DNA of 64,000 nucleotides from Candidatus Bathyarchaeota archaeon (GCA_963832745.1 CAWHVC010000005.1:64001-128000), one strand, 5' to 3'. Positions 1-64,000 are shown, counted from the first letter of the stretch. Translations and numbers: made by a program. Notes: generated from the letters alone by a model not told the origin.

Positions 1-298
1 CATGCTGCAGTAAGGTTAACGTTGGCTGCTCAGCATTTGCGTTGCTTAGGCGGTTATTGCAAGGGGGATCCCACGAGTATACGTTGACAATGGCCACATC
101 AAGTCAAAACTCATGTTAAGACTTGAAACCCAAACACCCACAACCACAAAAGCAGCAACAACGGGTTCCCGAATTGCAAGTTTAAGCCTCCCCAAACTTA
201 TCGCGCAACCAGTCAACGCAACCAAACCAGAATTCTTAACGCTTAAAGCAGACGTTTTAAGCGAAGTTGAAATAACATTCAAAACGGTGGTACCATGA
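1..298 (+). CDS. 3' part of a hypothetical protein (runs off the window; apparent frameshift near 45)
   Basis: Joined frames read AAVRLTLAAQHL..AVIARGIPRVYVDNGHIKSKLML...LKADVLSEVEITFKTVVP; stop overlaps next start (ATGA). Confidence 0.45.
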
Positions 299-763
299 GC
301 ACAACAGCAAACGAGAAAAACGCTTTCTTCCTAACAGAAGCTATCCTATCAATCCACAACGAAGTCCAGAGTGCCCTAGACTACATCAGCACAGTCTCAG
401 CAGAGGAAGGCACTGAACTTGGAAAAAGCACCGCCCTGCTAAGCATCGAAAACCTCCGCGTCAAAGTCCCATTAAAATTCAGTATTGAAACAGAAAAAAC
501 CAAACCTGAAACCACCCCAACACGCTCATTAACCCCAGACTGAAGTAGAAGGCTGCCTTAACAAAAAGAACAGGTTTAGTGGTTGAAAGAGACTTAACCA
601 GAAAACTTTAACATTTCAGCAAAGTCAAAATCGCCTTCAAACCTGAAGAAATCCCAACAGCTACAACAACAAGAACCGCAACAACAACCACAAAAACACA
701 GAAACCCAGAAAGAAGAGTGGGGCGAAATCGAAATCACTTTCGCACCAATAAAACGCCAATAA
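295..763 (+). CDS. Hypothetical protein, frameshifted after about 540
   Basis: ORF 295-543 continues in other frames to ...EEWGEIEITFAPIKRQ* (TAA 761-763); C-terminus resembles that of the upstream gene (EVEITF). Confidence 0.45.
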
Positions 764-778
764 AGGCGACAATAACAC

Positions 779-793
779 TTTTTTATTTTTTTA
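779..793 (+). terminator. Oligo-T tract, archaeal-type terminator between convergent genes
   Basis: TTTTTTATTTTTTT just after the stop at 763. Confidence 0.5.
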
Positions 794-1075
794 TTAGAAA
801 CTGAAAAAAGTTCCGGTTAAGAGTTTTCCGAACCATTTATCAAACCAACTGTTAAACATTTCAAGGCATTCATTTCGGTAAGCCGTTTCACCCGATTCTT
901 CACGTATGCAACTGGCAAGCTCTAAATGGTTAAGGATTTCTGCTTTTGCTTCATTCAGGTTAACTTCCATGTCGTCAAGCATGTCGTTGCCACCTGCAGC
1001 GTAATCTTTAACGGAAGCCTGCAAAAACGCTCTTTTTTCTCGAATTAAATCTTCAAGTTTACCCTTTATCGCCAT
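794..1075 (-). CDS. Hypothetical protein
   Basis: 93-aa ATG ORF with upstream AAGGTG; no recognised motif. Confidence 0.5.
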   Translation of the reverse strand: MAIKGKLEDLIREKRAFLQASVKDYAAGGNDMLDDMEVNLNEAKAEILNHLELASCIREESGETAYRNECLEMFNSWFDKWFGKLLTGTFFSF

Positions 1076-1119
1076 TGTTTCAAGGACACCTTTTCAGTCA
1101 TCATAACCAAAATGATTAT

Positions 1120-1512
1120 TTAATTTTTGGTTACCTCGCTGGTTGCTTGCTGCTTGTGTTTTTCAACGTCAATGTCTTTGTTTTTGGATGAACGGAATTG
1201 GTGGTAAATAATTAGAGCCAACGAAATCAGAAGCGCAGCGGCAGCCACAGCAGAGGTAGCTCCAATGATTAGCCATGCTTGCCAAGCGGGAAGGAAAGTT
1301 TCAAGGTACCGAAGTGAACCGATTAGAAAGAACAGGGAAGCAGCACCGATAAGAGAAATTGCCACGGACATCAGGATTGTTGTGGCGATACTGAAAATTA
1401 ATAATTTTTTAAGCCGCTGTTTTAGGGCTGTTTCGGTTTCTTGGAAATATTCTTCTATTGCAGCCTTTACTTCGTTGAGAAGTTGTTTTATAATGTCTTT
1501 TAACGGCGGCAA
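1120..1512 (-). CDS. Two-TM membrane protein, phage holin superfamily III / YqjE-like
   Basis: N-terminal amphipathic helix, two hydrophobic segments, 'LPAWQAWLIIG' motif; RBS GGAGATGA. Confidence 0.6.
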   Translation of the reverse strand: MPPLKDIIKQLLNEVKAAIEEYFQETETALKQRLKKLLIFSIATTILMSVAISLIGAASLFFLIGSLRYLETFLPAWQAWLIIGATSAVAAAALLISLALIIYHQFRSSKNKDIDVEKHKQQATSEVTKN

Positions 1513-1721
1513 AAATTCATCTCCACATATAAAAAACGGCAGGATATAGGTTAGAGGCTAACCTGTTATGTTGACGTATCATGCCTGATATGTAATCAAC
1601 AGAGAGAGGCTCTAAACTGTTTGTGACTGCACAGTTGCAATCACACAAAGCCACATTTAACCAAAAAGTTTGGCGAATAAAAGTTAAAAGACTCATCAAC
1701 TATTTGTAGCAGAATTAACCA

Positions 1722-3329
1722 GTGACCCTTGTGACCCCCAGCATCGACTTAATCATTGCAGCTTTCCTGTTAATGGTGTCTTTAACTGCGGTTATTTCAT
1801 TAAGACTAAAAATTCCTTATACAGTGACACTGGTAATTTTAGGCGTAACAATAACAATTGTTTTAAGCATTCTCGCGTTTGAAGGACCATTCCAAGCGGG
1901 CGCACAATACATAATGGATCAGATACGTTCAGCTTACGCGCAGCTTGTAGCGGGAGAAAACGGAGGCGCATTTGTGGGTCTGATTGTTCCGCCACTGCTT
2001 TTTGAAGCAATGATACATATACGTACAGACGATTTGCGTGCCGTAATCCGTCCAGCCTTGGCATTGGCAACAGTGGGCGTCGTGATAGCAACAGTTGTCG
2101 GCGGCTTATTCTTGTGGCTTATAGTTGGTCTTGAGCCCATGGTTGCATTTTTGTTTTCTGCACTCATAGCGCCAACCGACGTAGTAACTGTGCTTGAAGT
2201 TTTTAAACGTGTAAAGGTACCCTCAAAATTAGCCACACTTCTAAAAACCGAGTCAGCGTTCAACGATGCACCAGCAATCGTCATCTTTACAACTATACTT
2301 GCACTTGCAAGCCGCCAAATAGTAACGCCGATTGATGCTGCCTTCAGCTTTGCCTATGTCATGATTGCGGGAGCGCTTGTTGGGTTAGCGATTGCTTTTG
2401 TAGCTGAAATTCTTTCAAGCTTATTTACTGACCCAGTTGTAGAAACAATTCTTACAGTAGTCGTAGTGTACGGTTCTTACGCGCTTGGAACGGGCATAGG
2501 AGCCTCTGGATTAGTCGCTGTTTCGGCTGCTGGTCTATACTATGGCAGCTACACTATGCGTTCAGCCATGGATCAAAAGGAAAGAGACGCCGTAACCATC
2601 TTTTGGCAAATCGTCGCGTTCATCGGAAACACCGTAGCCTTCCTGATTATCGGTTTTGAAGCAAACCTGCTGGAATTCACGCAATCAATCTTGCTGATTG
2701 CTGCAGCTTTTGCTGCGGTAACCTTAGGAAGAGCCGCCACTGTTTACCCGATACTGCACTTCTTTAAGAAAAAAATTGGCGAAAAAACCTCTACTATTTG
2801 GAGCCATGTGGCATTAATTGGAGGAGCCCGAGGCGCTGTATCCATTGCTTTAGCGGCAACAATCACTGCTTCTGCGGTTATTACTCAAAACGACATAAAC
2901 GTTATCAATACTATGGTTTTCGGTGTGGCGTTTATTTCTATTATGATTCAAATGCCGATGCTTTTTGGTTATGCAAAACGTAAACTCGCTAAATGTGACG
3001 AAGGCAAAGAAGATGAGTTGCATGAAAAATTTGCGGCAATAGAAGCAGCAATTATTGAAGTAAATAAACTAAAAATTGAAGAAAAAATATCGCATATAGA
3101 AGTTGAGAATGAGCTTGAAAAACTCAAAGATGAACTTGACTCCATATTGAACGAGTCTTCAGCGTCGCTTCAAACTAAAAAAATAATTCAGGAAAGAGCC
3201 GCTACCCTCTTTGCATCTATACCAAGAATTTCAAGACCTATCCAGATTCCTCATCAAAGATCAAAAGAAAAAAATAACAAAAAAGAAGAAAAAGAAAACG
3301 CGGCAAACCATCCCCAAAATGAAGCTTAA
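1722..3329 (+). CDS. Na+/H+ antiporter, CPA1 (NhaP) family
   Basis: PPLLFEA, LIAPTDVV, ESAFND and GGARGAVSIALA motifs; many TM segments. Confidence 0.92.
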   Translation: MTLVTPSIDLIIAAFLLMVSLTAVISLRLKIPYTVTLVILGVTITIVLSILAFEGPFQAGAQYIMDQIRSAYAQLVAGENGGAFVGLIVPPLLFEAMIHIRTDDLRAVIRPALALATVGVVIATVVGGLFLWLIVGLEPMVAFLFSALIAPTDVVTVLEVFKRVKVPSKLATLLKTESAFNDAPAIVIFTTILALASRQIVTPIDAAFSFAYVMIAGALVGLAIAFVAEILSSLFTDPVVETILTVVVVYGSYALGTGIGASGLVAVSAAGLYYGSYTMRSAMDQKERDAVTIFWQIVAFIGNTVAFLIIGFEANLLEFTQSILLIAAAFAAVTLGRAATVYPILHFFKKKIGEKTSTIWSHVALIGGARGAVSIALAATITASAVITQNDINVINTMVFGVAFISIMIQMPMLFGYAKRKLAKCDEGKEDELHEKFAAIEAAIIEVNKLKIEEKISHIEVENELEKLKDELDSILNESSASLQTKKIIQERAATLFASIPRISRPIQIPHQRSKEKNNKKEEKENAANHPQNEA

Positions 3330-3533
3330 ATTTTGTATTAATTCATCTTCAAAATCAAAAGGCTTTAAAACCTAATTTTCCATGGTCAACTCTACCTAAA
3401 TGGTCAATAACTTAATATTGTCCACTGTCCTTTTTCGGATAAAAACAAATGAAACTAACCTGTAAAGCTTTGGATTGGAATATTGACCCAATTTTTAAAG
3501 ACAAAGCTTTCATTTATCTGGAGTATAATCAAA

Positions 3534-4787
3534 TTGGAAATTAAAATCCTCGGAGGAGCCAGAGAAGTAGGCGGCTCATGCATATCTGTTGAAACCGATT
3601 CATGCAAGGTTGCCTTAGACTATGGCACTAAACTTGAAGGCGAACCAAAAAAGTTCCCAAAAGATTTTGACGCCGTAATAATTAGTCATGCTCACCTTGA
3701 CCACACAGGCAGCTTGCTAAGTCTATCAAAACATAATCCCACAATCGTTGGCTCCGAAATATCACGAGACGTAACCGTAGACCTGTTACATGACATGGTT
3801 AAAATTCAAAACGAAAAAGGCAACTTGGAATACGAAGATTTTCACGCTGAAAGAATAGGAGAATGCTGGTGGAGCCGCGATTCAATCGCTCTGCCGGGAA
3901 TGAAAATTAATCTTCAATCAGCAGGCCACGTTGCAGGCGCAAAAGTAACTAGCCTTGAAGCTGAAGGAAAAAGAATCATTTACACAGGCGATATTTGCAC
4001 TCATGACACTGAAATATTGCATGGCTGTAAACTTCAAACACTGCCCAAAAGACCAGACGTTTTAATTTCTGAGTCAACTTATGGTGGAAAGGTGCGACCT
4101 CCAAGACGTCAATTGATTGACGAGTTCATGGATGAATTAATTAAAACTATGGATCGTAGAGGAAACGTTTTGATTCCTACTTTTGCGTTTCATCGAAGCC
4201 AAGAAATGGCCAAACGAATCGACACTGCAATAGAAAACGGTTACTTACCACGCTATAACGTTTACACTATTTCTAACCTTGCCCACAGAATCAACGGTTA
4301 CTATAACCACAACAAACCGTTGTTCACAAAAGAAATCCGGCAACAGAAAACACCCTTCAACTATCGACACGTCAAACATCTTTACCGCACAGCCCAAATT
4401 GAAGACCCAGCCATCGTAATATGTACATCTGGTTTTGGACACGCAGGCGCAAGCCTCAGGCTCTTAAAGGATTGGGCAGGTGATAAACGCAACTCAGTTA
4501 TCTTAACCTCGGGTTACTTGCCACCTGATAGCCCATTGAAGACGGCAAAAGAGGAAGGCTTTTTCAAAACAGAAGAGGAAACAGTCATGGTTAATGCGCA
4601 GGTTAAGCAGATTGAGCTTTCAGGTCACGCAGATCAAAATGAGTTAGTTGAGATTGTTAGTAAGCTGAAGCCTTTGCGGACTGTTCTTGTTCATGGTGAT
4701 TTGGAGCAGGCTGAGTTGTTGGCTGAGAAGATTGGTGAGATGACCGATGTTTGCATACCTCAGCAAGATGAAGTTATTGATGTTTAA
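3534..4787 (+). CDS. MBL-fold beta-CASP ribonuclease (CPSF/Ysh1-like, no KH domains)
   Basis: LGGAREVGGS, SHAHLDHTG, AGHVAG, YTGD, ESTYG, LSGHAD, LVHGD; likely TTG start at 3534. Confidence 0.9.
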   Translation: MEIKILGGAREVGGSCISVETDSCKVALDYGTKLEGEPKKFPKDFDAVIISHAHLDHTGSLLSLSKHNPTIVGSEISRDVTVDLLHDMVKIQNEKGNLEYEDFHAERIGECWWSRDSIALPGMKINLQSAGHVAGAKVTSLEAEGKRIIYTGDICTHDTEILHGCKLQTLPKRPDVLISESTYGGKVRPPRRQLIDEFMDELIKTMDRRGNVLIPTFAFHRSQEMAKRIDTAIENGYLPRYNVYTISNLAHRINGYYNHNKPLFTKEIRQQKTPFNYRHVKHLYRTAQIEDPAIVICTSGFGHAGASLRLLKDWAGDKRNSVILTSGYLPPDSPLKTAKEEGFFKTEEETVMVNAQVKQIELSGHADQNELVEIVSKLKPLRTVLVHGDLEQAELLAEKIGEMTDVCIPQQDEVIDV

Positions 4788-4879
4788 TCGCATCATTTTT
4801 CTGTTTTTTCTTTAAATCTTTGTTTTTTCAGGGTTTTTATGTTGTTTTTTTGGTTTGAAACGCAAAGCCTATTAGCAAC

Positions 4880-4895
4880 ATTAGAATATTATAAT
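4880..4895. promoter_or_regulatory. Candidate ArsR-type operator
   Basis: Near-palindrome ATTAGAATATTATAAT; core TTAGAATATT recurs before arsR at 5876. Confidence 0.45.
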
Positions 4896-5004
4896 ATATG
4901 CAGAGATGTGTGGAACCCAAAAACGGAATCCGATACTTGCAAAACATAATGGTTTCACAATCATTTCAAAACAACATAAAAATCAAGGGAGGTAAGAACG
5001 AAAA

Positions 5005-5808
5005 ATGAAAACTTGGAAAATTATAACTATAATCACCCTTGCAACAATAGGAGCAGCACTAATAACCACAGCAGCTTTCGCTTCCGCATACAACCCCTAC
5101 CAAACCATGGTTCCAACCCAAGGCTACCAAGGATGGATGATGAACAACGCAAACACTCCAGCAAGCACCGTGCCAATTAATCAGCCACAAACAAACAGCT
5201 ATGGAGGATACGGTTGCAGAGGACCAGGATACAATAATTACGTTGCACCAGCAGCGCCTTCAACAAACAGCACAAATACAACATCATTAACAATTGAACA
5301 AGCAACACAAGCGGCACAACAATACGTAACAGCCCTAAACAACCCTGACCTCAAATTAGGTCAAATTCAAGAATACACTAACAACTATTATGTTCAAGTT
5401 TACGAATCCAGCACAGGCAACGGAGCTTTTGAACTACTCGTTGACAAATATACAGGAAATGTCTATCCCGAAATGGGACCAAACATGATGTGGAACACTA
5501 AATACACCACAACCACCGGCGTCGCGGGAGTCTTTAACGGAATCGGTGGCATGATGGGTTTCCAAAGAACAACCAACACACCAATGACCTTAACAGTACA
5601 GCAAGCAACAACCAACGCCCAGCAATACCTTAACACTTACTGCCCAGGAGCAACCGTAGGTGACGTAACAGCTTTCCATGGCTACTACAGTGCTGAAGTA
5701 CTTTCAGGCGGTCAACCATACGGAATGCTTAGCGTAAACGGTTACAATGGACAAGTCTGGAATCACACTTGGGATTGCGGTTTTGTGCAAGAGCAGACTG
5801 TCGGTTAA
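5005..5808 (+). CDS. Secreted PepSY-like domain protein with Gly/Met-rich segments
   Basis: Signal peptide; two repeats ending ELLVDKYTGNVYPE and MLSVNGYNGQVW; RBS GGAGGT. Confidence 0.7.
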   Translation: MKTWKIITIITLATIGAALITTAAFASAYNPYQTMVPTQGYQGWMMNNANTPASTVPINQPQTNSYGGYGCRGPGYNNYVAPAAPSTNSTNTTSLTIEQATQAAQQYVTALNNPDLKLGQIQEYTNNYYVQVYESSTGNGAFELLVDKYTGNVYPEMGPNMMWNTKYTTTTGVAGVFNGIGGMMGFQRTTNTPMTLTVQQATTNAQQYLNTYCPGATVGDVTAFHGYYSAEVLSGGQPYGMLSVNGYNGQVWNHTWDCGFVQEQTVG

Positions 5809-5875
5809 ACCGGCAGTACTCCAACATTTATTCTAACTGAAATTTAACAAAGCTTAAAGGGGGAATGTAACAAAG

Positions 5876-5889
5876 TTAGAATATTCGAA
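5876..5889. promoter_or_regulatory. Candidate ArsR autoregulatory operator
   Basis: TTAGAATATTCGAA 11 nt before the arsR ATG. Confidence 0.45.
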
Positions 5890-5900
5890 GGAACCAAGCA

Positions 5901-6242
5901 ATGGCCGAAAAAACCAAAATAGACATGACGGTATACAACATGCAGGCTGAAATATCAAAAACATTGGCCAACCCCTTACGCTTAGCAATACTTCACACTT
6001 TAAAAGAAGGAGAAAAAAACGTTAACGAATTAACCGACATTTTAGGAGCAAGCCAATCAAACCTTTCACAACATTTAGCTTTAATGAGGCAAAAGGGCAT
6101 AGTAGCCACAAGAAAACAAGGCACAAGCATATTCTATCATGTTACTGACCCAAAAATTAACGAAGCATGCGACATTATGCGTGAGCTTTTGTTAAATCAA
6201 CTTAAACATAGGCAGGAACTTGCCAAAAAGTTTCCAACATAA
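5901..6242 (+). CDS. ArsR/SmtB family transcriptional regulator
   Basis: KTLANPLRLAIL...SQSNLSQHLALMRQKGIV..RKQG winged-HTH signature. Confidence 0.92.
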   Translation: MAEKTKIDMTVYNMQAEISKTLANPLRLAILHTLKEGEKNVNELTDILGASQSNLSQHLALMRQKGIVATRKQGTSIFYHVTDPKINEACDIMRELLLNQLKHRQELAKKFPT

Positions 6243-6260
6243 AATCAGAGGTGAAATACA

Positions 6261-6437
6261 ATGTTCTTTTTAGGGTGCGGATGTGGATGCGGTTCTAATC
6301 GCAGCCGAGACAGAAATGAGGATAGAGTTCGAGAGGTTGTACGGGAAGTTGTAGTTATCCCCTGCAAGTACTGCGGCACCCTGTTTCCTCAAACAGCCGT
6401 TTTTTGTCCTCACTGCGGAGCAAAAAGAACCGCCTAA
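6261..6437 (+). CDS. Small zinc-ribbon protein (58 aa), absent from the ORF track
   Basis: MFFLGCGCGCGSNRS...CKYCG...FCPHCGAKRTA*; RBS GAGGTGA. Confidence 0.75.
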   Translation: MFFLGCGCGCGSNRSRDRNEDRVREVVREVVVIPCKYCGTLFPQTAVFCPHCGAKRTA

Positions 6438-6450
6438 CTTTTCAAATTTT

Positions 6451-8370
6451 TTAAATTTTTAGGACAACCCGCCAGGCTTCTTCGAAGGCATTAAAGATTT
6501 TTCTTGGCGCGACACAGTCACCAATAGCATAAACCATCGGGGCAGCACCTGCATATTCTTTTGCATTTTTCGGTTTGAAACCTACCGCTGAAACTACAGT
6601 GTCAGCCTCAACTTCATGCTTTTGCCAAGAAGAATCAGAACAAACAACTTTGCCGCCTTTTATTTCATCCAAATGCCAACCAGTATGCACTTCAATGCAG
6701 GCTTCCATCAGTTTTTGAGTTAACGCCATTTGGCTTACCGGCTCCATGTCAACAAGGATATTGTCAAGCATTTCAACAATAACTGGCTGTTTTTTGAATT
6801 GCTGGGAAATATAAAGGGCTGTTTCAGCACCTACTAATCCGCCTCCGATAATGACGATTTTGTCGCCCACTGCTTGTTTGCCTATCAGTACATCAACGGC
6901 GTTAACGACGTTCATGTTCTCTGTTGGGACCATTAAAGAAACAGGGTCAGATCCACACGCAACTATAACGGCATCAGGGTTTAACGATTTTACTTGGTCA
7001 GGAGTCGCTTCAGTACCCAGTTTTACTTCTACGCCTAACTGGTTAACCTGCCGCAAAAGCCAATTAAAAAGCTGTTTAACGTCCCACTTAAACGCTGGCA
7101 CCGTACTCTCAAGCATGTGACCACCCAAAACCTGATTCTTCTCAAACAAGATTACCTTGTGCCCACGTAACGCTGCTACACGGGCCGCCTCCAAACCTGC
7201 TGGACCACCACCGACGATTACAACGGTTTTCTTGGGATCCGTCGGGGTGATTGCGAAGTCTTTTTCTCTGCCGCATTGGGGGTTAACTTCGCAACGTATT
7301 GCTTGACCAGTGAAAAACCGTGACAAGCAGCCTTCGTTTCCGCGTATGCATGGGCGAATGTCATCTTTTTTGCCTTCCGCCAATTTTTTAGGTATGTATG
7401 GGTCAGCAATTAGAGCGCGTCCAAGAGCAACTAAATCTGCTTTGCCTTCTTTTAACGCCTGCTCACCTTCATCCACATTAAGAGAACCAACCGTTAACAC
7501 TGGAACAGAAACCAGTTTTTTAATTGCCTCCGCGTAAGGAACGAGAAATGCCCTTGGAACATACACTGGCTGAATAAACTCGGGCAACGTCTCGTAAATC
7601 CCAGCGGTAACGTTGAGATAGTCTACGCCTGCGTTTGAAAGCATCCTTGCGAACAGGGCTGTTTCTTCAATGCGCAGTCCACAGGGCATGAACTCGTCTG
7701 CAGACATACGGTAACCCACAACAAAATCTTCACCAACCTTTTCCTTGACTCTTTGAAATGTTTCAAGTGCAAACAAGGCACGGTTTTCAAGTGAGCCGCC
7801 ATAAATGTCGGTGCGTTTGTTTGTTATTGGTGAAAGGAACTGGTCCATAAGGTAACCATGGGCACCGTGAAGTTCCACACCATCCAGCCCCGCCTGCTTT
7901 GCCCGTCTTGCAGCTTCAGCAAATGAATCCTGAATTAAATCAATCTCATCTAAGTCAAGCTCTCGAGGCATAACACCGAGAAATTGGCAGGGAACGGCTG
8001 ACGGCGCAACAGGTTGCAACCCCATCATGTTTGACGTGGTTTGATTGCCTGCATGACAAATCTGCAAGATTGCAGGCGCGCCTTCTGCGTGTATGGCTTC
8101 GGCAAGTTCGCTTAGCCCGGTTATCATGTGGTCGTTTTGGACGCCGAGTTGGCTTATGGCTGCTTTGCTTTCTGCCTCGTCGATAAAGCTGTATTCTAAA
8201 ATTATCATGCCTACGCCGCCTTTGGCTCGTTCAGTGTAGTATTTTATCATTTTTTGTGTAACTGACCCGTCAGGCCGGGCAAGGCGGGTACACATGGGAG
8301 CCATAACAAAACGGTTTTTTAAAGCTAAGTTTTTAAGATTAAAGGGTTCAAGTAATTTCCAATTATCCAA
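6451..8370 (-). CDS. NADH:flavin oxidoreductase (Old Yellow Enzyme + FAD domain; FadH/BaiH-like)
   Basis: NRFVMAPM, ELHGAHGYL, NKRTDIYGGSLENR, Fe-S region CIRGNEGC...C, two GxGxxG motifs. Confidence 0.92.
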   Translation of the reverse strand: MDNWKLLEPFNLKNLALKNRFVMAPMCTRLARPDGSVTQKMIKYYTERAKGGVGMIILEYSFIDEAESKAAISQLGVQNDHMITGLSELAEAIHAEGAPAILQICHAGNQTTSNMMGLQPVAPSAVPCQFLGVMPRELDLDEIDLIQDSFAEAARRAKQAGLDGVELHGAHGYLMDQFLSPITNKRTDIYGGSLENRALFALETFQRVKEKVGEDFVVGYRMSADEFMPCGLRIEETALFARMLSNAGVDYLNVTAGIYETLPEFIQPVYVPRAFLVPYAEAIKKLVSVPVLTVGSLNVDEGEQALKEGKADLVALGRALIADPYIPKKLAEGKKDDIRPCIRGNEGCLSRFFTGQAIRCEVNPQCGREKDFAITPTDPKKTVVIVGGGPAGLEAARVAALRGHKVILFEKNQVLGGHMLESTVPAFKWDVKQLFNWLLRQVNQLGVEVKLGTEATPDQVKSLNPDAVIVACGSDPVSLMVPTENMNVVNAVDVLIGKQAVGDKIVIIGGGLVGAETALYISQQFKKQPVIVEMLDNILVDMEPVSQMALTQKLMEACIEVHTGWHLDEIKGGKVVCSDSSWQKHEVEADTVVSAVGFKPKNAKEYAGAAPMVYAIGDCVAPRKIFNAFEEAWRVVLKI

Positions 8371-8524
8371 CAAAAACACTTCCAGTTTACAAGATAAGAA
8401 AAAGAAATCAATCATTGTTTGATTGGCACAGACTAATAAGAATTTGTGGCTACACTAATGAACAAAAAAGGTTTAGCTTAAAAGAAAGCAAAAAGAAAAA
8501 GAAGATTAGGCAAAGTTTAACCAG

Positions 8525-8749
8525 CTAATTCAGGCGCATCAAGTTAGCCTTGACTTTTTCGGCTAACGGAATACCTAAAGACTTCTCCAAACCCAAATAA
8601 ATGGCGGACGCAAGCTGTGGAATATCAGTTTTTTCCAGTGCCGAAGGTTCCTTACGTAATTGTTGCCTGCAGATTCTGTAAAGAAAGGCTTTAGCAGCTG
8701 GCCCTAAATCTTCGGCCATCACTGCCAAGATTTCTTGTTCCAGTGTCAT
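8525..8749 (-). CDS. Small helical hypothetical protein coupled to the HAMP gene
   Basis: 74 aa; 4-bp overlap with the upstream stop; LGPAAKAFL motif. Confidence 0.7.
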   Translation of the reverse strand: MTLEQEILAVMAEDLGPAAKAFLYRICRQQLRKEPSALEKTDIPQLASAIYLGLEKSLGIPLAEKVKANLMRLN

Positions 8750-9582
8750 TGCGTTGGTTCTGCCCCAGGTTCGTTGATTAATTCTTCTTGTAATCTAAAG
8801 GCGTTAATCATTCGTCTGAAGGCGTCGGTTAATTCGTCAATTTCGTCGCCGGTTTTTAGATTAATGTTTTCTTTGAGGTAATGCCGCTGGGTCATGTCGC
8901 CTAAGCTTACTTTGTGTGCAATTTCAACGAGTTTCTTAAGTGGAAGGGTGATGCGGTTTCCAATGGTTACTGCCAACACGACTGAGATGGCAGCTGTTAC
9001 TCCAATGAACACGACAGCTAGTATTGTGCTGAAAGCTGCATAGTTTTGGGATGCTGTTGTGGCTGCTGCAACGTTGTTCATTGTGATTGTTCTTACTTCT
9101 TGAAGTTTTGTGTCTGCTTGGGAAACTGCGTTCATCAGAACGGTTATTTGTGTCCATGTTTGGGATACTTGTTGGTCACCTGATAGGGAGCTGCTGCTTA
9201 TGATTGAGCTGATTTGTGTGATGGCTGGGTCTATCGTTTGTTTGTCTATGTTTACGACTTCGTTGAATTTTGCTAAAAGGTCGGGGTCATTTGCTAAGTC
9301 GGCTTGCAGGTTTGTTTGGGCTTCTACGATGATTTCTGCACTGTTGACCATTATTTGTTCGCCTTGTTCGGGGCTGTTCATTGTGTACATGATTGTGCCG
9401 AATTGTTTTTGGTCTAATCCTTGGGCGTATGCGTAGGCGTTGTTGTTGATGTCTACTTGTTTGTTTACTTGTGCTTCTAGGTTTTGCATTTGGGATGTGT
9501 TGTATGCAGTGGCTGCTCCTGCCGCTACAAATAGTGCTACTAGTATTAGGTATGAGAGGAGTAGTTTTCGTCTGATTTTCAT
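8746..9582 (-). CDS. Membrane sensor: TM - helical sensor domain - TM - HAMP, no output domain
   Basis: MKIRRKLLLSY start with RBS AGGTGA; ITLPLKKL...GD...DEIDELTDAFRRM HAMP, then stop. Confidence 0.85.
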   Translation of the reverse strand: MKIRRKLLLSYLILVALFVAAGAATAYNTSQMQNLEAQVNKQVDINNNAYAYAQGLDQKQFGTIMYTMNSPEQGEQIMVNSAEIIVEAQTNLQADLANDPDLLAKFNEVVNIDKQTIDPAITQISSIISSSSLSGDQQVSQTWTQITVLMNAVSQADTKLQEVRTITMNNVAAATTASQNYAAFSTILAVVFIGVTAAISVVLAVTIGNRITLPLKKLVEIAHKVSLGDMTQRHYLKENINLKTGDEIDELTDAFRRMINAFRLQEELINEPGAEPTQ

Positions 9583-9690
9583 TTTTTTCACCTTTGAGTG
9601 TAAGCTGAGTATTAAATATTGAGTCTCAATAAACAAATTAATAAAGCTTCGCGCACACATGCCCAACAAAAATACAAAACAAAAAAGAAG

Positions 9691-10098
9691 CTAAAAATTC
9701 TCCCGAACAATCATATCCAAAACAGCATCACAATCAACCGACCTATCCAAAAAAATACTAAGCTGATTCTCACCAACACTCAAACACAAAACACTCAACA
9801 AATCACCCCTCAAAACCACACTATTCAAAGGCCCAGCAGCAGTAGCCTCAAACAATTGAGAAGAAGAATCAAAAATCTCCGAAGACAACAAAGCAAAACC
9901 AAAAACATCCTCAGAAGTACACACATTAAACAGTGCCCTAACCGAATTTTTCAAAATAAAAGCTTCAACCCTATGAACCTTTTGAACCTCAGCAATAATT
10001 AACTGCAAACTATCAAAATCACGCTCAATTTCAACCCTATCATAAGGTACCTCATCGATTCTGAAAGAATCAGAAATTTCAACTGAACCATCAATCAT
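9691..10098 (-). CDS. Roadblock/LC7-like protein
   Basis: Pattern of helix, VEAFIL strand, helix, then SVVLRG-SVLCL-QLSIFL strands. Confidence 0.5.
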   Translation of the reverse strand: MIDGSVEISDSFRIDEVPYDRVEIERDFDSLQLIIAEVQKVHRVEAFILKNSVRALFNVCTSEDVFGFALLSSEIFDSSSQLFEATAAGPLNSVVLRGDLLSVLCLSVGENQLSIFLDRSVDCDAVLDMIVRENF

Positions 10099-10952
10099 CT
10101 TAAAATCTCCTTAAGCACAGGCTTCACTACAACAGATGAACCTTTATTTACACCCAAAACCGTTTGCAACTTATGAGAAACTTGAATTGCACCAGTACCC
10201 TCAAGTTTCGAATTCTTAATCGCCTGGAACTTGCAACGAACCGTCTTTTTTAATTGAACATCCGAAATAGAAACCTCGTCTATCGAATTTTCGCCATAGC
10301 GTTCTCTCCACTCACCGATTAAAGCCCGATCCAGCAACACTGAATCAAGGGAAGAAGAAACTACGCTAAAACCTGAAAAGTTTTCCACCCTAAACTTAGC
10401 CTCAGGAATATCTATCTTTGCTGGTTTGTTAAACAGTGCAGGTTCAGGCGTTGGCATAGGTGTTGGTGCAGAGTAGCCAGTTTGCATTGTTTGAGTGGGA
10501 TTACTTGAGGGGTTTGAGATGGGCAGGTCAATTGTTTTTGGTTTTGGCGGTTCAATTATTTGTGGATTACTGCTTTTTTCTTCTTTGCGTGAAACTACTT
10601 CTTGTATCACTTTTAGTGTTGTGGGAAACAGGATGTTGGTTAGACGGGTTATTTCTTTTTGGCTTATTTGGTTGGTTGCTATGGTTGCGAGGTAAATGTT
10701 TTCATGGCGGTTGAAGAAGATGCTTTGCCCAGTTCCTTTAAACGTTAACGATTCTATTCTGCCTATGATAGAGGCTTTTTGAGATAGTTTTTCGAAAGAA
10801 CCTGAAACTTGCTTAGCTAACTCGGTGTTTGTGGCGCGGTCTTTGGCTATTACTTGATTACTGTCGTCTAGAACCACAAGGCTGGATATGCCGGAATAGG
10901 CAGTTTTAATTTCATTCAGCGTTGTTTCAAGTGCTGAAACGTTTACTTCCAT
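10095..10952 (-). CDS. Roadblock/LC7-like N-domain, Pro-rich linker, C-terminal beta-barrel (double-psi-like)
   Basis: GISSLVVLDDSNQVIA N-terminus; C-terminal GAIQVSHKLQTVLGVNKGSSVVVKP. Confidence 0.55.
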   Translation of the reverse strand: MEVNVSALETTLNEIKTAYSGISSLVVLDDSNQVIAKDRATNTELAKQVSGSFEKLSQKASIIGRIESLTFKGTGQSIFFNRHENIYLATIATNQISQKEITRLTNILFPTTLKVIQEVVSRKEEKSSNPQIIEPPKPKTIDLPISNPSSNPTQTMQTGYSAPTPMPTPEPALFNKPAKIDIPEAKFRVENFSGFSVVSSSLDSVLLDRALIGEWRERYGENSIDEVSISDVQLKKTVRCKFQAIKNSKLEGTGAIQVSHKLQTVLGVNKGSSVVVKPVLKEILR

Positions 10953-11134
10953 TTTTTCACTCTTGCCCCTTCTTTTCCTTGATGAGTTAGTTTCACTGGC
11001 AAGCATTATGCGGTAGGGTGCTAAATTGAGCAACTATTTAACCGACAATACTTCCTCAAGCAATATAGTAAGTCGCAAGTAATACGATACTAATAAATTA
11101 TACTGACGACCTGTACAACAAAAATACAAACAGC

Positions 11135-11557
11135 CTACAGGCCAAAAATTTGATTGACCAGCTCCTGACCACCCGGCTGCAGCCTTAACAATTCGATTAT
11201 CGCTTCAACATGCGACTTCTGACGAGTATGCGAAGGAGTATGGTCATCACCCGCCTTAAGGACATACAAAAAGTCTTCTTTAGGCAAACCCCACACCACA
11301 CCCACACGGTCACTGGACAAAACCTGCAAAAAACAATGATTAAGACTCTGCTTGGGCGTAGTAAATAGCCTGAAAGGTTTGTGCTGAGCCAAAGTGTAAG
11401 CAATTATGCCAGCGCTGTTTGAAGATGCCAACTTCTTAACTCTCAGCCAGAGGGTTTGGCAGGGTTGACTGCTGCATTTACGGCAGAATTGGCGGTCTTC
11501 TGGGTCAGCGTTTTTGTTCCATTGTTTGCAGAATCCGCGGTTTACTAAATAGGGCAA
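11135..11557 (-). CDS. Hypothetical Cys-containing protein
   Basis: 140-aa ORF with CxxC; RBS-like AGGGG. Confidence 0.6.
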   Translation of the reverse strand: MPYLVNRGFCKQWNKNADPEDRQFCRKCSSQPCQTLWLRVKKLASSNSAGIIAYTLAQHKPFRLFTTPKQSLNHCFLQVLSSDRVGVVWGLPKEDFLYVLKAGDDHTPSHTRQKSHVEAIIELLRLQPGGQELVNQIFGL

Positions 11558-11698
11558 TAGGTGTTTCCCCTGTTTTGTTTGAATGCTTCATTAAGGTAGA
11601 GTTGGAAATATAAGTTTAAGCAGGTTTGCTTTTACTGAAAATATTTTGTTTTTTGATGGAGGGAACTGGTTTGTGGTTGGGAAATCCGTATAAGCAAG

Positions 11699-11716
11699 CT
11701 ATGACACGTGTCATAG
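11699..11716. promoter_or_regulatory. Perfect 18-bp palindrome, candidate operator
   Basis: CTATGACACGTGTCATAG between TATA-like GTATAAG and RBS GAGGTG. Confidence 0.55.
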
Positions 11717-11729
11717 TGAGGTGGGTAAA

Positions 11730-11852
11730 GTGTTATCACGAGACTGTGATGGATGCAACCAACTAAACAACTGCAAACGCCGCTTCGACAAAGTCACCGT
11801 ATGGCAAAAAGTATTCTGCCCAGACGGAACCGCACACCTAGTCGACAGTTAA
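11730..11852 (+). CDS. 40-aa Cys/His-rich micro-protein
   Basis: GTG start after GAGGTG; MLSRDCDGCNQLNNCKRRF...FCPDGTAHLVDS*. Confidence 0.6.
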   Translation: MLSRDCDGCNQLNNCKRRFDKVTVWQKVFCPDGTAHLVDS

Positions 11853-11878
11853 ACCAATTGAAAAGCTATTACTTTAAA

Positions 11879-12970
11879 TCACCTTTTTTGGCGCCATCTA
11901 AAAAACAGTAAACTCAAAACAAATGCCAAAACAATTATGCCTGAACCGGCAGCAACAGTAATCGTCAATGCGGAAGGTTGATTGCTTGTTTGAGAGGCGG
12001 TTTGAAGAGATGTAGTTGGTTTTAGTGCTATCGCGTTCATGTTAACCTGTTGGGTGAATGGGTAATTGTCAGTGTTGTTTTGGTTAATAACATAGGTGCC
12101 CTCATTGTGGTAATCGCTCCAGTAGTTTCCTTGTTGGTTAAAGTCCCATTGATTTGAAAAACTAGCGTTTTCTGTCTCGGTTACCGATATAATTTCGGTC
12201 ATGCATACTTGCTGGGAATTGTTGATAAAATTGTTTAGGTGAAAAACGTTGTTTACTGGTAAAACGTCTGCTAGGCTATGTGAAGTATACTCAAAATTAA
12301 CCGCTAAGTTGGAGTTATTAATCGTGTTGCCCACAACTTCATTGCTTTGTCCATTAAAAATATGAATCCCCTCCTGATTGGACACTAACGAATTATTTGT
12401 TAGCCGGTTACAGCTTGAGAGGTCAAGGTCTACGCCATAGTTATTGTTGCGCAGTTCACTGTTTGACACTTGAATGTCTCCGCTTTGTGCAAAGTGTATC
12501 CCGTGATTGCACTTGCTGACCGTTACAGCATTTATTGTACAATTTGCGGCTTCAAGCAGTCCTACCCCATAATTGAACCCAACAATCGCCACGTTTTTGA
12601 CCAAAACATTGTAATGGTACATGATTGCAATGCCATACTCCAAAAGACCACCGCCACCACAATTAATTAAATGATTATTTCCATCAAATACGATTCCGTC
12701 ACAAGTTATGGCAATAGAATAACCCGAAATGTCCTGAGTTAAAAAATAGGCACGGTCGTCCTGACCGATTAGACCTTTATCTTCAGTAAGGGCACCACCA
12801 TTTGAATAATACTGGATTCCATCCTTAGAAATTGATATTAACGGATAGTACGGGTTAGTGCTAAATGGGTTAGCTTCGACTAAAGGCAAAGATGAAAAAA
12901 CGAATAAGACCGCAAGCGTCGTGACCAAGATTACGCTTAAAGCTTGCTTCACTGGTTTCACTTCAAACAT
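11879..12970 (-). CDS. Cell-surface parallel beta-helix (NosD/CASH-like) protein
   Basis: Signal peptide, GI-x-L/N-rich repeats, GNYWSDY, DNYP, C-terminal TM anchor. Confidence 0.85.
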   Translation of the reverse strand: MFEVKPVKQALSVILVTTLAVLFVFSSLPLVEANPFSTNPYYPLISISKDGIQYYSNGGALTEDKGLIGQDDRAYFLTQDISGYSIAITCDGIVFDGNNHLINCGGGGLLEYGIAIMYHYNVLVKNVAIVGFNYGVGLLEAANCTINAVTVSKCNHGIHFAQSGDIQVSNSELRNNNYGVDLDLSSCNRLTNNSLVSNQEGIHIFNGQSNEVVGNTINNSNLAVNFEYTSHSLADVLPVNNVFHLNNFINNSQQVCMTEIISVTETENASFSNQWDFNQQGNYWSDYHNEGTYVINQNNTDNYPFTQQVNMNAIALKPTTSLQTASQTSNQPSALTITVAAGSGIIVLAFVLSLLFFRWRQKR

Positions 12971-13052
12971 ATTTTTCTTTAATTGCTTAATAATCTTTCA
13001 ACAAAACTATTTTTTAACTAACTCTTATCTTAAAAGCAGAAATTTAAATGAT

Positions 13053-13616
13053 CTATAAAGGGATTGGTGGGTAGTATGTAAGTTGGTAAGAATGTAGTAG
13101 TGGATAGAAGATATAAGCAGGCATAAGGTGATAGTTGGAATTGTTGGTGTGGAGATTGGGTTGTAGTTGGGTTTGGTGTAGGTTGTGGATGGGTGGGTTG
13201 ATATGTATAAACTGTATGGTGTTAACGTAGGACAAATATTTGGGGTTGTCGCTTCTTTGATTTAGTATAATAGAATAGATAGATATTGAGCTTAGGAAGA
13301 TTTGGTAAGTTGGCGTAATGCTGTGCGTTACTACGTGTAATTGTCCGTCACTGACTAAATGGACTGAGCTATTGTACAATCCATCGATACTGTAATTCAT
13401 TGATATTTGAGGGTCTAATTGACTCATGACGCCTGCGCTAATGTTATGTTCAAAGCAATATTGGTGTTGTAATAGGTTGTGTTTACAGGCGAATATACTG
13501 TTACGCTAGAGTCAAACGTAACAGCATCGGTGGAATCAGCTTTGGCAGGGCATAGATAGAATAAAGTAAAGAAGTAATAAGGAGAAAACTGTTATTGAGG
13601 TAAGTACTCTTTTCAT
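13053..13616 (-). pseudogene. Fragmented secreted/surface protein gene
   Basis: Signal-peptide start MKRVLTSITVF, then SSVTVYSPVNTTY and MNYSIDG pieces in different frames. Confidence 0.4.
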
Positions 13617-13759
13617 TTGGCATCAGTAACTGAATTATTACAGGTTCCTAATAGTTCTCCCAGGAACAGCTATGCAAAAGAACGGTTAATACCAGTATCT
13701 TTACAACCAAAGGGTAAGGGTACACCTGTCAGGGGAAAAGGTGTCATTATTTCAAGTTT

Positions 13760-14525
13760 GGGTTTTTTCGATGCTTCAAAAAGCAAAACTGCGACTACAA
13801 CAATTACAATAATTACAACTGCTACTTCAAGGCTAAGGTGCTTGTAGCAACAAAAAAAGTGACAGCTTGTTTATCAGTATAGCCGAATGTGTCATTAGCT
13901 AACGTAAGTTGATGAATCCACCGGATAGTTGTGGTAGTGTGGTATTGCATAAAGCGTTATGTTGTCTTTTCCGTAAGACTGTATCCCATCATCCTGCAAT
14001 GTAACTGTAAAGTCTAAAGTCACGTTGGATTCCAAGTAAGGCATGCTTGAAGGTGACAAATATTCACTTCCATAGGAACGCTTGATAGTATAATTGATAT
14101 CATTGAGGCGCATAGGGTTTTCAACAAATAAATATAATTGCAGAACAGGGTATTGTAAAACACCTGAGGTTGAAGCAGTAAAATTAAAAGAGCTTCTGTG
14201 TTGGGGTAAAAATCGTAAAGCGTGTTATAATTAGCTCTTCAATTTTACTCCCACACGATAAGTCGTTGGTTTCCATTATTGAAGACATCAGGATAATAAT
14301 GAAAATTGGTGACGTTGAAATAGCCTTCAACATAATCACCTTCCAATAATTGCAACCGTAATAAGACTATTTTCTCAGGAACCAAAGTAAAATTTTCATA
14401 TATTACATGCGTAAATTCAGTGGCGGAACTCTCAAACGCTGATTGAGCAGTTACACCTTCACTAACCATTAGCTTAGGGTTGAGAAAGCAATTAGAATCA
14501 GCACTATAGCAAGAGCTTTATTCAA
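13760..14525 (-). pseudogene. Fragmented membrane-anchored surface protein gene
   Basis: ORF pieces 14245-14469 and 13895-14113 plus hydrophobic tail; multiple frameshifts. Confidence 0.35.
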
Positions 14526-15366
14526 AATAGCATGCTTACACATGCATTGTTTTTATGATAAAAGGTTTGCAGTAAAACATTCTTGACTAAGGTTAGTAAA
14601 GGTTTCTTGACCTAACAAGAAGCCCTGCCAAACAAAGTTATTTTTGGTCCTGTTTTTCCACTTTGGTAACTAACTCCTAATGCTACAAATGGTAAGAAAA
14701 AATGGTTTCACTATAATCTCAAAAAATCAGCAAGTAACAACAAAATTAGTCCACAACAGATAAAATGCACCGTAACGGCTAAACAACAATGCTATTGCAG
14801 TAATACTTCTTTCCAAGTTAGCCTTAGTTTTCTTCAAGTAAGCGTTTATGGCGAATATGAAAGCAGGATCGCAAATATAAAACATAAGTTATCGTTAGAA
14901 ATATTGGCTACTAATAATAAAAGCAGAATAAGTAAAATAGTGAAGAATCAAGAAGACTAAAACCTGACCAATCAACCAAACTATTGCGTATCTACGCCTT
15001 AATTTTAAAAGATGAGAGTGCTTATCTTGATTACTTGCCATAAACTAAGTAATATTGCATTATAAAAGAACTTTTTTGAAATAAAATCAAGTTAACGGTA
15101 AATATAATAATAAACGTCTAATCGTAAAGCGATAGAGGGTACATGTTCATCCAGCTAATGGGGCATAGTTGGTTAACACATGTCTTTTCCTCATATAGGG
15201 GTACTCTCTGCTAAGAAAAGGGTAACTTGTTATTCTTCTTGATTGGTTTCTTCAGGGATATGGGTCATCAAAGAGCACCAACCGGCATAATTTCAAAAAA
15301 GCCTCTTGCAACACTTTTCAGCGCACTGTTGATTATTTGGAGAGATTTTTATGTCTTCTCAAAGAA

Positions 15367-15512
15367 TTAGGTGGTGTTTTTTTCTTTTGTATTTTGTATT
15401 AGCCATAGTATTGCGTCGTCGTAGGTGGTTTCTTTGCCTGTTTTGGAGGTGATGAGTCCTTTTATTTTGGTTAGTTCGGTGTGTGTGGTGTCGTTTATTT
15501 GAGGGTTCTCAT
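15367..15512 (-). pseudogene. Small RHH/antitoxin-like DNA-binding protein (one frameshift)
   Basis: MRTL(K)INDTTHTELTKIKGLITSKTGKETTYDDAILWLI; strand-helix-helix pattern. Confidence 0.5.
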
Positions 15513-15942
15513 TGGGTGGCCTTATTGCCTATAGGGTGGAATTGTTATTAATGGTTGCTATCAATCGTTACTAATGATAAGTAATAAATACTAACAGTGC
15601 CTAACAAGACTACCAGTGAACGCTAATGGTAAAAATACTACATAAAACTAGACAAACAAACCTACCAAACACTACAACAAATCCAAAAAAACCTCCAAAC
15701 CCTCACAACCTACTCGAAAACATAGAAATCGAAATAGACGAAGAAGAAAGAAGCAACCAGCCCCTCCAAACCAAATCACAAGACACATACCCGACCACGG
15801 GCCTAGCTGGTTGTGGCAGTTTGCATAATCCGCTTGCAACCCACAAAAACCGCAGACACGAAAACACAAACCCCTGCAAGGCCCTTTGGTTGGTGTGCTA
15901 AGGGAAATTACCAACAAAAAAAGAAACGGTTTAAGTAAAGTT

Positions 15943-15970
15943 TGAGTGCAGAGAGTGGGATTTAAAGCCC
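15943..15970 (-). repeat. Degenerate copy of the tRNA-Leu 3' end (older att site)
   Basis: TGAGTGCAGAGAGTGGGATTTAAAGCCC versus TGGTGCAGGGGGTGGGATTT(G)AACCC. Confidence 0.5.
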
Positions 15971-16790
15971 CAACAAGTGGAGTCGCCCACAACTCCATTT
16001 TTCTCATTATTTTTTAATGTCAATAATTTGCATATTTAACGTGTATAATATCGAGAGTTTGCCACACTTAAAGAAAGTAGTTCTAAACACCAATACTTGA
16101 GGATTAGCTGTGTCTTGTTTGGAGATTACGGTCAGGTTGGCAAGTCATGACAGTAAATTCAGAGAAAAGAACTATTTAACAGAGTTAGTTATTTTTTTGG
16201 TGCCTCTCCATTTGAAACGGGGAAAAATGTTTCAATTCTTTTGGTATTTTGATTTTTCTTTTTAACCTCTTTGGTTCTATAATCAAAGTTTGTTTTGATT
16301 TTTAAGTCGTTTACTTTTGCTTTTTTCGATGTCATTTCTTTTCTACCTCTAAAGATTTTTTGTTTCGAAGAATTGATTTCTTATCGAGCATGGATCTCTA
16401 TTGCTGCCTCATCTGAGGCGATAGTGTATAAGCAATTACGGTTTTGCATATTTTCCCAGGGGCGGTTTACCTTTTGGGAAAATCTACATCTTCGCGGCGT
16501 TAGGCATTTTTGCCCAAATTAACGCTTCACCCAACCTTCTTTTCTTCTCTTAGACGAGCTTTGCCAGAATCACATGTTTCATTAAATACATGTGATCAAA
16601 GAATCCCATAAACCAATAGAGCCAGAGCCATTCTTTTAAATCATTCTATACAAGAAAAATTTCACGTATATACGTGTCCATCTAATTTTATTCTTGTACA
16701 CAATGGCATAGGCGAACATAGTTGGCACCAAGCCTTAAATAAAATTGAGTGAAACTCACCCGAAAAAAAACTCCTATAGTTTTGTATTGT

Positions 16791-16815
16791 TGGTGCAGGG
16801 GGGGGATTTGAACCC
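16791..16815 (-). repeat. attR: direct repeat of the tRNA-Leu 3' end (T-arm to CCA)
   Basis: TGGTGCAGGGGGGGGATTTGAACCC matches 21211-21235 apart from single-base indels. Confidence 0.9.
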
Positions 16816-16895
16816 TGTCGCCCGTGGAGAAATCACCCGCCCTCTTTCCTTTTTTCTTTACTATTGCAAATTAGGGCTTCTATTATGCCTAAAAA

Positions 16896-17681
16896 TTGTA
16901 TCCATCTAATCGTCGAATTCTATCTCCAACTCTTAACTCCTGCGAGCAAGGAAAATACAAAGAGGCTTGGAGCGAAAATCTTGAACGAATTATTGCCCAA
17001 TCCCAAAACGAACTAAAAAATCACAGTGTTACTCCAGAAAATGCAGTTTTAACCCAAAAAGGCATTCAAGCGTCTTTGCCGTCTTCACTTGATAATAACG
17101 GACAATTCTCACCTACATCAAAAACAGCTAATTGCTGGAGCAAGAAGCAAAAAAGAGCCTACCACTGTGCAATATCAGGACTAAAAAGATGCAAAGCATT
17201 AGGCTACAAAGCATTCTTCCTAACACTCACCAGCTCACCAAAAACAAATCATCCAGACTTAAGAAAAGACTGGGACATACTTGTAAAGCGCATACGAAAG
17301 CTCTTTCCTAAATTCCAATACGTAAAAGTTGAAACATTCGAAGGCTATGGCGTCATTCATGCACTTTATCATCATGCTTTTGAAGACTGGAACTACAAAG
17401 ATATTCACCATTGGATAAGCAAAGCATGGTCAGATATTCATCAAGCACCTATAGTTTGGAATAGTGTTGTAGGTGAAGGTTGGTCAATCAAAAAAGTAGC
17501 TGGTTACCTCTGCCAATATATGAGTAGCCAACGAGGCTTTTTTAGACGTAGCACATCTTTAAACTGGATATTCGCTGGTTACAGGAAAAAATGGGTTTCT
17601 TTGATCAAGAAGTATGAATTTAGAAAAGCACTTCGTGCATGGAATTTTCTTTTGACGGTCCCTGCAATCTATACCACATAA
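16896..17681 (+). CDS. rep: Rolling-circle replication initiator (HUH endonuclease, two-Tyr type)
   Basis: Motif I FFLTLTS, motif II-like GVIHALYHH, motif III VAGYLCQYMS. True start uncertain. Confidence 0.8.
   Translation: MYPSNRRILSPTLNSCEQGKYKEAWSENLERIIAQSQNELKNHSVTPENAVLTQKGIQASLPSSLDNNGQFSPTSKTANCWSKKQKRAYHCAISGLKRCKALGYKAFFLTLTSSPKTNHPDLRKDWDILVKRIRKLFPKFQYVKVETFEGYGVIHALYHHAFEDWNYKDIHHWISKAWSDIHQAPIVWNSVVGEGWSIKKVAGYLCQYMSSQRGFFRRSTSLNWIFAGYRKKWVSLIKKYEFRKALRAWNFLLTVPAIYTT
17076..17105 (+). other. Putative double-strand origin (nick site) inside rep
   Basis: TCTTCACTTGATAATAAC resembles pC194/phiX174-type CTTG^ATA and sits in the loop of the TTG-CCGT...ACGG-A-CAA stem. Confidence 0.65.
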
Positions 17682-17809
17682 GAAACGTTTCTTAAAAAAT
17701 ATTTAGATGTACTTGGACCTAATAGGGCGATTTGATGATGGGTTGCATAACGATTATTGGCAAGATTTTATTAATAAAAAAATCCTAACTTGCTCTATTA
17801 GAATAGGTA

Positions 17810-19705
17810 ATGAAGTGCATTAAAATGAGCAATAACGATGAATTTAAATCAATCTACAAAGATCTTGAAGACAAAAATTACCCAGTTAGGCATCTAAAGA
17901 ATGTCGCCGATGTTTTTCAAAAAATCCGAGACCAAATGCATAAGGAAGGAAAAACAGATGAAGAAGCAAAGGCTCAGTGGGAAGTAGATGTCTTCAACTT
18001 AATGATCGATGCAAATATTGTTAAGCCTATGTTCGTTATGACAAATGAGAAAGGCGAAGAGATAATCTACCCGAATACGAGTGCATTTACCGAAAAAACA
18101 TATGAATATTTCATTGAAAGATTGGATTTGACTAATAATCCTCAACTTAGATCACGCTATGCTCACATACTTTGGCTAAGCCCAAAAAAACATGGAAAAT
18201 TTGCGCAAATAGCGATAGACGATTATTTGGAACTTGTTAAAATATATGAAAAAAAGGACATCGATGACCCATCTGGACTTTTTGGTTTAGATATTATCAA
18301 TTCAATCGAAAATGCTTTTGCATTGGCAACAAATATCGGTGACTTAACTCGGGTTAATACCCTAAAGAATGAGATTAAGCGATTAATCGTTAATTTCAAT
18401 CCAGTTAGCAAGTCTTTATTTGTTTTGAGGGCTCAATTGATTGATCTGATGTTTAAATATGGGAAGTTTTTTGTAAGCGAAGATTTTCAAGGACTAAATA
18501 ATTTATGCTTGAATTATGCCCAACAACTTCAGGATTGTCATCAATCGATTACCATTTTAGAGATAGGTGCTAAAATCGATCAAAAGCTTGGTAGCTCGAT
18601 TGCTAATTGGAAGCAACTAATCGCTGAATGCTTTGAAAAAATGATGATTGCTAATATTGAAAAAAATAAGCTCGCTGCACTTCATTTCTGCGAGTTAGCA
18701 CTAAAATATTATAGAGAAATCAAAAATACGTTAAAGATAAATGAATTAGAGAAAGTTTATGATCAATTAAAAAATGAAGCTGAATTTAAAGAAATTAGTG
18801 TTCCAATAGACCTTACGGACTACATTAAGCAATGTGAAGAGACTGCCAAGAAACTCTCTGGATTTTCAAGCGAAGACATAATCAAGTATCTCATTAGTGA
18901 ACCAACCTTATTACCGAAATACAAAGATGTTGAGAAATCAGCAATCGAAATAAGCAAAGGGCATTTTGCAAGTGTTATACCGCATACCGTATCAGACGAA
19001 AGAGGACATGTTGAACAGCATTTTAGTACTGATGACGAATTACGGGAATTCCAAACGCTCCAACATTATGATAGGACTCTACAAGTCCAGAGCATGCAGC
19101 TAGTAAATAGACTAATAATCGAAGCTGTAAAAGCAAAAAAACTTGGCTTTCAGTCAGCTATTACATTTTTTAGTAAATATTCATGGTTTGGGAAAACTCT
19201 CAAAAGGAAGAGTCAAAATAAAGATATCCAATATAATTGGCTTAACCTCCTAGCCCCTGCTATTCAAGAATACTTTGCTCAATTAGAATACTTTCTAGCA
19301 TCTGGAAAGCCTCCTCATTTCGTGCTTGCACTTGATTCTTTGGTTCTAAAAATTGAGGGGCTTATTCGAGATTTGTGCACATTATCTGGAGTAATAACTT
19401 TCGAACAGAAAATGGACAATAAGAACAGAATAATCTATCGCGAGAAAGACATAACGAAATTGTTACACGACGAAAAATTTGGAGCTTTGATTGGAGAGGA
19501 CGACCTGTTTTTATTAAAATTTGTCTTAACAGAGAAAGCAGGCTATAACCTTAGGCATAGAACAGCCCACTCACTATTGTTGTTCGAAGAATATACAATG
19601 TTTTACATGAATTTGTTATTCATGATATTGTTAAAACTAAGCAAATACGATCTTAAGAGTACTGAACAACCGATCAAAGATGTAAAGGAGACAGCGCCTG
19701 TCTAA
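17810..19705 (+). CDS. DUF4209-like protein with C-terminal HEPN-type RxxxxH motif
   Basis: Long helical N-terminus; C-terminal LKIEGLIRDL...GEDDLFLLKFVL..KAGYNLRHRTAHSLL; AT-rich. Confidence 0.75.
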   Translation: MKCIKMSNNDEFKSIYKDLEDKNYPVRHLKNVADVFQKIRDQMHKEGKTDEEAKAQWEVDVFNLMIDANIVKPMFVMTNEKGEEIIYPNTSAFTEKTYEYFIERLDLTNNPQLRSRYAHILWLSPKKHGKFAQIAIDDYLELVKIYEKKDIDDPSGLFGLDIINSIENAFALATNIGDLTRVNTLKNEIKRLIVNFNPVSKSLFVLRAQLIDLMFKYGKFFVSEDFQGLNNLCLNYAQQLQDCHQSITILEIGAKIDQKLGSSIANWKQLIAECFEKMMIANIEKNKLAALHFCELALKYYREIKNTLKINELEKVYDQLKNEAEFKEISVPIDLTDYIKQCEETAKKLSGFSSEDIIKYLISEPTLLPKYKDVEKSAIEISKGHFASVIPHTVSDERGHVEQHFSTDDELREFQTLQHYDRTLQVQSMQLVNRLIIEAVKAKKLGFQSAITFFSKYSWFGKTLKRKSQNKDIQYNWLNLLAPAIQEYFAQLEYFLASGKPPHFVLALDSLVLKIEGLIRDLCTLSGVITFEQKMDNKNRIIYREKDITKLLHDEKFGALIGEDDLFLLKFVLTEKAGYNLRHRTAHSLLLFEEYTMFYMNLLFMILLKLSKYDLKSTEQPIKDVKETAPV

Positions 19706-19740
19706 AACTGTGGGCTATCAAAACAAGTAGATCAGACGTA

Positions 19741-19851
19741 TGCGCTCAGGGAGGAGTGCGGGGGGTACCCTTTAGGGTAGGGTCATCCGCTACGACAACC
19801 GAGGCGCTTAACCGTCGTCGCCCTGGAACGTCCGAGACGGCGATAGCCGTC
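19741..19851. other. GC-rich hairpin cluster (single-strand origin or ncRNA candidate)
   Basis: TGCGCTC/GAGTGCG, TACCC-TTTA-GGGTA, ACGAC/GTCGT, GACGGC-GATA-GCCGTC stems in AT-rich surroundings. Confidence 0.5.
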
Positions 19852-20013
19852 CAACTTCTACTGAAGATGCTTTCAAACCTTTGTAAACCATGGACTTTGT
19901 TAATTTTTTTTCAGAAAAATCCAATCCAACATGCAGATAGCGATTTTTTATCAACCTAATATTATATCCAAAGTTAAGGAGTTGAAGTTTAACGGTTTTC
20001 CTAAAAAATACTA

Positions 20014-21150
20014 ATGGAGGTGAAACGGCAAGTAGAGAATGACTTGATTGTAGTAGTAAGAGAAATGTAAAGATGGCTTAAGAGAAACAAGCTTTGGTTC
20101 GTTTACGTTTTCTTTGTCGTGATTGTGGTTTTAGGTTTAGTGATTCTAAAGGCTTAAATCTAGACAGCCCCTCTATGGCGTTAGCCAATTATGCGCTGAA
20201 ATTGAGGCGAAAAAATTGGACACAGCAACAGAAACAAAACTGTTGCGGGTGAATCTAAAACTCAAAGCTGACGGAAAAATCCTTGAAAATGCTTGGTGGC
20301 TAAAGAAGAACGGTAGAAGCGAATCAACCATAGAAAGCAGAGTAAAACTGTTAAAGACGTGTTAAACGAGGCGCAAATCTCAATGACCCCGAAACCATCA
20401 AAGATGTAATAGCAATGCAAACGTGGAGGCAGGAAGAAAAAACAATGCTTCAGATGCCTACTCAGCATATCTAAAAATGGTGGGTGGCAAATGGGAAGCA
20501 CCACAATACAAAAAAATCCGTAAACTACCATTCATCCCCAAAGAAAACGAAATGACCACTCATAGCTGGAAGTAGCCCACGCATGGCAGTATTCCTACAG
20601 CTACTAAAAGAGACAGGCGCAAGATGTGGAGAAATCTGGCACTCAAATGGTAAGATATAGACTTCGAAAGCAAAGTAGTCAACATTACACCTGAAAAAAA
20701 CAGCAACCCAAGAGTGCTACATCTAAGCAACAAATTCTTGAAATGCTTACAAATCTACCAAAACGGTACGGTCAAAGAGTTTTCTCGCTACCAAAAATGC
20801 GAATAGATAACTTTGCAGTAAACTTCCAAAGACAACGAAAAAGAACTATCAACATAAATTGAAAAATCCACGGCTAATAAAAATTCACTTCCACACACTA
20901 CGCTATTGGAAAGGCACTATTCTATACCATCAGTATCGTTCAGAACATGTCTAGTCATGCAAAAGTTAGGTCACAAGAACATAGCAAACACACTCTTGTA
21001 TATCCAACTCGAAGAAGCACTGTTTCAAGGAGACTGCTAATACACTTCAAAAGTAGCTAAAACTGAAAAGGAAATATGCGCTTTAATCGAAGCAGGCTTT
21101 GAGTACGTCACCGATTTTCAGGGGAGCTAAAATCTTCAAAGAGGAAGTAA
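20014..21150 (+). pseudogene. int: Tyrosine integrase with N-terminal zinc ribbon (multiple frameshifts)
   Basis: Pieces KDGLRETSFG..RFLCRDCGFRFS; LLKETGARCGE; TPEKNSNPR; HFHTLRYWKGT; LGHKNIANTLLY; ALIEAGFEYVTD. Confidence 0.85.
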
Positions 21151-21210
21151 CAAGAGGAAAACCAAAAAAACAGAAACATCGCGAAGTACCCCCATACTAA
21201 TTGCTTATAT

Positions 21211-21296
21211 TGGTGCAGGGGGTGGGATTTAACCCACGAACCTCTAGAGGATAGGCTCTGAAGCCTACGCCTTTGACCATGCTCGGCGACCCCTGC
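21211..21296 (-). tRNA. tRNA-Leu (probably CAG) with encoded CCA; anticodon loop and T-loop each one base short
   Basis: Acceptor GCAGGGG/CCCCTGC, discriminator A + CCA, D-arm GCC..GGC, TAGGC-TTCAGA-GCCTA, long variable arm CCTC-TA-GAGG. Confidence 0.85.
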
Positions 21297-21383
21297 ATGC
21301 ACCGCAGATAGGTTAGTACCCTTGAAGATAACTTTTACTGATAAATACGTTACCACCCCCACCGGGGGTTTGTTGCGTTTTAG

Positions 21384-21441
21384 CCAACCTATTTGGCGTC
21401 TATTAGGGTTCTAATAGAGGTTCTATGCAGAATGCCTGTAG
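21384..21441. repeat. Partial inverted copy of the palindromic element at 58141-58239
   Basis: CCAACCTATTTGGCGTCTATTAGGGTTCTAATAGAGGTTCTATGCAG matches the reverse complement of about 58180-58238. Confidence 0.85.
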
Positions 21442-21609
21442 TGCAAAAAGCATGGAAAAATTTAAGACAAGGCGTAAGAAAACACGGTAAAAGTGTAAAT
21501 TTACGCTATTACCCTATTTCATGGTAAACAGCATTGTAAACAAACAGGCAATCTTACATTTTTTGTAAACGGCCACTTAGCGGCGATTCCGTAAAAGAAG
21601 CAAAAAACG

Positions 21610-21800
21610 GTGTTTTTACAGACTAACGCCAATTGCAGCATTCTAAAAGAACATCTCGATTATCTCGCACAACAAGGCCTAGTGGAAGAGAGTACTGAAA
21701 TTAAAAACACATAGTTTATGCTATTACTAAACGTGGTATAACTGTTCTAAATTACTTTGAAGAACTAAAAAAGGCCTTGCCAATATTAGAGGTAACATAA
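21610..21800 (+). pseudogene. Winged-helix regulator fragment (archaeal HTH_45-like)
   Basis: TNANCSILKEHLDYLAQQGLVEE / VYAITKRGITVLNYFEELKKALPI in two frames. Confidence 0.55.
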
Positions 21801-21958
21801 CTCAATACTGAGCGCCACTTTAGTTTTTTAACCTTGGGCTAAGCATTTCTATTCAAAATTGGGTGACATTCTCTCTAAACTGTTAATTTTTTATCTTTAA
21901 TGTCGGAAGATTTTATATTAAATATCATTTATTAATACTCAAACATTAATTTAAATCA

Positions 21959-22405
21959 ATGTCGTTAGATAATTTAGACAGGGCGATAATAGAAGCCTTG
22001 AGTGTTGGTGTTTGTTCTTATGAAGATTTGGCGAAGCAGTGTGGTGTTACCCGTAACACTGTTTATAGGCGGATTATGTTGCTTGAAGAGAAAGGCGTTA
22101 TAACCAACAGGTTGAGTTGTGTTTTAAACTTTGGCAAATTGGGTATTTCTGTTGTTTTAGTTAGTTTAAAAGTTCCAGAAACGGATGTTAAATCTGTTGT
22201 TTCAGCGCTTGTGGCTTTTGAGTTTGTAAAGTTTGTTTGGCGTGCTTATGGCGAATTTAGCGTAGTTTTTGTTGCTTTTAGTGTTAAAGGATTTGAAGGG
22301 GAAATGATTAGTGAGTTACGACAGAAGTTAGAGGAACTTGGTATTGTTAGTTTTAATTTTTCTGTGGGGTATGAATGGGAGAAAGAGAATTATTCACCTT
22401 TTTAA
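21959..22405 (+). CDS. Lrp/AsnC family transcriptional regulator
   Basis: LDNLDRAII...LAKQCGVTRNTVYRRIMLLEEKGVI; RAM-type C-domain. Confidence 0.85.
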   Translation: MSLDNLDRAIIEALSVGVCSYEDLAKQCGVTRNTVYRRIMLLEEKGVITNRLSCVLNFGKLGISVVLVSLKVPETDVKSVVSALVAFEFVKFVWRAYGEFSVVFVAFSVKGFEGEMISELRQKLEELGIVSFNFSVGYEWEKENYSPF

Positions 22406-22517
22406 TTTTATGCATTTTAGGCAGATTGTCACTTCTTTGGAGCAACAAAGTGAATTATTCTTAAAGTTTTTATAGTAAAAACAGCTATACTCATTTCTTA
22501 AGAAAGGAGATTAAAGC

Positions 22518-22763
22518 TTGGAGCGTCAAGAAGCCGCTACTTTTTTAAAAACTATTTTGATTGAGTGTGAGTTATCCCCTGAAGAGTTTGTGATTTTAAA
22601 TCCTTTGCCTGGTGAAAAAGAGCTGGGAAAAGGGCATAGCATACTTATCAAAGGTATGATGGCACCTGAGTGCAGGAAAAAAATTGATGCGCTGATAGGA
22701 AAGAGTGGTCTAAGCTTATTCCAGAATGAGGAAGGATTAATGATTTATCGTGCAAGAGTTTAA
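22518..22763 (+). CDS. Hypothetical protein
   Basis: 81 aa; strong RBS AAGGAG; TATA-like TTTTATA upstream. Confidence 0.65.
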   Translation: MERQEAATFLKTILIECELSPEEFVILNPLPGEKELGKGHSILIKGMMAPECRKKIDALIGKSGLSLFQNEEGLMIYRARV

Positions 22764-23179
22764 TAAATTTTTTAAAAAGTGTATCCACGGTGTAAACAGG
22801 TTAATGTTCTATGCTAAAGTAATTATTTTCTAATGTTTTAACCGGATTTTCATTTGCGCTATTGCATTTTAGGGCATTTAACCGTGAGCAAGGGCTTCCT
22901 TTCGGTACAAACATGAAGCGTTTTGTTAAGAAGATTTGTTGGCGCTATTTTGTTACAACAATTAGAGATAACTACTGAAAATATTGATTAAAATAAATAA
23001 GGAATTATTAAAATAAAAATTATTTTGTTTGTTAATTTCAATTTAAATTGTTAACAATTTATTCAAGGCTAATTTGAATTGAACAATGGCTTGATAAATT
23101 GTTCGATGGTAGCGCTGTATCGGGGCAGTTTACATGTAGGCTATATCGGAGACTTTCAACATTATTTTAATGTATTAAG

Positions 23180-23452
23180 TTAAGGTATGTCGTCTTGAGC
23201 CATAACTTGGATGTTTATTTCGATTGTTTTTGAAAAGTAGTCTCCTGAAACATCCACACTATAGCGGCTTTCTAATTCTGCAATTGCATTGTTAATGTGT
23301 TTGTTGAAGATTTTGGCGATTTGTTTTCTTTCAGGAGAAAGTGACTTTATATCTCCAGGTGGATTCATCTTTTCTATATTAACGCAAGTTTGCTTAAAAT
23401 AATTTAGTAGTTTAACTGACCTCTCTGCTGTTGGTATTGTTTGTTTCTGCAA
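23180..23452 (-). CDS. Hypothetical protein or fragment
   Basis: 90-aa ORF with protein-like composition, no motif. Confidence 0.3.
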   Translation of the reverse strand: MQKQTIPTAERSVKLLNYFKQTCVNIEKMNPPGDIKSLSPERKQIAKIFNKHINNAIAELESRYSVDVSGDYFSKTIEINIQVMAQDDIP

Positions 23453-23499
23453 AGAGTTTATTGCCTGTCATTGTTTTAGGTGGTTCTGTTGTGAGCTTG

Positions 23500-23758
23500 A
23501 TGGGTAAAACTGTTCCGACATACAGGCATGTGATTGAGGGTGAGTTGAAACGGCTGCGATCTTGTGTTGATTGGTAAGTGAGTAGATAAGGCGGCGTTTG
23601 AGGAATTAGCCGATATGTGCCGTAATAATGCCATGGCTGGGAGCGCTGCCTGTAACCCTATTTTGTTTGAGCCCATGGTTATGTCGATGTTGCTTGGGCA
23701 ACAAAAAAGATTAAGCAAGCTTGAAAAGCCAATGAAAGAAGACAGCAACTTTAGGTAA
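23500..23758 (+). pseudogene. Small helical protein of the family usually next to archaeal PolB2 (arCOG07300-like), disrupted
   Basis: MGKTVPTYRHVIEGE ... DKAAFEELADMCRNNAMAGSAACNPILFEPMVMSMLL. Confidence 0.55.
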
Positions 23759-23975
23759 AAGTAATTCTAAACACCAATTGTTTAAGGGATGAAAAAATTA
23801 GCGTTTTAAACGCTTGACTATAGGGCAGAAAGAACATTCATAACCGGTTTATAATTCTTTACAAGACAAGACGTCCCCAACCCCTTCTTGTCTTTAGTGC
23901 AATTAAGCAACTGTCCCTGATGAAACTAAGAAAAAAGGTAAAAACAAATAAACCATTCTAAACTATTTAATCAGC

Positions 23976-25433
23976 ATGTCTTCCCAAAAGAATTTGGCGA
24001 CAGAGGAATTTTTTTTAATCAAAACTGGTGCTTTAGACCAAATCAAAGACATCATTTTAGCAGTTGATAACCAAAACAACATTATCTACATAAAACAAGG
24101 CAGCAGCGAAATACTACAACATAGACAAAAAAAAAGCAACCAATCTTGAATTAACCAAATTATACCAAATGCAATGGTTTAATCAGAATGATGAACATGA
24201 AGCAAACATATCTCTTAAAGAAAATGGCTACTGGGAAGGCACAAACATTCAGCTATCGCCCGATGGCTCAAAGAAAGCTGTCGAATCCATCGTTAATGTA
24301 ATCAAAGATGAATCAGGCAAAAAAGTTGGTTTGCTCACAATAACTCGAGACATAACAAAAAGAGTCAATGTTGATGAATGGTTATTTGAAAGCAACCAGC
24401 GTCTAAATTACGCTCTGAAGCTGCACGTATCATGGTTTACGAAATTGACAATTTTACCCATAGAGTTATTATCGTTAGGGGCTTAGAGGAGCTTCTCGGA
24501 TACGCAATCGGTGAAGTACCCTCGACAATTGACTGGTGGATTTCTCAAATTCACCCCGATGACATCTCAAAAGCTCAAGAGCAATTTTACCCTACAAAAT
24601 CAATTGACGGCTTAGTCAACCAGTATCGTGTCAAACATAAAGACGACGGCTACATTGTTGTTGAAGGTATCGCCAAAGTTCTAAAGGATAAGTCTGGAAA
24701 AACTACAAAACACATCGGCAGTATGCAAAACATAACCGAAAGCAAAAAACTAGAGAAAATGCTTCAAGAAAAGAACGCTTAGCCACCATCGGGGTTACAG
24801 CAGGCATGGTTGGGCATGATATACGCAATCCACTGCAAGCTATGATTAGTGACGTTTATTTGCTCAAGGATGAGTTAGCTTCAATGCCTAAATGCCCTAC
24901 AAAAGAGGGCGTTAATGAAAGCATCATTAGCTTAGAGAAAAACATTGGTTACATCAACAAGATTGTTGCTGACCTCCAAGATTATGCTAAACCAGTAAAT
25001 CCTCAATGTTCTGAGATGAACATTTACGAATTAGCCAAAGATGTTTTAGAATCAGTTAATTTACCTGACAACTTGACCCTTTCCGTTAACATTGGCAAGT
25101 CTCTTACAATTATTAGCGACCCCATGCTTTTAAGACGTATTCTAACAAATTTGATTACAAATGGTATTCAAGCCATGCCTAAAGGAGGCCAACTTACAAT
25201 TGTAGCTTATGACGAAGAAAAACACTTTTAATTAAAGTTGTGGATACGGTATTGGAATCCCTGAAGATGTTAAGCCAAAACTGTTCACGCCGATGATGAC
25301 CACGAAATCCAAAGGGCAAGGCTTGGGGCTAGTTGTTGTCAAAAAGTTTGTAGAAGCATTAGAGGGCTCGATTAATTTTGAGAGCAAAGAAGGGCATGGA
25401 ACAAAATTTACTATACTGCTTCCCAAGAAATAA
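23976..25433 (+). pseudogene. PAS-PAS sensor histidine kinase, split by frameshifts
   Basis: PAC motif ITRDITKR, IHPDD, H-box GHDIRNPL, N-box NLITNGIQAM, DTG-like, TTKSKGQGLGL. Confidence 0.85.
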
Positions 25434-27290
25434 CAAGAAAAACCAATATGTGCAAGTTGTTTGTAAATAGCTTGGGGGCTGATATGCAGTCCCTTAGTCA
25501 TGGGTAGGTTGTTGGGCGACAATAAACTTGGCTGCTCGGTTGAAAGAAAACTAGACAGGGCATTAATGCAAGTGAAAAACCTAAATTATCCTTTAAAAGT
25601 GTTATAAGCGGTTCTTATCCGTGTGCTAACATAGATAGGATTTAGCAAAAAGTCTGGGGTGCCTCCATTTCTTGTTAACAGATAAAACGCTTAAGCCCAA
25701 ATGCACAGATGTATCCTCAATTCAAGAAATCAAGGAATTAGGATAAAAAATGATGTTGTCACAGCCTGAAGTCACAAGTCCTATGTTTTCAATAGCATAA
25801 TTAATTACTTAATGTAGCAATTGTTGCTACATTTTTGCAGCCACAAAATACTATATTTCGTAAATGGTTTTATGCTTGAAAAGTGATATGTATGATTGAC
25901 CTTCAGTTAAATGTCCAAAATGTAAGAAAGAATAGAGAACCCTTATCAGCTACGGCAACACCGAATGCAGTACCATAAAACTCTGGGAATGGAATATATG
26001 AATCTATCAATGGCAAAATAAATTGTCTTATTTTTTGCTAAATCAGTTTTCTTTATGGTGCTTTAGGGTTTGAAGATTTGGATCGTGCTGTTTTCTTTAT
26101 TTTCAGTAAATGATAATTTTTTGTCTATAACAAAATCTATTAACTGAGAATTATTACTCAAATTTTAATTTTAACTGATATTTCCCCTTGGAGGTTTCTT
26201 CAATACTAATCATAGAAGGAGGTATACTGCTCTGTTTTACCAGCGCCTTTAGGAGATTAATTGCTTCGTCACGGTTCATAGGAGTTTGAACTCCTCTGAA
26301 TTATTTCTCACCGATTTGATATTTATAATATCTAAAAATTAATTGCAAAAATTTTACCCTACATTGGCACATCCTCATTTACTGTCACAATTAATTGATT
26401 GACCACTAAGCTGACTTTAACTGGTTGATGTGATTTTTCAGATTGCTTTTGTAGCCATTACTTTTTTTCATTACACTTCTAAACTCAATTATTAATTAGG
26501 TTGATCTAAGAAACCGCTTCTTTACATGAGCTCTGTTGATTTTAGCTAACGAGTAAGTGCGACCTTGATAAAAAAAAATTGGCAACTATTCAACCAAACA
26601 TCATTATTTTTAAATAAAAAAGTTATGTCATAAATAATACCTAAAATTAAACTGTTAAATCACAAAGAAAGATCAACGAAAAGAAAGCTAAAGTTTAGAG
26701 AGGCATTTCTAGTGAGCGGTATATGTTTTTGTGTAATTTTAGTCTGTGTTTTCTTAGATGGTTAGGGGTTTTCAAGTAATTTTTTGCGGAATAGACATTT
26801 ATAAAAGGTTGCTTTTTTCAAAAAAAATCCCTTAAACAAAAGAAGGCTTGCTTGGATATAATTGCTTCATTATGAGACAACATTTTCTTTTATTTTGTTT
26901 TTTCTAACATGTACCAGTGGATCGGAATATGCTCTTAAGATAAGTGGTTTATCTGCTAACAAGAAATGGTTGCTAGCCCCTCTCACTCTTTTTGGCAACC
27001 TAACTATGCTAGCACAAAGGTAAATCACTTATAACATTTTTTTAAAAAAACAATTTTAACAGTATTAGGTATGCAACAAAAACATGGCTTTAACTATCTT
27101 CCAGAGTATGCAACAGACATTATTAAAAGGGCTTGACTACTTTGGCTAAAGTTGTACAACCCTTTTATTTCTCAGGTCTGCTAATTGTAGAATTGTTGTC
27201 TTGTTCTTCTATGGTGTCTCGAGAGCTAACTCTCTTTGTTGTCTTTTCTCCGTGGTGTTGCAGTCAAGAAAAGCAGGTGCTAATAGTTGG

Positions 27291-27705
27291 GTGAAGCTGT
27301 TTAAACCTGTCAAGAAACCATCATCAAACCGTTCGGCAAAGGAGCGCAGAAATATGTTATTTCGCGTTTTAGACGGCGTATTAAGCCTGTCTCACCAAAA
27401 AATTCATACAGGCGGTAAAAGCGACCGCGCTAAGCAGGGTTGGGCACGGGTTTTGGTTTCAGCAGTCTCAGCCTATGGCCCTTTGCTTAAAGATGAGGAA
27501 CTTCGAGCTTAGGGTAATAGACATTAGAGGAGAAACTAAAAAACAACGTTCTGATTCCAAAACCAGAGGACAAAACGAAATGAACACCCTAAGCAGAAAA
27601 CTGTATGCATTAGAAAAAAATGTGCTGCCAGAACTTCCAGAAAAAGGTAAAACAAGAATAACATGGGACAACGGAGACACAACGTTAGATGAAGCAGAAA
27701 ACTAA
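27291..27705 (+). pseudogene. Two short ORFs resembling archaeal mobile-element genes (remnant)
   Basis: KQGWARVLVSAVSAYGPLLKDEEL and MNTLSRKLYALEK patterns; frameshifted or truncated. Confidence 0.35.
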
Positions 27706-27784
27706 TTACACAGACGTGCAACACAAATCTTGCAATACCACGCCAATGAATTGCAGGCATCGTAGACTGACAGAAATGCATTTC

Positions 27785-28517
27785 CTACTTCCATTTGGTC
27801 AGTATTTCTTCACGTCTGAAAGTAGCTTTACTCAAAAAGTAAAGAATTGCATCAATAACTAAGACCACGGCGGAGAATATTAGAAGGTTAGCTATGCTGA
27901 ACGAAAAAAGCCCTTGCACCCCAGCGGCGAACACAAGAACAAACGGAATAAACATGAGTCCTGCAATCTGGTTTGCACCCCGCACGTCGGTAACTCGTGA
28001 GGAGACTATCACGGCTACCTCAATGCTTAAAATTCCTCCGAGAGGAGCTAAAAGCAGCAACATTACGCCAGCGTTCCAGTTGGGAAAATAGTAGTAGCCT
28101 AAACCAGCGTTGACTAGTATGTAATCAGTTGCTGCCATGAAGATTGATGCACCCATCCACGAAGACAGGATAGGCGGTATAAAGGCAGCAATGCCTTTTC
28201 CGAGAAGAATCTCTCCATCTGTGGTCGGTGTCGCAAGCAACGGTTCAAGTGTCTTCTCAACTTTTTCACCCACAATACTGTATGCAGCAATAGTGCTGGG
28301 GAGAACTGTCGTAATAACGACGAAGATATAGATGACAGATTCAGCGCCCAGTGATAATGTCCCAGGGATTCCGTTAGCCGTTAGGCTGCTGAATTACGAG
28401 TGAGAAAGCGATTGCGACGAGAAGGGGAAGCCCAAATGTGTAGACGATGATGCTTTTCTTTCTGCTGATTACCTTCAACTCTTTAAGAGCTATCTTCCAT
28501 GGAATCCATTCAGTCAT
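27785..28517 (-). pseudogene. ABC-2 type permease, frameshifted
   Basis: IVGEKVEKTLEPLLATPTTDGEILLGK; 5' part in other frames. Confidence 0.8.
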
Positions 28518-28520
28518 TGC

Positions 28521-29450
28521 TTATTCTCCCTCACTAGTTTCAGGTAGGCATCTTCCAACGAACTGCTGGTCACAGTAACAGTCTCGATACGCCCACCCGC
28601 TGAGACGATTGTATCCACAACATCAGGATTCTCCTCTTGAGGGATCCATAACATCGAAAGTCAACTTGTTATCCTCTGAGACCAAGTTCTTCACTTTTAG
28701 TTTTCTGAGGGAATCCAAAATCAATTTGCTTGAATGTATGAGTTGAATCACTGTTTTTCTTCCATGGATGGAGCGTTCCAGTTGTTCGGGAGTACCCACA
28801 GCCATCAGCTTGGTATTCAAGATGCCAATCTTGTCGCAGATTCTTTGCGCCTCATCGAGATTGTGAGTGTTGAGAAAAATTGTTTTCTTCTTCTCCTTCA
28901 ATTCAAGGATAAACTCCCTGACTGACTTTGAAGCTTCTGGATCAAGGTTCGCAGTCGGTTCATCCATGAAAACTATCTTTGGATCGTGAACCAAAGCTCG
29001 TGCTATGGCGAGTTTTTGTTTCATTCCCTTAGAGAACGTTCCCACTGAGAACATCTCTTCTTCGCCCAGAGACCAAAGCAATTTGAGGAAGTATTCATTG
29101 CTTTCTCTTCGTTCGGAGTCAGTCCGTCTGTAAAGTGTTCCATAGTAGTCAAGGTTCTCGTAGGCAGTAAAGCGGTACTCATACAGCCTGACATTATCGG
29201 GAACGAGTCCGATAATCTTCCTAATCTTCAAAGCATTTTCTTCGCTACCAACTTCGTATCCTCCGATCTTAGCGGTACCGCTTGTCTTTGCTATAGGAAG
29301 CAGAGAAATTCCTACCTGTTGTCGTTTTTCCTGCACCGTTGGGTCCTAAGGAGATCGAAAGACTTCACCCTCGTCAACGCTAAGGGTTAGATTATCAACA
29401 GCTGTTATACTACCGAACTTCCTTGTGAGATTCACAGTTTCAATCATCAT
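28521..29450 (-). pseudogene. ABC transporter ATP-binding protein, frameshifted
   Basis: MIETVNLTRKFG start, broken Walker A (GPNGAGKT), FSKGMKQK, MDEPT, NTHNL. Confidence 0.85.
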
Positions 29451-29906
29451 GAGTCAATCACCACTAAAGTTTCAATTCATGCCTTCTTAGCGTGGAGTTG
29501 CTTATCACTTTAAAAATTATCCTGAAAATGGAAGCTAGTTAGCTTTAATAAACATTTTATGGCTAAGTGCCAGCTAGGGAACCGAACCCTCTGTGTCCAT
29601 GTTAGTTTTTGTACTGGGGATGGGCATCTGATTTGAAGTAATGAACCCTACCCCGATTATGGTTTAAAGAGTTGTCTTGCATTGTTTATTTGCCTCAATA
29701 ACTCTTTTCGGTCCCCTGCCTAATAAAATAGTTCAATTTTCATGACTTCATATGGTGAGACGGTCAGCCAAAAACCTATCCTTGGATTAATGTGATTGCA
29801 TAAGTGAGTAAACTGCGTATTTTTGATTCATGAAAGGTTTATTAATTTTCTTATAATTCTTTTTTTTGGGCCTTTTATTATATACCTGAAATCTGGCGAG
29901 TGATTA

Positions 29907-31313
29907 TTGTCTGGTTTATCTCACACTCAAAAATCTAAGCAACAAAAAAGTCGCTTCATCTACGTTGCAGGCGTAATTTCAGCTTTAGGTGGACTACTGT
30001 TTGGTTATGATACTGGCGTAATTTCCGGCGCTATACTGTTTGTGAAACAAGAATTCGCTTTATCCCCAACAGTTGAGGAGTTAGTTGTGAGTGCAGTTTT
30101 ATTGGGTGCTTTAATGGGGGCCGGCATAGGTGGACCATTAGGCGATAAAGCGGGCAGACGAAAAACACTGATTATCGCAGCGACCATTTTTGCTCTTGGC
30201 GCAATAGGAACATCGCTTTCCCCAAACGTTGCCTTCTTGGTAGCTGGACGAATAATTGTTGGACTTGCAATAGGTGTCGCTTCTTTTACAGCTCCACTTT
30301 ACTTATCTGAAATTTCACCGGCTAAAATTCGAGGTCGTTTGGTAGCGTTTAACCAACTTGCGTTAACAATTGGCATAGTTATTTCATATTTGGTCGATTA
30401 TGCGTTTTCTGCTTCAGCTGATTGGCGAATAATGTTTGGTTTAGCGGCTGTTCCTGCAGCCATTTTAGGCGTTGGTATGTTTTTGATGCCTGATAGCCCA
30501 CGGTGGCTCATAATGGACAGCAAGAGCAGCGAAGCCAAAAAAGTTTTGTTAAGAATTGATCCCGCAAAAAATCCAGACAAAGATATATCAGACATTGAAC
30601 GGAGTTTGAAGCTTCAAAAAACCGGTTGGCATGAACTTTTTGGTCCAATGGTTAAACCGGCGTTAATAATAGGTATCGGATTAGCTATATTCCAGCAAAT
30701 CACCGGAATTAACACAGTAATTTACGATGCTCCAACGATCTTTCAGTTCGCGGGAATTGCTTCAGCTTCTAACGCCATTCTTGTCACAGCTATTGTTGGT
30801 GTAGTTAACGTTGTCCTGACAGGCGTGGCTGTGGCGCTTCTTGACAAAGTAGGAAGGCGCCCCCTTCTACTCATTGGTCTCACTGGAATGGTGGTAAGTT
30901 TAGCAGTTTTAGGCGTAGCTTTCTTTATACCCCCCTCTCAGGGACGGTAGGCATAGTTGCGACAATAGCGTTAATGGCTTATGTTGGGTCCTTTGCCATA
31001 GGATTAGGACCCATCTTTTGGCTTCTAATATCAGAAATTTTTCCGCTCAAAATAAGAGGTAAAGCGATGAGTATAGCCACAGAAGCCAATTGGGGGTTTA
31101 ACCTTGTGATCGCTTTGACGTTTCTAAGTCTCATTGGCATTATCGGACGTTCAGGGACTTTTTGGTTCTATGGAGCAGTAGGAATTATCGCATGGATTTT
31201 CTCCTATATGCTAGTCCCAGAAACACGTGGACGCACACTAGAAAAGTATCGAGGAACATTGGAGAAAAGGTAAACATCCAAAGGAGATGAAACCAGACGC
31301 AGAAACAAAGTAA
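29907..31313 (+). pseudogene. Sugar porter family MFS transporter (GalP/XylE-like), frameshifted near 30940 and 31245
   Basis: GGLLFGYDTGVISGA, DKAGRR, EISPAKIRG, PDSPRWL, QQITGIN, EIFP, PETRG. Confidence 0.9.
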
Positions 31314-33740
31314 AGTCCCTCCTGGTCATCCAGGATTAGCACCAAACTGGACAACAAGCATGAAACAAGGCATAGGCACAGCAGTCAGCGGACGAAGCCG
31401 AGTATGGTTTAGCATCGCACATGGAAAAATTACTGAAGTATATTACCCAAACGTTGATCAAGCAAACATTCGACTCCTGGAATTATTAGTTACCAACCGT
31501 AAGGATTTCTTTTCTGACGAAATCCAAAGATACCACACATGAGGTTATGATGGTTGATTCAGGTGTATTAGGTTACAGAATTGTCAATCAATGCATCAAA
31601 GGATACTATGAGTTAGAAAAAACTGGGCTAACTGACCCAACAGAGGACACGTTACTAAGAAAGTGTTAAGGTTGTGGCGAAAAAAGGGCAGCTTTCAGAC
31701 TATGACATGTATGCTTTGCTGGCGCCTCACATAGGCAACCAAGGTTACGGCAACACTGGCTGGGCCGGAGAATACAAGGGAACACCGATGTTGTTTGCAT
31801 CACGAGAGGGAACCGCTCTTGCCCTGGCATGTTCTACGCCGTTTAGCACAATGAGCTGCGGTTACGTCGGTTTCAGCGACGGCTGGCAAGATTTGAACAA
31901 AAACAAGCACCTAACAGAACAGTACGATAGTGCAGCCGACGGTAATATCGCGTTAACCGGACAAATAGACCTAAAGAAAAGAGCAATGGATCTTTTGTTT
32001 TGGCGGTAGGTTTTGGTAGAAACTATAAAGAAGCTGGGTTAAGAGCCAAAAGCTCTTTGCTTAAGAATTTCAATATGGTTAAAGCTGATTATACTCGGCA
32101 ATGGAAACTTTTGCAGGCAGACTTTATGAGTTTAGCCCAGACCCCATGCAAAGGCACTGACCTCTATAGAGTGAGTACTGCAGTACTGAAGCTGCATGAG
32201 TCAAAACGTTTTCCCGGCGGAATAATTGCCAGCCTATCTATTCCATGGGGCCCAGCGAAATGTGTCTATGACACGGGCGGTTACCATTTGGTTTGGTCAA
32301 GAGATTTAGTTGAAACCGCAGAAGCATTAATCGCGGCAGGCAACACAGCGTCTGCTAACCAAACGCTCGCATACCTTATGGCGACACAAGATAAAGACGG
32401 TCATTGGTTCCAGAACATGTGGCTAGACGGTGCACAACATTGGACAGGCATCCAAATGGATGAAGTCGCTTTCCCCATCCTGCTCGCAGACAGCCTAAGA
32501 CGCCAACACAGCTTGAATGGCCTTAACCCCTGGTTAATGGTTAAAAAAGCTGCAAGTTACATAACACGCAATGGACCTGTTACACAAGAGGATGGTTGGG
32601 ACAGAAAATGGCGGATATCTACCGTTTACTCTTGCCGCTGAGATAACCGCATTATTAGCTGCCGCTGACTTCGCTGATGACGCGAATGAACATAAAATTG
32701 CAGATTACTTGAGAGAAACCGCCGATAACTGGAACGCCAATATCGAGCGATGGTGCTATATAACAGGTACTGAGATATCAAAGAAACTTGACATCGAAGG
32801 TTATTACGTGCGAATTTCTTCTCCCAATGTCGCCGATGCAGACTCACCGCTTAAAGGGTTCGTTCCCATTAAGAATCGCCCTCCCAGCAAAACTAATGAA
32901 CCGATTTTCAGAATAGTAAGTCCCGATTCCTTGTGCTCGTCCGTTTTGGTTTACGAGATCCATCGAACTCCAAAATTATAGATACAGTAAAAGCCATTGA
33001 CTTCATGCTAAAAAACCGAAACCAAAACAGGACCTGTTTGGCACCGATACACCGATGATGGTTACGGTGAACATGAAAATGGCGCCCCCTTTAACGGTCA
33101 AGGTATAGGTCGGGGGTGTCCCGCTTTGACGGAGAGCGTGCCCATTACGAATTAGCCAAAGGCAATGTTGAAGAGGCAAAAAGGTTGATGCACGTCATTG
33201 AAGCACAGACTAATAGCGTAGGGTTGATTCCTGAACAGATTTGGGATAGCACGGATTTGCCAGAATGTGAATTGTTTAATTGGGACCCTTCTGGTTCTGC
33301 TATGCCTCTAGTTCGGGCGCATGCTGAATACATTAAGCTCCTGCGTTCACTAAACGACAAAGTTGTTTTTGACATGCCTCCTCAAACAATGCAGCGCTAC
33401 CGAAAAAATCAGGCAACTTCCAAATTTGTTTCCTGGCGCTTCAATCACAAAGTGCATGATATTTCTTTAGGAAAACTGTTAAGAATCGAGACTTTATCGC
33501 CGGCATCTATTAAGTGGGGGGTAGATGGCTTGAAATTCCCCAAATACTATGGAAACGATGGATTCAGGTTTAGGCATATTTTATGCTGATTTATCAACCG
33601 ATAAATTGAGCGCAGGCCAAAAAGTTATGTTCACATTTTATTGGTTGGAGACAAAGAAAGCAGAAAAAACCACCTATTCAGTAGAAGTCAAGGAAATTGA
33701 AACAAGAGATAGGCAAGCTCAAGAAAATGAAATCAAATAA
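31287..33740 (+). pseudogene. GH15 glucoamylase/glucodextranase, multiply frameshifted
   Basis: KQGIGTA..SRVWF, IIASLSIPWG, GGYHLVWSRDL, QMDEVAFP, RYTDDGYGE, LIPEQIWD, GSAMPL. Confidence 0.88.
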
Positions 33741-33787
33741 CTACAAGTCTGTACGCGGCTCGTAACGTTATTTTAGGAAGTGATCTG

Positions 33788-35760
33788 TTGGTTAAAAAAA
33801 GCGATTACCACACCATCTCAGATTATGCCGTCATTGGAAATTTACGCACTATAGCATTAGTCAGTCGTACCGGCTCCATTGACTGGTGCTGCTTTCCAAA
33901 CCTTGATGACGCAAGCGTCTTTGCCGCCATCCTTGATGCTCAACGAGGGGGATACTTCAATGTTTCACCAAATCCACCACATAAAAATAGCCAGACCTAT
34001 CTAAACGGAACCAACATAGTCAGCACAATCTTCCAAACCGAAAGCGGAGAACTTGAGCTAGTCGACTTCATGCCCTTTACAAGCAACAACTTAGGAAGCG
34101 GAAAAGCAACCATTGGCCAAGAAATCCACAGATTACTCAAATGCACCAAAGGCAACGTTACAGTTAACGTCAAATGGTGTCCAAGATTTAATTATGGAAA
34201 ATCTAACGTAAGCTTGGAACAAAACGACGACGTTTGGAACGCAATAAGCAAAGACGGATCAATGTTGCTGTTAGGAGCCGAAAACGCAAAAACTGTTAAT
34301 GAAACTTTTGGACCCGCACTATTTGCTTCCATTAACCTCCAAGAGGGGGATAAATCAGCTATAGTCACTCGGTGGAGTACAAAGAATGCGGATTTCTCTA
34401 TTTCAAGAACAGAAAGACTGCTGGAGGAGACGGCTAATGGGTGGCGTAATTGGCTCTATCAAGAAAAACTCAAGAACGCCAACGACTGGGCAGGGCAACA
34501 TTACCCCCTAATTGAGCGGTCTATGTTAACGCTAAAGCTTTTGAAGCATATAGACACAGGAGCCATCGCAGCTGCCCCTACAACTTCTCTGCCTGAATGG
34601 ATCGGCGGTAACATGAACTGGGATTACCGGTATTCCCTGCATCCGATACGCTTCCTTGACAGCACAGGCACTGTCCTCTTTAGGACATGACGAAGAAGCC
34701 CTGGGAGTTTTTAGAGTGGACGACACAGGTCCGTAAAAATCATTTTAGGTCTCAGAACCGCATTCAGATAATGTATGGCTTACGTGGACAGACTAATCTC
34801 CAGGAACGGTTCCTTGATTATGGAGAAGGATACATGGGTTCTAAGCCTAAGAGTGGGAAACCGTGCTTTCAACCAAACGCAGCATGATGTTTTTGGAGAA
34901 CTATTTAACACTGCTTACGAACTTCTGCGCAACGGTGCCACTTTAGACTCGAACGTTATGGATTTTTTGAGTCAATAATAGCTGATTATTCCTGTTTAGC
35001 CTGGAAAGACCCCGATTACGGTATATGGGAGCTGGTTGGTCAGAAGCGCCATTATGTCCACTCCAAAGTGATGATTTGGGCTGCTTTAGACCGAGCAGTT
35101 CAACTTGCTAAACAGTATGGGTTACAGGGCGACGTCGATAAATGGATCCGAAACCGTGACGAAGTTTACCAGAGTGTCTTAACCAACGGGTTTAATGAGG
35201 AATTAGGATGCTTTGTCCAAGCTTACGGCTCTAAATACGTTGACGCAGCCAATTTACGTATACCCATATTAGGGTTCTTACCTGCAGACGATGGCCGGGT
35301 ACAGGGAACGATTAATCGCGTCATGGAGAAACTGATGGTAAATGGGTTACTCTACAGAAATAACACACCTACAGAGAAACCAATAGCTCAAGACAACAAC
35401 GGTCTTCCCCGACAGGAAGGCGCGTTTTGTTTATGCACCTTCTGGTTAGTGGACGCGCTTGCGCTTTCAAAAAGAGTCGATGAGGCAAAACAGATTTTTG
35501 CACACATCTTAAAGTATACTAATCACGTTGGTTTATTATCTGAAGAACTAAACCCCTTAGACGGCACGATGCTTGGAAATTTCCCCCAAGGATTCACACA
35601 TATTGGAATCATCACAAGCGCCCTTTATTTGGCGTATGCTGAAGGAAAAAAGATTCCACAATCCGCTCTATTAGGAACTAAAGAACACAAAGAAGAAGTG
35701 GAAGGCAGCCGCCCGCCTCCATTTAAGATAAAGCAACACGACGACAATTCAAGCAAATAA
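33788..35760 (+). pseudogene. GH15 family glycoside hydrolase (trehalase-like), frameshifted
   Basis: ISDYAVIGNLRTIALV..GSIDW, AAPTTSLPE..GG..NWDYRY, GIWE, EGAF, GLLSEE, GNFPQGFTH. Confidence 0.88.
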
Positions 35761-36222
35761 CGCGATATATAGTCATTCTTCAAGAGCGCTTACAAGTAGC
35801 AATAGCTTTAAGGTTCCTTAAAACAAAGGCTAAAGCAGTACTAAACAAAGCCTATGAAGAAGCCCACGCCTGGTGTAATTTTTGATTCATTAAGGCCCCT
35901 CGTACAAAACGGGATTTTTCGGGGAACCGTAACCTTGTGCCCTCAACGCTGGATCCGGAGAGCTTGTTTGGTAGACTCTAAAGCTTCACTAAGTTCCCTG
36001 TATTTCTCGGCTCTTGCATGGTGCTCTCAGACATACTTGTTTCAGCTTTAAAAGAGGGTGTAGTGACCTTTATCTCCTCAAACATAACCAAACCAAAGGA
36101 TTCTTCAAGTTTAGGGATTTGCAGAGGTTTAACTTGCATTTTAACTGTACGCAAACTTGTAAAATGTTTTCTTTTATGATTAAATTTTAATCAAAACTAA
36201 AAACAGTGATTTATTAAAAGCA

Positions 36223-36438
36223 TTACACGTTTTGACTCCATATACCGCCACTTCCTGTTATGCTCTTGATTATGTCTAAAGGAATTAATTCTTGCAAAGA
36301 GTAAGTACCTCTTGACCTATCACTCTTCAAATGCATAACTCGATTATTGGATAGAACAAGTAAACCATCTTTCAAACCCCAATGCTTAACGATATACTCC
36401 TTGTCACCTAAGTTTAATACATTAAGCCACTCTTGCAT
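36223..36438 (-). CDS. Small hypothetical protein, possible PH-like fragment
   Basis: GLLVLSNNRVMHL..IPLDIIKSI pattern; RBS GGAG before ATG at 36438. Confidence 0.3.
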   Translation of the reverse strand: MQEWLNVLNLGDKEYIVKHWGLKDGLLVLSNNRVMHLKSDRSRGTYSLQELIPLDIIKSITGSGGIWSQNV

Positions 36439-36629
36439 CTTACCGCTCCTGTAACAGTATTGTAATTGCCTTATTGGTTGATTATAAGATTTAAAATGTG
36501 CCAACCTTAACAGAAACAATGGTTGACTATTCAGATGTTACCCATCCAGACAAGGTAAGCGGTATTTACTTTTTCCAAAAAAAATCTGATTTCAAAGAGT
36601 ATTTAACTTGTTAACCTTTTCTTTCAAAT

Positions 36630-36821
36630 TTATTCTGTTTTAACTTGAATAGTTGATGAAACAGAGGCTAAAAGTAATGAACCAAACAATAAACCAGGTA
36701 TAGCAACAGTCAAAAACCCTTTTTCAGTCCAATTCATCACCCAAAGAAGAAGCAACCCAGCACCCACAGAACCAAAGAACGTAATCAGAAAAGTAACTAT
36801 CCTTAGAGCTGTGGCATTCAT
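36630..36821 (-). CDS. Small two-TM membrane protein
   Basis: 63 aa, two hydrophobic segments, RBS GAGGAG. Confidence 0.55.
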   Translation of the reverse strand: MNATALRIVTFLITFFGSVGAGLLLLWVMNWTEKGFLTVAIPGLLFGSLLLASVSSTIQVKTE

Positions 36822-37021
36822 GTATACTCCTCAAAGTTAGGTTGCTATACAAACAATAAAAGACTTATTCCGTATCTGAATTTGTAGACCCAAATGGCTC
36901 GCCAGATTTCAACAAGGTCTACCTTTTCAAATGACTTCTTTTGAGCAAACTGTACAAATAATGATTCAAACAATTTAAAGAAAAAATTCTAATTCACTAT
37001 AAAAATATTGGTGAATAGACA

Positions 37022-37330
37022 GTGATTGAGAAACAAGAGAGAAACAAGAAGCTATCAAAAGAAGTGTTACGTAGAGCAAATAGAGACGAAAAACAAGCTT
37101 ACAACACTCTAAATAACAGACGACTCGCCATATTTGACAGCTTCTCAGAAGCTAATAGAGCTTTTAGTAGTATCAACGACACAAAAAACATGGACTTGTG
37201 TCCAAAAGACCCAACCTTAAGTGATAAACTTGTAACTGAAATGTCAAATGCAGAATTTAGCGATTATATTAGGCGTTGGAATAAGTACTCAGTGGAGTAT
37301 TTTGAGTGGAGTAATAGACAGTTATCATAA
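37022..37330 (+). CDS. Hypothetical protein
   Basis: 102 aa, RBS GGTGA. Confidence 0.5.
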   Translation: MIEKQERNKKLSKEVLRRANRDEKQAYNTLNNRRLAIFDSFSEANRAFSSINDTKNMDLCPKDPTLSDKLVTEMSNAEFSDYIRRWNKYSVEYFEWSNRQLS

Positions 37331-37916
37331 CGACTAAACAAGTTGAGATAATTGGCGATTTCATCAAAGTGCTAATGAACCTTAATAGCTATGAAGCAGA
37401 GGAAAAAGTGGCTACTACTCTCAATAGCGATAAGAAGCCAACCAAACTTGTTGAACTACATTCAAAAAGAAGACAGTCATACAAAGGGGTAAGTAACCAT
37501 AAATTATTTATTCGAATGGTCCTAAGGACCATACGGTGAACTAGGTGAACCGCTTAAAAGAAAACAATAACCTAAGAACCGAAAGCGGTTTAACTGCAAA
37601 ACCCCTAAATCACAAAATAAATTCAGGTATTAAGCGGTCACAGTGTATTTTCCCTATAGGGAGGTAGGTAAAAAACCAGCATTTTTCAGAATCACAAAGG
37701 GAATAGGTGCTAAATTGCTGTTTTTCAATCCAAAAAAGTCATAAAAACCATGGAATTTGCGAAAAAACGTGCCAGTTTACGGTTTTACCTTTACTGCTAA
37801 CATGCCTAAACGGTTTAATCCTGCATTAGCCCTAAACATTTTGTTATTTATTTTGAATTAGTAGCCTAGTTTCACAATATACTTTATTAACAAAAACCAA
37901 TTGAGAGCACAAAAGG

Positions 37917-38234
37917 ATGAAGCGCCACATGAAAGCAATGCATCAGAATTGGAGTGAACTTGCAAACGATTGCATCCAGATTGTCCTTGTCTGTGGAACA
38001 ATTGGCATAGCATTAAAATTCATAACATTCTTCAACAATTGGGTTTATTTCCCAACATTCCCAAATGTGCTTGACTCAGCCTTCCTTATCACATCAATTC
38101 TTTACTTAGCATTCTCCGCAAGAAGACGAACACACAAAATGAAACAGTTCTACAAAAACTACCAAGCATCAAGCATCCATTTTCAGGCTAACCTGCCGCT
38201 TCCTGAAGAAGAACAAAAGGTTACAGCACACTAA
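37917..38234 (+). CDS. Two-TM hypothetical membrane protein
   Basis: 105 aa, TATA-like TTTATTAA upstream. Confidence 0.6.
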   Translation: MKRHMKAMHQNWSELANDCIQIVLVCGTIGIALKFITFFNNWVYFPTFPNVLDSAFLITSILYLAFSARRRTHKMKQFYKNYQASSIHFQANLPLPEEEQKVTAH

Positions 38235-38275
38235 CCTTTTCAACATTATTTTTTAAGCAACGACTTGTTTTTGCC

Positions 38276-38295
38276 TAAACGTGTCAACACGTTTA
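38276..38295. promoter_or_regulatory. Inverted repeat between convergent genes
   Basis: TAAACGTGT-CA-ACACGTTTA. Confidence 0.35.
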
Positions 38296-38367
38296 ATTGC
38301 TTCTTCTTTAAAAGAAAGTTTTTGCGTGTTATTTAACAGCTATGTTTCTGTTTCTTTATGTAACTTC

Positions 38368-38646
38368 TTATTTTCTGTTGCCTCTTGAACTGCTTGCTTG
38401 GATGCGCCTTTCTCTTTTTCTCCAGCCAAGTTCTATTGCTTCTTTTTCGGGGATTGGTTTTACAACTATTTGCTCTTTTTCTTCATCGATTTCCACAGTG
38501 CAGGGGGCACCAATTTTGAATGGGAATGCTGTGTCTTCGCTAACTTTTGTTGGGATGTAGATCCAGATTCTTGCGTATTCTTTGCCTTTGCTTACGGTTT
38601 TTCTGCCGATGATTGTTCCTACGCCTGTGCGCGCCAAATTTAACAC
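38368..38646 (-). CDS. AbrB/MazE/SpoVT-like DNA-binding protein
   Basis: YARIWIYIPTKVSEDTAFPFKIG..CTVEID...IVVKP swapped-hairpin pattern. Confidence 0.65.
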   Translation of the reverse strand: MLNLARTGVGTIIGRKTVSKGKEYARIWIYIPTKVSEDTAFPFKIGAPCTVEIDEEKEQIVVKPIPEKEAIELGWRKRERRIQASSSRGNRK

Positions 38647-38748
38647 CGGCTTTTGATAATATATTTACACATATGTTACTATATTCAATTACTATGTTGA
38701 TACACTAACTTTTTATTTTTCAAATTAAATTACATAAACACGGACAAA

Positions 38749-39609
38749 ATGCAATCAAAACTAAACAATATACACGATTCTTCACAAGCATTTAGCCATT
38801 ACGGGAAGGCACTAACGGGTGCTTTTGCGCATGATATTGGTGTTTTGGTTGGTTTGGGTTTGTCTGTTAGGCAGGCTAAAGTTTATTTGGCGCTGCTTAG
38901 AGCGGGTATGGCGAAAGTGCAGATGGTTTCTGACTTGTCACATGTGCATCGTCAAGAGGTTTACCGTGTGCTTGATGTACTTGGGCAAATGGGGCTTGTC
39001 CAGAAAAACGTTACAAACCCCGCAACGTTTAGTGTTACGCCGATAAATGATGCAGTCAAGTTGTTGCTTAACCAAAAAACAAGCGAAATAAATGCTATGG
39101 CTAAGAAAGCTGAGCGGTTAACCAAAAAGTTTAGTCTTTACAATAATTCTTCTCTGATAGAGTTTTCGCTTAGGCCGTGTTTTGGCACTATTGTTGAGGC
39201 TGACCGTGGTAGGCATTTTCAGGTTGCACTTAAGGGTGTGCATGAAGATTTTGAGGCAGCTACGAGTTGGCGCCGTTTCAAACAGTTAAGCATACATTTC
39301 GAAACCCAACTGCTCAATGCGCTACGGCGGGGCGGATCTGTTCATGTGGTAACCGAAAAACCCCTTGGGCAAACGCTGCCAAAATGGGTCATTGCTGCCC
39401 AAACCAAGTATCCATGTTTTGAACTACGCACCCTGCCAGCTCCGCCTGCGACTGCAGTTACCATTTTCGACCACACAAAAGCAGCAATAGCCTACAACCC
39501 CAACACCAGCTTAACAAAAGGACCCGAACTTTGGACAGAAAACCCTACAATGACCACTTTAGCACAAGCATACTTCAAAACAGTCTGGGTAGAGTCACTT
39601 ACGGTTTAA
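38749..39609 (+). CDS. TrmB family transcriptional regulator
   Basis: LGLSVRQAKVYLALL...VHRQEVYRVLDVLGQMGLV; TIFD C-domain. Confidence 0.85.
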   Translation: MQSKLNNIHDSSQAFSHYGKALTGAFAHDIGVLVGLGLSVRQAKVYLALLRAGMAKVQMVSDLSHVHRQEVYRVLDVLGQMGLVQKNVTNPATFSVTPINDAVKLLLNQKTSEINAMAKKAERLTKKFSLYNNSSLIEFSLRPCFGTIVEADRGRHFQVALKGVHEDFEAATSWRRFKQLSIHFETQLLNALRRGGSVHVVTEKPLGQTLPKWVIAAQTKYPCFELRTLPAPPATAVTIFDHTKAAIAYNPNTSLTKGPELWTENPTMTTLAQAYFKTVWVESLTV

Positions 39610-40090
39610 TAAACTACCCAAATAAAACCCCGACTAAAGACCACAAGAATTAAAATCAAAAAAATCACAGCACACTTCTGCCCATGTTAATTTAACTAAT
39701 AAGCTAAACAAGACTCCATCAACTCAACCAAAAAACCCTGCACCAAAACTATGCAACAACCCGCTTACCACACCTACAAGAACCCACAGATCCACCTCTT
39801 GAACCACCCAAACCTTACCCACACACCAACAACCCGACCGCATGCAGCAACCCATCCTCACCCCACCCAACCAACATACCCCCAACAACAAAAATCCACC
39901 CCACCCATCCCAAACCAACCCAAAAAACAACCCAAAACAAAAAACCAAACCCCCCCACAACCAAAAACTGGGACAAGAAAACCCCAAAACACCCACCCCC
40001 ACAAAAAACAAAAAAACAACCCAAAACCAAACCAGCAACAAAAAATTCAACAAATCCAACTTCAACAAAACACTCAATTAATATAACGCC
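39610..40090. repeat. Low-complexity C/A-rich non-coding tract
   Basis: + strand almost lacks G and T; ORFs here are compositional artefacts. Confidence 0.7.
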
Positions 40091-40141
40091 GCCACCACAG
40101 CTTTTCTAGTTAACGCCACCTATTTTTGAGGGACAAAAACA

Positions 40142-40735
40142 GTGGACGACTTTTTAGTCAGCCTTGCCCAAGCCATAATAGCCCTATTCGTAGTAGTAGA
40201 CCCATTCGGCAACATACCAATCTTCATAGGTTTAACCGAAAAAATACCTAAAGAAAAAGAACACAGAACATACAACGTCGCAGTCCTAGTTGGGTTTGTA
40301 TTACTACTAATTTTCGCATTCACAGGCCAAGAAATCTTTTACTTGTTCGGCATTTCAATCAGCAGTTTTGAGATAGCCGGCGGCATATTACTGTTAATCA
40401 TTGCCATTCGAATTTTAGTCAACGACAACAATACACAAGAACATCTAGAATCCCCTGAAAGTATCGGTGCAGTTCCTATCGCCATGCCTTTACTTGTTGG
40501 TCCAGGCGCAATAACGACAACCATTTTAAATTTACAATCCTTTGGAACCCTTGTAACAGTTTTGGCGGTTATTGTTGTTTTATCAATTGCTTGGATTATT
40601 TTCCGTTACATTAACAGAGTTTATGGATTTTTAGGAAAAACAGGCGCAATGGTTATCGCTCGCGTTATGGCCTTGCTTATCGCTGCCATAGCTGTTCAGT
40701 ACATAGTGAATGGCGTAACAACATTGTTCAAGTAA
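40142..40735 (+). CDS. marC: MarC family membrane protein
   Basis: LFVVVDPFGNIPIF, FEIAGGILL, VPIAMPLLVGPGAITT. Confidence 0.92.
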   Translation: MDDFLVSLAQAIIALFVVVDPFGNIPIFIGLTEKIPKEKEHRTYNVAVLVGFVLLLIFAFTGQEIFYLFGISISSFEIAGGILLLIIAIRILVNDNNTQEHLESPESIGAVPIAMPLLVGPGAITTTILNLQSFGTLVTVLAVIVVLSIAWIIFRYINRVYGFLGKTGAMVIARVMALLIAAIAVQYIVNGVTTLFK

Positions 40736-40743
40736 AAACAGAC

Positions 40744-41106
40744 TTAGGATAGAGTGTTTTGAAGTAAAGTTTTAAACAGGTAAATAAATACAAACGCATC
40801 AATGATTGCGCTTACTGCATTGATTATTAATGCTGCAAGAGGCAATTCGGCGCTGAAATATAAGATGTTAAATGCGTTAAAGGAAAAAGCGTAAATCAGC
40901 GTAAAAATCGATAATGCATAACCGATTTTTCTTGAACGTAAAAGTGCAGCCATTGACGCAATAAAAAGTATAAGCAGTATGGAGTTGTTTAGGTCGACAA
41001 AATCATTGAAGAATGTTACTTCTAAAGCAAAGAAAACAGCGTTAATTGCCAGCCACAGGAAAACCGCGTTCATTGCCGCCGGATGATGAGTGTTTAGGTT
41101 GGGCAT
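40744..41106 (-). CDS. Four-TM hypothetical membrane protein
   Basis: Hydrophobic 120-aa ORF. Confidence 0.65.
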   Translation of the reverse strand: MPNLNTHHPAAMNAVFLWLAINAVFFALEVTFFNDFVDLNNSILLILFIASMAALLRSRKIGYALSIFTLIYAFSFNAFNILYFSAELPLAALIINAVSAIIDAFVFIYLFKTLLQNTLS

Positions 41107-41323
41107 AAGTTGAAATTAAAGCGTTTAGTTATTATATTTTCTTGTTGCAAAAAACAGGATTACTCAAAAATAATCTTGTATATCGTTAATTAAGTCTCAT
41201 CCATTAACATATCATTCGATACAATATTTCATTTTTAAGAATCAGGTTTATATTTTTCCTCAGAATCAGTTATTAAGTTCTAATTACCAGAAAAAGCGTC
41301 CAAGAAAAAGGAGGAAACCAAGC

Positions 41324-41710
41324 ATTAAAACAACAACAAAAATAATCATCATCGACGATGACCAAGCACTGCACCGAGTGTTCACCCGCATCCTACAAAA
41401 AGAAGGATACAATGTTGAAACCGCCGAAACCGGCCGAGAAGCCTTAGAAAAAATCCGAAGCAACAAATTCGACGTTGCATTAATTGACATGAAACTACCA
41501 GACGTTAACGGTTTAGACTTGTTACCGCTGCTTAAAGAAACTGCCCCATCAATGGTGAAAATCATGATAACCGGCTATGCTGTGGTTGACGGCAAGGCAG
41601 GAGCTTTGAAGCTGGGTGCAGACGATTTTTTTAAGAAACCAATTCCACCACCTGTGCTCCTTGAAGCCATAAAAACACATCTTGAAACAAAAAAATCTAA
41701 AGACACATAG
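41324..41710 (+). CDS. Stand-alone response regulator receiver (probable ATT start at 41324)
   Basis: KIIIIDDD lies in frame upstream of the GTG; DVALIDMKLPDVNG, MITG, KP; RBS AGGAGG 41309-41314. Confidence 0.85.
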   Translation: MKTTTKIIIIDDDQALHRVFTRILQKEGYNVETAETGREALEKIRSNKFDVALIDMKLPDVNGLDLLPLLKETAPSMVKIMITGYAVVDGKAGALKLGADDFFKKPIPPPVLLEAIKTHLETKKSKDT

Positions 41711-41837
41711 CAGCGTTTTTCTGCTGGTTTGGTTTTCCTGTTTTAAGGTTTTTAATATTTTCTTTTAATTTACCGCAACAAAACTATTTATTAAGTCTCA
41801 ACGATGTCAATAGGTAGCTTATAATGAGGCTTAGAGA

Positions 41838-43244
41838 ATGAAGGCATTCATAATTCAATACCCGTTCGGCGTTGCCGCTTTTGACGAAAAGAACACGTTA
41901 GTAGAGAAAGTTCTGTTTCCTAAAAAGCCTCAGGCAGCAGCAAGAAGTTTACTTCAGACTGAGTCAGGCAAGCTTTCCGACGAAGTCTTTTCATTAGTTT
42001 CCCTTCTTAGGAATGTTGGCTATGACGCTATCGTGTTTGAGAACGCCAGCGTTGCAGATGAAGTTCACAGAAAAACCAGCGTAAGAGTTGAAGTTGCATC
42101 CCCTGCAGAAGCTGAAGTGCTCCGCGGCAAAATGAGTCAAATCGGGTTGGAATCAGGCTTTGTTAAAGACGAGCAGGATCTTGCTCTTTGGAACAGAAAC
42201 GTCAGTATGGAACTGGCTAAACTGCGGATTAAAGGCGCATCTGAGAAGCGTGACTTAATTGTTGCACAAGCCATTCAAACTCTTGATGATTTAGACCGAA
42301 CTGTTAACCTGTTCATGAGCAGGCTTCGTGAGTGGTATAGCGTTTACTTCCCCGAGATGGACCGCTTAATCGAGAAGCATGAAACGTATTCCCGGCTGGT
42401 CATGAAGCTTGGTTACAAAGAAAATTACACTTTTGAAGCTGTACAAGCTGAAGGCATACCTAACGAAAGGTCAGAACTTTTAGCGAAAACAGCCCAATCA
42501 TCCATGGGCGCAGACGTTTCCAGTTCAGACCTTGAACAAATCCAAACTTTGAGCAAAGATGTTTTGAACCTTTACGAATTACGAAAGAACATGGAAAATT
42601 ATGTTGACCGCACCATGGAAGAGCTTGCTCCGAACGTCCGAGCAGTTGCCGGTGCACTGTTGGGTGCGAGATTAATCGCCATGGCAGGTAGTCTTCAAAA
42701 CTTGGCTATGCGTCCAGCAAGCACTATTCAAGTGTTAGGTGCAGAAAAAGCGCTTTTCCGTTCACTAAAAACAGGCGCAAGACCACCAAAACACGGCCTG
42801 ATTTTCCAACACACACTTTTGCATGATGCTAAACGTTGGCAAAGAGGAAAGATTGCACGCGTCATTGCAGGCAAACTTTCCATTGCTGCCCGAGCAGATG
42901 CTTTCGGCGGCAACTTCATTGGCGAAAGGCTGAAAGCAGACATTAACAAACGTTTAGCCGAGATTCAGGAGAAATACAAGGATGCACCACCACCAAAAGA
43001 ACCTAAACCGGCTGAACGACCTGAACGTCGAGACCGCGAGCAACGTTTTGATCGAGGTCAAAGAGACCGACGAGACCGTTTTGGCGGCGGAGGAAGGGAC
43101 CAACGCAGAGGCGGCGGTGGAGGCAGAAGTTTTGACCGCGGAAAAGACCGAGACCGTAACCGCAGTGGAAGCGGCGACGGCAAAAAGTTCTTTGGAAACA
43201 GCAGCGGTAGCGGCAAATACCGCGATAACCGGAGAACCGAGTAA
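41838..43244 (+). CDS. nop5: Box C/D sRNP protein Nop5 (Nop56/58)
   Basis: RLREWY..FPE, PASTIQVLGAEKALF, PPKHGLIFQH, RGKIAR..AGKLSIAARAD. Confidence 0.96.
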   Translation: MKAFIIQYPFGVAAFDEKNTLVEKVLFPKKPQAAARSLLQTESGKLSDEVFSLVSLLRNVGYDAIVFENASVADEVHRKTSVRVEVASPAEAEVLRGKMSQIGLESGFVKDEQDLALWNRNVSMELAKLRIKGASEKRDLIVAQAIQTLDDLDRTVNLFMSRLREWYSVYFPEMDRLIEKHETYSRLVMKLGYKENYTFEAVQAEGIPNERSELLAKTAQSSMGADVSSSDLEQIQTLSKDVLNLYELRKNMENYVDRTMEELAPNVRAVAGALLGARLIAMAGSLQNLAMRPASTIQVLGAEKALFRSLKTGARPPKHGLIFQHTLLHDAKRWQRGKIARVIAGKLSIAARADAFGGNFIGERLKADINKRLAEIQEKYKDAPPPKEPKPAERPERRDREQRFDRGQRDRRDRFGGGGRDQRRGGGGGRSFDRGKDRDRNRSGSGDGKKFFGNSSGSGKYRDNRRTE

Positions 43245-43246
43245 AC

Positions 43247-43942
43247 TTGCACATTAGAGTTAGGCCGCACCCCAAGTTTAAAGAAATTTATGAGGCTATG
43301 CTGGAGGGCGGTGTTCAACGCCTTGCCACACGTAACTTGACTCCAGGTTTAACGGTTTATGGTGAACGTTTAATTCACGTTAAAGATGTAGAGTACCGTA
43401 TTTGGGATGCTTTTAGAAGTAAACTTGCAGGAGCCATCATTAAGGGCTTGCAGAACGTACCTATCGAACCCGGTTCTCAAGTGCTCTATTTAGGTGCAGC
43501 TTCCGGAACCACCCCAAGTCACGTGTCAGACATAATCGGTGAAACAGGACACGTTTATTGTGTAGAGTTTGCGTCACGCTCACTTCGTGACCTTGTTAAC
43601 AATGTTGCTGCTTTTCGCCCAAACATGTCGCCGTTTCTTGAGGATGCACGTAAACCTGAAAGGTACGCAATGTTCATTCCAGGAAAAGTTGATGTCATTT
43701 ACTGCGATGTAGCCCAGCCTGAGCAAGCAAAACTGTTGGCAGATAACGCTGACGTTTTCTTAAAGCCGCAGGGCTGGGTAATGCTTGCATGCAAATCTCA
43801 AAGCATTGACGTAACAATGTCTCCTGAAGCAGTTTACAAGCAGGAAGCCAACATTCTCAGAAACAGAGGATTTAACGTGAAAGAAGTTGTTGACTTGGAA
43901 CCGTACGATAAAGCGCACGCAATGATTGTGGGTCAACGTTAA
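43247..43942 (+). CDS. flpA: Fibrillarin 2'-O-methyltransferase
   Basis: VYGE, EYRIWDAFRSKLA, VLYLGAASGTTPSHVSD, DVAQPEQA, LEPYDKAHA. Confidence 0.97.
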   Translation: MHIRVRPHPKFKEIYEAMLEGGVQRLATRNLTPGLTVYGERLIHVKDVEYRIWDAFRSKLAGAIIKGLQNVPIEPGSQVLYLGAASGTTPSHVSDIIGETGHVYCVEFASRSLRDLVNNVAAFRPNMSPFLEDARKPERYAMFIPGKVDVIYCDVAQPEQAKLLADNADVFLKPQGWVMLACKSQSIDVTMSPEAVYKQEANILRNRGFNVKEVVDLEPYDKAHAMIVGQR

Positions 43943-43946
43943 AAAA

Positions 43947-44789
43947 TTAGAGGCTTTGCTTCAAAAAAGCCATCTTTAAATTTTTCAGTTCTACACCATT
44001 TGACCACAAAGTTTCAAAATAGTTATTAGCCATTTCAACTAAAAACCCGTTGTTCGACCGCAGCCAAACCATATCCTTGATCTGTTTTTCATCAGATGTT
44101 GCAACATACATTATTTTTTTGTCAAAGATGACCATTTCCACAGGAGTCGAATCCAAAAATTTGTAGTCAATTAAGTCGAGTTTAGGGGCAAGGCTTTGTG
44201 AAAACTGCTTAGCTGGCGGCGTTTTAATAATGCTTTGGGTTGTTTTCTCTGTTATCATGCGCATTTTGGCTTTTTTGTGCATAGCAGCATCAATACTTTG
44301 CTCAGCGAAGTGTTGTGGCCACTGTAAAAATTTGTGGGTAGTCATTATTAAGTCAACACTTTGCCGGAAGGTTTCCCAATCTTTTTTCCAGTTCGGATCC
44401 CCTTTTTTTGGTCCAATAAGTGCAATGTTTGAATTATCATTTTTTACCTTAGAAACTTGCTGCTGTTTTTTTGCCATCTCTTTAGCTTTAGCGAACAGGT
44501 CCTTGTCTTCTTGCCTTCTTTGCTGCAATAGTACTTCGATTACGGTTTCTAAGGATATCGCTTTGAATGTTTTAGGGGTGGTTACTAACTCGTCGACTAA
44601 ACCTTTTTTCTGCAGTTTAGGGATTATTTGGTAAACAATTTCTCTTGCAACACCAGAGGATTTTGCTACTGACTTGGCAGTTAAATTTTCAGAAGCATAG
44701 AGCGCCATTAATACTCTGGCTTCGTTTAACGTAAGTCCCAGACGGATTAAAACGTCGAAATCCTCGGTTGTGGCATATTGGGAAGTCAA
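43947..44789 (-). CDS. TrmB family transcriptional regulator
   Basis: LGLTLNEARV...SGVAREIVYQIIPKLQKKGLV; MVIFDKK; divergent from the reductase operon. Confidence 0.85.
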   Translation of the reverse strand: MTSQYATTEDFDVLIRLGLTLNEARVLMALYASENLTAKSVAKSSGVAREIVYQIIPKLQKKGLVDELVTTPKTFKAISLETVIEVLLQQRRQEDKDLFAKAKEMAKKQQQVSKVKNDNSNIALIGPKKGDPNWKKDWETFRQSVDLIMTTHKFLQWPQHFAEQSIDAAMHKKAKMRMITEKTTQSIIKTPPAKQFSQSLAPKLDLIDYKFLDSTPVEMVIFDKKIMYVATSDEKQIKDMVWLRSNNGFLVEMANNYFETLWSNGVELKNLKMAFLKQSL

Positions 44790-45106
44790 CTAATTCGACC
44801 CTCAGCAGTTTGTACTATTTGTTGCAATATGTTATTTAAGACTTTTTGAAAATTTAATGCAAAAAGCAAAAAAGTATACGCAAGGATAACAAAAATATAC
44901 AAATATTATAAGTACAATCATAACTTACAACATTTTGAATCCCAAATTAATTATGACCATTTCAGCATTATTCAATAAAACAATTTCATACCCCAAATTT
45001 TTGAGTAAAATGTTGATTCTAACCGAAAAATTGCCAATTTTTTCAATACTATGTAACCTTTAAATGCCCTTCACCTGTTAATTGCTTTAATTAATGGAGC
45101 TCAGAC

Positions 45107-45799
45107 ATGTCGCTAATACCTGAGTTATCAAACCCTTATTTAACATCATTTGCATCAGGATTACTCTATGGATTAGTAGCCTGCACCGCAACATGTCTAC
45201 CTTACTTAGCAAGTTACATTGCAGGCATAGGCGCAGACTTCCGCAAAGGCGTATTTGCAACATTAACTTTTAACTCAGGTAGAATAATCGCATATACTCT
45301 AATTGGAGCATTAATTGGCATTTTCAGCGGTTTAATGCATCTATTCGCTGAAGACGCAACAATATCCATTTTCCAAGCCTATTCAACCGTAGCCTTTAGC
45401 ATAGTTACCATAATAATCGGTGCAAGCTTACTCTATAGAAACAGAAAACCCTCATGTAAATGCAACCAAACACCACTAACTCCTAAAAAGAAGCGCGTTG
45501 GCAAGTTTGACGTGGGCGCTTTCACCTTAGGCTTAAGCAGAGGTTTAGTCCTTTGTCCACCCTTACTTGCGCTTTTGCTGTATTCGATTCCTTTTGCAAG
45601 CCCAGTTGACAGCGTGGCTTTTGCTGTTTTGTTTGGTGTCGGAACCGCTATTTCGCCTATGCTGCTGCTTGGCGGCGTTACAGGATGGCTTCTTAACAAA
45701 GCGCCACTATTGAGAACGTATATAGCGGTCGCGGGTGCAGCAGTGCTTATTCTCCTTGGAATTGGCACATTAATCAGTTCTTTAACAATACTTGCTTAA
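45107..45799 (+). CDS. DsbD_2 / TauE-SafE-like membrane protein
   Basis: CTATCLP, FNSGRIIAYTLIG, GLSRGLVLCPP, FGVGT. Confidence 0.8.
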   Translation: MSLIPELSNPYLTSFASGLLYGLVACTATCLPYLASYIAGIGADFRKGVFATLTFNSGRIIAYTLIGALIGIFSGLMHLFAEDATISIFQAYSTVAFSIVTIIIGASLLYRNRKPSCKCNQTPLTPKKKRVGKFDVGAFTLGLSRGLVLCPPLLALLLYSIPFASPVDSVAFAVLFGVGTAISPMLLLGGVTGWLLNKAPLLRTYIAVAGAAVLILLGIGTLISSLTILA

Positions 45800-45814
45800 A
45801 GGAAAAATGAAAAG

Positions 45815-47149
45815 ATGAAAAAGAATAACATGGAACCCAATAAAATCATGCCTGAAACCACCCAAAAAGAAATAGACGAACTAAAAATCAGCGTTAAAGC
45901 CGCCTCTGAACGCATCATTGCCGAAAACATCGAACACATGAAAAAAGCAGATCCTAACCGTCCAAAAGAGATGACGTATTTTGATGAAATCGCCAACTTA
46001 TTTGGCAAACGTACAAAAGAAATTGCTCAAGCCAAAGCCGAAGGCAAAAAAATTGTTGGGTACACATGCCTTTTTGCGCCATTGGAGCTGATTTTGGCAT
46101 CTGATGCGGTTCCTGTTAGGGTGAATTCTGGATGGTATGACACTTCAAAGCTTGGTGACCGTGTTGTGCCTGTTGAAGTTTGCCCAACTATTCGGTCAAC
46201 AATTGGCGCTAAAATGATTGAGCTTTCCCCGTTTCTTGAACAAAGTGACGCCTTAATCACTGTGTTGACGTGTGATGGCATGACAAAGCTCAGCGAAATC
46301 TTGGGGGATTATAAGCAGGTTTGGGGCATGTCTAACCCACGCATTAAGGATTCCACTCAAGCGCTAAAGTTTTGGAATGAAGAAATAAAACAAATCAAAG
46401 ATAACCTTGAAAAATTAACGGGCAACAAAATCAACACCAAAAACCTCAAAGCAACAATACAGCAAACTCAAAAAGCCACAAGAGCGTTTCGCCGCCTGCA
46501 AGATCTGCGCAGGGGCAACCCAGTAATTATGGGTAGAGACGCTATGCTTGTTAACCAAACTTACATGTGGGATGACATTGCTCGGTGGACAGAAAGAACT
46601 GATGCCCTCTGCGACGAGTTGGAACGCAGGGTGCAACGTAAAGAGTGGGCTTGCCCGCCTGACACTCCACGGGTAATGGTTACGGGTACACCAATGTTTT
46701 GGCCTGACAACTGGAAACTGCCCAACCTTGTTGAAGAAGGAAACCCCCCAGGCGTTTTAGTTGCAGATGAGTTATGTTCAAGCGAACGACTGCTGTATGA
46801 TCCAGTGGGGATTGACGAGTGGACCATGGACGATATGCTTAGCGGTATTGGTGAACGTTACCTTATGGCTTCCACGTGTCCCTGTTTTACCAGCAAAGAC
46901 GGCAACGAAGACCGCATTAACTGGCTTCTAAACAAAGTTAAAGAATGGCATGTTCAAGGGGTAATCTATTACACAGTTAGGGGCTGCATGTTGTACGCTA
47001 TGGAGTATACAAGGGTTAAAAGGGCGTTGGATAAGGCAAATATTCCAGTTTACTACCTTGATACTGATTACACAAGGGAGGATGTTGGGCAACTGAAAAC
47101 CCGTGTTGAAGCCTTCCTTGAAATGCTCAACGCCCAAATAGACTTCTAA
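45815..47149 (+). CDS. 2-hydroxyacyl-CoA dehydratase family Fe-S subunit, double-cubane-cluster-protein-like
   Basis: VGYTCLFAPLELILA, VCPTIRS, TCDG, DELCS, TCPCF, RGC, DYTREDVGQLKTRVEAFLE. Confidence 0.8.
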   Translation: MKKNNMEPNKIMPETTQKEIDELKISVKAASERIIAENIEHMKKADPNRPKEMTYFDEIANLFGKRTKEIAQAKAEGKKIVGYTCLFAPLELILASDAVPVRVNSGWYDTSKLGDRVVPVEVCPTIRSTIGAKMIELSPFLEQSDALITVLTCDGMTKLSEILGDYKQVWGMSNPRIKDSTQALKFWNEEIKQIKDNLEKLTGNKINTKNLKATIQQTQKATRAFRRLQDLRRGNPVIMGRDAMLVNQTYMWDDIARWTERTDALCDELERRVQRKEWACPPDTPRVMVTGTPMFWPDNWKLPNLVEEGNPPGVLVADELCSSERLLYDPVGIDEWTMDDMLSGIGERYLMASTCPCFTSKDGNEDRINWLLNKVKEWHVQGVIYYTVRGCMLYAMEYTRVKRALDKANIPVYYLDTDYTREDVGQLKTRVEAFLEMLNAQIDF

Positions 47150-47159
47150 AGGGACTACC

Positions 47160-47945
47160 ATGATAACAGTTGGACTTGATTTAGGAACACAAAGCATAAA
47201 AACCGTAGTACTAAGCGACGACAAAGTCTTAGCACGGGCACAAGCGTTTTCAGGCTTTGACCCGACAAAAGCAGCCAAAGACGCCGTTGAACAAGCATTA
47301 AAAACAGCATGCATCACTCAATCAGACGTCGCCAGCTTCACTGCAACAGGCTCAGGCGTAGAATTATCACCCTACCCCGCAAGCACTGTCAGCATGATGG
47401 GCGCAGACGCAAAAGCCGGAACCAACCTTTTTCCCAAAGCCAGAACAATCATTGACGTAGGCGCAGAAGAAGCACGCGCAGTCAAATGCGACGACCGCGG
47501 CGTCATGATAGACTTCGTAGTTAACGAACGATGTGCTGCCGGCGCAGGAACATTTATTGAGGCTATGGCGCGGGCGTTAGAGGTGAAAATGGAAGATATG
47601 GGCCCATTATCACTTAAAGCGGAGCGTGCAAGCTCAATTAACGCTTCCTGTGTTATCTTCGGTGAATCCGACGTTGTCTCGCTTATTCACCGGCAAGAGT
47701 CTAAGCCGGAAATTGCACGTGCAGTTTATGATGCAATGGCTGACCGTATATCGTCCATGGTTCGCCGTTTAGGCGTAAATCCTGAAGTGGTGCTGGTGGG
47801 CGGTGCTGCTAAGGATGCTGGTTTTGTGGCTTCTCTGAAACGCAAGTTAGGAGTTGACGTGTTGATTCCCGAGTTTCCTGAGTACGCTGGAGCGTTGGGC
47901 ACCGCGTTGATTGGTGCAGCCAGAGGGAAGGTGAACCAAAAGTGA
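47160..47945 (+). CDS. bzdP: ASKHA activase ATPase, benzoyl-CoA reductase subunit D (BzdP-like)
   Basis: GLDLGTQ, IIDVGAEEARA, NERCAAGAG, ASCVIFGESDVVSLIH. Confidence 0.75.
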   Translation: MITVGLDLGTQSIKTVVLSDDKVLARAQAFSGFDPTKAAKDAVEQALKTACITQSDVASFTATGSGVELSPYPASTVSMMGADAKAGTNLFPKARTIIDVGAEEARAVKCDDRGVMIDFVVNERCAAGAGTFIEAMARALEVKMEDMGPLSLKAERASSINASCVIFGESDVVSLIHRQESKPEIARAVYDAMADRISSMVRRLGVNPEVVLVGGAAKDAGFVASLKRKLGVDVLIPEFPEYAGALGTALIGAARGKVNQK

Positions 47946-48838
47946 CTGAACCTGTTAGTGCGTTTTGGCGTTGGCAGGAATACCACCGTGTTATGCCTAG
48001 CAAAGCTTGGAAAAGCGAAGATATAGTTACTGCTGGTGTGGATGTGGGTTCGGTTGGTTCTAAAGCGGCAGTTCTTGTTAACGGCGAAATATATTCTTGG
48101 GGAATAACACGGACTGGTTCAAACAGTCCCGAAAGTGCCACAAAAGCCCTCGAATGGGCACTACAAGACACCGACATTGAACAATCTGACATTAAATATG
48201 TCGTCGGCACCGGTTACGGCAGAGTAAATGTTCCCATGGCAAACAAAGCTATCACTGAAATTGCCTGCCACGCAAAAGGCGCCAACTACATCTGGGGACC
48301 ACAAGTCCACACTGTACTTGATGTTGGGGGACAAGACATCAAAGCCATCCGTTGCGATGACACCGGACGCGTAACCTCCTTTCTAATGAACGACAAATGC
48401 GCCGCCGGCACAGGACGAGGTATGGAAGTCTTCGCCGATCTGCTAAAAATCCCAATCGAAGAAATCGGGGAAATGAGCCTAAAAGTCAAGGAAGAACCTC
48501 AACCGGTAAACTGCACATGCGTTGCTTTTGCGAAAACTGAAGCTGTTGGACTTCTACGGAAAGGCTGGTCTAAAGAAAAAGTGTTAGCTGCATATACGCG
48601 AGCAATGGCTGTCCGGATGAGTAACCTTATTAACAGAGTCGGCTTAGAACCTGAACTTGTAATTACTGGTGGTCAATCAAAAAATATTGGTGTTGTATCC
48701 CGCATTGAAACGGCTCTTGGTGTTAAGTGTCTTCCGATGCCGAACTGGCGCGAAAACGGGTTAGACCCCATGATTGCAGGCGCCTTGGGGGCGGGAATTT
48801 TCGCTAAAGCGTTATATGATAAGTCTCAAAAAACTTAG
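47942..48838 (+). CDS. bzdQ: ASKHA activase ATPase, benzoyl-CoA reductase subunit A (BzdQ-like)
   Basis: FWRWQEY N-terminus, AGVDVGSV, TGYGRVNVP, ITEIACHA, NDKCAAGTGRGMEV. Confidence 0.8.
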   Translation: MTEPVSAFWRWQEYHRVMPSKAWKSEDIVTAGVDVGSVGSKAAVLVNGEIYSWGITRTGSNSPESATKALEWALQDTDIEQSDIKYVVGTGYGRVNVPMANKAITEIACHAKGANYIWGPQVHTVLDVGGQDIKAIRCDDTGRVTSFLMNDKCAAGTGRGMEVFADLLKIPIEEIGEMSLKVKEEPQPVNCTCVAFAKTEAVGLLRKGWSKEKVLAAYTRAMAVRMSNLINRVGLEPELVITGGQSKNIGVVSRIETALGVKCLPMPNWRENGLDPMIAGALGAGIFAKALYDKSQKT

Positions 48839-49135
48839 GTGATAACTTTGATTACTTATTACGGGTACGCGGATGGTTCAGGCGAATATTTTGTCACGAT
48901 TGACACTGACAAATGCAACGGTTGCGAAAAATGCATAAAACACTGCCCCAAAGACGCGTTGCAACTGGAAACCATATTTTTTGATTTAGAGGACAAAACA
49001 GTAGCGGGGGTCAAAGAGGAGCAACGTAACAAAATAAAATATACGTGTGCTGAGTGTAAACCCGAAAATAATCAGGCTCCCTGCGTTTTATCTTGTATCG
49101 ATGGAGCAATTAGGTGTATTTATGTTGTACGGTAG
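48839..49135 (+). CDS. Ferredoxin (BzdM-like)
   Basis: YGYADGSGEYFVTIDTDKCNGCEKCIKHCP...CAECKP...PCVLSC. Confidence 0.85.
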   Translation: MITLITYYGYADGSGEYFVTIDTDKCNGCEKCIKHCPKDALQLETIFFDLEDKTVAGVKEEQRNKIKYTCAECKPENNQAPCVLSCIDGAIRCIYVVR

Positions 49136-49288
49136 TGCTTTTTGTGACATACAACCATTTTATTCTTGTTCGGATTCTGAATCTGTCGCAAGTCGTACGA
49201 AACCATTGATTTTAAATAAGTCTTGAAAATTCGCTACGTTTATTTATAGTTTCCAATAATTGGTAGTCAATTAGTTAGGGATGATCAA

Positions 49289-49879
49289 ATGTCAAAGAAA
49301 CCTCAATCAAAAGATGAAGCATTAGAGGCTTTAGACTTCATAGTTAACGTGCTGAAAGAGCATGAAAAAGACTTAGACCGTCTAATCAGCGAGTTGGGCA
49401 ACGTAACCGACCAACTAGGAGAAACCGGCCAATTAAACGGAAAAGTCGAGCACATTGAGGAAAAAATTGGCAACCTACAAGACGAAGTAACAAATCTTTT
49501 AGATTACATGTCAAAACGAAATAACGCACCAACCCCAGCAGCAACTATTAGTAACGAAAATAAGAATCAGGCGACTCCAGCCGTATCAGTTCCAGTGGTT
49601 GCACCTGTTTTTGCTCCAGCAATTCCATCAAGTACATCTGTAATTTTCAGGTGTAAACAATGGGAAGATTTTGAGGCTTTAGCCCGTCAGGCTCAAACTC
49701 TGTCTTTCACGTATAAAGAGGCTGAACACGTTTTTCAGGTTGATGCATTAAAGGGTAATCAGATTGTTACTTACAGCGGCGAGTTACCAAAGATGTCTTC
49801 ATTGTTAAAGATGTGGTTGTCTAAACAGCTTGAAGTGCCTGACCCACGAGTGCTCGAAGGCGTTTTAACTATCAGCTAA
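49289..49879 (+). CDS. Hypothetical protein with N-terminal coiled coil
   Basis: 196 aa; DFIVNVLKEHEKDLDRLI coil, Pro/Ala linker, globular C-domain. Confidence 0.75.
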   Translation: MSKKPQSKDEALEALDFIVNVLKEHEKDLDRLISELGNVTDQLGETGQLNGKVEHIEEKIGNLQDEVTNLLDYMSKRNNAPTPAATISNENKNQATPAVSVPVVAPVFAPAIPSSTSVIFRCKQWEDFEALARQAQTLSFTYKEAEHVFQVDALKGNQIVTYSGELPKMSSLLKMWLSKQLEVPDPRVLEGVLTIS

Positions 49880-49953
49880 ACCCCATTTTATTATTTTAAA
49901 TTCATTTTTTGAATTCATAAACCTTATAACATAAGATATCGTAAGTCTTCTTA

Positions 49954-50085
49954 TTGTTGGAGGAAAGTTAGGTTGAAGGCTACACTAACCACGTCAATAA
50001 TACTTTTCCGTTTTCGAAGCCTTCTCCTTTCTCCTCGATTACGGATTGGCGTGAGTTAGAGCCAACACACTAACCCCTCCAACAA
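49954..50085 (+). ncRNA. Candidate structured RNA (rod-like hairpin, about 132 nt); strand inferred from the upstream TATA-like box
   Basis: Nested helices TTGTTGGAGG/CCTCCAACAA, GTTAG/CTAAC, GGCT/AGCC, CTAACCACGTCAAT/ATTGGCGTG-A-GTTAG, CCGT/ACGG, TCGA/TCGA. Confidence 0.6.
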
Positions 50086-50109
50086 ATTCACTTTAAAGGA
50101 AAAACCAAA

Positions 50110-50250
50110 ATGAATCAGGATACAGTACGCATGTTCAATGTTGAAATGGCTAAATTCAAGAAAACCATCGAAGAAATCAATCTTCTTAAAAGTGTTTCTG
50201 AAGACTTGAAAAGTTACAGAAGAATGGTCAGAATAAAAAAGTTTGATTAA
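50110..50250 (+). CDS. 46-aa small protein downstream of the structured RNA
   Basis: RBS AAAGGA; MNQDTVRMFNVEMAKFKKTIEEINLLKSVSEDLKSYRRMVRIKKFD*. Confidence 0.5.
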   Translation: MNQDTVRMFNVEMAKFKKTIEEINLLKSVSEDLKSYRRMVRIKKFD

Positions 50251-50315
50251 GCAGCAACTAAATTTTTTAAAGTTTTAAATATCAAAATTCGCCATTAATG
50301 TGATAGGGAATTTCT

Positions 50316-51098
50316 TTGGCAAAAAAAGCTGAAGCAGTATTACCCTTCGCAAATATAGCCGTTTATATCGTCACTTTGATAATTAACGGGTTAGCAAACA
50401 CTACGCTGATTGGAGGCAGAACTACAGCTGATGTTTCAAACATGTATCCAACATTGATTACGCCGGCTGGGTACGTTTTTGCTATTTGGGGTATAATCTA
50501 CGTTTTATTGGCGATTTTTCTAGTCTATCAAGCATTGCCAAACCAAAGGGAAAAACCGTTCCAAAAACAGATCAGCATCTTATTCATCCTGACCTGCGTC
50601 TTTAACATTTCATGGCTGTTTCTTTGGCAAAACCTTTACCTTTCCTACTCCATCATTCTAATTCTTGGCTTTCTGCTGTCTTTGATAGCGATTTATGTAC
50701 GGCTAAACATCGGCAAATCCAATGCGTCATTAAAAGAAAAATTGGCTGTTCATTTGCCGTTCAGCGTTTACTTAGGCTGGCTAACAATTGCAACAATAGC
50801 AAACATTACTATTGCGTTAACTGCTGCAAACTGGGACGGATTCGGATTAGCACCTGAAACATGGGCGATTCTGGTTCTGGCTGTAGCTTTGCTGATTACT
50901 TTAGCGGTTATTGTTACTCGAAGAGACATTGCATATAGTTTAGTGATTATTTGGGCTCTTGCAGGAATAGCCGTTAACCAAACCGTAGGCAACGTCATTC
51001 TCACAGCCGAAATCGCCATAATCATAATCGTTATTGCATTAATTGCTGTACTGGCTGCTCACCGTTTAAGGAAAACGGGCAAAGTCGGGTCTAAATGA
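50316..51098 (+). CDS. TspO/MBR-related tryptophan-rich membrane protein
   Basis: TPAGYVFAIWGIIY, PFSVYLGWLTIATIAN, VIIWAL. Confidence 0.8.
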   Translation: MAKKAEAVLPFANIAVYIVTLIINGLANTTLIGGRTTADVSNMYPTLITPAGYVFAIWGIIYVLLAIFLVYQALPNQREKPFQKQISILFILTCVFNISWLFLWQNLYLSYSIILILGFLLSLIAIYVRLNIGKSNASLKEKLAVHLPFSVYLGWLTIATIANITIALTAANWDGFGLAPETWAILVLAVALLITLAVIVTRRDIAYSLVIIWALAGIAVNQTVGNVILTAEIAIIIIVIALIAVLAAHRLRKTGKVGSK

Positions 51099-51643
51099 AC
51101 AGTAAAATCTTAACCTACGAACTAACTGGCGCAGTATTCATAATAATACTAGGCAGCATTCTCCATTTTACCTTCGAACTGTCAGGCAATCAGCCGGTTG
51201 TAGGCGTTTTTTCTGCGGTTAACGAAAGCGTTTGGGAACACCTCAAACTTGCGTTCTGGCCGGCGCTGCTTTTCGGATTAATCGAGTTTATACCGTTGAG
51301 GCGTATGGCTAACAATTTTGTTTTCGCCAAAACCGCAGGAATCTACCTGATGATAGCCGTTATTCCATCAATTTTTTATACCTACACTGCTTTAACTGGC
51401 AAAAGTATCCTTGTCATTGATGTAGGCTCATTTGTTGTTGCCGTAGTCTTGGGGCAACTGTTAAGCTACAAGCTGTTAACAATTCGCCAGTTTCCAAGTT
51501 GGGTAACGTGGGTTTCTTTGGTTTTTTACGCCCTTTTAGCAGCCTTGTTTGTTGTTTTCACGTTTTATCCTCCACAAACGTCCATTTTTCTTGACCCTGA
51601 ATCAGGAACTTACGGCTTCCTTTGGCGAAAATTCGTTATGTAA
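51095..51643 (+). CDS. Membrane protein (DUF6512-like)
   Basis: GSILHF..E, VNESVWEHLKL, FTFYPP...FLDP. Confidence 0.7.
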   Translation: MNSKILTYELTGAVFIIILGSILHFTFELSGNQPVVGVFSAVNESVWEHLKLAFWPALLFGLIEFIPLRRMANNFVFAKTAGIYLMIAVIPSIFYTYTALTGKSILVIDVGSFVVAVVLGQLLSYKLLTIRQFPSWVTWVSLVFYALLAALFVVFTFYPPQTSIFLDPESGTYGFLWRKFVM

Positions 51644-51686
51644 TGAAAAGTTAAGTATAAGCTTCTGAATCCTTTTATGAAGAATC

Positions 51687-52028
51687 ATGGCGTACACACG
51701 TGATGAAACAGAAAACATTGAAGTTGACTATTCAGCAAAGCAGCTTTGGGAAGGCATTCCAAAAGCACTCACTAAACTGGAATGGACAATCATAGAATCA
51801 GACAAGGAAAAGTTTCATCTAACAGTTAAAACCAAAGGCGCCTTCATGTCTTACCCTTCAAACATGAAAATCGATTTAGTCCCAGTTAACGATAAGTCCA
51901 CCCGTATATTAATTTCTGGTCAGACACCAGTCACGACCATAACTTCTGTATTGGATTTTGGCAGAACACGAGAACGCATTGAAAGATTTATTGTTACACT
52001 TGCCCAGCTTATGGAGAAGAAAAGCTAA
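51687..52028 (+). CDS. Hypothetical protein
   Basis: 113-aa ORF with TATA-like upstream. Confidence 0.7.
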   Translation: MAYTRDETENIEVDYSAKQLWEGIPKALTKLEWTIIESDKEKFHLTVKTKGAFMSYPSNMKIDLVPVNDKSTRILISGQTPVTTITSVLDFGRTRERIERFIVTLAQLMEKKS

Positions 52029-52033
52029 AAAAG

Positions 52034-52993
52034 TTATTCGTTGATTTGGGTTTTTTTAAACGCAAACCAACCTATCAATAGAAACGCTACAATGTATGCC
52101 ATTGCTATTGCAAGTCCACGAAGAGCAATGTCACCTATGGTTTCAGTGTAAAGCAATTCTGTTGCGGGCAATGTTGTATCTCCAACTTGTACTGACCAAA
52201 TATCTGTTTTAGAGAAAGTTACTTCTTTCCCAGGATACAGCAACGCGTAAACCATGTTTTGGCCTAAATTGTCGGTACCTGTGCTGATTCCAAGTGTGGT
52301 GTTGTCTGCAAGTATCATACTTCCAGTGGCTCCGCTTCCAGGTAAATAATTCAGCGCTGGCGAAGGACCAGCAAAAACTGAGATGATAGGCATCGCTATA
52401 AATAGGGAACCAAACAAGCCCAAAGCGATAATCACAGTTAGCATTGTGTTCTTTGTTATTGAGCCCATGGCGAGAAGTATTGAAACCCAAATGAAAGTGC
52501 TAATTAGGTCTCCAAGCAGTACAAGTGGAACAAGTCCCAAATCGTTTTGCGGACCATATATGAGAATAGAACCGACTGTCGTGTAAGTGAAGATTATCGT
52601 AAACGAAAGCAATATGATAACAAATGCCGCGAACAGTTTGCCTAAAAAGACTGTTGTTCGTGAAACAGGTTTAGTTAGTAAAGGTACGATTGTGCCGCTT
52701 TCAAATTCGCTAGATATACTGTTCATTGCTGTGGCAAGTGCGAATAAGAAGAAGCTGAAGCTGCCTGCGCTGTAGGTAATCGCGAATGTGGTGTCTTGGG
52801 GAATGTCGCTGCTCAACATGAGAGGCAACACTAAACCTAAGGTTGCGATGAGAAACGCGATTATTATGATGCCGATGAATTTTTTCTTACGGATGTTCCA
52901 AATCATTTCGTAACGTACAATAGCCAAGAAACGGGTAAACCAAGAATTCGAACCGACAAGCGTTTCTTGCTGGTTTTGCTGATATTGGCTCAT
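52034..52993 (-). CDS. ABC-2 transporter permease
   Basis: ISSEFESGTIVPLLTKPVSRTTVFLGK. Confidence 0.88.
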   Translation of the reverse strand: MSQYQQNQQETLVGSNSWFTRFLAIVRYEMIWNIRKKKFIGIIIIAFLIATLGLVLPLMLSSDIPQDTTFAITYSAGSFSFFLFALATAMNSISSEFESGTIVPLLTKPVSRTTVFLGKLFAAFVIILLSFTIIFTYTTVGSILIYGPQNDLGLVPLVLLGDLISTFIWVSILLAMGSITKNTMLTVIIALGLFGSLFIAMPIISVFAGPSPALNYLPGSGATGSMILADNTTLGISTGTDNLGQNMVYALLYPGKEVTFSKTDIWSVQVGDTTLPATELLYTETIGDIALRGLAIAMAYIVAFLLIGWFAFKKTQINE

Positions 52994-53937
52994 TGCTTTT
53001 TGCCTCCATTGTCCTTACCGACTAACTGAATAAACACGTCTTCAAGAGTTGAAGTTTTTTGGCTCATGCCCACGATTATGCCTCCAGCGCCTGTAACTTC
53101 TTTTGACACCTTTGCCCGCACATCATCATGAGAAGTTACTTGAACGCTTAAACTGGAACCTTCCTGATAGACCTCTGAAACAAACGGCAAGTCTTTTACA
53201 GCTGAAACAATATTGCTGGTTAAGTTGGCAACTTCAAGGTGTATCATGGATGGACCAGCAAGCATGTTTGAAACCGTTTGAAGCCTGCCAGATGCCAGTG
53301 TGGCGCCTTTGTTGATGATTGTTACGTGGTCACAGATTTGTTCAACCTCAAACAGTAGGTGTGATGAAAGAAAAACGGTCATGCCTTCTTTGGAGATTTC
53401 TTTCACAAGCTCACGCACTTCCACCATGCCTACGGGGTCAAGACCAATGCTGGGCTCATCCAAAATTACAAGTTCAGGGTTATTCAAAAGAGCCTGTGCA
53501 ATGCCGATACGTTGTTGCATGCCCTTGCTGTATTTGCCGATGTAATCGTTTTCTCTGCCTTTTAAACCGACAAGGCCGATAAGTCGGGGTATCTGTTCTG
53601 CACGTTGCTGGCTTGTCATGCCGTACATTCTACCGTAAACATCCAAAAGCTCGGCACCCTTGAGATGTTTAGGAAACTTGGGTAGTTCTGGCATGTAACC
53701 GATTCTTAACCGTGAATTTGCCTCGTCAACATGAACTTCTCTGCCAAGAACCTTCGCGGAGCCTTGGCTGGGTTTAAGCAAGCCTACAAGAATTTTTATG
53801 GTTGTAGTTTTTCCTGCGCCGTTTGGTCCCAGAAAGCCGTGGATGCTGTTTTTTTGAACTTTAAGGTTTAGCTTGTTTACGGCTGTTAGGCTGCCGTAGT
53901 TTTTTGTTAGATTGTCGGTTTCTATGGCGTAATCCAT
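52990..53937 (-). CDS. ABC transporter ATP-binding protein
   Basis: GPNGAGKTT, YSKGMQQR, LDEP, SSH. Confidence 0.93.
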   Translation of the reverse strand: MDYAIETDNLTKNYGSLTAVNKLNLKVQKNSIHGFLGPNGAGKTTTIKILVGLLKPSQGSAKVLGREVHVDEANSRLRIGYMPELPKFPKHLKGAELLDVYGRMYGMTSQQRAEQIPRLIGLVGLKGRENDYIGKYSKGMQQRIGIAQALLNNPELVILDEPSIGLDPVGMVEVRELVKEISKEGMTVFLSSHLLFEVEQICDHVTIINKGATLASGRLQTVSNMLAGPSMIHLEVANLTSNIVSAVKDLPFVSEVYQEGSSLSVQVTSHDDVRAKVSKEVTGAGGIIVGMSQKTSTLEDVFIQLVGKDNGGKKQ

Positions 53938-54028
53938 TGTTGGCGCTGGCTCCTTTACTATTCTGTTTAGCGGGATTTTAATATAAGGTTAATCTTAGTT
54001 TAGGGAGAATCTTGAGGCGGGTAACTGG

Positions 54029-54991
54029 GTGATACGGGTTATTAGTTTAAGTGAAAGCAAAGAAGAAGAAGTTAGCCTTGAGAAGCTACCTGCTGTTAAC
54101 CTGGCTAACGTTTGGGTTGAACTGGTTGACCCGTCACCTGAAGAACTGCAAGCCGTGTCAAATGCTACTAAAATTCCACCTGATTTTTTAAAGCTGCCTA
54201 AAACCCGAAACGCAATTGATTTACGCTTAGAAACAGGAATAAACATCATTACTCTTGTTGCTTTCCAAGACATCCTAAAAGCCAAGGAAGCATGCCCCGT
54301 TGTAATGGCATTCTCAAAAGATTTCCTTGTAACAGTATCTACAAAGGAAACCCAAGCCATAATCAACAACGCCAAAGCACGAATGAGCAAAACAAAAAAT
54401 GACCCCCCAAGCATAGTTGCTTACTTTATTGTGGACGAAATCATCGCAGAACACTTTGTTCTTTTAGAGCATCTTGATGATGTGACAACACAAATTGAGG
54501 GAGAAGTAGTTAACGGTGCATCAGAGAAGACGCTGAAAAAAATCTTTAACATTAAAACCAAAATGGTTAAGCTAACCAAGGTTCTCTGGTACGAACGGGG
54601 CGTTATTTCTAATCTTAAACGTTGTAGTGATACAACTTGCATGACAGCAAAAGCAAGAACATTGTTTGAGACATCTCATGAAGAATTAACTCGGCAAATC
54701 GACATTGTAGAAACTTACAGGGAAATTCTTTCAGATGCCATCAATGTCCAATTGTCGTCAACATCGAACAAGATTAACAGTTCAATTAAAAAAATGACTT
54801 TAGTTATGTACTATTTGACGCTGATAACACTGGTTACGTCTTTTCCAAACACTATTGCAACATTCTTTGGCATTTCACAGTTCGGCGCATCTAACCCGTT
54901 TGTAATTTTTACGGCAATAGCATTGTCGGTTGTTTTGCCAATAGTTGTGCTTTGGAGACGTAAATGGTTTAGCTCAAGCAGGCTAGACTAA
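54029..54991 (+). CDS. corA: CorA family divalent cation transporter (GIS in place of GMN)
   Basis: WVELVDPSPEEL, stalk helix, PNTIATFFGIS, two C-terminal TMs. Confidence 0.78.
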   Translation: MIRVISLSESKEEEVSLEKLPAVNLANVWVELVDPSPEELQAVSNATKIPPDFLKLPKTRNAIDLRLETGINIITLVAFQDILKAKEACPVVMAFSKDFLVTVSTKETQAIINNAKARMSKTKNDPPSIVAYFIVDEIIAEHFVLLEHLDDVTTQIEGEVVNGASEKTLKKIFNIKTKMVKLTKVLWYERGVISNLKRCSDTTCMTAKARTLFETSHEELTRQIDIVETYREILSDAINVQLSSTSNKINSSIKKMTLVMYYLTLITLVTSFPNTIATFFGISQFGASNPFVIFTAIALSVVLPIVVLWRRKWFSSSRLD

Positions 54992-55003
54992 CCCTTACAA
55001 GCG

Positions 55004-55471
55004 ATGATGGAAAGTTTTAAGGCGCATTTCAACGCAATAACCTGCATTAGGGTTGAATCTGTGCAGAATAAACAAGGACCAATAACAATCAAGGGCAGAA
55101 GCTTAGGAATAGCCACTTTAACAATTATCCAAATTCTAATCGGCATAATACACACTGTCTTGGGGCTAGTGCTTTTAGGTTCAGAAATTGCCATGGGCAC
55201 ACAGGTTTCAATCATTTACAGCATCTATACTATAGCCTTCGGGTTGCTTACGCTCTTGTCTACAGTCATGATTTGGCAGGGCAAAAAGCTTGGTTGGGCT
55301 GGCACAATCGCAGTTGCCCTTTTCGTCATTGTTGCTGACTCGTTAACGGTTCTGAATTTGCCAAGCATCCCGGGCATTCCAAGGTTTGCTGCTGCTGGTG
55401 AAATACCCTACAGCCTGTTTGTCGTTTTTTACTTGTTGCTGCCTCATGTAAGAAAGAAGTTTGGGGTTTAA
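55004..55471 (+). CDS. Four-TM hypothetical membrane protein
   Basis: RSLGIATL...YLL.PHVRKKF; start may be about 55061. Confidence 0.7.
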   Translation: MMESFKAHFNAITCIRVESVQNKQGPITIKGRSLGIATLTIIQILIGIIHTVLGLVLLGSEIAMGTQVSIIYSIYTIAFGLLTLLSTVMIWQGKKLGWAGTIAVALFVIVADSLTVLNLPSIPGIPRFAAAGEIPYSLFVVFYLLLPHVRKKFGV

Positions 55472-56142
55472 GTTGGCACTGGATTGGCAGTGGAATTTTT
55501 GCGTCGGGTTATTAGCAAAAAGGCTGACGCAATAACGATTATTGCTATAATAATTATGAAGGTGTAAATTATTACTGGGTCAAGTCCGCTGCTTTCCCAC
55601 ATATTTGTTGCCGTAATCATACTGTGCATTGTGTAATTCGAGCCTGAGGATGTTCCTTCAACGCTGACGCCTGTTGCTTGGTCCCAAATGTAAGTGTTGC
55701 CAAGACTTGTAGCGGTAACAACTGTTCGTGTTGCGCCTGCATAGTTGCCTTGTTGTGTGTCGCTTATTGTTATATTACCGACACGTGAATCATAAAAACT
55801 ATCTCCGGTTTTTAGGTTGGGTGGAATGATGAAGTCATCAATAAGTTGGCCTGTTTGCAGGTTCAAGGTTGACTTTGTGTTTTCTTGTGTGCCATTAGCG
55901 TATGTTGACACGATGTTAACGTAAATCAAGGGTCCGGAAACGTCAAGAACTTGCATTCTTGCTGAGGTAATGGAATGATCAGGTGACGGTGTACCAGTAA
56001 ATGTTACTTCGTATTCTATCCAGTCGCCCGTTTTAACGCCCGCTGTTGGTTGAGCAGTTGAAACACTAATTATGCTTAAAACCAAAACAATCGAGACTAA
56101 AGCACACGCATACACTTTGAGTTTCATCAAAGAAGCCTTCAT
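55468..56142 (-). CDS. Secreted protein with C-terminal membrane anchor
   Basis: Signal peptide, GVKTGDWIEY, WDQATGV, TNMW, TM plus basic tail. Confidence 0.75.
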   Translation of the reverse strand: MKASLMKLKVYACALVSIVLVLSIISVSTAQPTAGVKTGDWIEYEVTFTGTPSPDHSITSARMQVLDVSGPLIYVNIVSTYANGTQENTKSTLNLQTGQLIDDFIIPPNLKTGDSFYDSRVGNITISDTQQGNYAGATRTVVTATSLGNTYIWDQATGVSVEGTSSGSNYTMHSMITATNMWESSGLDPVIIYTFIIIIAIIVIASAFLLITRRKNSTANPVPT

Positions 56143-56199
56143 TATTTGAAGCTATGTAACCTTGTTTTTATAAAATTTGCCCACCCACAGCATACACCG

Positions 56200-57576
56200 T
56201 TAAGTAGTTTGAGTTTTTCTTCGGTTAAAATATGCCCAAACCAAAACAGCACCAATAAAGAAAACTGAAGCGCCCGCACCAATCAAGATCAACCAAAAAG
56301 ATGAATCACCCTTTTCAGAAACATTAAAGCTTACGTTGTTTGATACGCCGATGTTTCCAAAATAATCAATTGCATAAACGGTTATGTTGTGGTTTCCCGG
56401 TTGAAAGGTTAGTGAAGTGTTATCTGAAACGGGTACAAGTGGTTGCCCGTCTATGCTTAGCTGTATATTGGCTGCAGGCTTGCTCACTGTGAAGTCTATG
56501 GTTACTGTGGTAGGGTACGTTTTGTTTTGGGGGAAGAGAATAGCTATTTTCGGAGGGGTTGTGTCAGTTGGCAGGTCATTTTGCGGCGTGTACTTTTCAA
56601 CTATACTTGTGGGATGGGCATTGTTTTCAATCATAACTATGGAGCCACCGATAACATAAACAGCGCCACCAACAGTGGCCAATGCAGCGTTAACTCGTGG
56701 AGTAGGCATCAAAGATGAAACACGCCAACAGTTCTCTGCAGAATCCCAAGTCAAGCTTGTAAAGTTTGGCGGTCCAGCATCCCACCACGTGTCGTCAACC
56801 CCGAAAACCCAGATTCCCGCAAGCGAACCAGTGGTTGCTGCATACGCTAAAAGGTACCCCTGCACAATAGGCGCTGCCACAGTCCAACTGTCAGTTGCTG
56901 TGTCATAAACTTGATGAGAAACCGAATAAGGAAAAGCTCCAAAAACGTGAATTTTACCATCCAAGACCGCTGAGGCGCAACTCCAAATCAACCTTAAATC
57001 CGGCTTAAACGGCATCGACGTCTTGGTGGTCCAAGTGCCTGTTGCAGGGTCGTAAACCTCGGTAACGTTTGAGTTGCCACCGAAAAGATATATTTTATCA
57101 TCAACTACTGATGCGGTTACGCCGACACGGGGTGTTGGCATATCCGTTTTGGTCACCCAAGTATCGGTAGCAGGGTCGTAAACCTCGTTAACGCTTGAAA
57201 CCATGACTTGCCCATCCTTAAAACCAGTTGTTCCACCGATGCAGTAAATTTTGCCGTCCACAACCGCTGTTGCGAAGCTGGCGCGTGGCGTTGGCATATC
57301 GGTTTGGGTAATCCACTGGTTGCTTTCAGGGTCATATTTTTCGTTGGCGCCTGTGCAGGTTATGTAGCTTGGAGGATCAATGACTCCGCCGATAGCGTAG
57401 ATTTCCCCATTTACCACTGCTACGCCAAGGCTTGCCCGTGCGACGTGCATGGATGTTTTAGTTTCCCAAGCGGTTGAAGTAGATGCTTGTGCGGGATTAA
57501 TTGTGAGGCAGGTAACCATTAAAAGCGCAATAAGTGCTAGAGTAACTTTTACTTGCATATTTTGCCTCAAAAGCAA
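56200..57576 (-). CDS. Kelch-repeat surface protein with Ig-like domain and TM anchor
   Basis: Repeated MPTPR...VVDGKIY.IGG...EVYDPATDTW. Confidence 0.9.
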   Translation of the reverse strand: MLLRQNMQVKVTLALIALLMVTCLTINPAQASTSTAWETKTSMHVARASLGVAVVNGEIYAIGGVIDPPSYITCTGANEKYDPESNQWITQTDMPTPRASFATAVVDGKIYCIGGTTGFKDGQVMVSSVNEVYDPATDTWVTKTDMPTPRVGVTASVVDDKIYLFGGNSNVTEVYDPATGTWTTKTSMPFKPDLRLIWSCASAVLDGKIHVFGAFPYSVSHQVYDTATDSWTVAAPIVQGYLLAYAATTGSLAGIWVFGVDDTWWDAGPPNFTSLTWDSAENCWRVSSLMPTPRVNAALATVGGAVYVIGGSIVMIENNAHPTSIVEKYTPQNDLPTDTTPPKIAILFPQNKTYPTTVTIDFTVSKPAANIQLSIDGQPLVPVSDNTSLTFQPGNHNITVYAIDYFGNIGVSNNVSFNVSEKGDSSFWLILIGAGASVFFIGAVLVWAYFNRRKTQTT

Positions 57577-57611
57577 TTACGCTGATTATGTTAAATAGAC
57601 TTGTTGTTTCC

Positions 57612-58097
57612 TTAAAGCGCTACTTCATATGTCATGTATCCGTAGCTTAACTCGTTACCAGTCACTGAAGGAAATACAACAAACTGTTTTCCCTCATAAG
57701 ACGCAGTAAGTTCAAACCAGCAGTTTCTTGTTATTTCAATTACAAACCTGTCTGAACAGTTAGGCACATTGTAGATTTCAACAAAAGCCTCTATATCACC
57801 ATGTTTTTCTTGTCCATCTTGAAAAACCCAAAAGTTAACTGTTGTCTGGTTGTAATCTCCGCTGTCTTCTTCACGAAGTTCAAACCAGATGCATTCTCGT
57901 GTGCCAGTGGAGGGAAAAGCTAGGTCAGTGATGTTAATCAGTAATCGCTCTTTTATTTGATAGATTTCTCGGTAAAGGGCGTAATGTTGCTTTTCGGAAG
58001 AACTAATTGATTGCAAAGTCTGGGGCAAAAAGCTGCCTAACAGTAACCCGATTAAAAGACTGATACCTATGCAAGCGGCTAAACGGTTTCTTGACAT
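57612..58097 (-). CDS. Hypothetical protein with N-terminal TM
   Basis: 161-aa ORF. Confidence 0.6.
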   Translation of the reverse strand: MSRNRLAACIGISLLIGLLLGSFLPQTLQSISSSEKQHYALYREIYQIKERLLINITDLAFPSTGTRECIWFELREEDSGDYNQTTVNFWVFQDGQEKHGDIEAFVEIYNVPNCSDRFVIEITRNCWFELTASYEGKQFVVFPSVTGNELSYGYMTYEVAL

Positions 58098-58140
58098 AAT
58101 TTTCAGTTAGGTTAATGATTAAAAGCCGTTTAAAGATTTC

Positions 58141-58239
58141 ACCAACCTATTTGGTTCCTATTAGAAATTGTATGCAGAAACCTATAGGTTTTTGCATAGA
58201 ACTGCTATTAGGATCCTAATAGACGCCAAATAGGTTGGT
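58141..58239. repeat. 99-bp palindromic element with 14-bp terminal inverted repeats
   Basis: ACCAACCTATTTGG...CCAAATAGGTTGGT; internal TATGCAGAAACCTA/TAGGTTTTTGCATA and CTATTAGGATCCTAATAG. Confidence 0.85.
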
Positions 58240-58585
58240 AAACAACATAGCGAAAGCAAAGACAGCACAATAACAAACAGGCGATGCTACAGTTTTTCGT
58301 TAAGTTACTGAATTTCTTGCACTCTACTCAAAATTAGCAAACCCGCCAACTACATCAACAACAAAAAGCCTCAATCTAACGTACTAACGACTTAGCTTTT
58401 CAAGAAATAGAACTGCTATCATGTACTTTATTGGTTTTTGGGTTCCAAGGCGGTTTGGCGTTGATTTGGTTGTTATGCTTTTTTTGAACATTTTTCTGTT
58501 TTTGTGCTGATAAAATTTATAAGCAGGCATGCACACCTGTGCTTTAGGTGAAGCGGTGCAGAACCGCTTTTACACTGGTGAACGT

Positions 58586-58996
58586 ATGCGTAGAAGCTTA
58601 ACAGTAACTCCAGAAAACGACAAAAAAATCTTGCTTACCAAAGGACGATTCCTCACAGGAGACGCCCCACTCGACATCGACTACACAACAATGGTCAACA
58701 TCTTCATAGAACTCGGACACAAACTCATGACCGCCGCATGGACAGACAACACAAACCCAACCGTTACCATCGACAAAAACGAAATAGTAGAAGCCTTCAA
58801 AAAACATGCGTTTAGCGCAGAACTGAAAGAAGAATCCGTAGGAGACCAAGTCGCCGAAATCATCTTCAAAAAACTAATAGAACAAGCAGGCCTCGCCAAC
58901 GCAACTCCAAACCAGCAAGACCAACAACCAACCCCTGCCCTGCCAACACAACAATCAACCACAAAAGAAACAACAACCGAAAAATACATCACTTAA
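58586..58996 (+). CDS. Hypothetical protein upstream of grpE, possible RHH-like N-terminus
   Basis: RBS GGTGA; MRRSLTVTPENDKKI...IDYTTMVNIFIELG. Confidence 0.65.
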   Translation: MRRSLTVTPENDKKILLTKGRFLTGDAPLDIDYTTMVNIFIELGHKLMTAAWTDNTNPTVTIDKNEIVEAFKKHAFSAELKEESVGDQVAEIIFKKLIEQAGLANATPNQQDQQPTPALPTQQSTTKETTTEKYIT

Positions 58997-59022
58997 ACTT
59001 AACCTAGAGGAGCCAAACACGT

Positions 59023-59589
59023 ATGGTTGACGACAAAGAAACAAAAACCAAGCCTGAACCTCAACCGGCAGATTTTGAGAAGCTTCTTGAAGCAGAAAAG
59101 AAGCTTTCAGAAGACTACCTTACCAGACTAAAATACATGCAAGCAGACTTTGAAAACCTCAAACGCCGCTTTGACCGGGAAACTGAGCAAATTAGAAACC
59201 ATAGCAATGAACGCTTAGTAACCTCGCTCCTCGACGTAGTTGATGAACTAGAGTTGGCAGTCAAAGTGGGGAAATGCGCAGAAAACCCTCAGAAAACCCT
59301 GCTTGAAGGCGTTGAAATGACGCTTAAGAAACTCAAAAAGGTGCTTGAGCAAGAAGGAGTCTCAGAATTGCCTTGTGTTGAAGGCAAAGTTTTCGACCCT
59401 GCAACAGCAAACGCCGTCCTCACAGAAGAACGCGAAGACTGTGAAGACTGCAGCATCCTGCAAATCATCAGGAAAGGCTACTGTATGAAGGGTCGCGTGA
59501 TTCGTCCAAGTGTAGTAAAAGTTTCAGTTAAAGGTAAACAAAAACAAGAAAAACAAAATCAAAGTAACCAAACGGAGGAAAAAAAGTAA
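59023..59589 (+). CDS. grpE: Nucleotide exchange factor GrpE
   Basis: QADFENLKRR, LLDVVDELE, GKVFDP, KGY...RVIRPSVVKV. Confidence 0.95.
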   Translation: MVDDKETKTKPEPQPADFEKLLEAEKKLSEDYLTRLKYMQADFENLKRRFDRETEQIRNHSNERLVTSLLDVVDELELAVKVGKCAENPQKTLLEGVEMTLKKLKKVLEQEGVSELPCVEGKVFDPATANAVLTEEREDCEDCSILQIIRKGYCMKGRVIRPSVVKVSVKGKQKQEKQNQSNQTEEKK

Positions 59590-61500
59590 ATGAGTAATCA
59601 AAAAACAAGTGAAAAAATTTTGGGAATCGATTTGGGAACAACCAACTCAGCAGCCGCTATCTTTGAAGGCGGTCACGCAACGGTCATTCCGAGCGCGGAA
59701 GGCCCAACAATGGCTGGAAAAATGTTCCCGTCAGTAGTAGCTTTCACAAAAGACGGTCAACTTTTGGTAGGTGAACCCGCAAAAAGACAAGCCACCACCA
59801 ACTCAGAAGGAACCTTCTTTGAAATCAAACGCAAAATGGGCAGTGACGCCAAAGTCCAAGCCTACGGCAAAGAATACACGCCACAACAAATCAGCGCGTT
59901 TATACTTCAGAAAATAAAGAAAGACGCGGAAACTTACCTTGGCGGAACAGTTAAAAAAGCAGTTATCACCGTTCCAGCACACTTTAACGATAACCAACGC
60001 CAAGCAACCAAAGACGCAGGCGAAATCGCTGGTCTTGAAGTTATGCGTATCATCAATGAACCCACAGCCGCATGTCTCGCTTACGGCATCGACAAGCTAC
60101 AGCATGAAATGAAAATCTTGGTCTTCAGCTTCGGCGGAGGCACCCACGATGTCACATTAATGGACTTTGGCAAGGGAGTCTTCCAAGTATTAAGCACCAG
60201 TGGTGACACTCAACTTGGCGGAACCGACGTTGACAAAGCAGTCATGACTTACATTCTTGATGAGTTCAAACGTCAAACAGGCGTTGATGTCAGCAGCGAT
60301 AAAATGGCAATGTCAAGGCTAAAAGATGCAGCTGAGAAAGCCAAAATCGAGTTGTCAACGTTGATGAGTACCGACATTGACCTGCCATTCCTAACCGCAG
60401 ACGCCACTGGACCAAAACACCTGCACATGACGCTAACAAGAACCAAACTGGAATCACTTGCACAACCCATCGTTGAAAAAACAAAACCAACCCTCCTAAA
60501 AGCTCTGGAAGACGCAAAACTAACCCCACAACAGGTTGACAAAATCATCCTTATCGGCGGCATGACCAGAATGCCACTTGTGCAACGGTTCGTAGAACAA
60601 ATCTTAGGTAAAGCACCTGAACGCGGAATTGACCCAATGGAAAGCGTTGCCATCGGCGCAGCCATCCAAGGTGGAGTCGTTACAGGCGAAGTCAAAGACT
60701 TACTATTACTCGACGTTACCCCATTAAGCTTGGGCGTTGAAACCATGGGCGGCGTCATGACAAAAGTCATTGACAAAAACACAACCATCCCCACAAAACG
60801 AAGCCAAGTCTTCACAACAGCAGCAGACTTCCAAACAGCAGTCACTATCCATGTCCTTCAAGGTGAACGTGCAATGTCAGCAGACAACGTTTCACTGGGC
60901 ATGTTCAACTTAGTCGACTTGCCACCAGCGCCCCGTGGAGTCCCACAAATCGAAGTTACCTTTGACATTGACGCGAACGGCATCCTTAACGTGACAGCTA
61001 AAGACCGTGGAACTGGAAAAGAATCAAAAATCACCATCACAGCCTCAACTAAACTGAGCGCAGACGAAAAAGAACGCTTAATCAAAGATGCTGAACAATT
61101 CGCAGACCAAGACCGCAAGAAGAAAGAAGAAGCAGAAACCCGCAACACCGCCGACAGCATGGTCTACACTGCTGAACGCACAAAAACAGACCTCGGAGAC
61201 AAACTATCAGCTGACGAAAAAGCAAAGATTGACGCAGCCGTAACAGAACTCAAAAACGCACTCGCAAGCAACGACATGGCACAGGTTAAAGCCAAATCAG
61301 ACGAGCTCCAGAAGGTACTGCAAGAAGTCGGAACCAAAGTTTACCAGCAAGCCGCGGCAGAAGCAGCGAAACAGCAGCAAGCCCAAGGAGGCGCAGCAGG
61401 TCCACAAGGACAAGCCGGATCAACACCGCCACCAACCGGCGAAGCAGGCCCCGACAGTGGCGAGCACGTCGTAGACTCAGACGACTATAAAGTAAAGTAG
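59590..61500 (+). CDS. dnaK: Chaperone DnaK (Hsp70)
   Basis: [62 protein letters not shown]. Confidence 0.98.
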
Positions 61501-61519
61501 CACTTGCCTGCAATTCCTA

Positions 61520-61547
61520 CTTTTTCTTTTTTGTTTTTTCGTTTTTT
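61520..61547 (+). terminator. Oligo-T terminator after dnaK
   Basis: TTTTTCTTTTTTGTTTTTTCGTTTTTT. Confidence 0.65.
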
Positions 61548-62200
61548 TTATCCCTCTCGGATTTCTTTTAGCACTTGTTGTTTTAGTGCTAGACTAATCT
61601 GTTTTATTTGATTTTCTTCAAATCTTTCTTGACCTACGATGGTTGCGTTTGGGCTGGCTTGTGCTTCTCTTGTCAAAATTTCTTCAGGGTTTAATCCCAT
61701 TGCTCTTGCGATTTCTTTTAGTGTATCGATTTTGCTACATCGGGTTTTTGGTTGTATACTTAAGCCTGAAGCAGCGTATATGCCTCTTAAGTAGTCTATG
61801 CCTTTCATCTGAACGTCATGGTAAGTGCTTACTGTGTAACCCATCATATATTCGATGTAGTCTGTTTGAACGTTTAATGAAGCAAGTTGTGTTCTGAAGA
61901 ACTTTCGGATGTTGTGAACGCAAATATCATATCGTCTTCCAATTGCTTTTTCTGAGATTAAACCGGCTTTTCTGTATAGATTTCTAACGATAAGGTAGAT
62001 TGCGCTGTTTGTTACTGGGAGTGGTTTTCGGTGATGTATGTGCCTTATTAGTGGTGATTCGTCATGGATGTTTTCTGGCGGGATTTTTCCTGAGCCTTTC
62101 CGTCTTAAATCAAGATAAAGACGTAAGTTGTCTACTGCTTCTTGTCCAAGAAAGGTGTCGTAGTCGTGGTATTTGCCTTTGGTAATTTCAGCTTCAATTG
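61548..62200 (-). pseudogene. int: 5'-truncated tyrosine integrase
   Basis: Open frame EITKGKYHDYDTFLG...VHNIRKFFRTQL...EYMMGYTVSTY; first catalytic Arg region missing; MGH replaced by MGY. Confidence 0.8.
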
Positions 62201-62389
62201 CAGAGCTATAAGGATGCTACTCTGCAGATGTATCAGGAAATTTTTTTGGGAAAACAATTAAGCTTGAGATTGAAGTAATGGCAGAACAGGGAATACCTTA
62301 ATTTTATCCTAAAAAGAATTTTATGCATTTAACAAGCAAAGTAGAGCTATAGCTACTCTAATATCCTACATAGTATTTGCTATAAAATC

Positions 62390-62725
62390 ATGCGTTGCCT
62401 AAAGATTGAAGATAAGTGGGTTAACTTGATTCTTAATGGAACAAAAACCTGGGAAATCAGACGCCAAAACACAAAGATAAGAGAGCTAATTGCTCTGGGA
62501 AATACTAAAACAAAATGCTGTGTAGGTTACGCCAAAATTGTTGACTCAGTTGAAATGACGATTGAAGAATTGAAAAAACACAATGATAAGCATCAAGCTA
62601 ATGACCTCATAGATAATTATGCATTGAAAAGGAATACATTGTTTGCGTGGGAATTAAAAGAGATAAAAATTAAGGAAAAGCCTAAACCCTATTCGTACTC
62701 AACAGGTATTTGGTGCAAAATTTAA
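62390..62725 (+). CDS. ASCH domain protein
   Basis: WVNLILNGTKTWEIR (GxKxxExR), VGYAKIVD, FAWEL. Confidence 0.88.
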   Translation: MRCLKIEDKWVNLILNGTKTWEIRRQNTKIRELIALGNTKTKCCVGYAKIVDSVEMTIEELKKHNDKHQANDLIDNYALKRNTLFAWELKEIKIKEKPKPYSYSTGIWCKI

Positions 62726-62879
62726 ACCATTTTTTCTCAGCCAGGTTAACCACCTAGTTGATAACAGAAATCACAATTTTCCTATTATAACATAATTAAT
62801 AGAAAAACAAACTGACCCTAAAAAGAGGTTCTGTTAATTAATCGTTCATTCTACTTCCTAAAATTACATCATAGGAACT

Positions 62880-64000
62880 GTGAAAAATCTTTTAAGCGAT
62901 AAGCTAGACGTATCCTTTGATTCTATGGTCAACGAGAATATTGACGAAGCAAACAAGAGATTGACTCAACAAATCGAAGATTTCTTTAAGAATAACTTTG
63001 AGCGATTGCCGATTAGTGATAAAGTTGTTATCTCAAAAATTCGAACGCTACCAGTAATTTACGAAACAAATGTCATTAAAAAAATTAGACCTTATTCAGA
63101 ACCTATCTCTAACTTTTTTAATCAAGTCTTAACGGGGAATAACAATAACCAATGCTCTAATTATTTTGAGTTAAAACTCCATTTCCTTAATCAGGCGCTC
63201 AAGGAGCTTTGGGTTATCGAAGCGCGTAAGGGGGAGACTTTTGAACCTTTTAAAAATTTTGAGTTATTCGAAAAGTCCTGTTGCAATCTAACCCCGAATA
63301 TAGGAGTCAGTACATACACCAATTCGACGTTTTCTTGTTAGGCTATTATATCGTTAACAACATTTTACAACATGAAGAAACAGAAGTGGCAAAAATAATA
63401 AAACTCTATATAGAAAGGAAACCAAACCGCACTTGGATGTTGGCTTCGACATTTCATGATATTGGATACCCTATAGAAAAAATCGATAATTGGTTCTCAG
63501 CCTTCCTAAGTAATTTTTTAAGACAGCAAACAGCTTACCCTATAGAAATAGAAGAGATTCTTTCCTCTATCTTTTTTGATTACCTAAACTTTCTTTCTGA
63601 AGAACATTATAACTTAACAAAAGAATCAATTGCTGTTTCAGGTACGTGCTACCTTAGAGATTGGAAGTTTCACAATATCCTGCTTAACAATTTAAAACTA
63701 AAAAAGGACCATAGAATCGTTAGCTCTCTTCGCCTAATACACAGTTTATTTACACAGGAGAATATACGGAATTTTAACCAATGGTTCTTTGATATTTTTG
63801 AACCAGACATTATTCCTGCCTGCCAAGCTATTTCAATTCATAACTTAAAAATCGATTATGAGGTGATTAGTCTTCGCCAGTCGCCCTTCGCATTTTTATT
63901 GGTTCTTTGTGACAGTGTTCAGGATTGGGATCGCTCTGTTTCTCAACAAGACCCCAGTGAGTTGGTAGATATAGAGTTGCGCTTCTCAGAGACTACACCA
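62880..64000 (+). CDS. HD-domain protein (frameshift near 63298; runs off the window)
   Basis: Shifted frame open to the window end: YRSQYIHQFDVFLLGY, WMLASTFHDIGYP, DH, AISIH, PFAFLLVLCDSVQDWDR. Confidence 0.7.

Follow-up and report, generated by a model that had tools for sequence, protein, structure and literature searches.

Genes and sites of the locus

The window analysed here, a stretch of 64,000 nucleotides from the genome of a Bathyarchaeia archaeon, contains at positions 16790–21296 (4.5 kb) a rep gene, a cargo gene, a GC-rich block, and an integrase pseudogene, flanked by a tRNA-Leu and a repeat of its 3' end (Table 1). A previous sequence-only reading had placed every part it listed correctly, but three of them, the integrase, the tRNA-Leu, and the att repeat, are broken. 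The Rep (261 aa), the cargo gene (631 aa), and the 120-nt GC-rich block are still intact. As that reading had stated, no capsid, spike, or conjugation genes were found at the locus.

Table 1. Features of the locus and its surroundings, in window positions
Feature	Position	Strand	Evidence
Third, degenerate copy of the tRNA-Leu 3' end	15946–15974	-	79% identical to 21213–21241
Distal att repeat, displaced tRNA-Leu 3' end, degraded	16790–16815	-	Repeat matching 21210–21235 with two indels
Leader, att to rep	16816–16895	+	Window 16780–16899 is 85% identical to L090 5633–5755
Rep, rolling-circle-type, 261 aa	16896–17681	+	Intact ORF, TTG start; PF23343, phrog_3419, conserved motifs
Cargo, 631 aa, intact: N-terminal DUF7380 helical domain and C-terminal DUF4209 (HEPN)	17810–19705	+	Pfam, PADLOC PDC-S39
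Conserved GC-rich block, ~120 nt, with terminal hairpin, stem sequence differing among copies	19745–19865	+	Identity to L102 and L008
Tyrosine integrase pseudogene, N-terminal zinc ribbon	20028–21160 (approx.)	+	Three-frame reading; comparison with the L090 integrase
Degraded tRNA-Leu(CAG) with proximal att repeat	21211–21296	-	ARAGORN, same-genus alignment, Rfam

The rep ORF lies where the sequence-only reading had put it and has a TTG start codon; that of the related locus L002 is ATG. The Rep matches PF23343 (REP_ORF2-G2P) with an E-value of 3.6e-6 and 27.6 bits, 0.2 bits short of the cut-off of 27.8, and phrog_3419 ('rolling circle DNA replication initiation') with an E-value of 1.2e-7. 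A precomputed match to PF23343 is present in 11 of the 32 listed homologues of the window Rep, and the Rep of locus L113, which has canonical H-I-H and YxxxY motifs, scores 30.7 bits, above the cut-off. Motif I (uTLT) is conserved, and L111 and T112 are invariant in all 25 sequences of alignment A1, as are Y204 and Y208, which form the YxxxY pair proposed previously. Among 181 members of the wider Rep family, Y204 is conserved in 173, Y208 in 175, L111 in 180, and T112 in 172. The literal HUH motif that had been assumed is missing: the window Rep reads H155-A-L-Y-H-H (H-A-L). The first histidine of motif II (H155) is kept in 171 of the 181 members, and the second is absent in the clade of the window Rep; across the family the motif is H-U-U in many members and H-L-H, H-I-H, or H-Y-H in a minority.

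The AlphaFold2 model of the Rep (pLDDT 71) produced weak Foldseek matches (E-values of 0.02–0.1, none at or below 0.001), the top ones being the origin-binding domain of AAV Rep68, pMV158 RepB, SIRV1 ORF119, and IS608 TnpA, and a PDB profile search with the Rep returned no match. The suggested role in replication initiation agrees with its place in a large family of small initiators, with 3,018 representatives at E ≤ 0.001. The window Rep is the sole member of its family in the host genome. The family occurs in 16 of the 401 genomes of the class and in 6 of 131 genera, frequently with internal stops, and Rep is under overall purifying selection (dN 0.17–0.27, dS saturated). The Rep proteins of the window and of locus L090 share only 25% identity, despite the 85% identical leader.

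The 631-aa DUF4209-like gene was borne out, with matches to DUF7380 (1.7e-13) and DUF4209 (1.1e-6; 29 bits against a cut-off of 22.3). Models of the PADLOC candidate system PDC-S39 match the cargo at 6.5e-36 and 1.8e-31. PDC-S39 is not known to have been tested experimentally. The expected HEPN-type RxxxxH motif is present, and N580-L581-R582...A586-H587 are invariant in all 26 cargo sequences. DUF4209 is placed in the HEPN superfamily by Anantharaman et al. (2013, PMC3710099). A Foldseek search with the whole AlphaFold2 model of the cargo (pLDDT 83) recovered TPR-like solenoids only (E ≥ 2.8e-3), and not the HEPN fold. The cargo is, most likely, an HEPN RNase coupled to a sensor, which would serve as a one-gene antiviral or anti-MGE module of the abortive-infection type. 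In a 98%-identical relative the cargo was called over residues 59–438 only; if the assembly of that relative is sound, this speaks against strong selection on the cargo.

The GC-rich block precedes the integrase and has the same orientation. It is 92–95% identical to its copies in loci L102 and L008, as opposed to about 75% for the flanking genes, and was found in 9 of the 401 class genomes. Described previously as a hairpin cluster, it is a conserved block with a terminal hairpin, but it folds no better than shuffled sequences (z-scores of -0.66 and -0.80). An Rfam search with the block gave no match. We identified neither an origin nor a nick site in the element, and likewise not the nick motif that the sequence-only reading had placed inside rep; the block is a candidate origin.

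The integrase has the identity and place given by the sequence-only reading, that of a zinc-ribbon tyrosine integrase, but its ORF is broken. Aligned with the intact integrase of L090 (73% nucleotide identity), the assembled sequence shows 13 indels that shift the frame and no fewer than 4 in-frame stops, and the integrase region has no plus-strand ORF longer than 52 aa. The intact integrase of L002 (375 aa) matches PF00589 (2.4e-16) and a XerA-like model (1e-22).

The tRNA-Leu is likewise present but damaged. Compared with the intact same-genus tRNA-Leu(CAG), its anticodon loop and its T loop are each one base short, and it carries one substitution. ARAGORN reports a 2-nt anticodon and no second tRNA-Leu(CAG) in the host genome. 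The sequence fails the Rfam tRNA model: its best match is tRNA-Sec (16.6 bits, E-value of 0.94), whereas the intact L090 control scores 54.6 bits on RF00005. The proposed attR is a degraded match to the tRNA 3' end, with two indels and 13 nt of exact identity, and an indel is present in each att core. Similarity to relatives begins close to this repeat, at 16785 for L003 and at 16825–16843 for L002, L004, and L007. The third copy of the tRNA 3' end (Table 1) is probably a relic att site from an older tandem insertion.

Related elements in Bathyarchaeia

Homologous rep–cargo–int elements, anticipated in the sequence-only reading, are located at tRNA genes of Bathyarchaeia (L002, L113, L090, L008, L004, and L114). 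L002 is an intact 3.3-kb element with exact 25-nt att repeats 3,315 bp apart, and is organized as att, rep, a 281-aa cargo gene, block, integrase, and tRNA-Phe. The 5.4-kb element L113 contains a Rep, block, integrase, tRNA-Phe, and perfect 21-nt repeat. L090 is a 6.1-kb element from a genome of the same genus, with an intact tRNA-Leu(CAG), perfect 23-nt repeats, tandem att copies, and the closest intact integrase. Other Bathyarchaeia loci repeat the gene order with different cargo. The notion of a swappable defence cassette holds in that each relative has another gene between rep and the integrase module, but the slot is not generally one for defence: the relatives carry mostly surface or Ig-like and small zinc-ribbon proteins, and DUF4209 / PDC-S39-type cargo occurs in only 3 of the 401 class genomes.

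Among 56 related loci tested, 15 are on contigs with terminal overlaps of 75–127 nt. When trimmed, 12 of these contigs are 0.9–1.6 kb long and have the Rep match as their longest ORF, and 3 are 3.7 kb long. The overlaps suggest that the contigs bearing distant Rep homologues are circles.

Two observations would fit an element of viral nature, whether provirus or virus satellite, better than a plasmid-like one. According to its Pfam description, PF23343 is named for the Rep proteins of filamentous phages and plectroviruses, and the cargo proteins of L002 and L003 have a signal peptide and a membrane anchor, so that one might speculate that they are vesicle or virion proteins. It is, nevertheless, very unlikely that the element is viral. 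The locus has no capsid or packaging gene, no relative of the Rep was found among the viral contigs of IMG/VR, the cargo has a single distant match among viral sequences (24% identity), and cargo proteins of the L002 and L003 type have many chromosomal paralogues in the host. We found no evidence pointing towards the virus satellite considered in the sequence-only reading.

The intact relatives suggest how a plasmid-like element of this kind would work. The active form would be a circular replicon of 3–6 kb, which the two-tyrosine Rep would nick, and copying would start from the nick. The zinc-ribbon tyrosine integrase would insert the circle at the 3' end of a tRNA gene, of which 21–25 nt would be duplicated and form the att repeats. 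The resulting gene order would be att, rep, variable cargo slot, conserved 120-nt GC-rich block, int, and tRNA.

Probable decay and history of the window copy

The locus is probably an immobilised, partly decayed small integrative rolling-circle element of Bathyarchaeia. Once plasmid-like and inserted in a leucine tRNA gene, it is now an immobile remnant. Inactivating mutations would have built up in the host genome in the integrase gene, in its target tRNA-Leu(CAG), and in the cores of both att sites, and Rep, the block, and the cargo gene would have stayed intact in the decayed copy. With its integrase degraded along with the tRNA and the att repeats, the element is not excisable by its own enzyme, and the excisable mini-replicon proposed earlier is not supported for the window copy.

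As assembled, the integrase has about 17 lesions in about 1.15 kb, compared with none in the 2.7 kb of rep and cargo, a contrast that neither random assembly errors nor equal neutral decay can explain. The differences in the tRNA include single-base deletions, and the host genome is in 5 contigs, which suggests a long-read assembly; indel errors of such reads could then mimic decay in an element that is really intact. This reading is very unlikely, because the lesions are concentrated in int and the tRNA, several in the integrase are nonsense substitutions and not indels, even the nearest relative of the integrase is 27% diverged from it, and the coding density is 0.8–1.0 over most of the window.

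Since the host genome contains intact paralogous integrases, excision in trans can be envisaged, and with Rep, block, and cargo intact the element could still be a mobile, excisable mini-replicon. A full-length uninterrupted integrase match is located at C2:87559–88737 beside tRNA-Leu(TAG), another overlaps tRNA-Leu(GAG) on C3, and thaumarchaeal att sites as short as 8 bp are reported (PMC6563490). We regard continued mobility as highly improbable: the element's own integrase is destroyed, each att core contains an indel, the paralogous integrases serve other tRNA-Leu genes (83–86% identical to the tRNA-Leu(CAG) of L090 used as the query), and the close relatives L003 and L004 have decayed too.

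The contrast between intact and decayed parts of the immobilised element reflects one of two causes, either selection maintaining rep, cargo, and block, or their arrival after the integrase remnant. In the latter case the locus would be composite: the integrase pseudogene and the damaged tRNA would be an older relic of the L090 type, and rep, cargo, and block would owe their integrity to youth, not selection, having come, perhaps, through recombination with the relic or as a circle that lacked an integrase and was inserted in trans. Consistent with this, the integrase is nearest to that of L090 whereas rep is nearest to the L002, L003, and L008 type, the third att relic at 15946 shows repeated insertion at the site, tandem att copies exist in L090 as well, circular contigs are known whose longest ORF is the Rep match, and the host genome has further integrases of the same family. 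However, the gene order is identical to that of the intact single elements L002 and L113, and no second att lies between block and int. Moreover, the similarity to L002 and L008 runs continuously from the block through the first 80 integrase codons (19750–20262), and therefore any composite junction must fall inside int. A composite origin is unlikely, if less so than the other alternatives.

As a broader and tentative proposal, which we consider possible but not favoured, Bathyarchaeia may have a family, as yet undescribed, of rolling-circle replicons that would be the smallest of the self-integrating kind (from 3.3 kb). These would be built from Rep-only circles of about 1 kb and an integrase module bearing a conserved, structured 120-nt element (a single-strand origin or non-coding RNA), with a one-gene, freely exchangeable cargo slot between them, and the host would retain copies with a dead integrase, such as the window copy, as HEPN defence islands of a single gene.

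As a fossil, the window copy is ordinary; its relatives define a compact, modular type of element. Bathyarchaeia are among the most abundant archaeal classes of sediments. In their literature we found descriptions of viruses, and none of small replicons or of this element family. The lineage has no genetic vector, and the intact 3.3-kb form, with a Rep, one cargo gene, an integrase, and defined tRNA-Phe att sites, would be a natural basis for one. The family also offers a simple system for the swapping of cargo, candidate defence genes included, between archaeal genomes, and the GC-rich block conserved within it would be a cis element or an RNA.

Comparison with known systems

The cargo resembles the DUF4209 / C6orf70 HEPN family and PDC-S39 in scoring above the Pfam cut-off and in its invariant R-x4-H. 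The distribution of the family is given as Bacteria > Eukaryotes (PMC3710099), whereas the present member is carried as cargo by a mini-element of an archaeon. The Rep resembles the PF23343 proteins (plectrovirus ORF2, filamentous-phage G2P) and phrog_3419 in its profile matches, TLT motif, and YxxxY pair; it differs in its marginal PF23343 score, in belonging to a clade without the second HUH histidine, and in residing in an integrase-bearing archaeal element instead of a filamentous phage. Miniature rolling-circle plasmids that encode only a Rep include pRQ7 / pRKU1 of Thermotoga (846 bp). The distant Rep relatives on the 0.9–1.6-kb contigs, with their circular-type terminal overlaps and a Rep match as the longest ORF, resemble these plasmids; they differ from the present family in having no integrase, cargo, or block.

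The closest known kind are the cryptic integrated elements (CIE) of Thaumarchaeota, which Krupovic et al. (2019, PMC6563490) describe as small archaeal elements that have short att repeats and a tyrosine integrase but no genes for virions or conjugation, with sizes down to 2.6 kb. One of them, NitAQ6f-E2, carries a rolling-circle replication endonuclease, reported there as an SNJ1 / IS91-like homologue and not as a PF23343 protein. The present family differs further in its hosts, the class Bathyarchaeia instead of Thaumarchaeota, in its fixed order of rep, cargo, block, and int with the conserved GC-rich block, and in the decay of the window copy. The combination that characterizes CIE, an integrase with att sites and a replication gene without virion or conjugation genes, is found in L002, L113, and L090, and in the window copy as an inactivated relic only.

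Decay of the integration module

The window element is located in a 3.02-Mb source genome (G000) that is 99% complete and consists of five contigs (C numbers), in which the window corresponds to C5:64001-128000. The sequence-only reading is confirmed in part, and its interpretation likewise holds in part: Rep, the 631-aa ORF, and a GC-rich stretch (its hairpin cluster) are present, whereas the integrase, tRNA, and att sites are decayed. A three-frame reading of 19950-21215 contains pieces of a zinc-ribbon tyrosine integrase distributed across all frames, with stops in between. Among intact relatives, the integrase closest to it is that of L090, an element located beside tRNA-Leu(CAG) in G324, a genome of the same genus. 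The two integrases align with 73% nucleotide identity (857/1169) and 15 indels, 13 of which are not multiples of three, and at least four conserved codons are changed to stops, including that of the first zinc-ligand cysteine.

Features of the window element and of related loci (L numbers; positions are those of each locus)
Locus	Feature	Position	Details
Window	tRNA 3'-end fragment	16790-16815	
Window	261-aa ORF (Rep)	16896-17681	
Window	631-aa ORF (cargo)	17810-19705	
Window	GC-rich block	about 19745-19865	
Window	ORF-poor stretch, ~1.1 kb	20028-21160	nothing >52 aa on + strand
Window	tRNA-like gene	21211-21296	minus strand
L002	25-nt exact repeats	7891 and 11206	
L002	rep		270 aa
L002	cargo		281 aa; signal peptide and membrane anchor; no Pfam family
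L002	GC-rich block	9760-9869	followed by 375-aa integrase (PF00589 at 2.4e-16), then tRNA-Phe
L008	4.2-kb metagenome contig		rep, three small ORFs, block, 420-aa integrase
L008	GC-rich block	2470-2700	
L003, L004	decayed copies		other cargo again
L112	GC-rich block	8119-8340	
L113	5.4-kb element		Rep, two ORFs, block, wHTH gene, integrase, tRNA-Phe, 21-nt repeat
L113	GC-rich block	6460-6553	
L114	element		Rep type as L113, about 4.5 kb of ORFs, block, integrase fragments
L090	6.1-kb element		third Rep type, four ORFs, integrase, tRNA-Leu(CAG), 23-nt repeats
L084, L085	Rep paired with same integrase family		L084 also beside tRNA-Arg
L009, L012, L014, L017, L023, L028, L030, L036, L039, L040, L048, L053	contigs with terminal overlaps		0.9-1.6 kb
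L029, L050, L051	contigs with terminal overlaps		3.7 kb

Compared with the intact tRNA-Leu(CAG) of L090, the window tRNA lacks a G in the anticodon loop and a C in the T loop and has one substitution, which is why ARAGORN assigns it a two-nucleotide anticodon. Its Rfam score is 16.6 bits (tRNA-Sec model, E 0.94), versus 54.6 bits for the L090 copy (RF00005). ARAGORN detects no other tRNA-Leu(CAG) in the source genome; tRNA-Leu(TAG) and tRNA-Leu(GAG) are present, and wobble can let a UAG anticodon read CUG. Measured against the intact core, each of the two att copies has a single indel. The integrase carries approximately 17 lesions within ~1.15 kb, whereas rep and cargo next to it have none in 2.7 kb. 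The coding density is 0.8-1.0 over most of the window. Random assembly error would therefore be a poor explanation of the damage. A search of other assemblies with the 52-aa integrase fragment for an independent copy of the frameshift gave no candidate. The proposal that the element is excisable thus fails for the window copy, which we read as an immobilised relic.

Two further integrases of the same zinc-ribbon family are encoded in the source genome. One (C2:87559-88737) is positioned beside tRNA-Leu(TAG) (C2:88801-88888), and the other (C3:403882-404775) overlaps tRNA-Leu(GAG) (C3:404743-404830). A 35-nt repeat is located at C3:388583, and the C3 repeat pair would delimit an element of ~16 kb.

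The stretch to the left of the window element (13430-16790) is gene-poor. At 15946-15974 it has a third degenerate copy of the tRNA 3' end, and at about 15600-15900 there is an A/C-rich tract. Positions 14555-14614 match the beginning of the L003 cargo gene over 60 nt, at 90% and in the opposite orientation. These features were probably left behind by earlier insertions. Beyond the tRNA, on its right, there are short dispersed repeats at 21379-21432 (two other copies in the source genome, one of them at window 58190-58242, and four in G324), 21414-21570 (89% identity to C3:135114-135271), and 21625-21792 (copies of 71-75% identity in 14 same-genus genomes). In a search for an empty site, the right flank (21297-22500) matched only short dispersed repeats in 46 same-genus genomes and gave no syntenic site. 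Crude screening for CRISPR arrays (an exact 23-mer occurring at least four times with 50-95 nt spacing) identified none in the source genome.

The replication initiator

Rep matches Pfam PF23343 (REP_ORF2-G2P) with an E value of 3.6e-6 and 27.6 bits, just below the cut-off of 27.8, and phrog_3419, "rolling circle DNA replication initiation", at 1.2e-7. Of 32 homologues found, 25 share 56-97% identity with the window protein. When 1.84 billion representatives were searched with a profile, the family numbered 3,018 at E<=0.001, 1,156 at 1e-10, and 247 at 1e-30. The TLT motif and the tyrosines Y204 and Y208 (the pair) hardly vary among 181 family members, of which 171 keep the first histidine, H155. 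The HUH region reads H-A-L-Y-H-H in the window clade, H-U-U in many members, and H-L-H, H-I-H, or H-Y-H in a minority. The AlphaFold model (pLDDT 71) has its best Foldseek matches in AAV Rep68, pMV158 RepB, SIRV1 ORF119, and IS608 TnpA, only at E values of 0.02-0.1, which is suggestive of an HUH endonuclease fold and not decisive; a search of the PDB with a sequence profile built from the Rep alignment gave no match. Across the 181 members, the classical HUH motif lacks a conserved second histidine. Our reading of Rep is that of a rolling-circle-type initiator whose metal-binding motif is non-canonical.

Independent support for the rolling-circle-type reading comes from metagenome contigs encoding distant Rep homologues (30-42% identity). 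Terminal overlaps of 75-127 nt are present in 15 of 56 related loci tested and suggest that these contigs are very small circular replicons. After trimming, the putative circles measure 0.9-1.6 kb in 12 cases and 3.7 kb in three, and the longest ORF of each of the 12 small ones is the Rep match.

The Rep family is present in 16 of the 401 Bathyarchaeia genomes and 6 of the 131 genera, and occurs once in the source genome; several copies contain internal stops. No relatives of Rep were found among viral contigs. For pairs including the window Rep, dS is saturated, and therefore no branch-specific dN/dS can be given.

Related elements, their cargo, and the GC-rich block

Rep-cargo-integrase homologues, the search for which had been proposed, exist in Bathyarchaeia. 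The intact 3.3-kb element L002 is located on a 390-kb contig of a Bathyarchaeota MAG. Two 24-nt repeats in tandem (8793-8840), each with a short inverted repeat inside, overlap the last part of its rep and are a possible iteron or origin candidate. The Rep of L113 has the canonical H-I-H and YxxxY motifs and matches PF23343 at 30.7 bits, and that of L090 matches the RepA profile at 4.8e-24. The surveyed loci therefore have the recurring order att, rep, variable cargo, block (in some), integrase, and tRNA.

The cargo differs among L002, L008, L003, L004, L113, and L090, so the slot is truly variable. Its description as a defence cassette does not carry over to the relatives, the usual content of which is other than defence: membrane-anchored or zinc-ribbon-like proteins, such as those from the small ORFs of L008, one of which weakly matches Pfam Zn_ribbon_3. 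L090 has an extra att copy upstream of the element. The OLD/AriA-like ATPase encoded between the two att copies (3656-5668, 546 aa, PADLOC AriA at 7.1e-27) resembles a gene of the defence type that occupies a tandem att compartment.

The window cargo contains DUF7380 (1.7e-13) and DUF4209 (1.1e-6, above the cut-off) according to Pfam, and matches both PADLOC models of the candidate system PDC-S39 (6.5e-36 and 1.8e-31). We take "PDC" to mean "phage defence candidate", a putative category. Anantharaman et al. 2013 (PMC3710099) include DUF4209 in the HEPN superfamily (C6orf70 family). All 26 aligned homologues carry the motif N-L-R-x3-A-H (R582, H587) without variation. The AlphaFold model is largely helical (pLDDT 83); whole-protein Foldseek recovered TPR-like solenoids only and did not confirm the HEPN fold. 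The gene is rare (3 of 401 class genomes). On the stretches examined, neither rep nor integrase adjoins its homologues from a further two class genomes or the one from a viral contig, which is a single distant match. In a 98%-identical relative, the gene is called over residues 59-438 only, and it may be breaking down in this sister population.

The GC-rich block had been described as a hairpin cluster. It folds no more stably than shuffled sequence (z = -0.66 and -0.80), which rules out an unusually stable structure. Most copies have a terminal hairpin, the stem sequence of which varies between copies, and RNAalifold identified only one compensatory pair, on either strand, in seven copies. 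No Rfam family matches the block in the window or L008. The block is conserved at 88-95%, far above the neighbouring genes, and is intact in the window despite the ruined integrase adjoining it. It is found in 9 of the 401 class genomes and 7 of the 40 within the genus, once in the source genome. Eleven distinct loci were counted, comprising ten class-genome places outside the window's own copy together with L002 and L008, where the place on C13 of the same-genus genome G370 is the L004 record. At eight of them, the block shares its strand with the integrase, or with what remains of one, and is 0-2.8 kb upstream thereof, and a PF23343-type Rep or Rep fragment precedes it at seven. The L008 and L112 blocks share an insert of ~115-120 nt at one point. 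Among the 660 kb of loci examined, the invariant core motif of the block occurs only at block-bearing loci and is therefore absent from the small, putatively circular contigs; the source genome has it once. That the block is a cognate origin restricted to the RepA type was rejected: it also accompanies the second PF23343 Rep type (L113, L114) and is absent from L090. Single-strand origins are structured cassettes common to unrelated rolling-circle plasmids, and the block may be such an origin, or a non-coding RNA or leader.

Comparison with known integrated elements

In the literature searched, elements of this type are not described for Bathyarchaeia, and the word "rolling" has 0 occurrences in the accessible text of PMC10848311 on Bathyarchaeia viruses. 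Krupovic et al. 2019 (PMC6563490) describe cryptic integrated elements of Thaumarchaeota that are 2.6-98 kb in size and have short att sites. One of these, NitAQ6f-E2, is reported to encode a rolling-circle endonuclease; the supplementary files may list further Rep-bearing elements. As described there, NitAQ6f-E2 is of the same kind as the family of the window element. The family therefore belongs to an already-known kind of element, and is new for Bathyarchaeia as far as the literature was searched.
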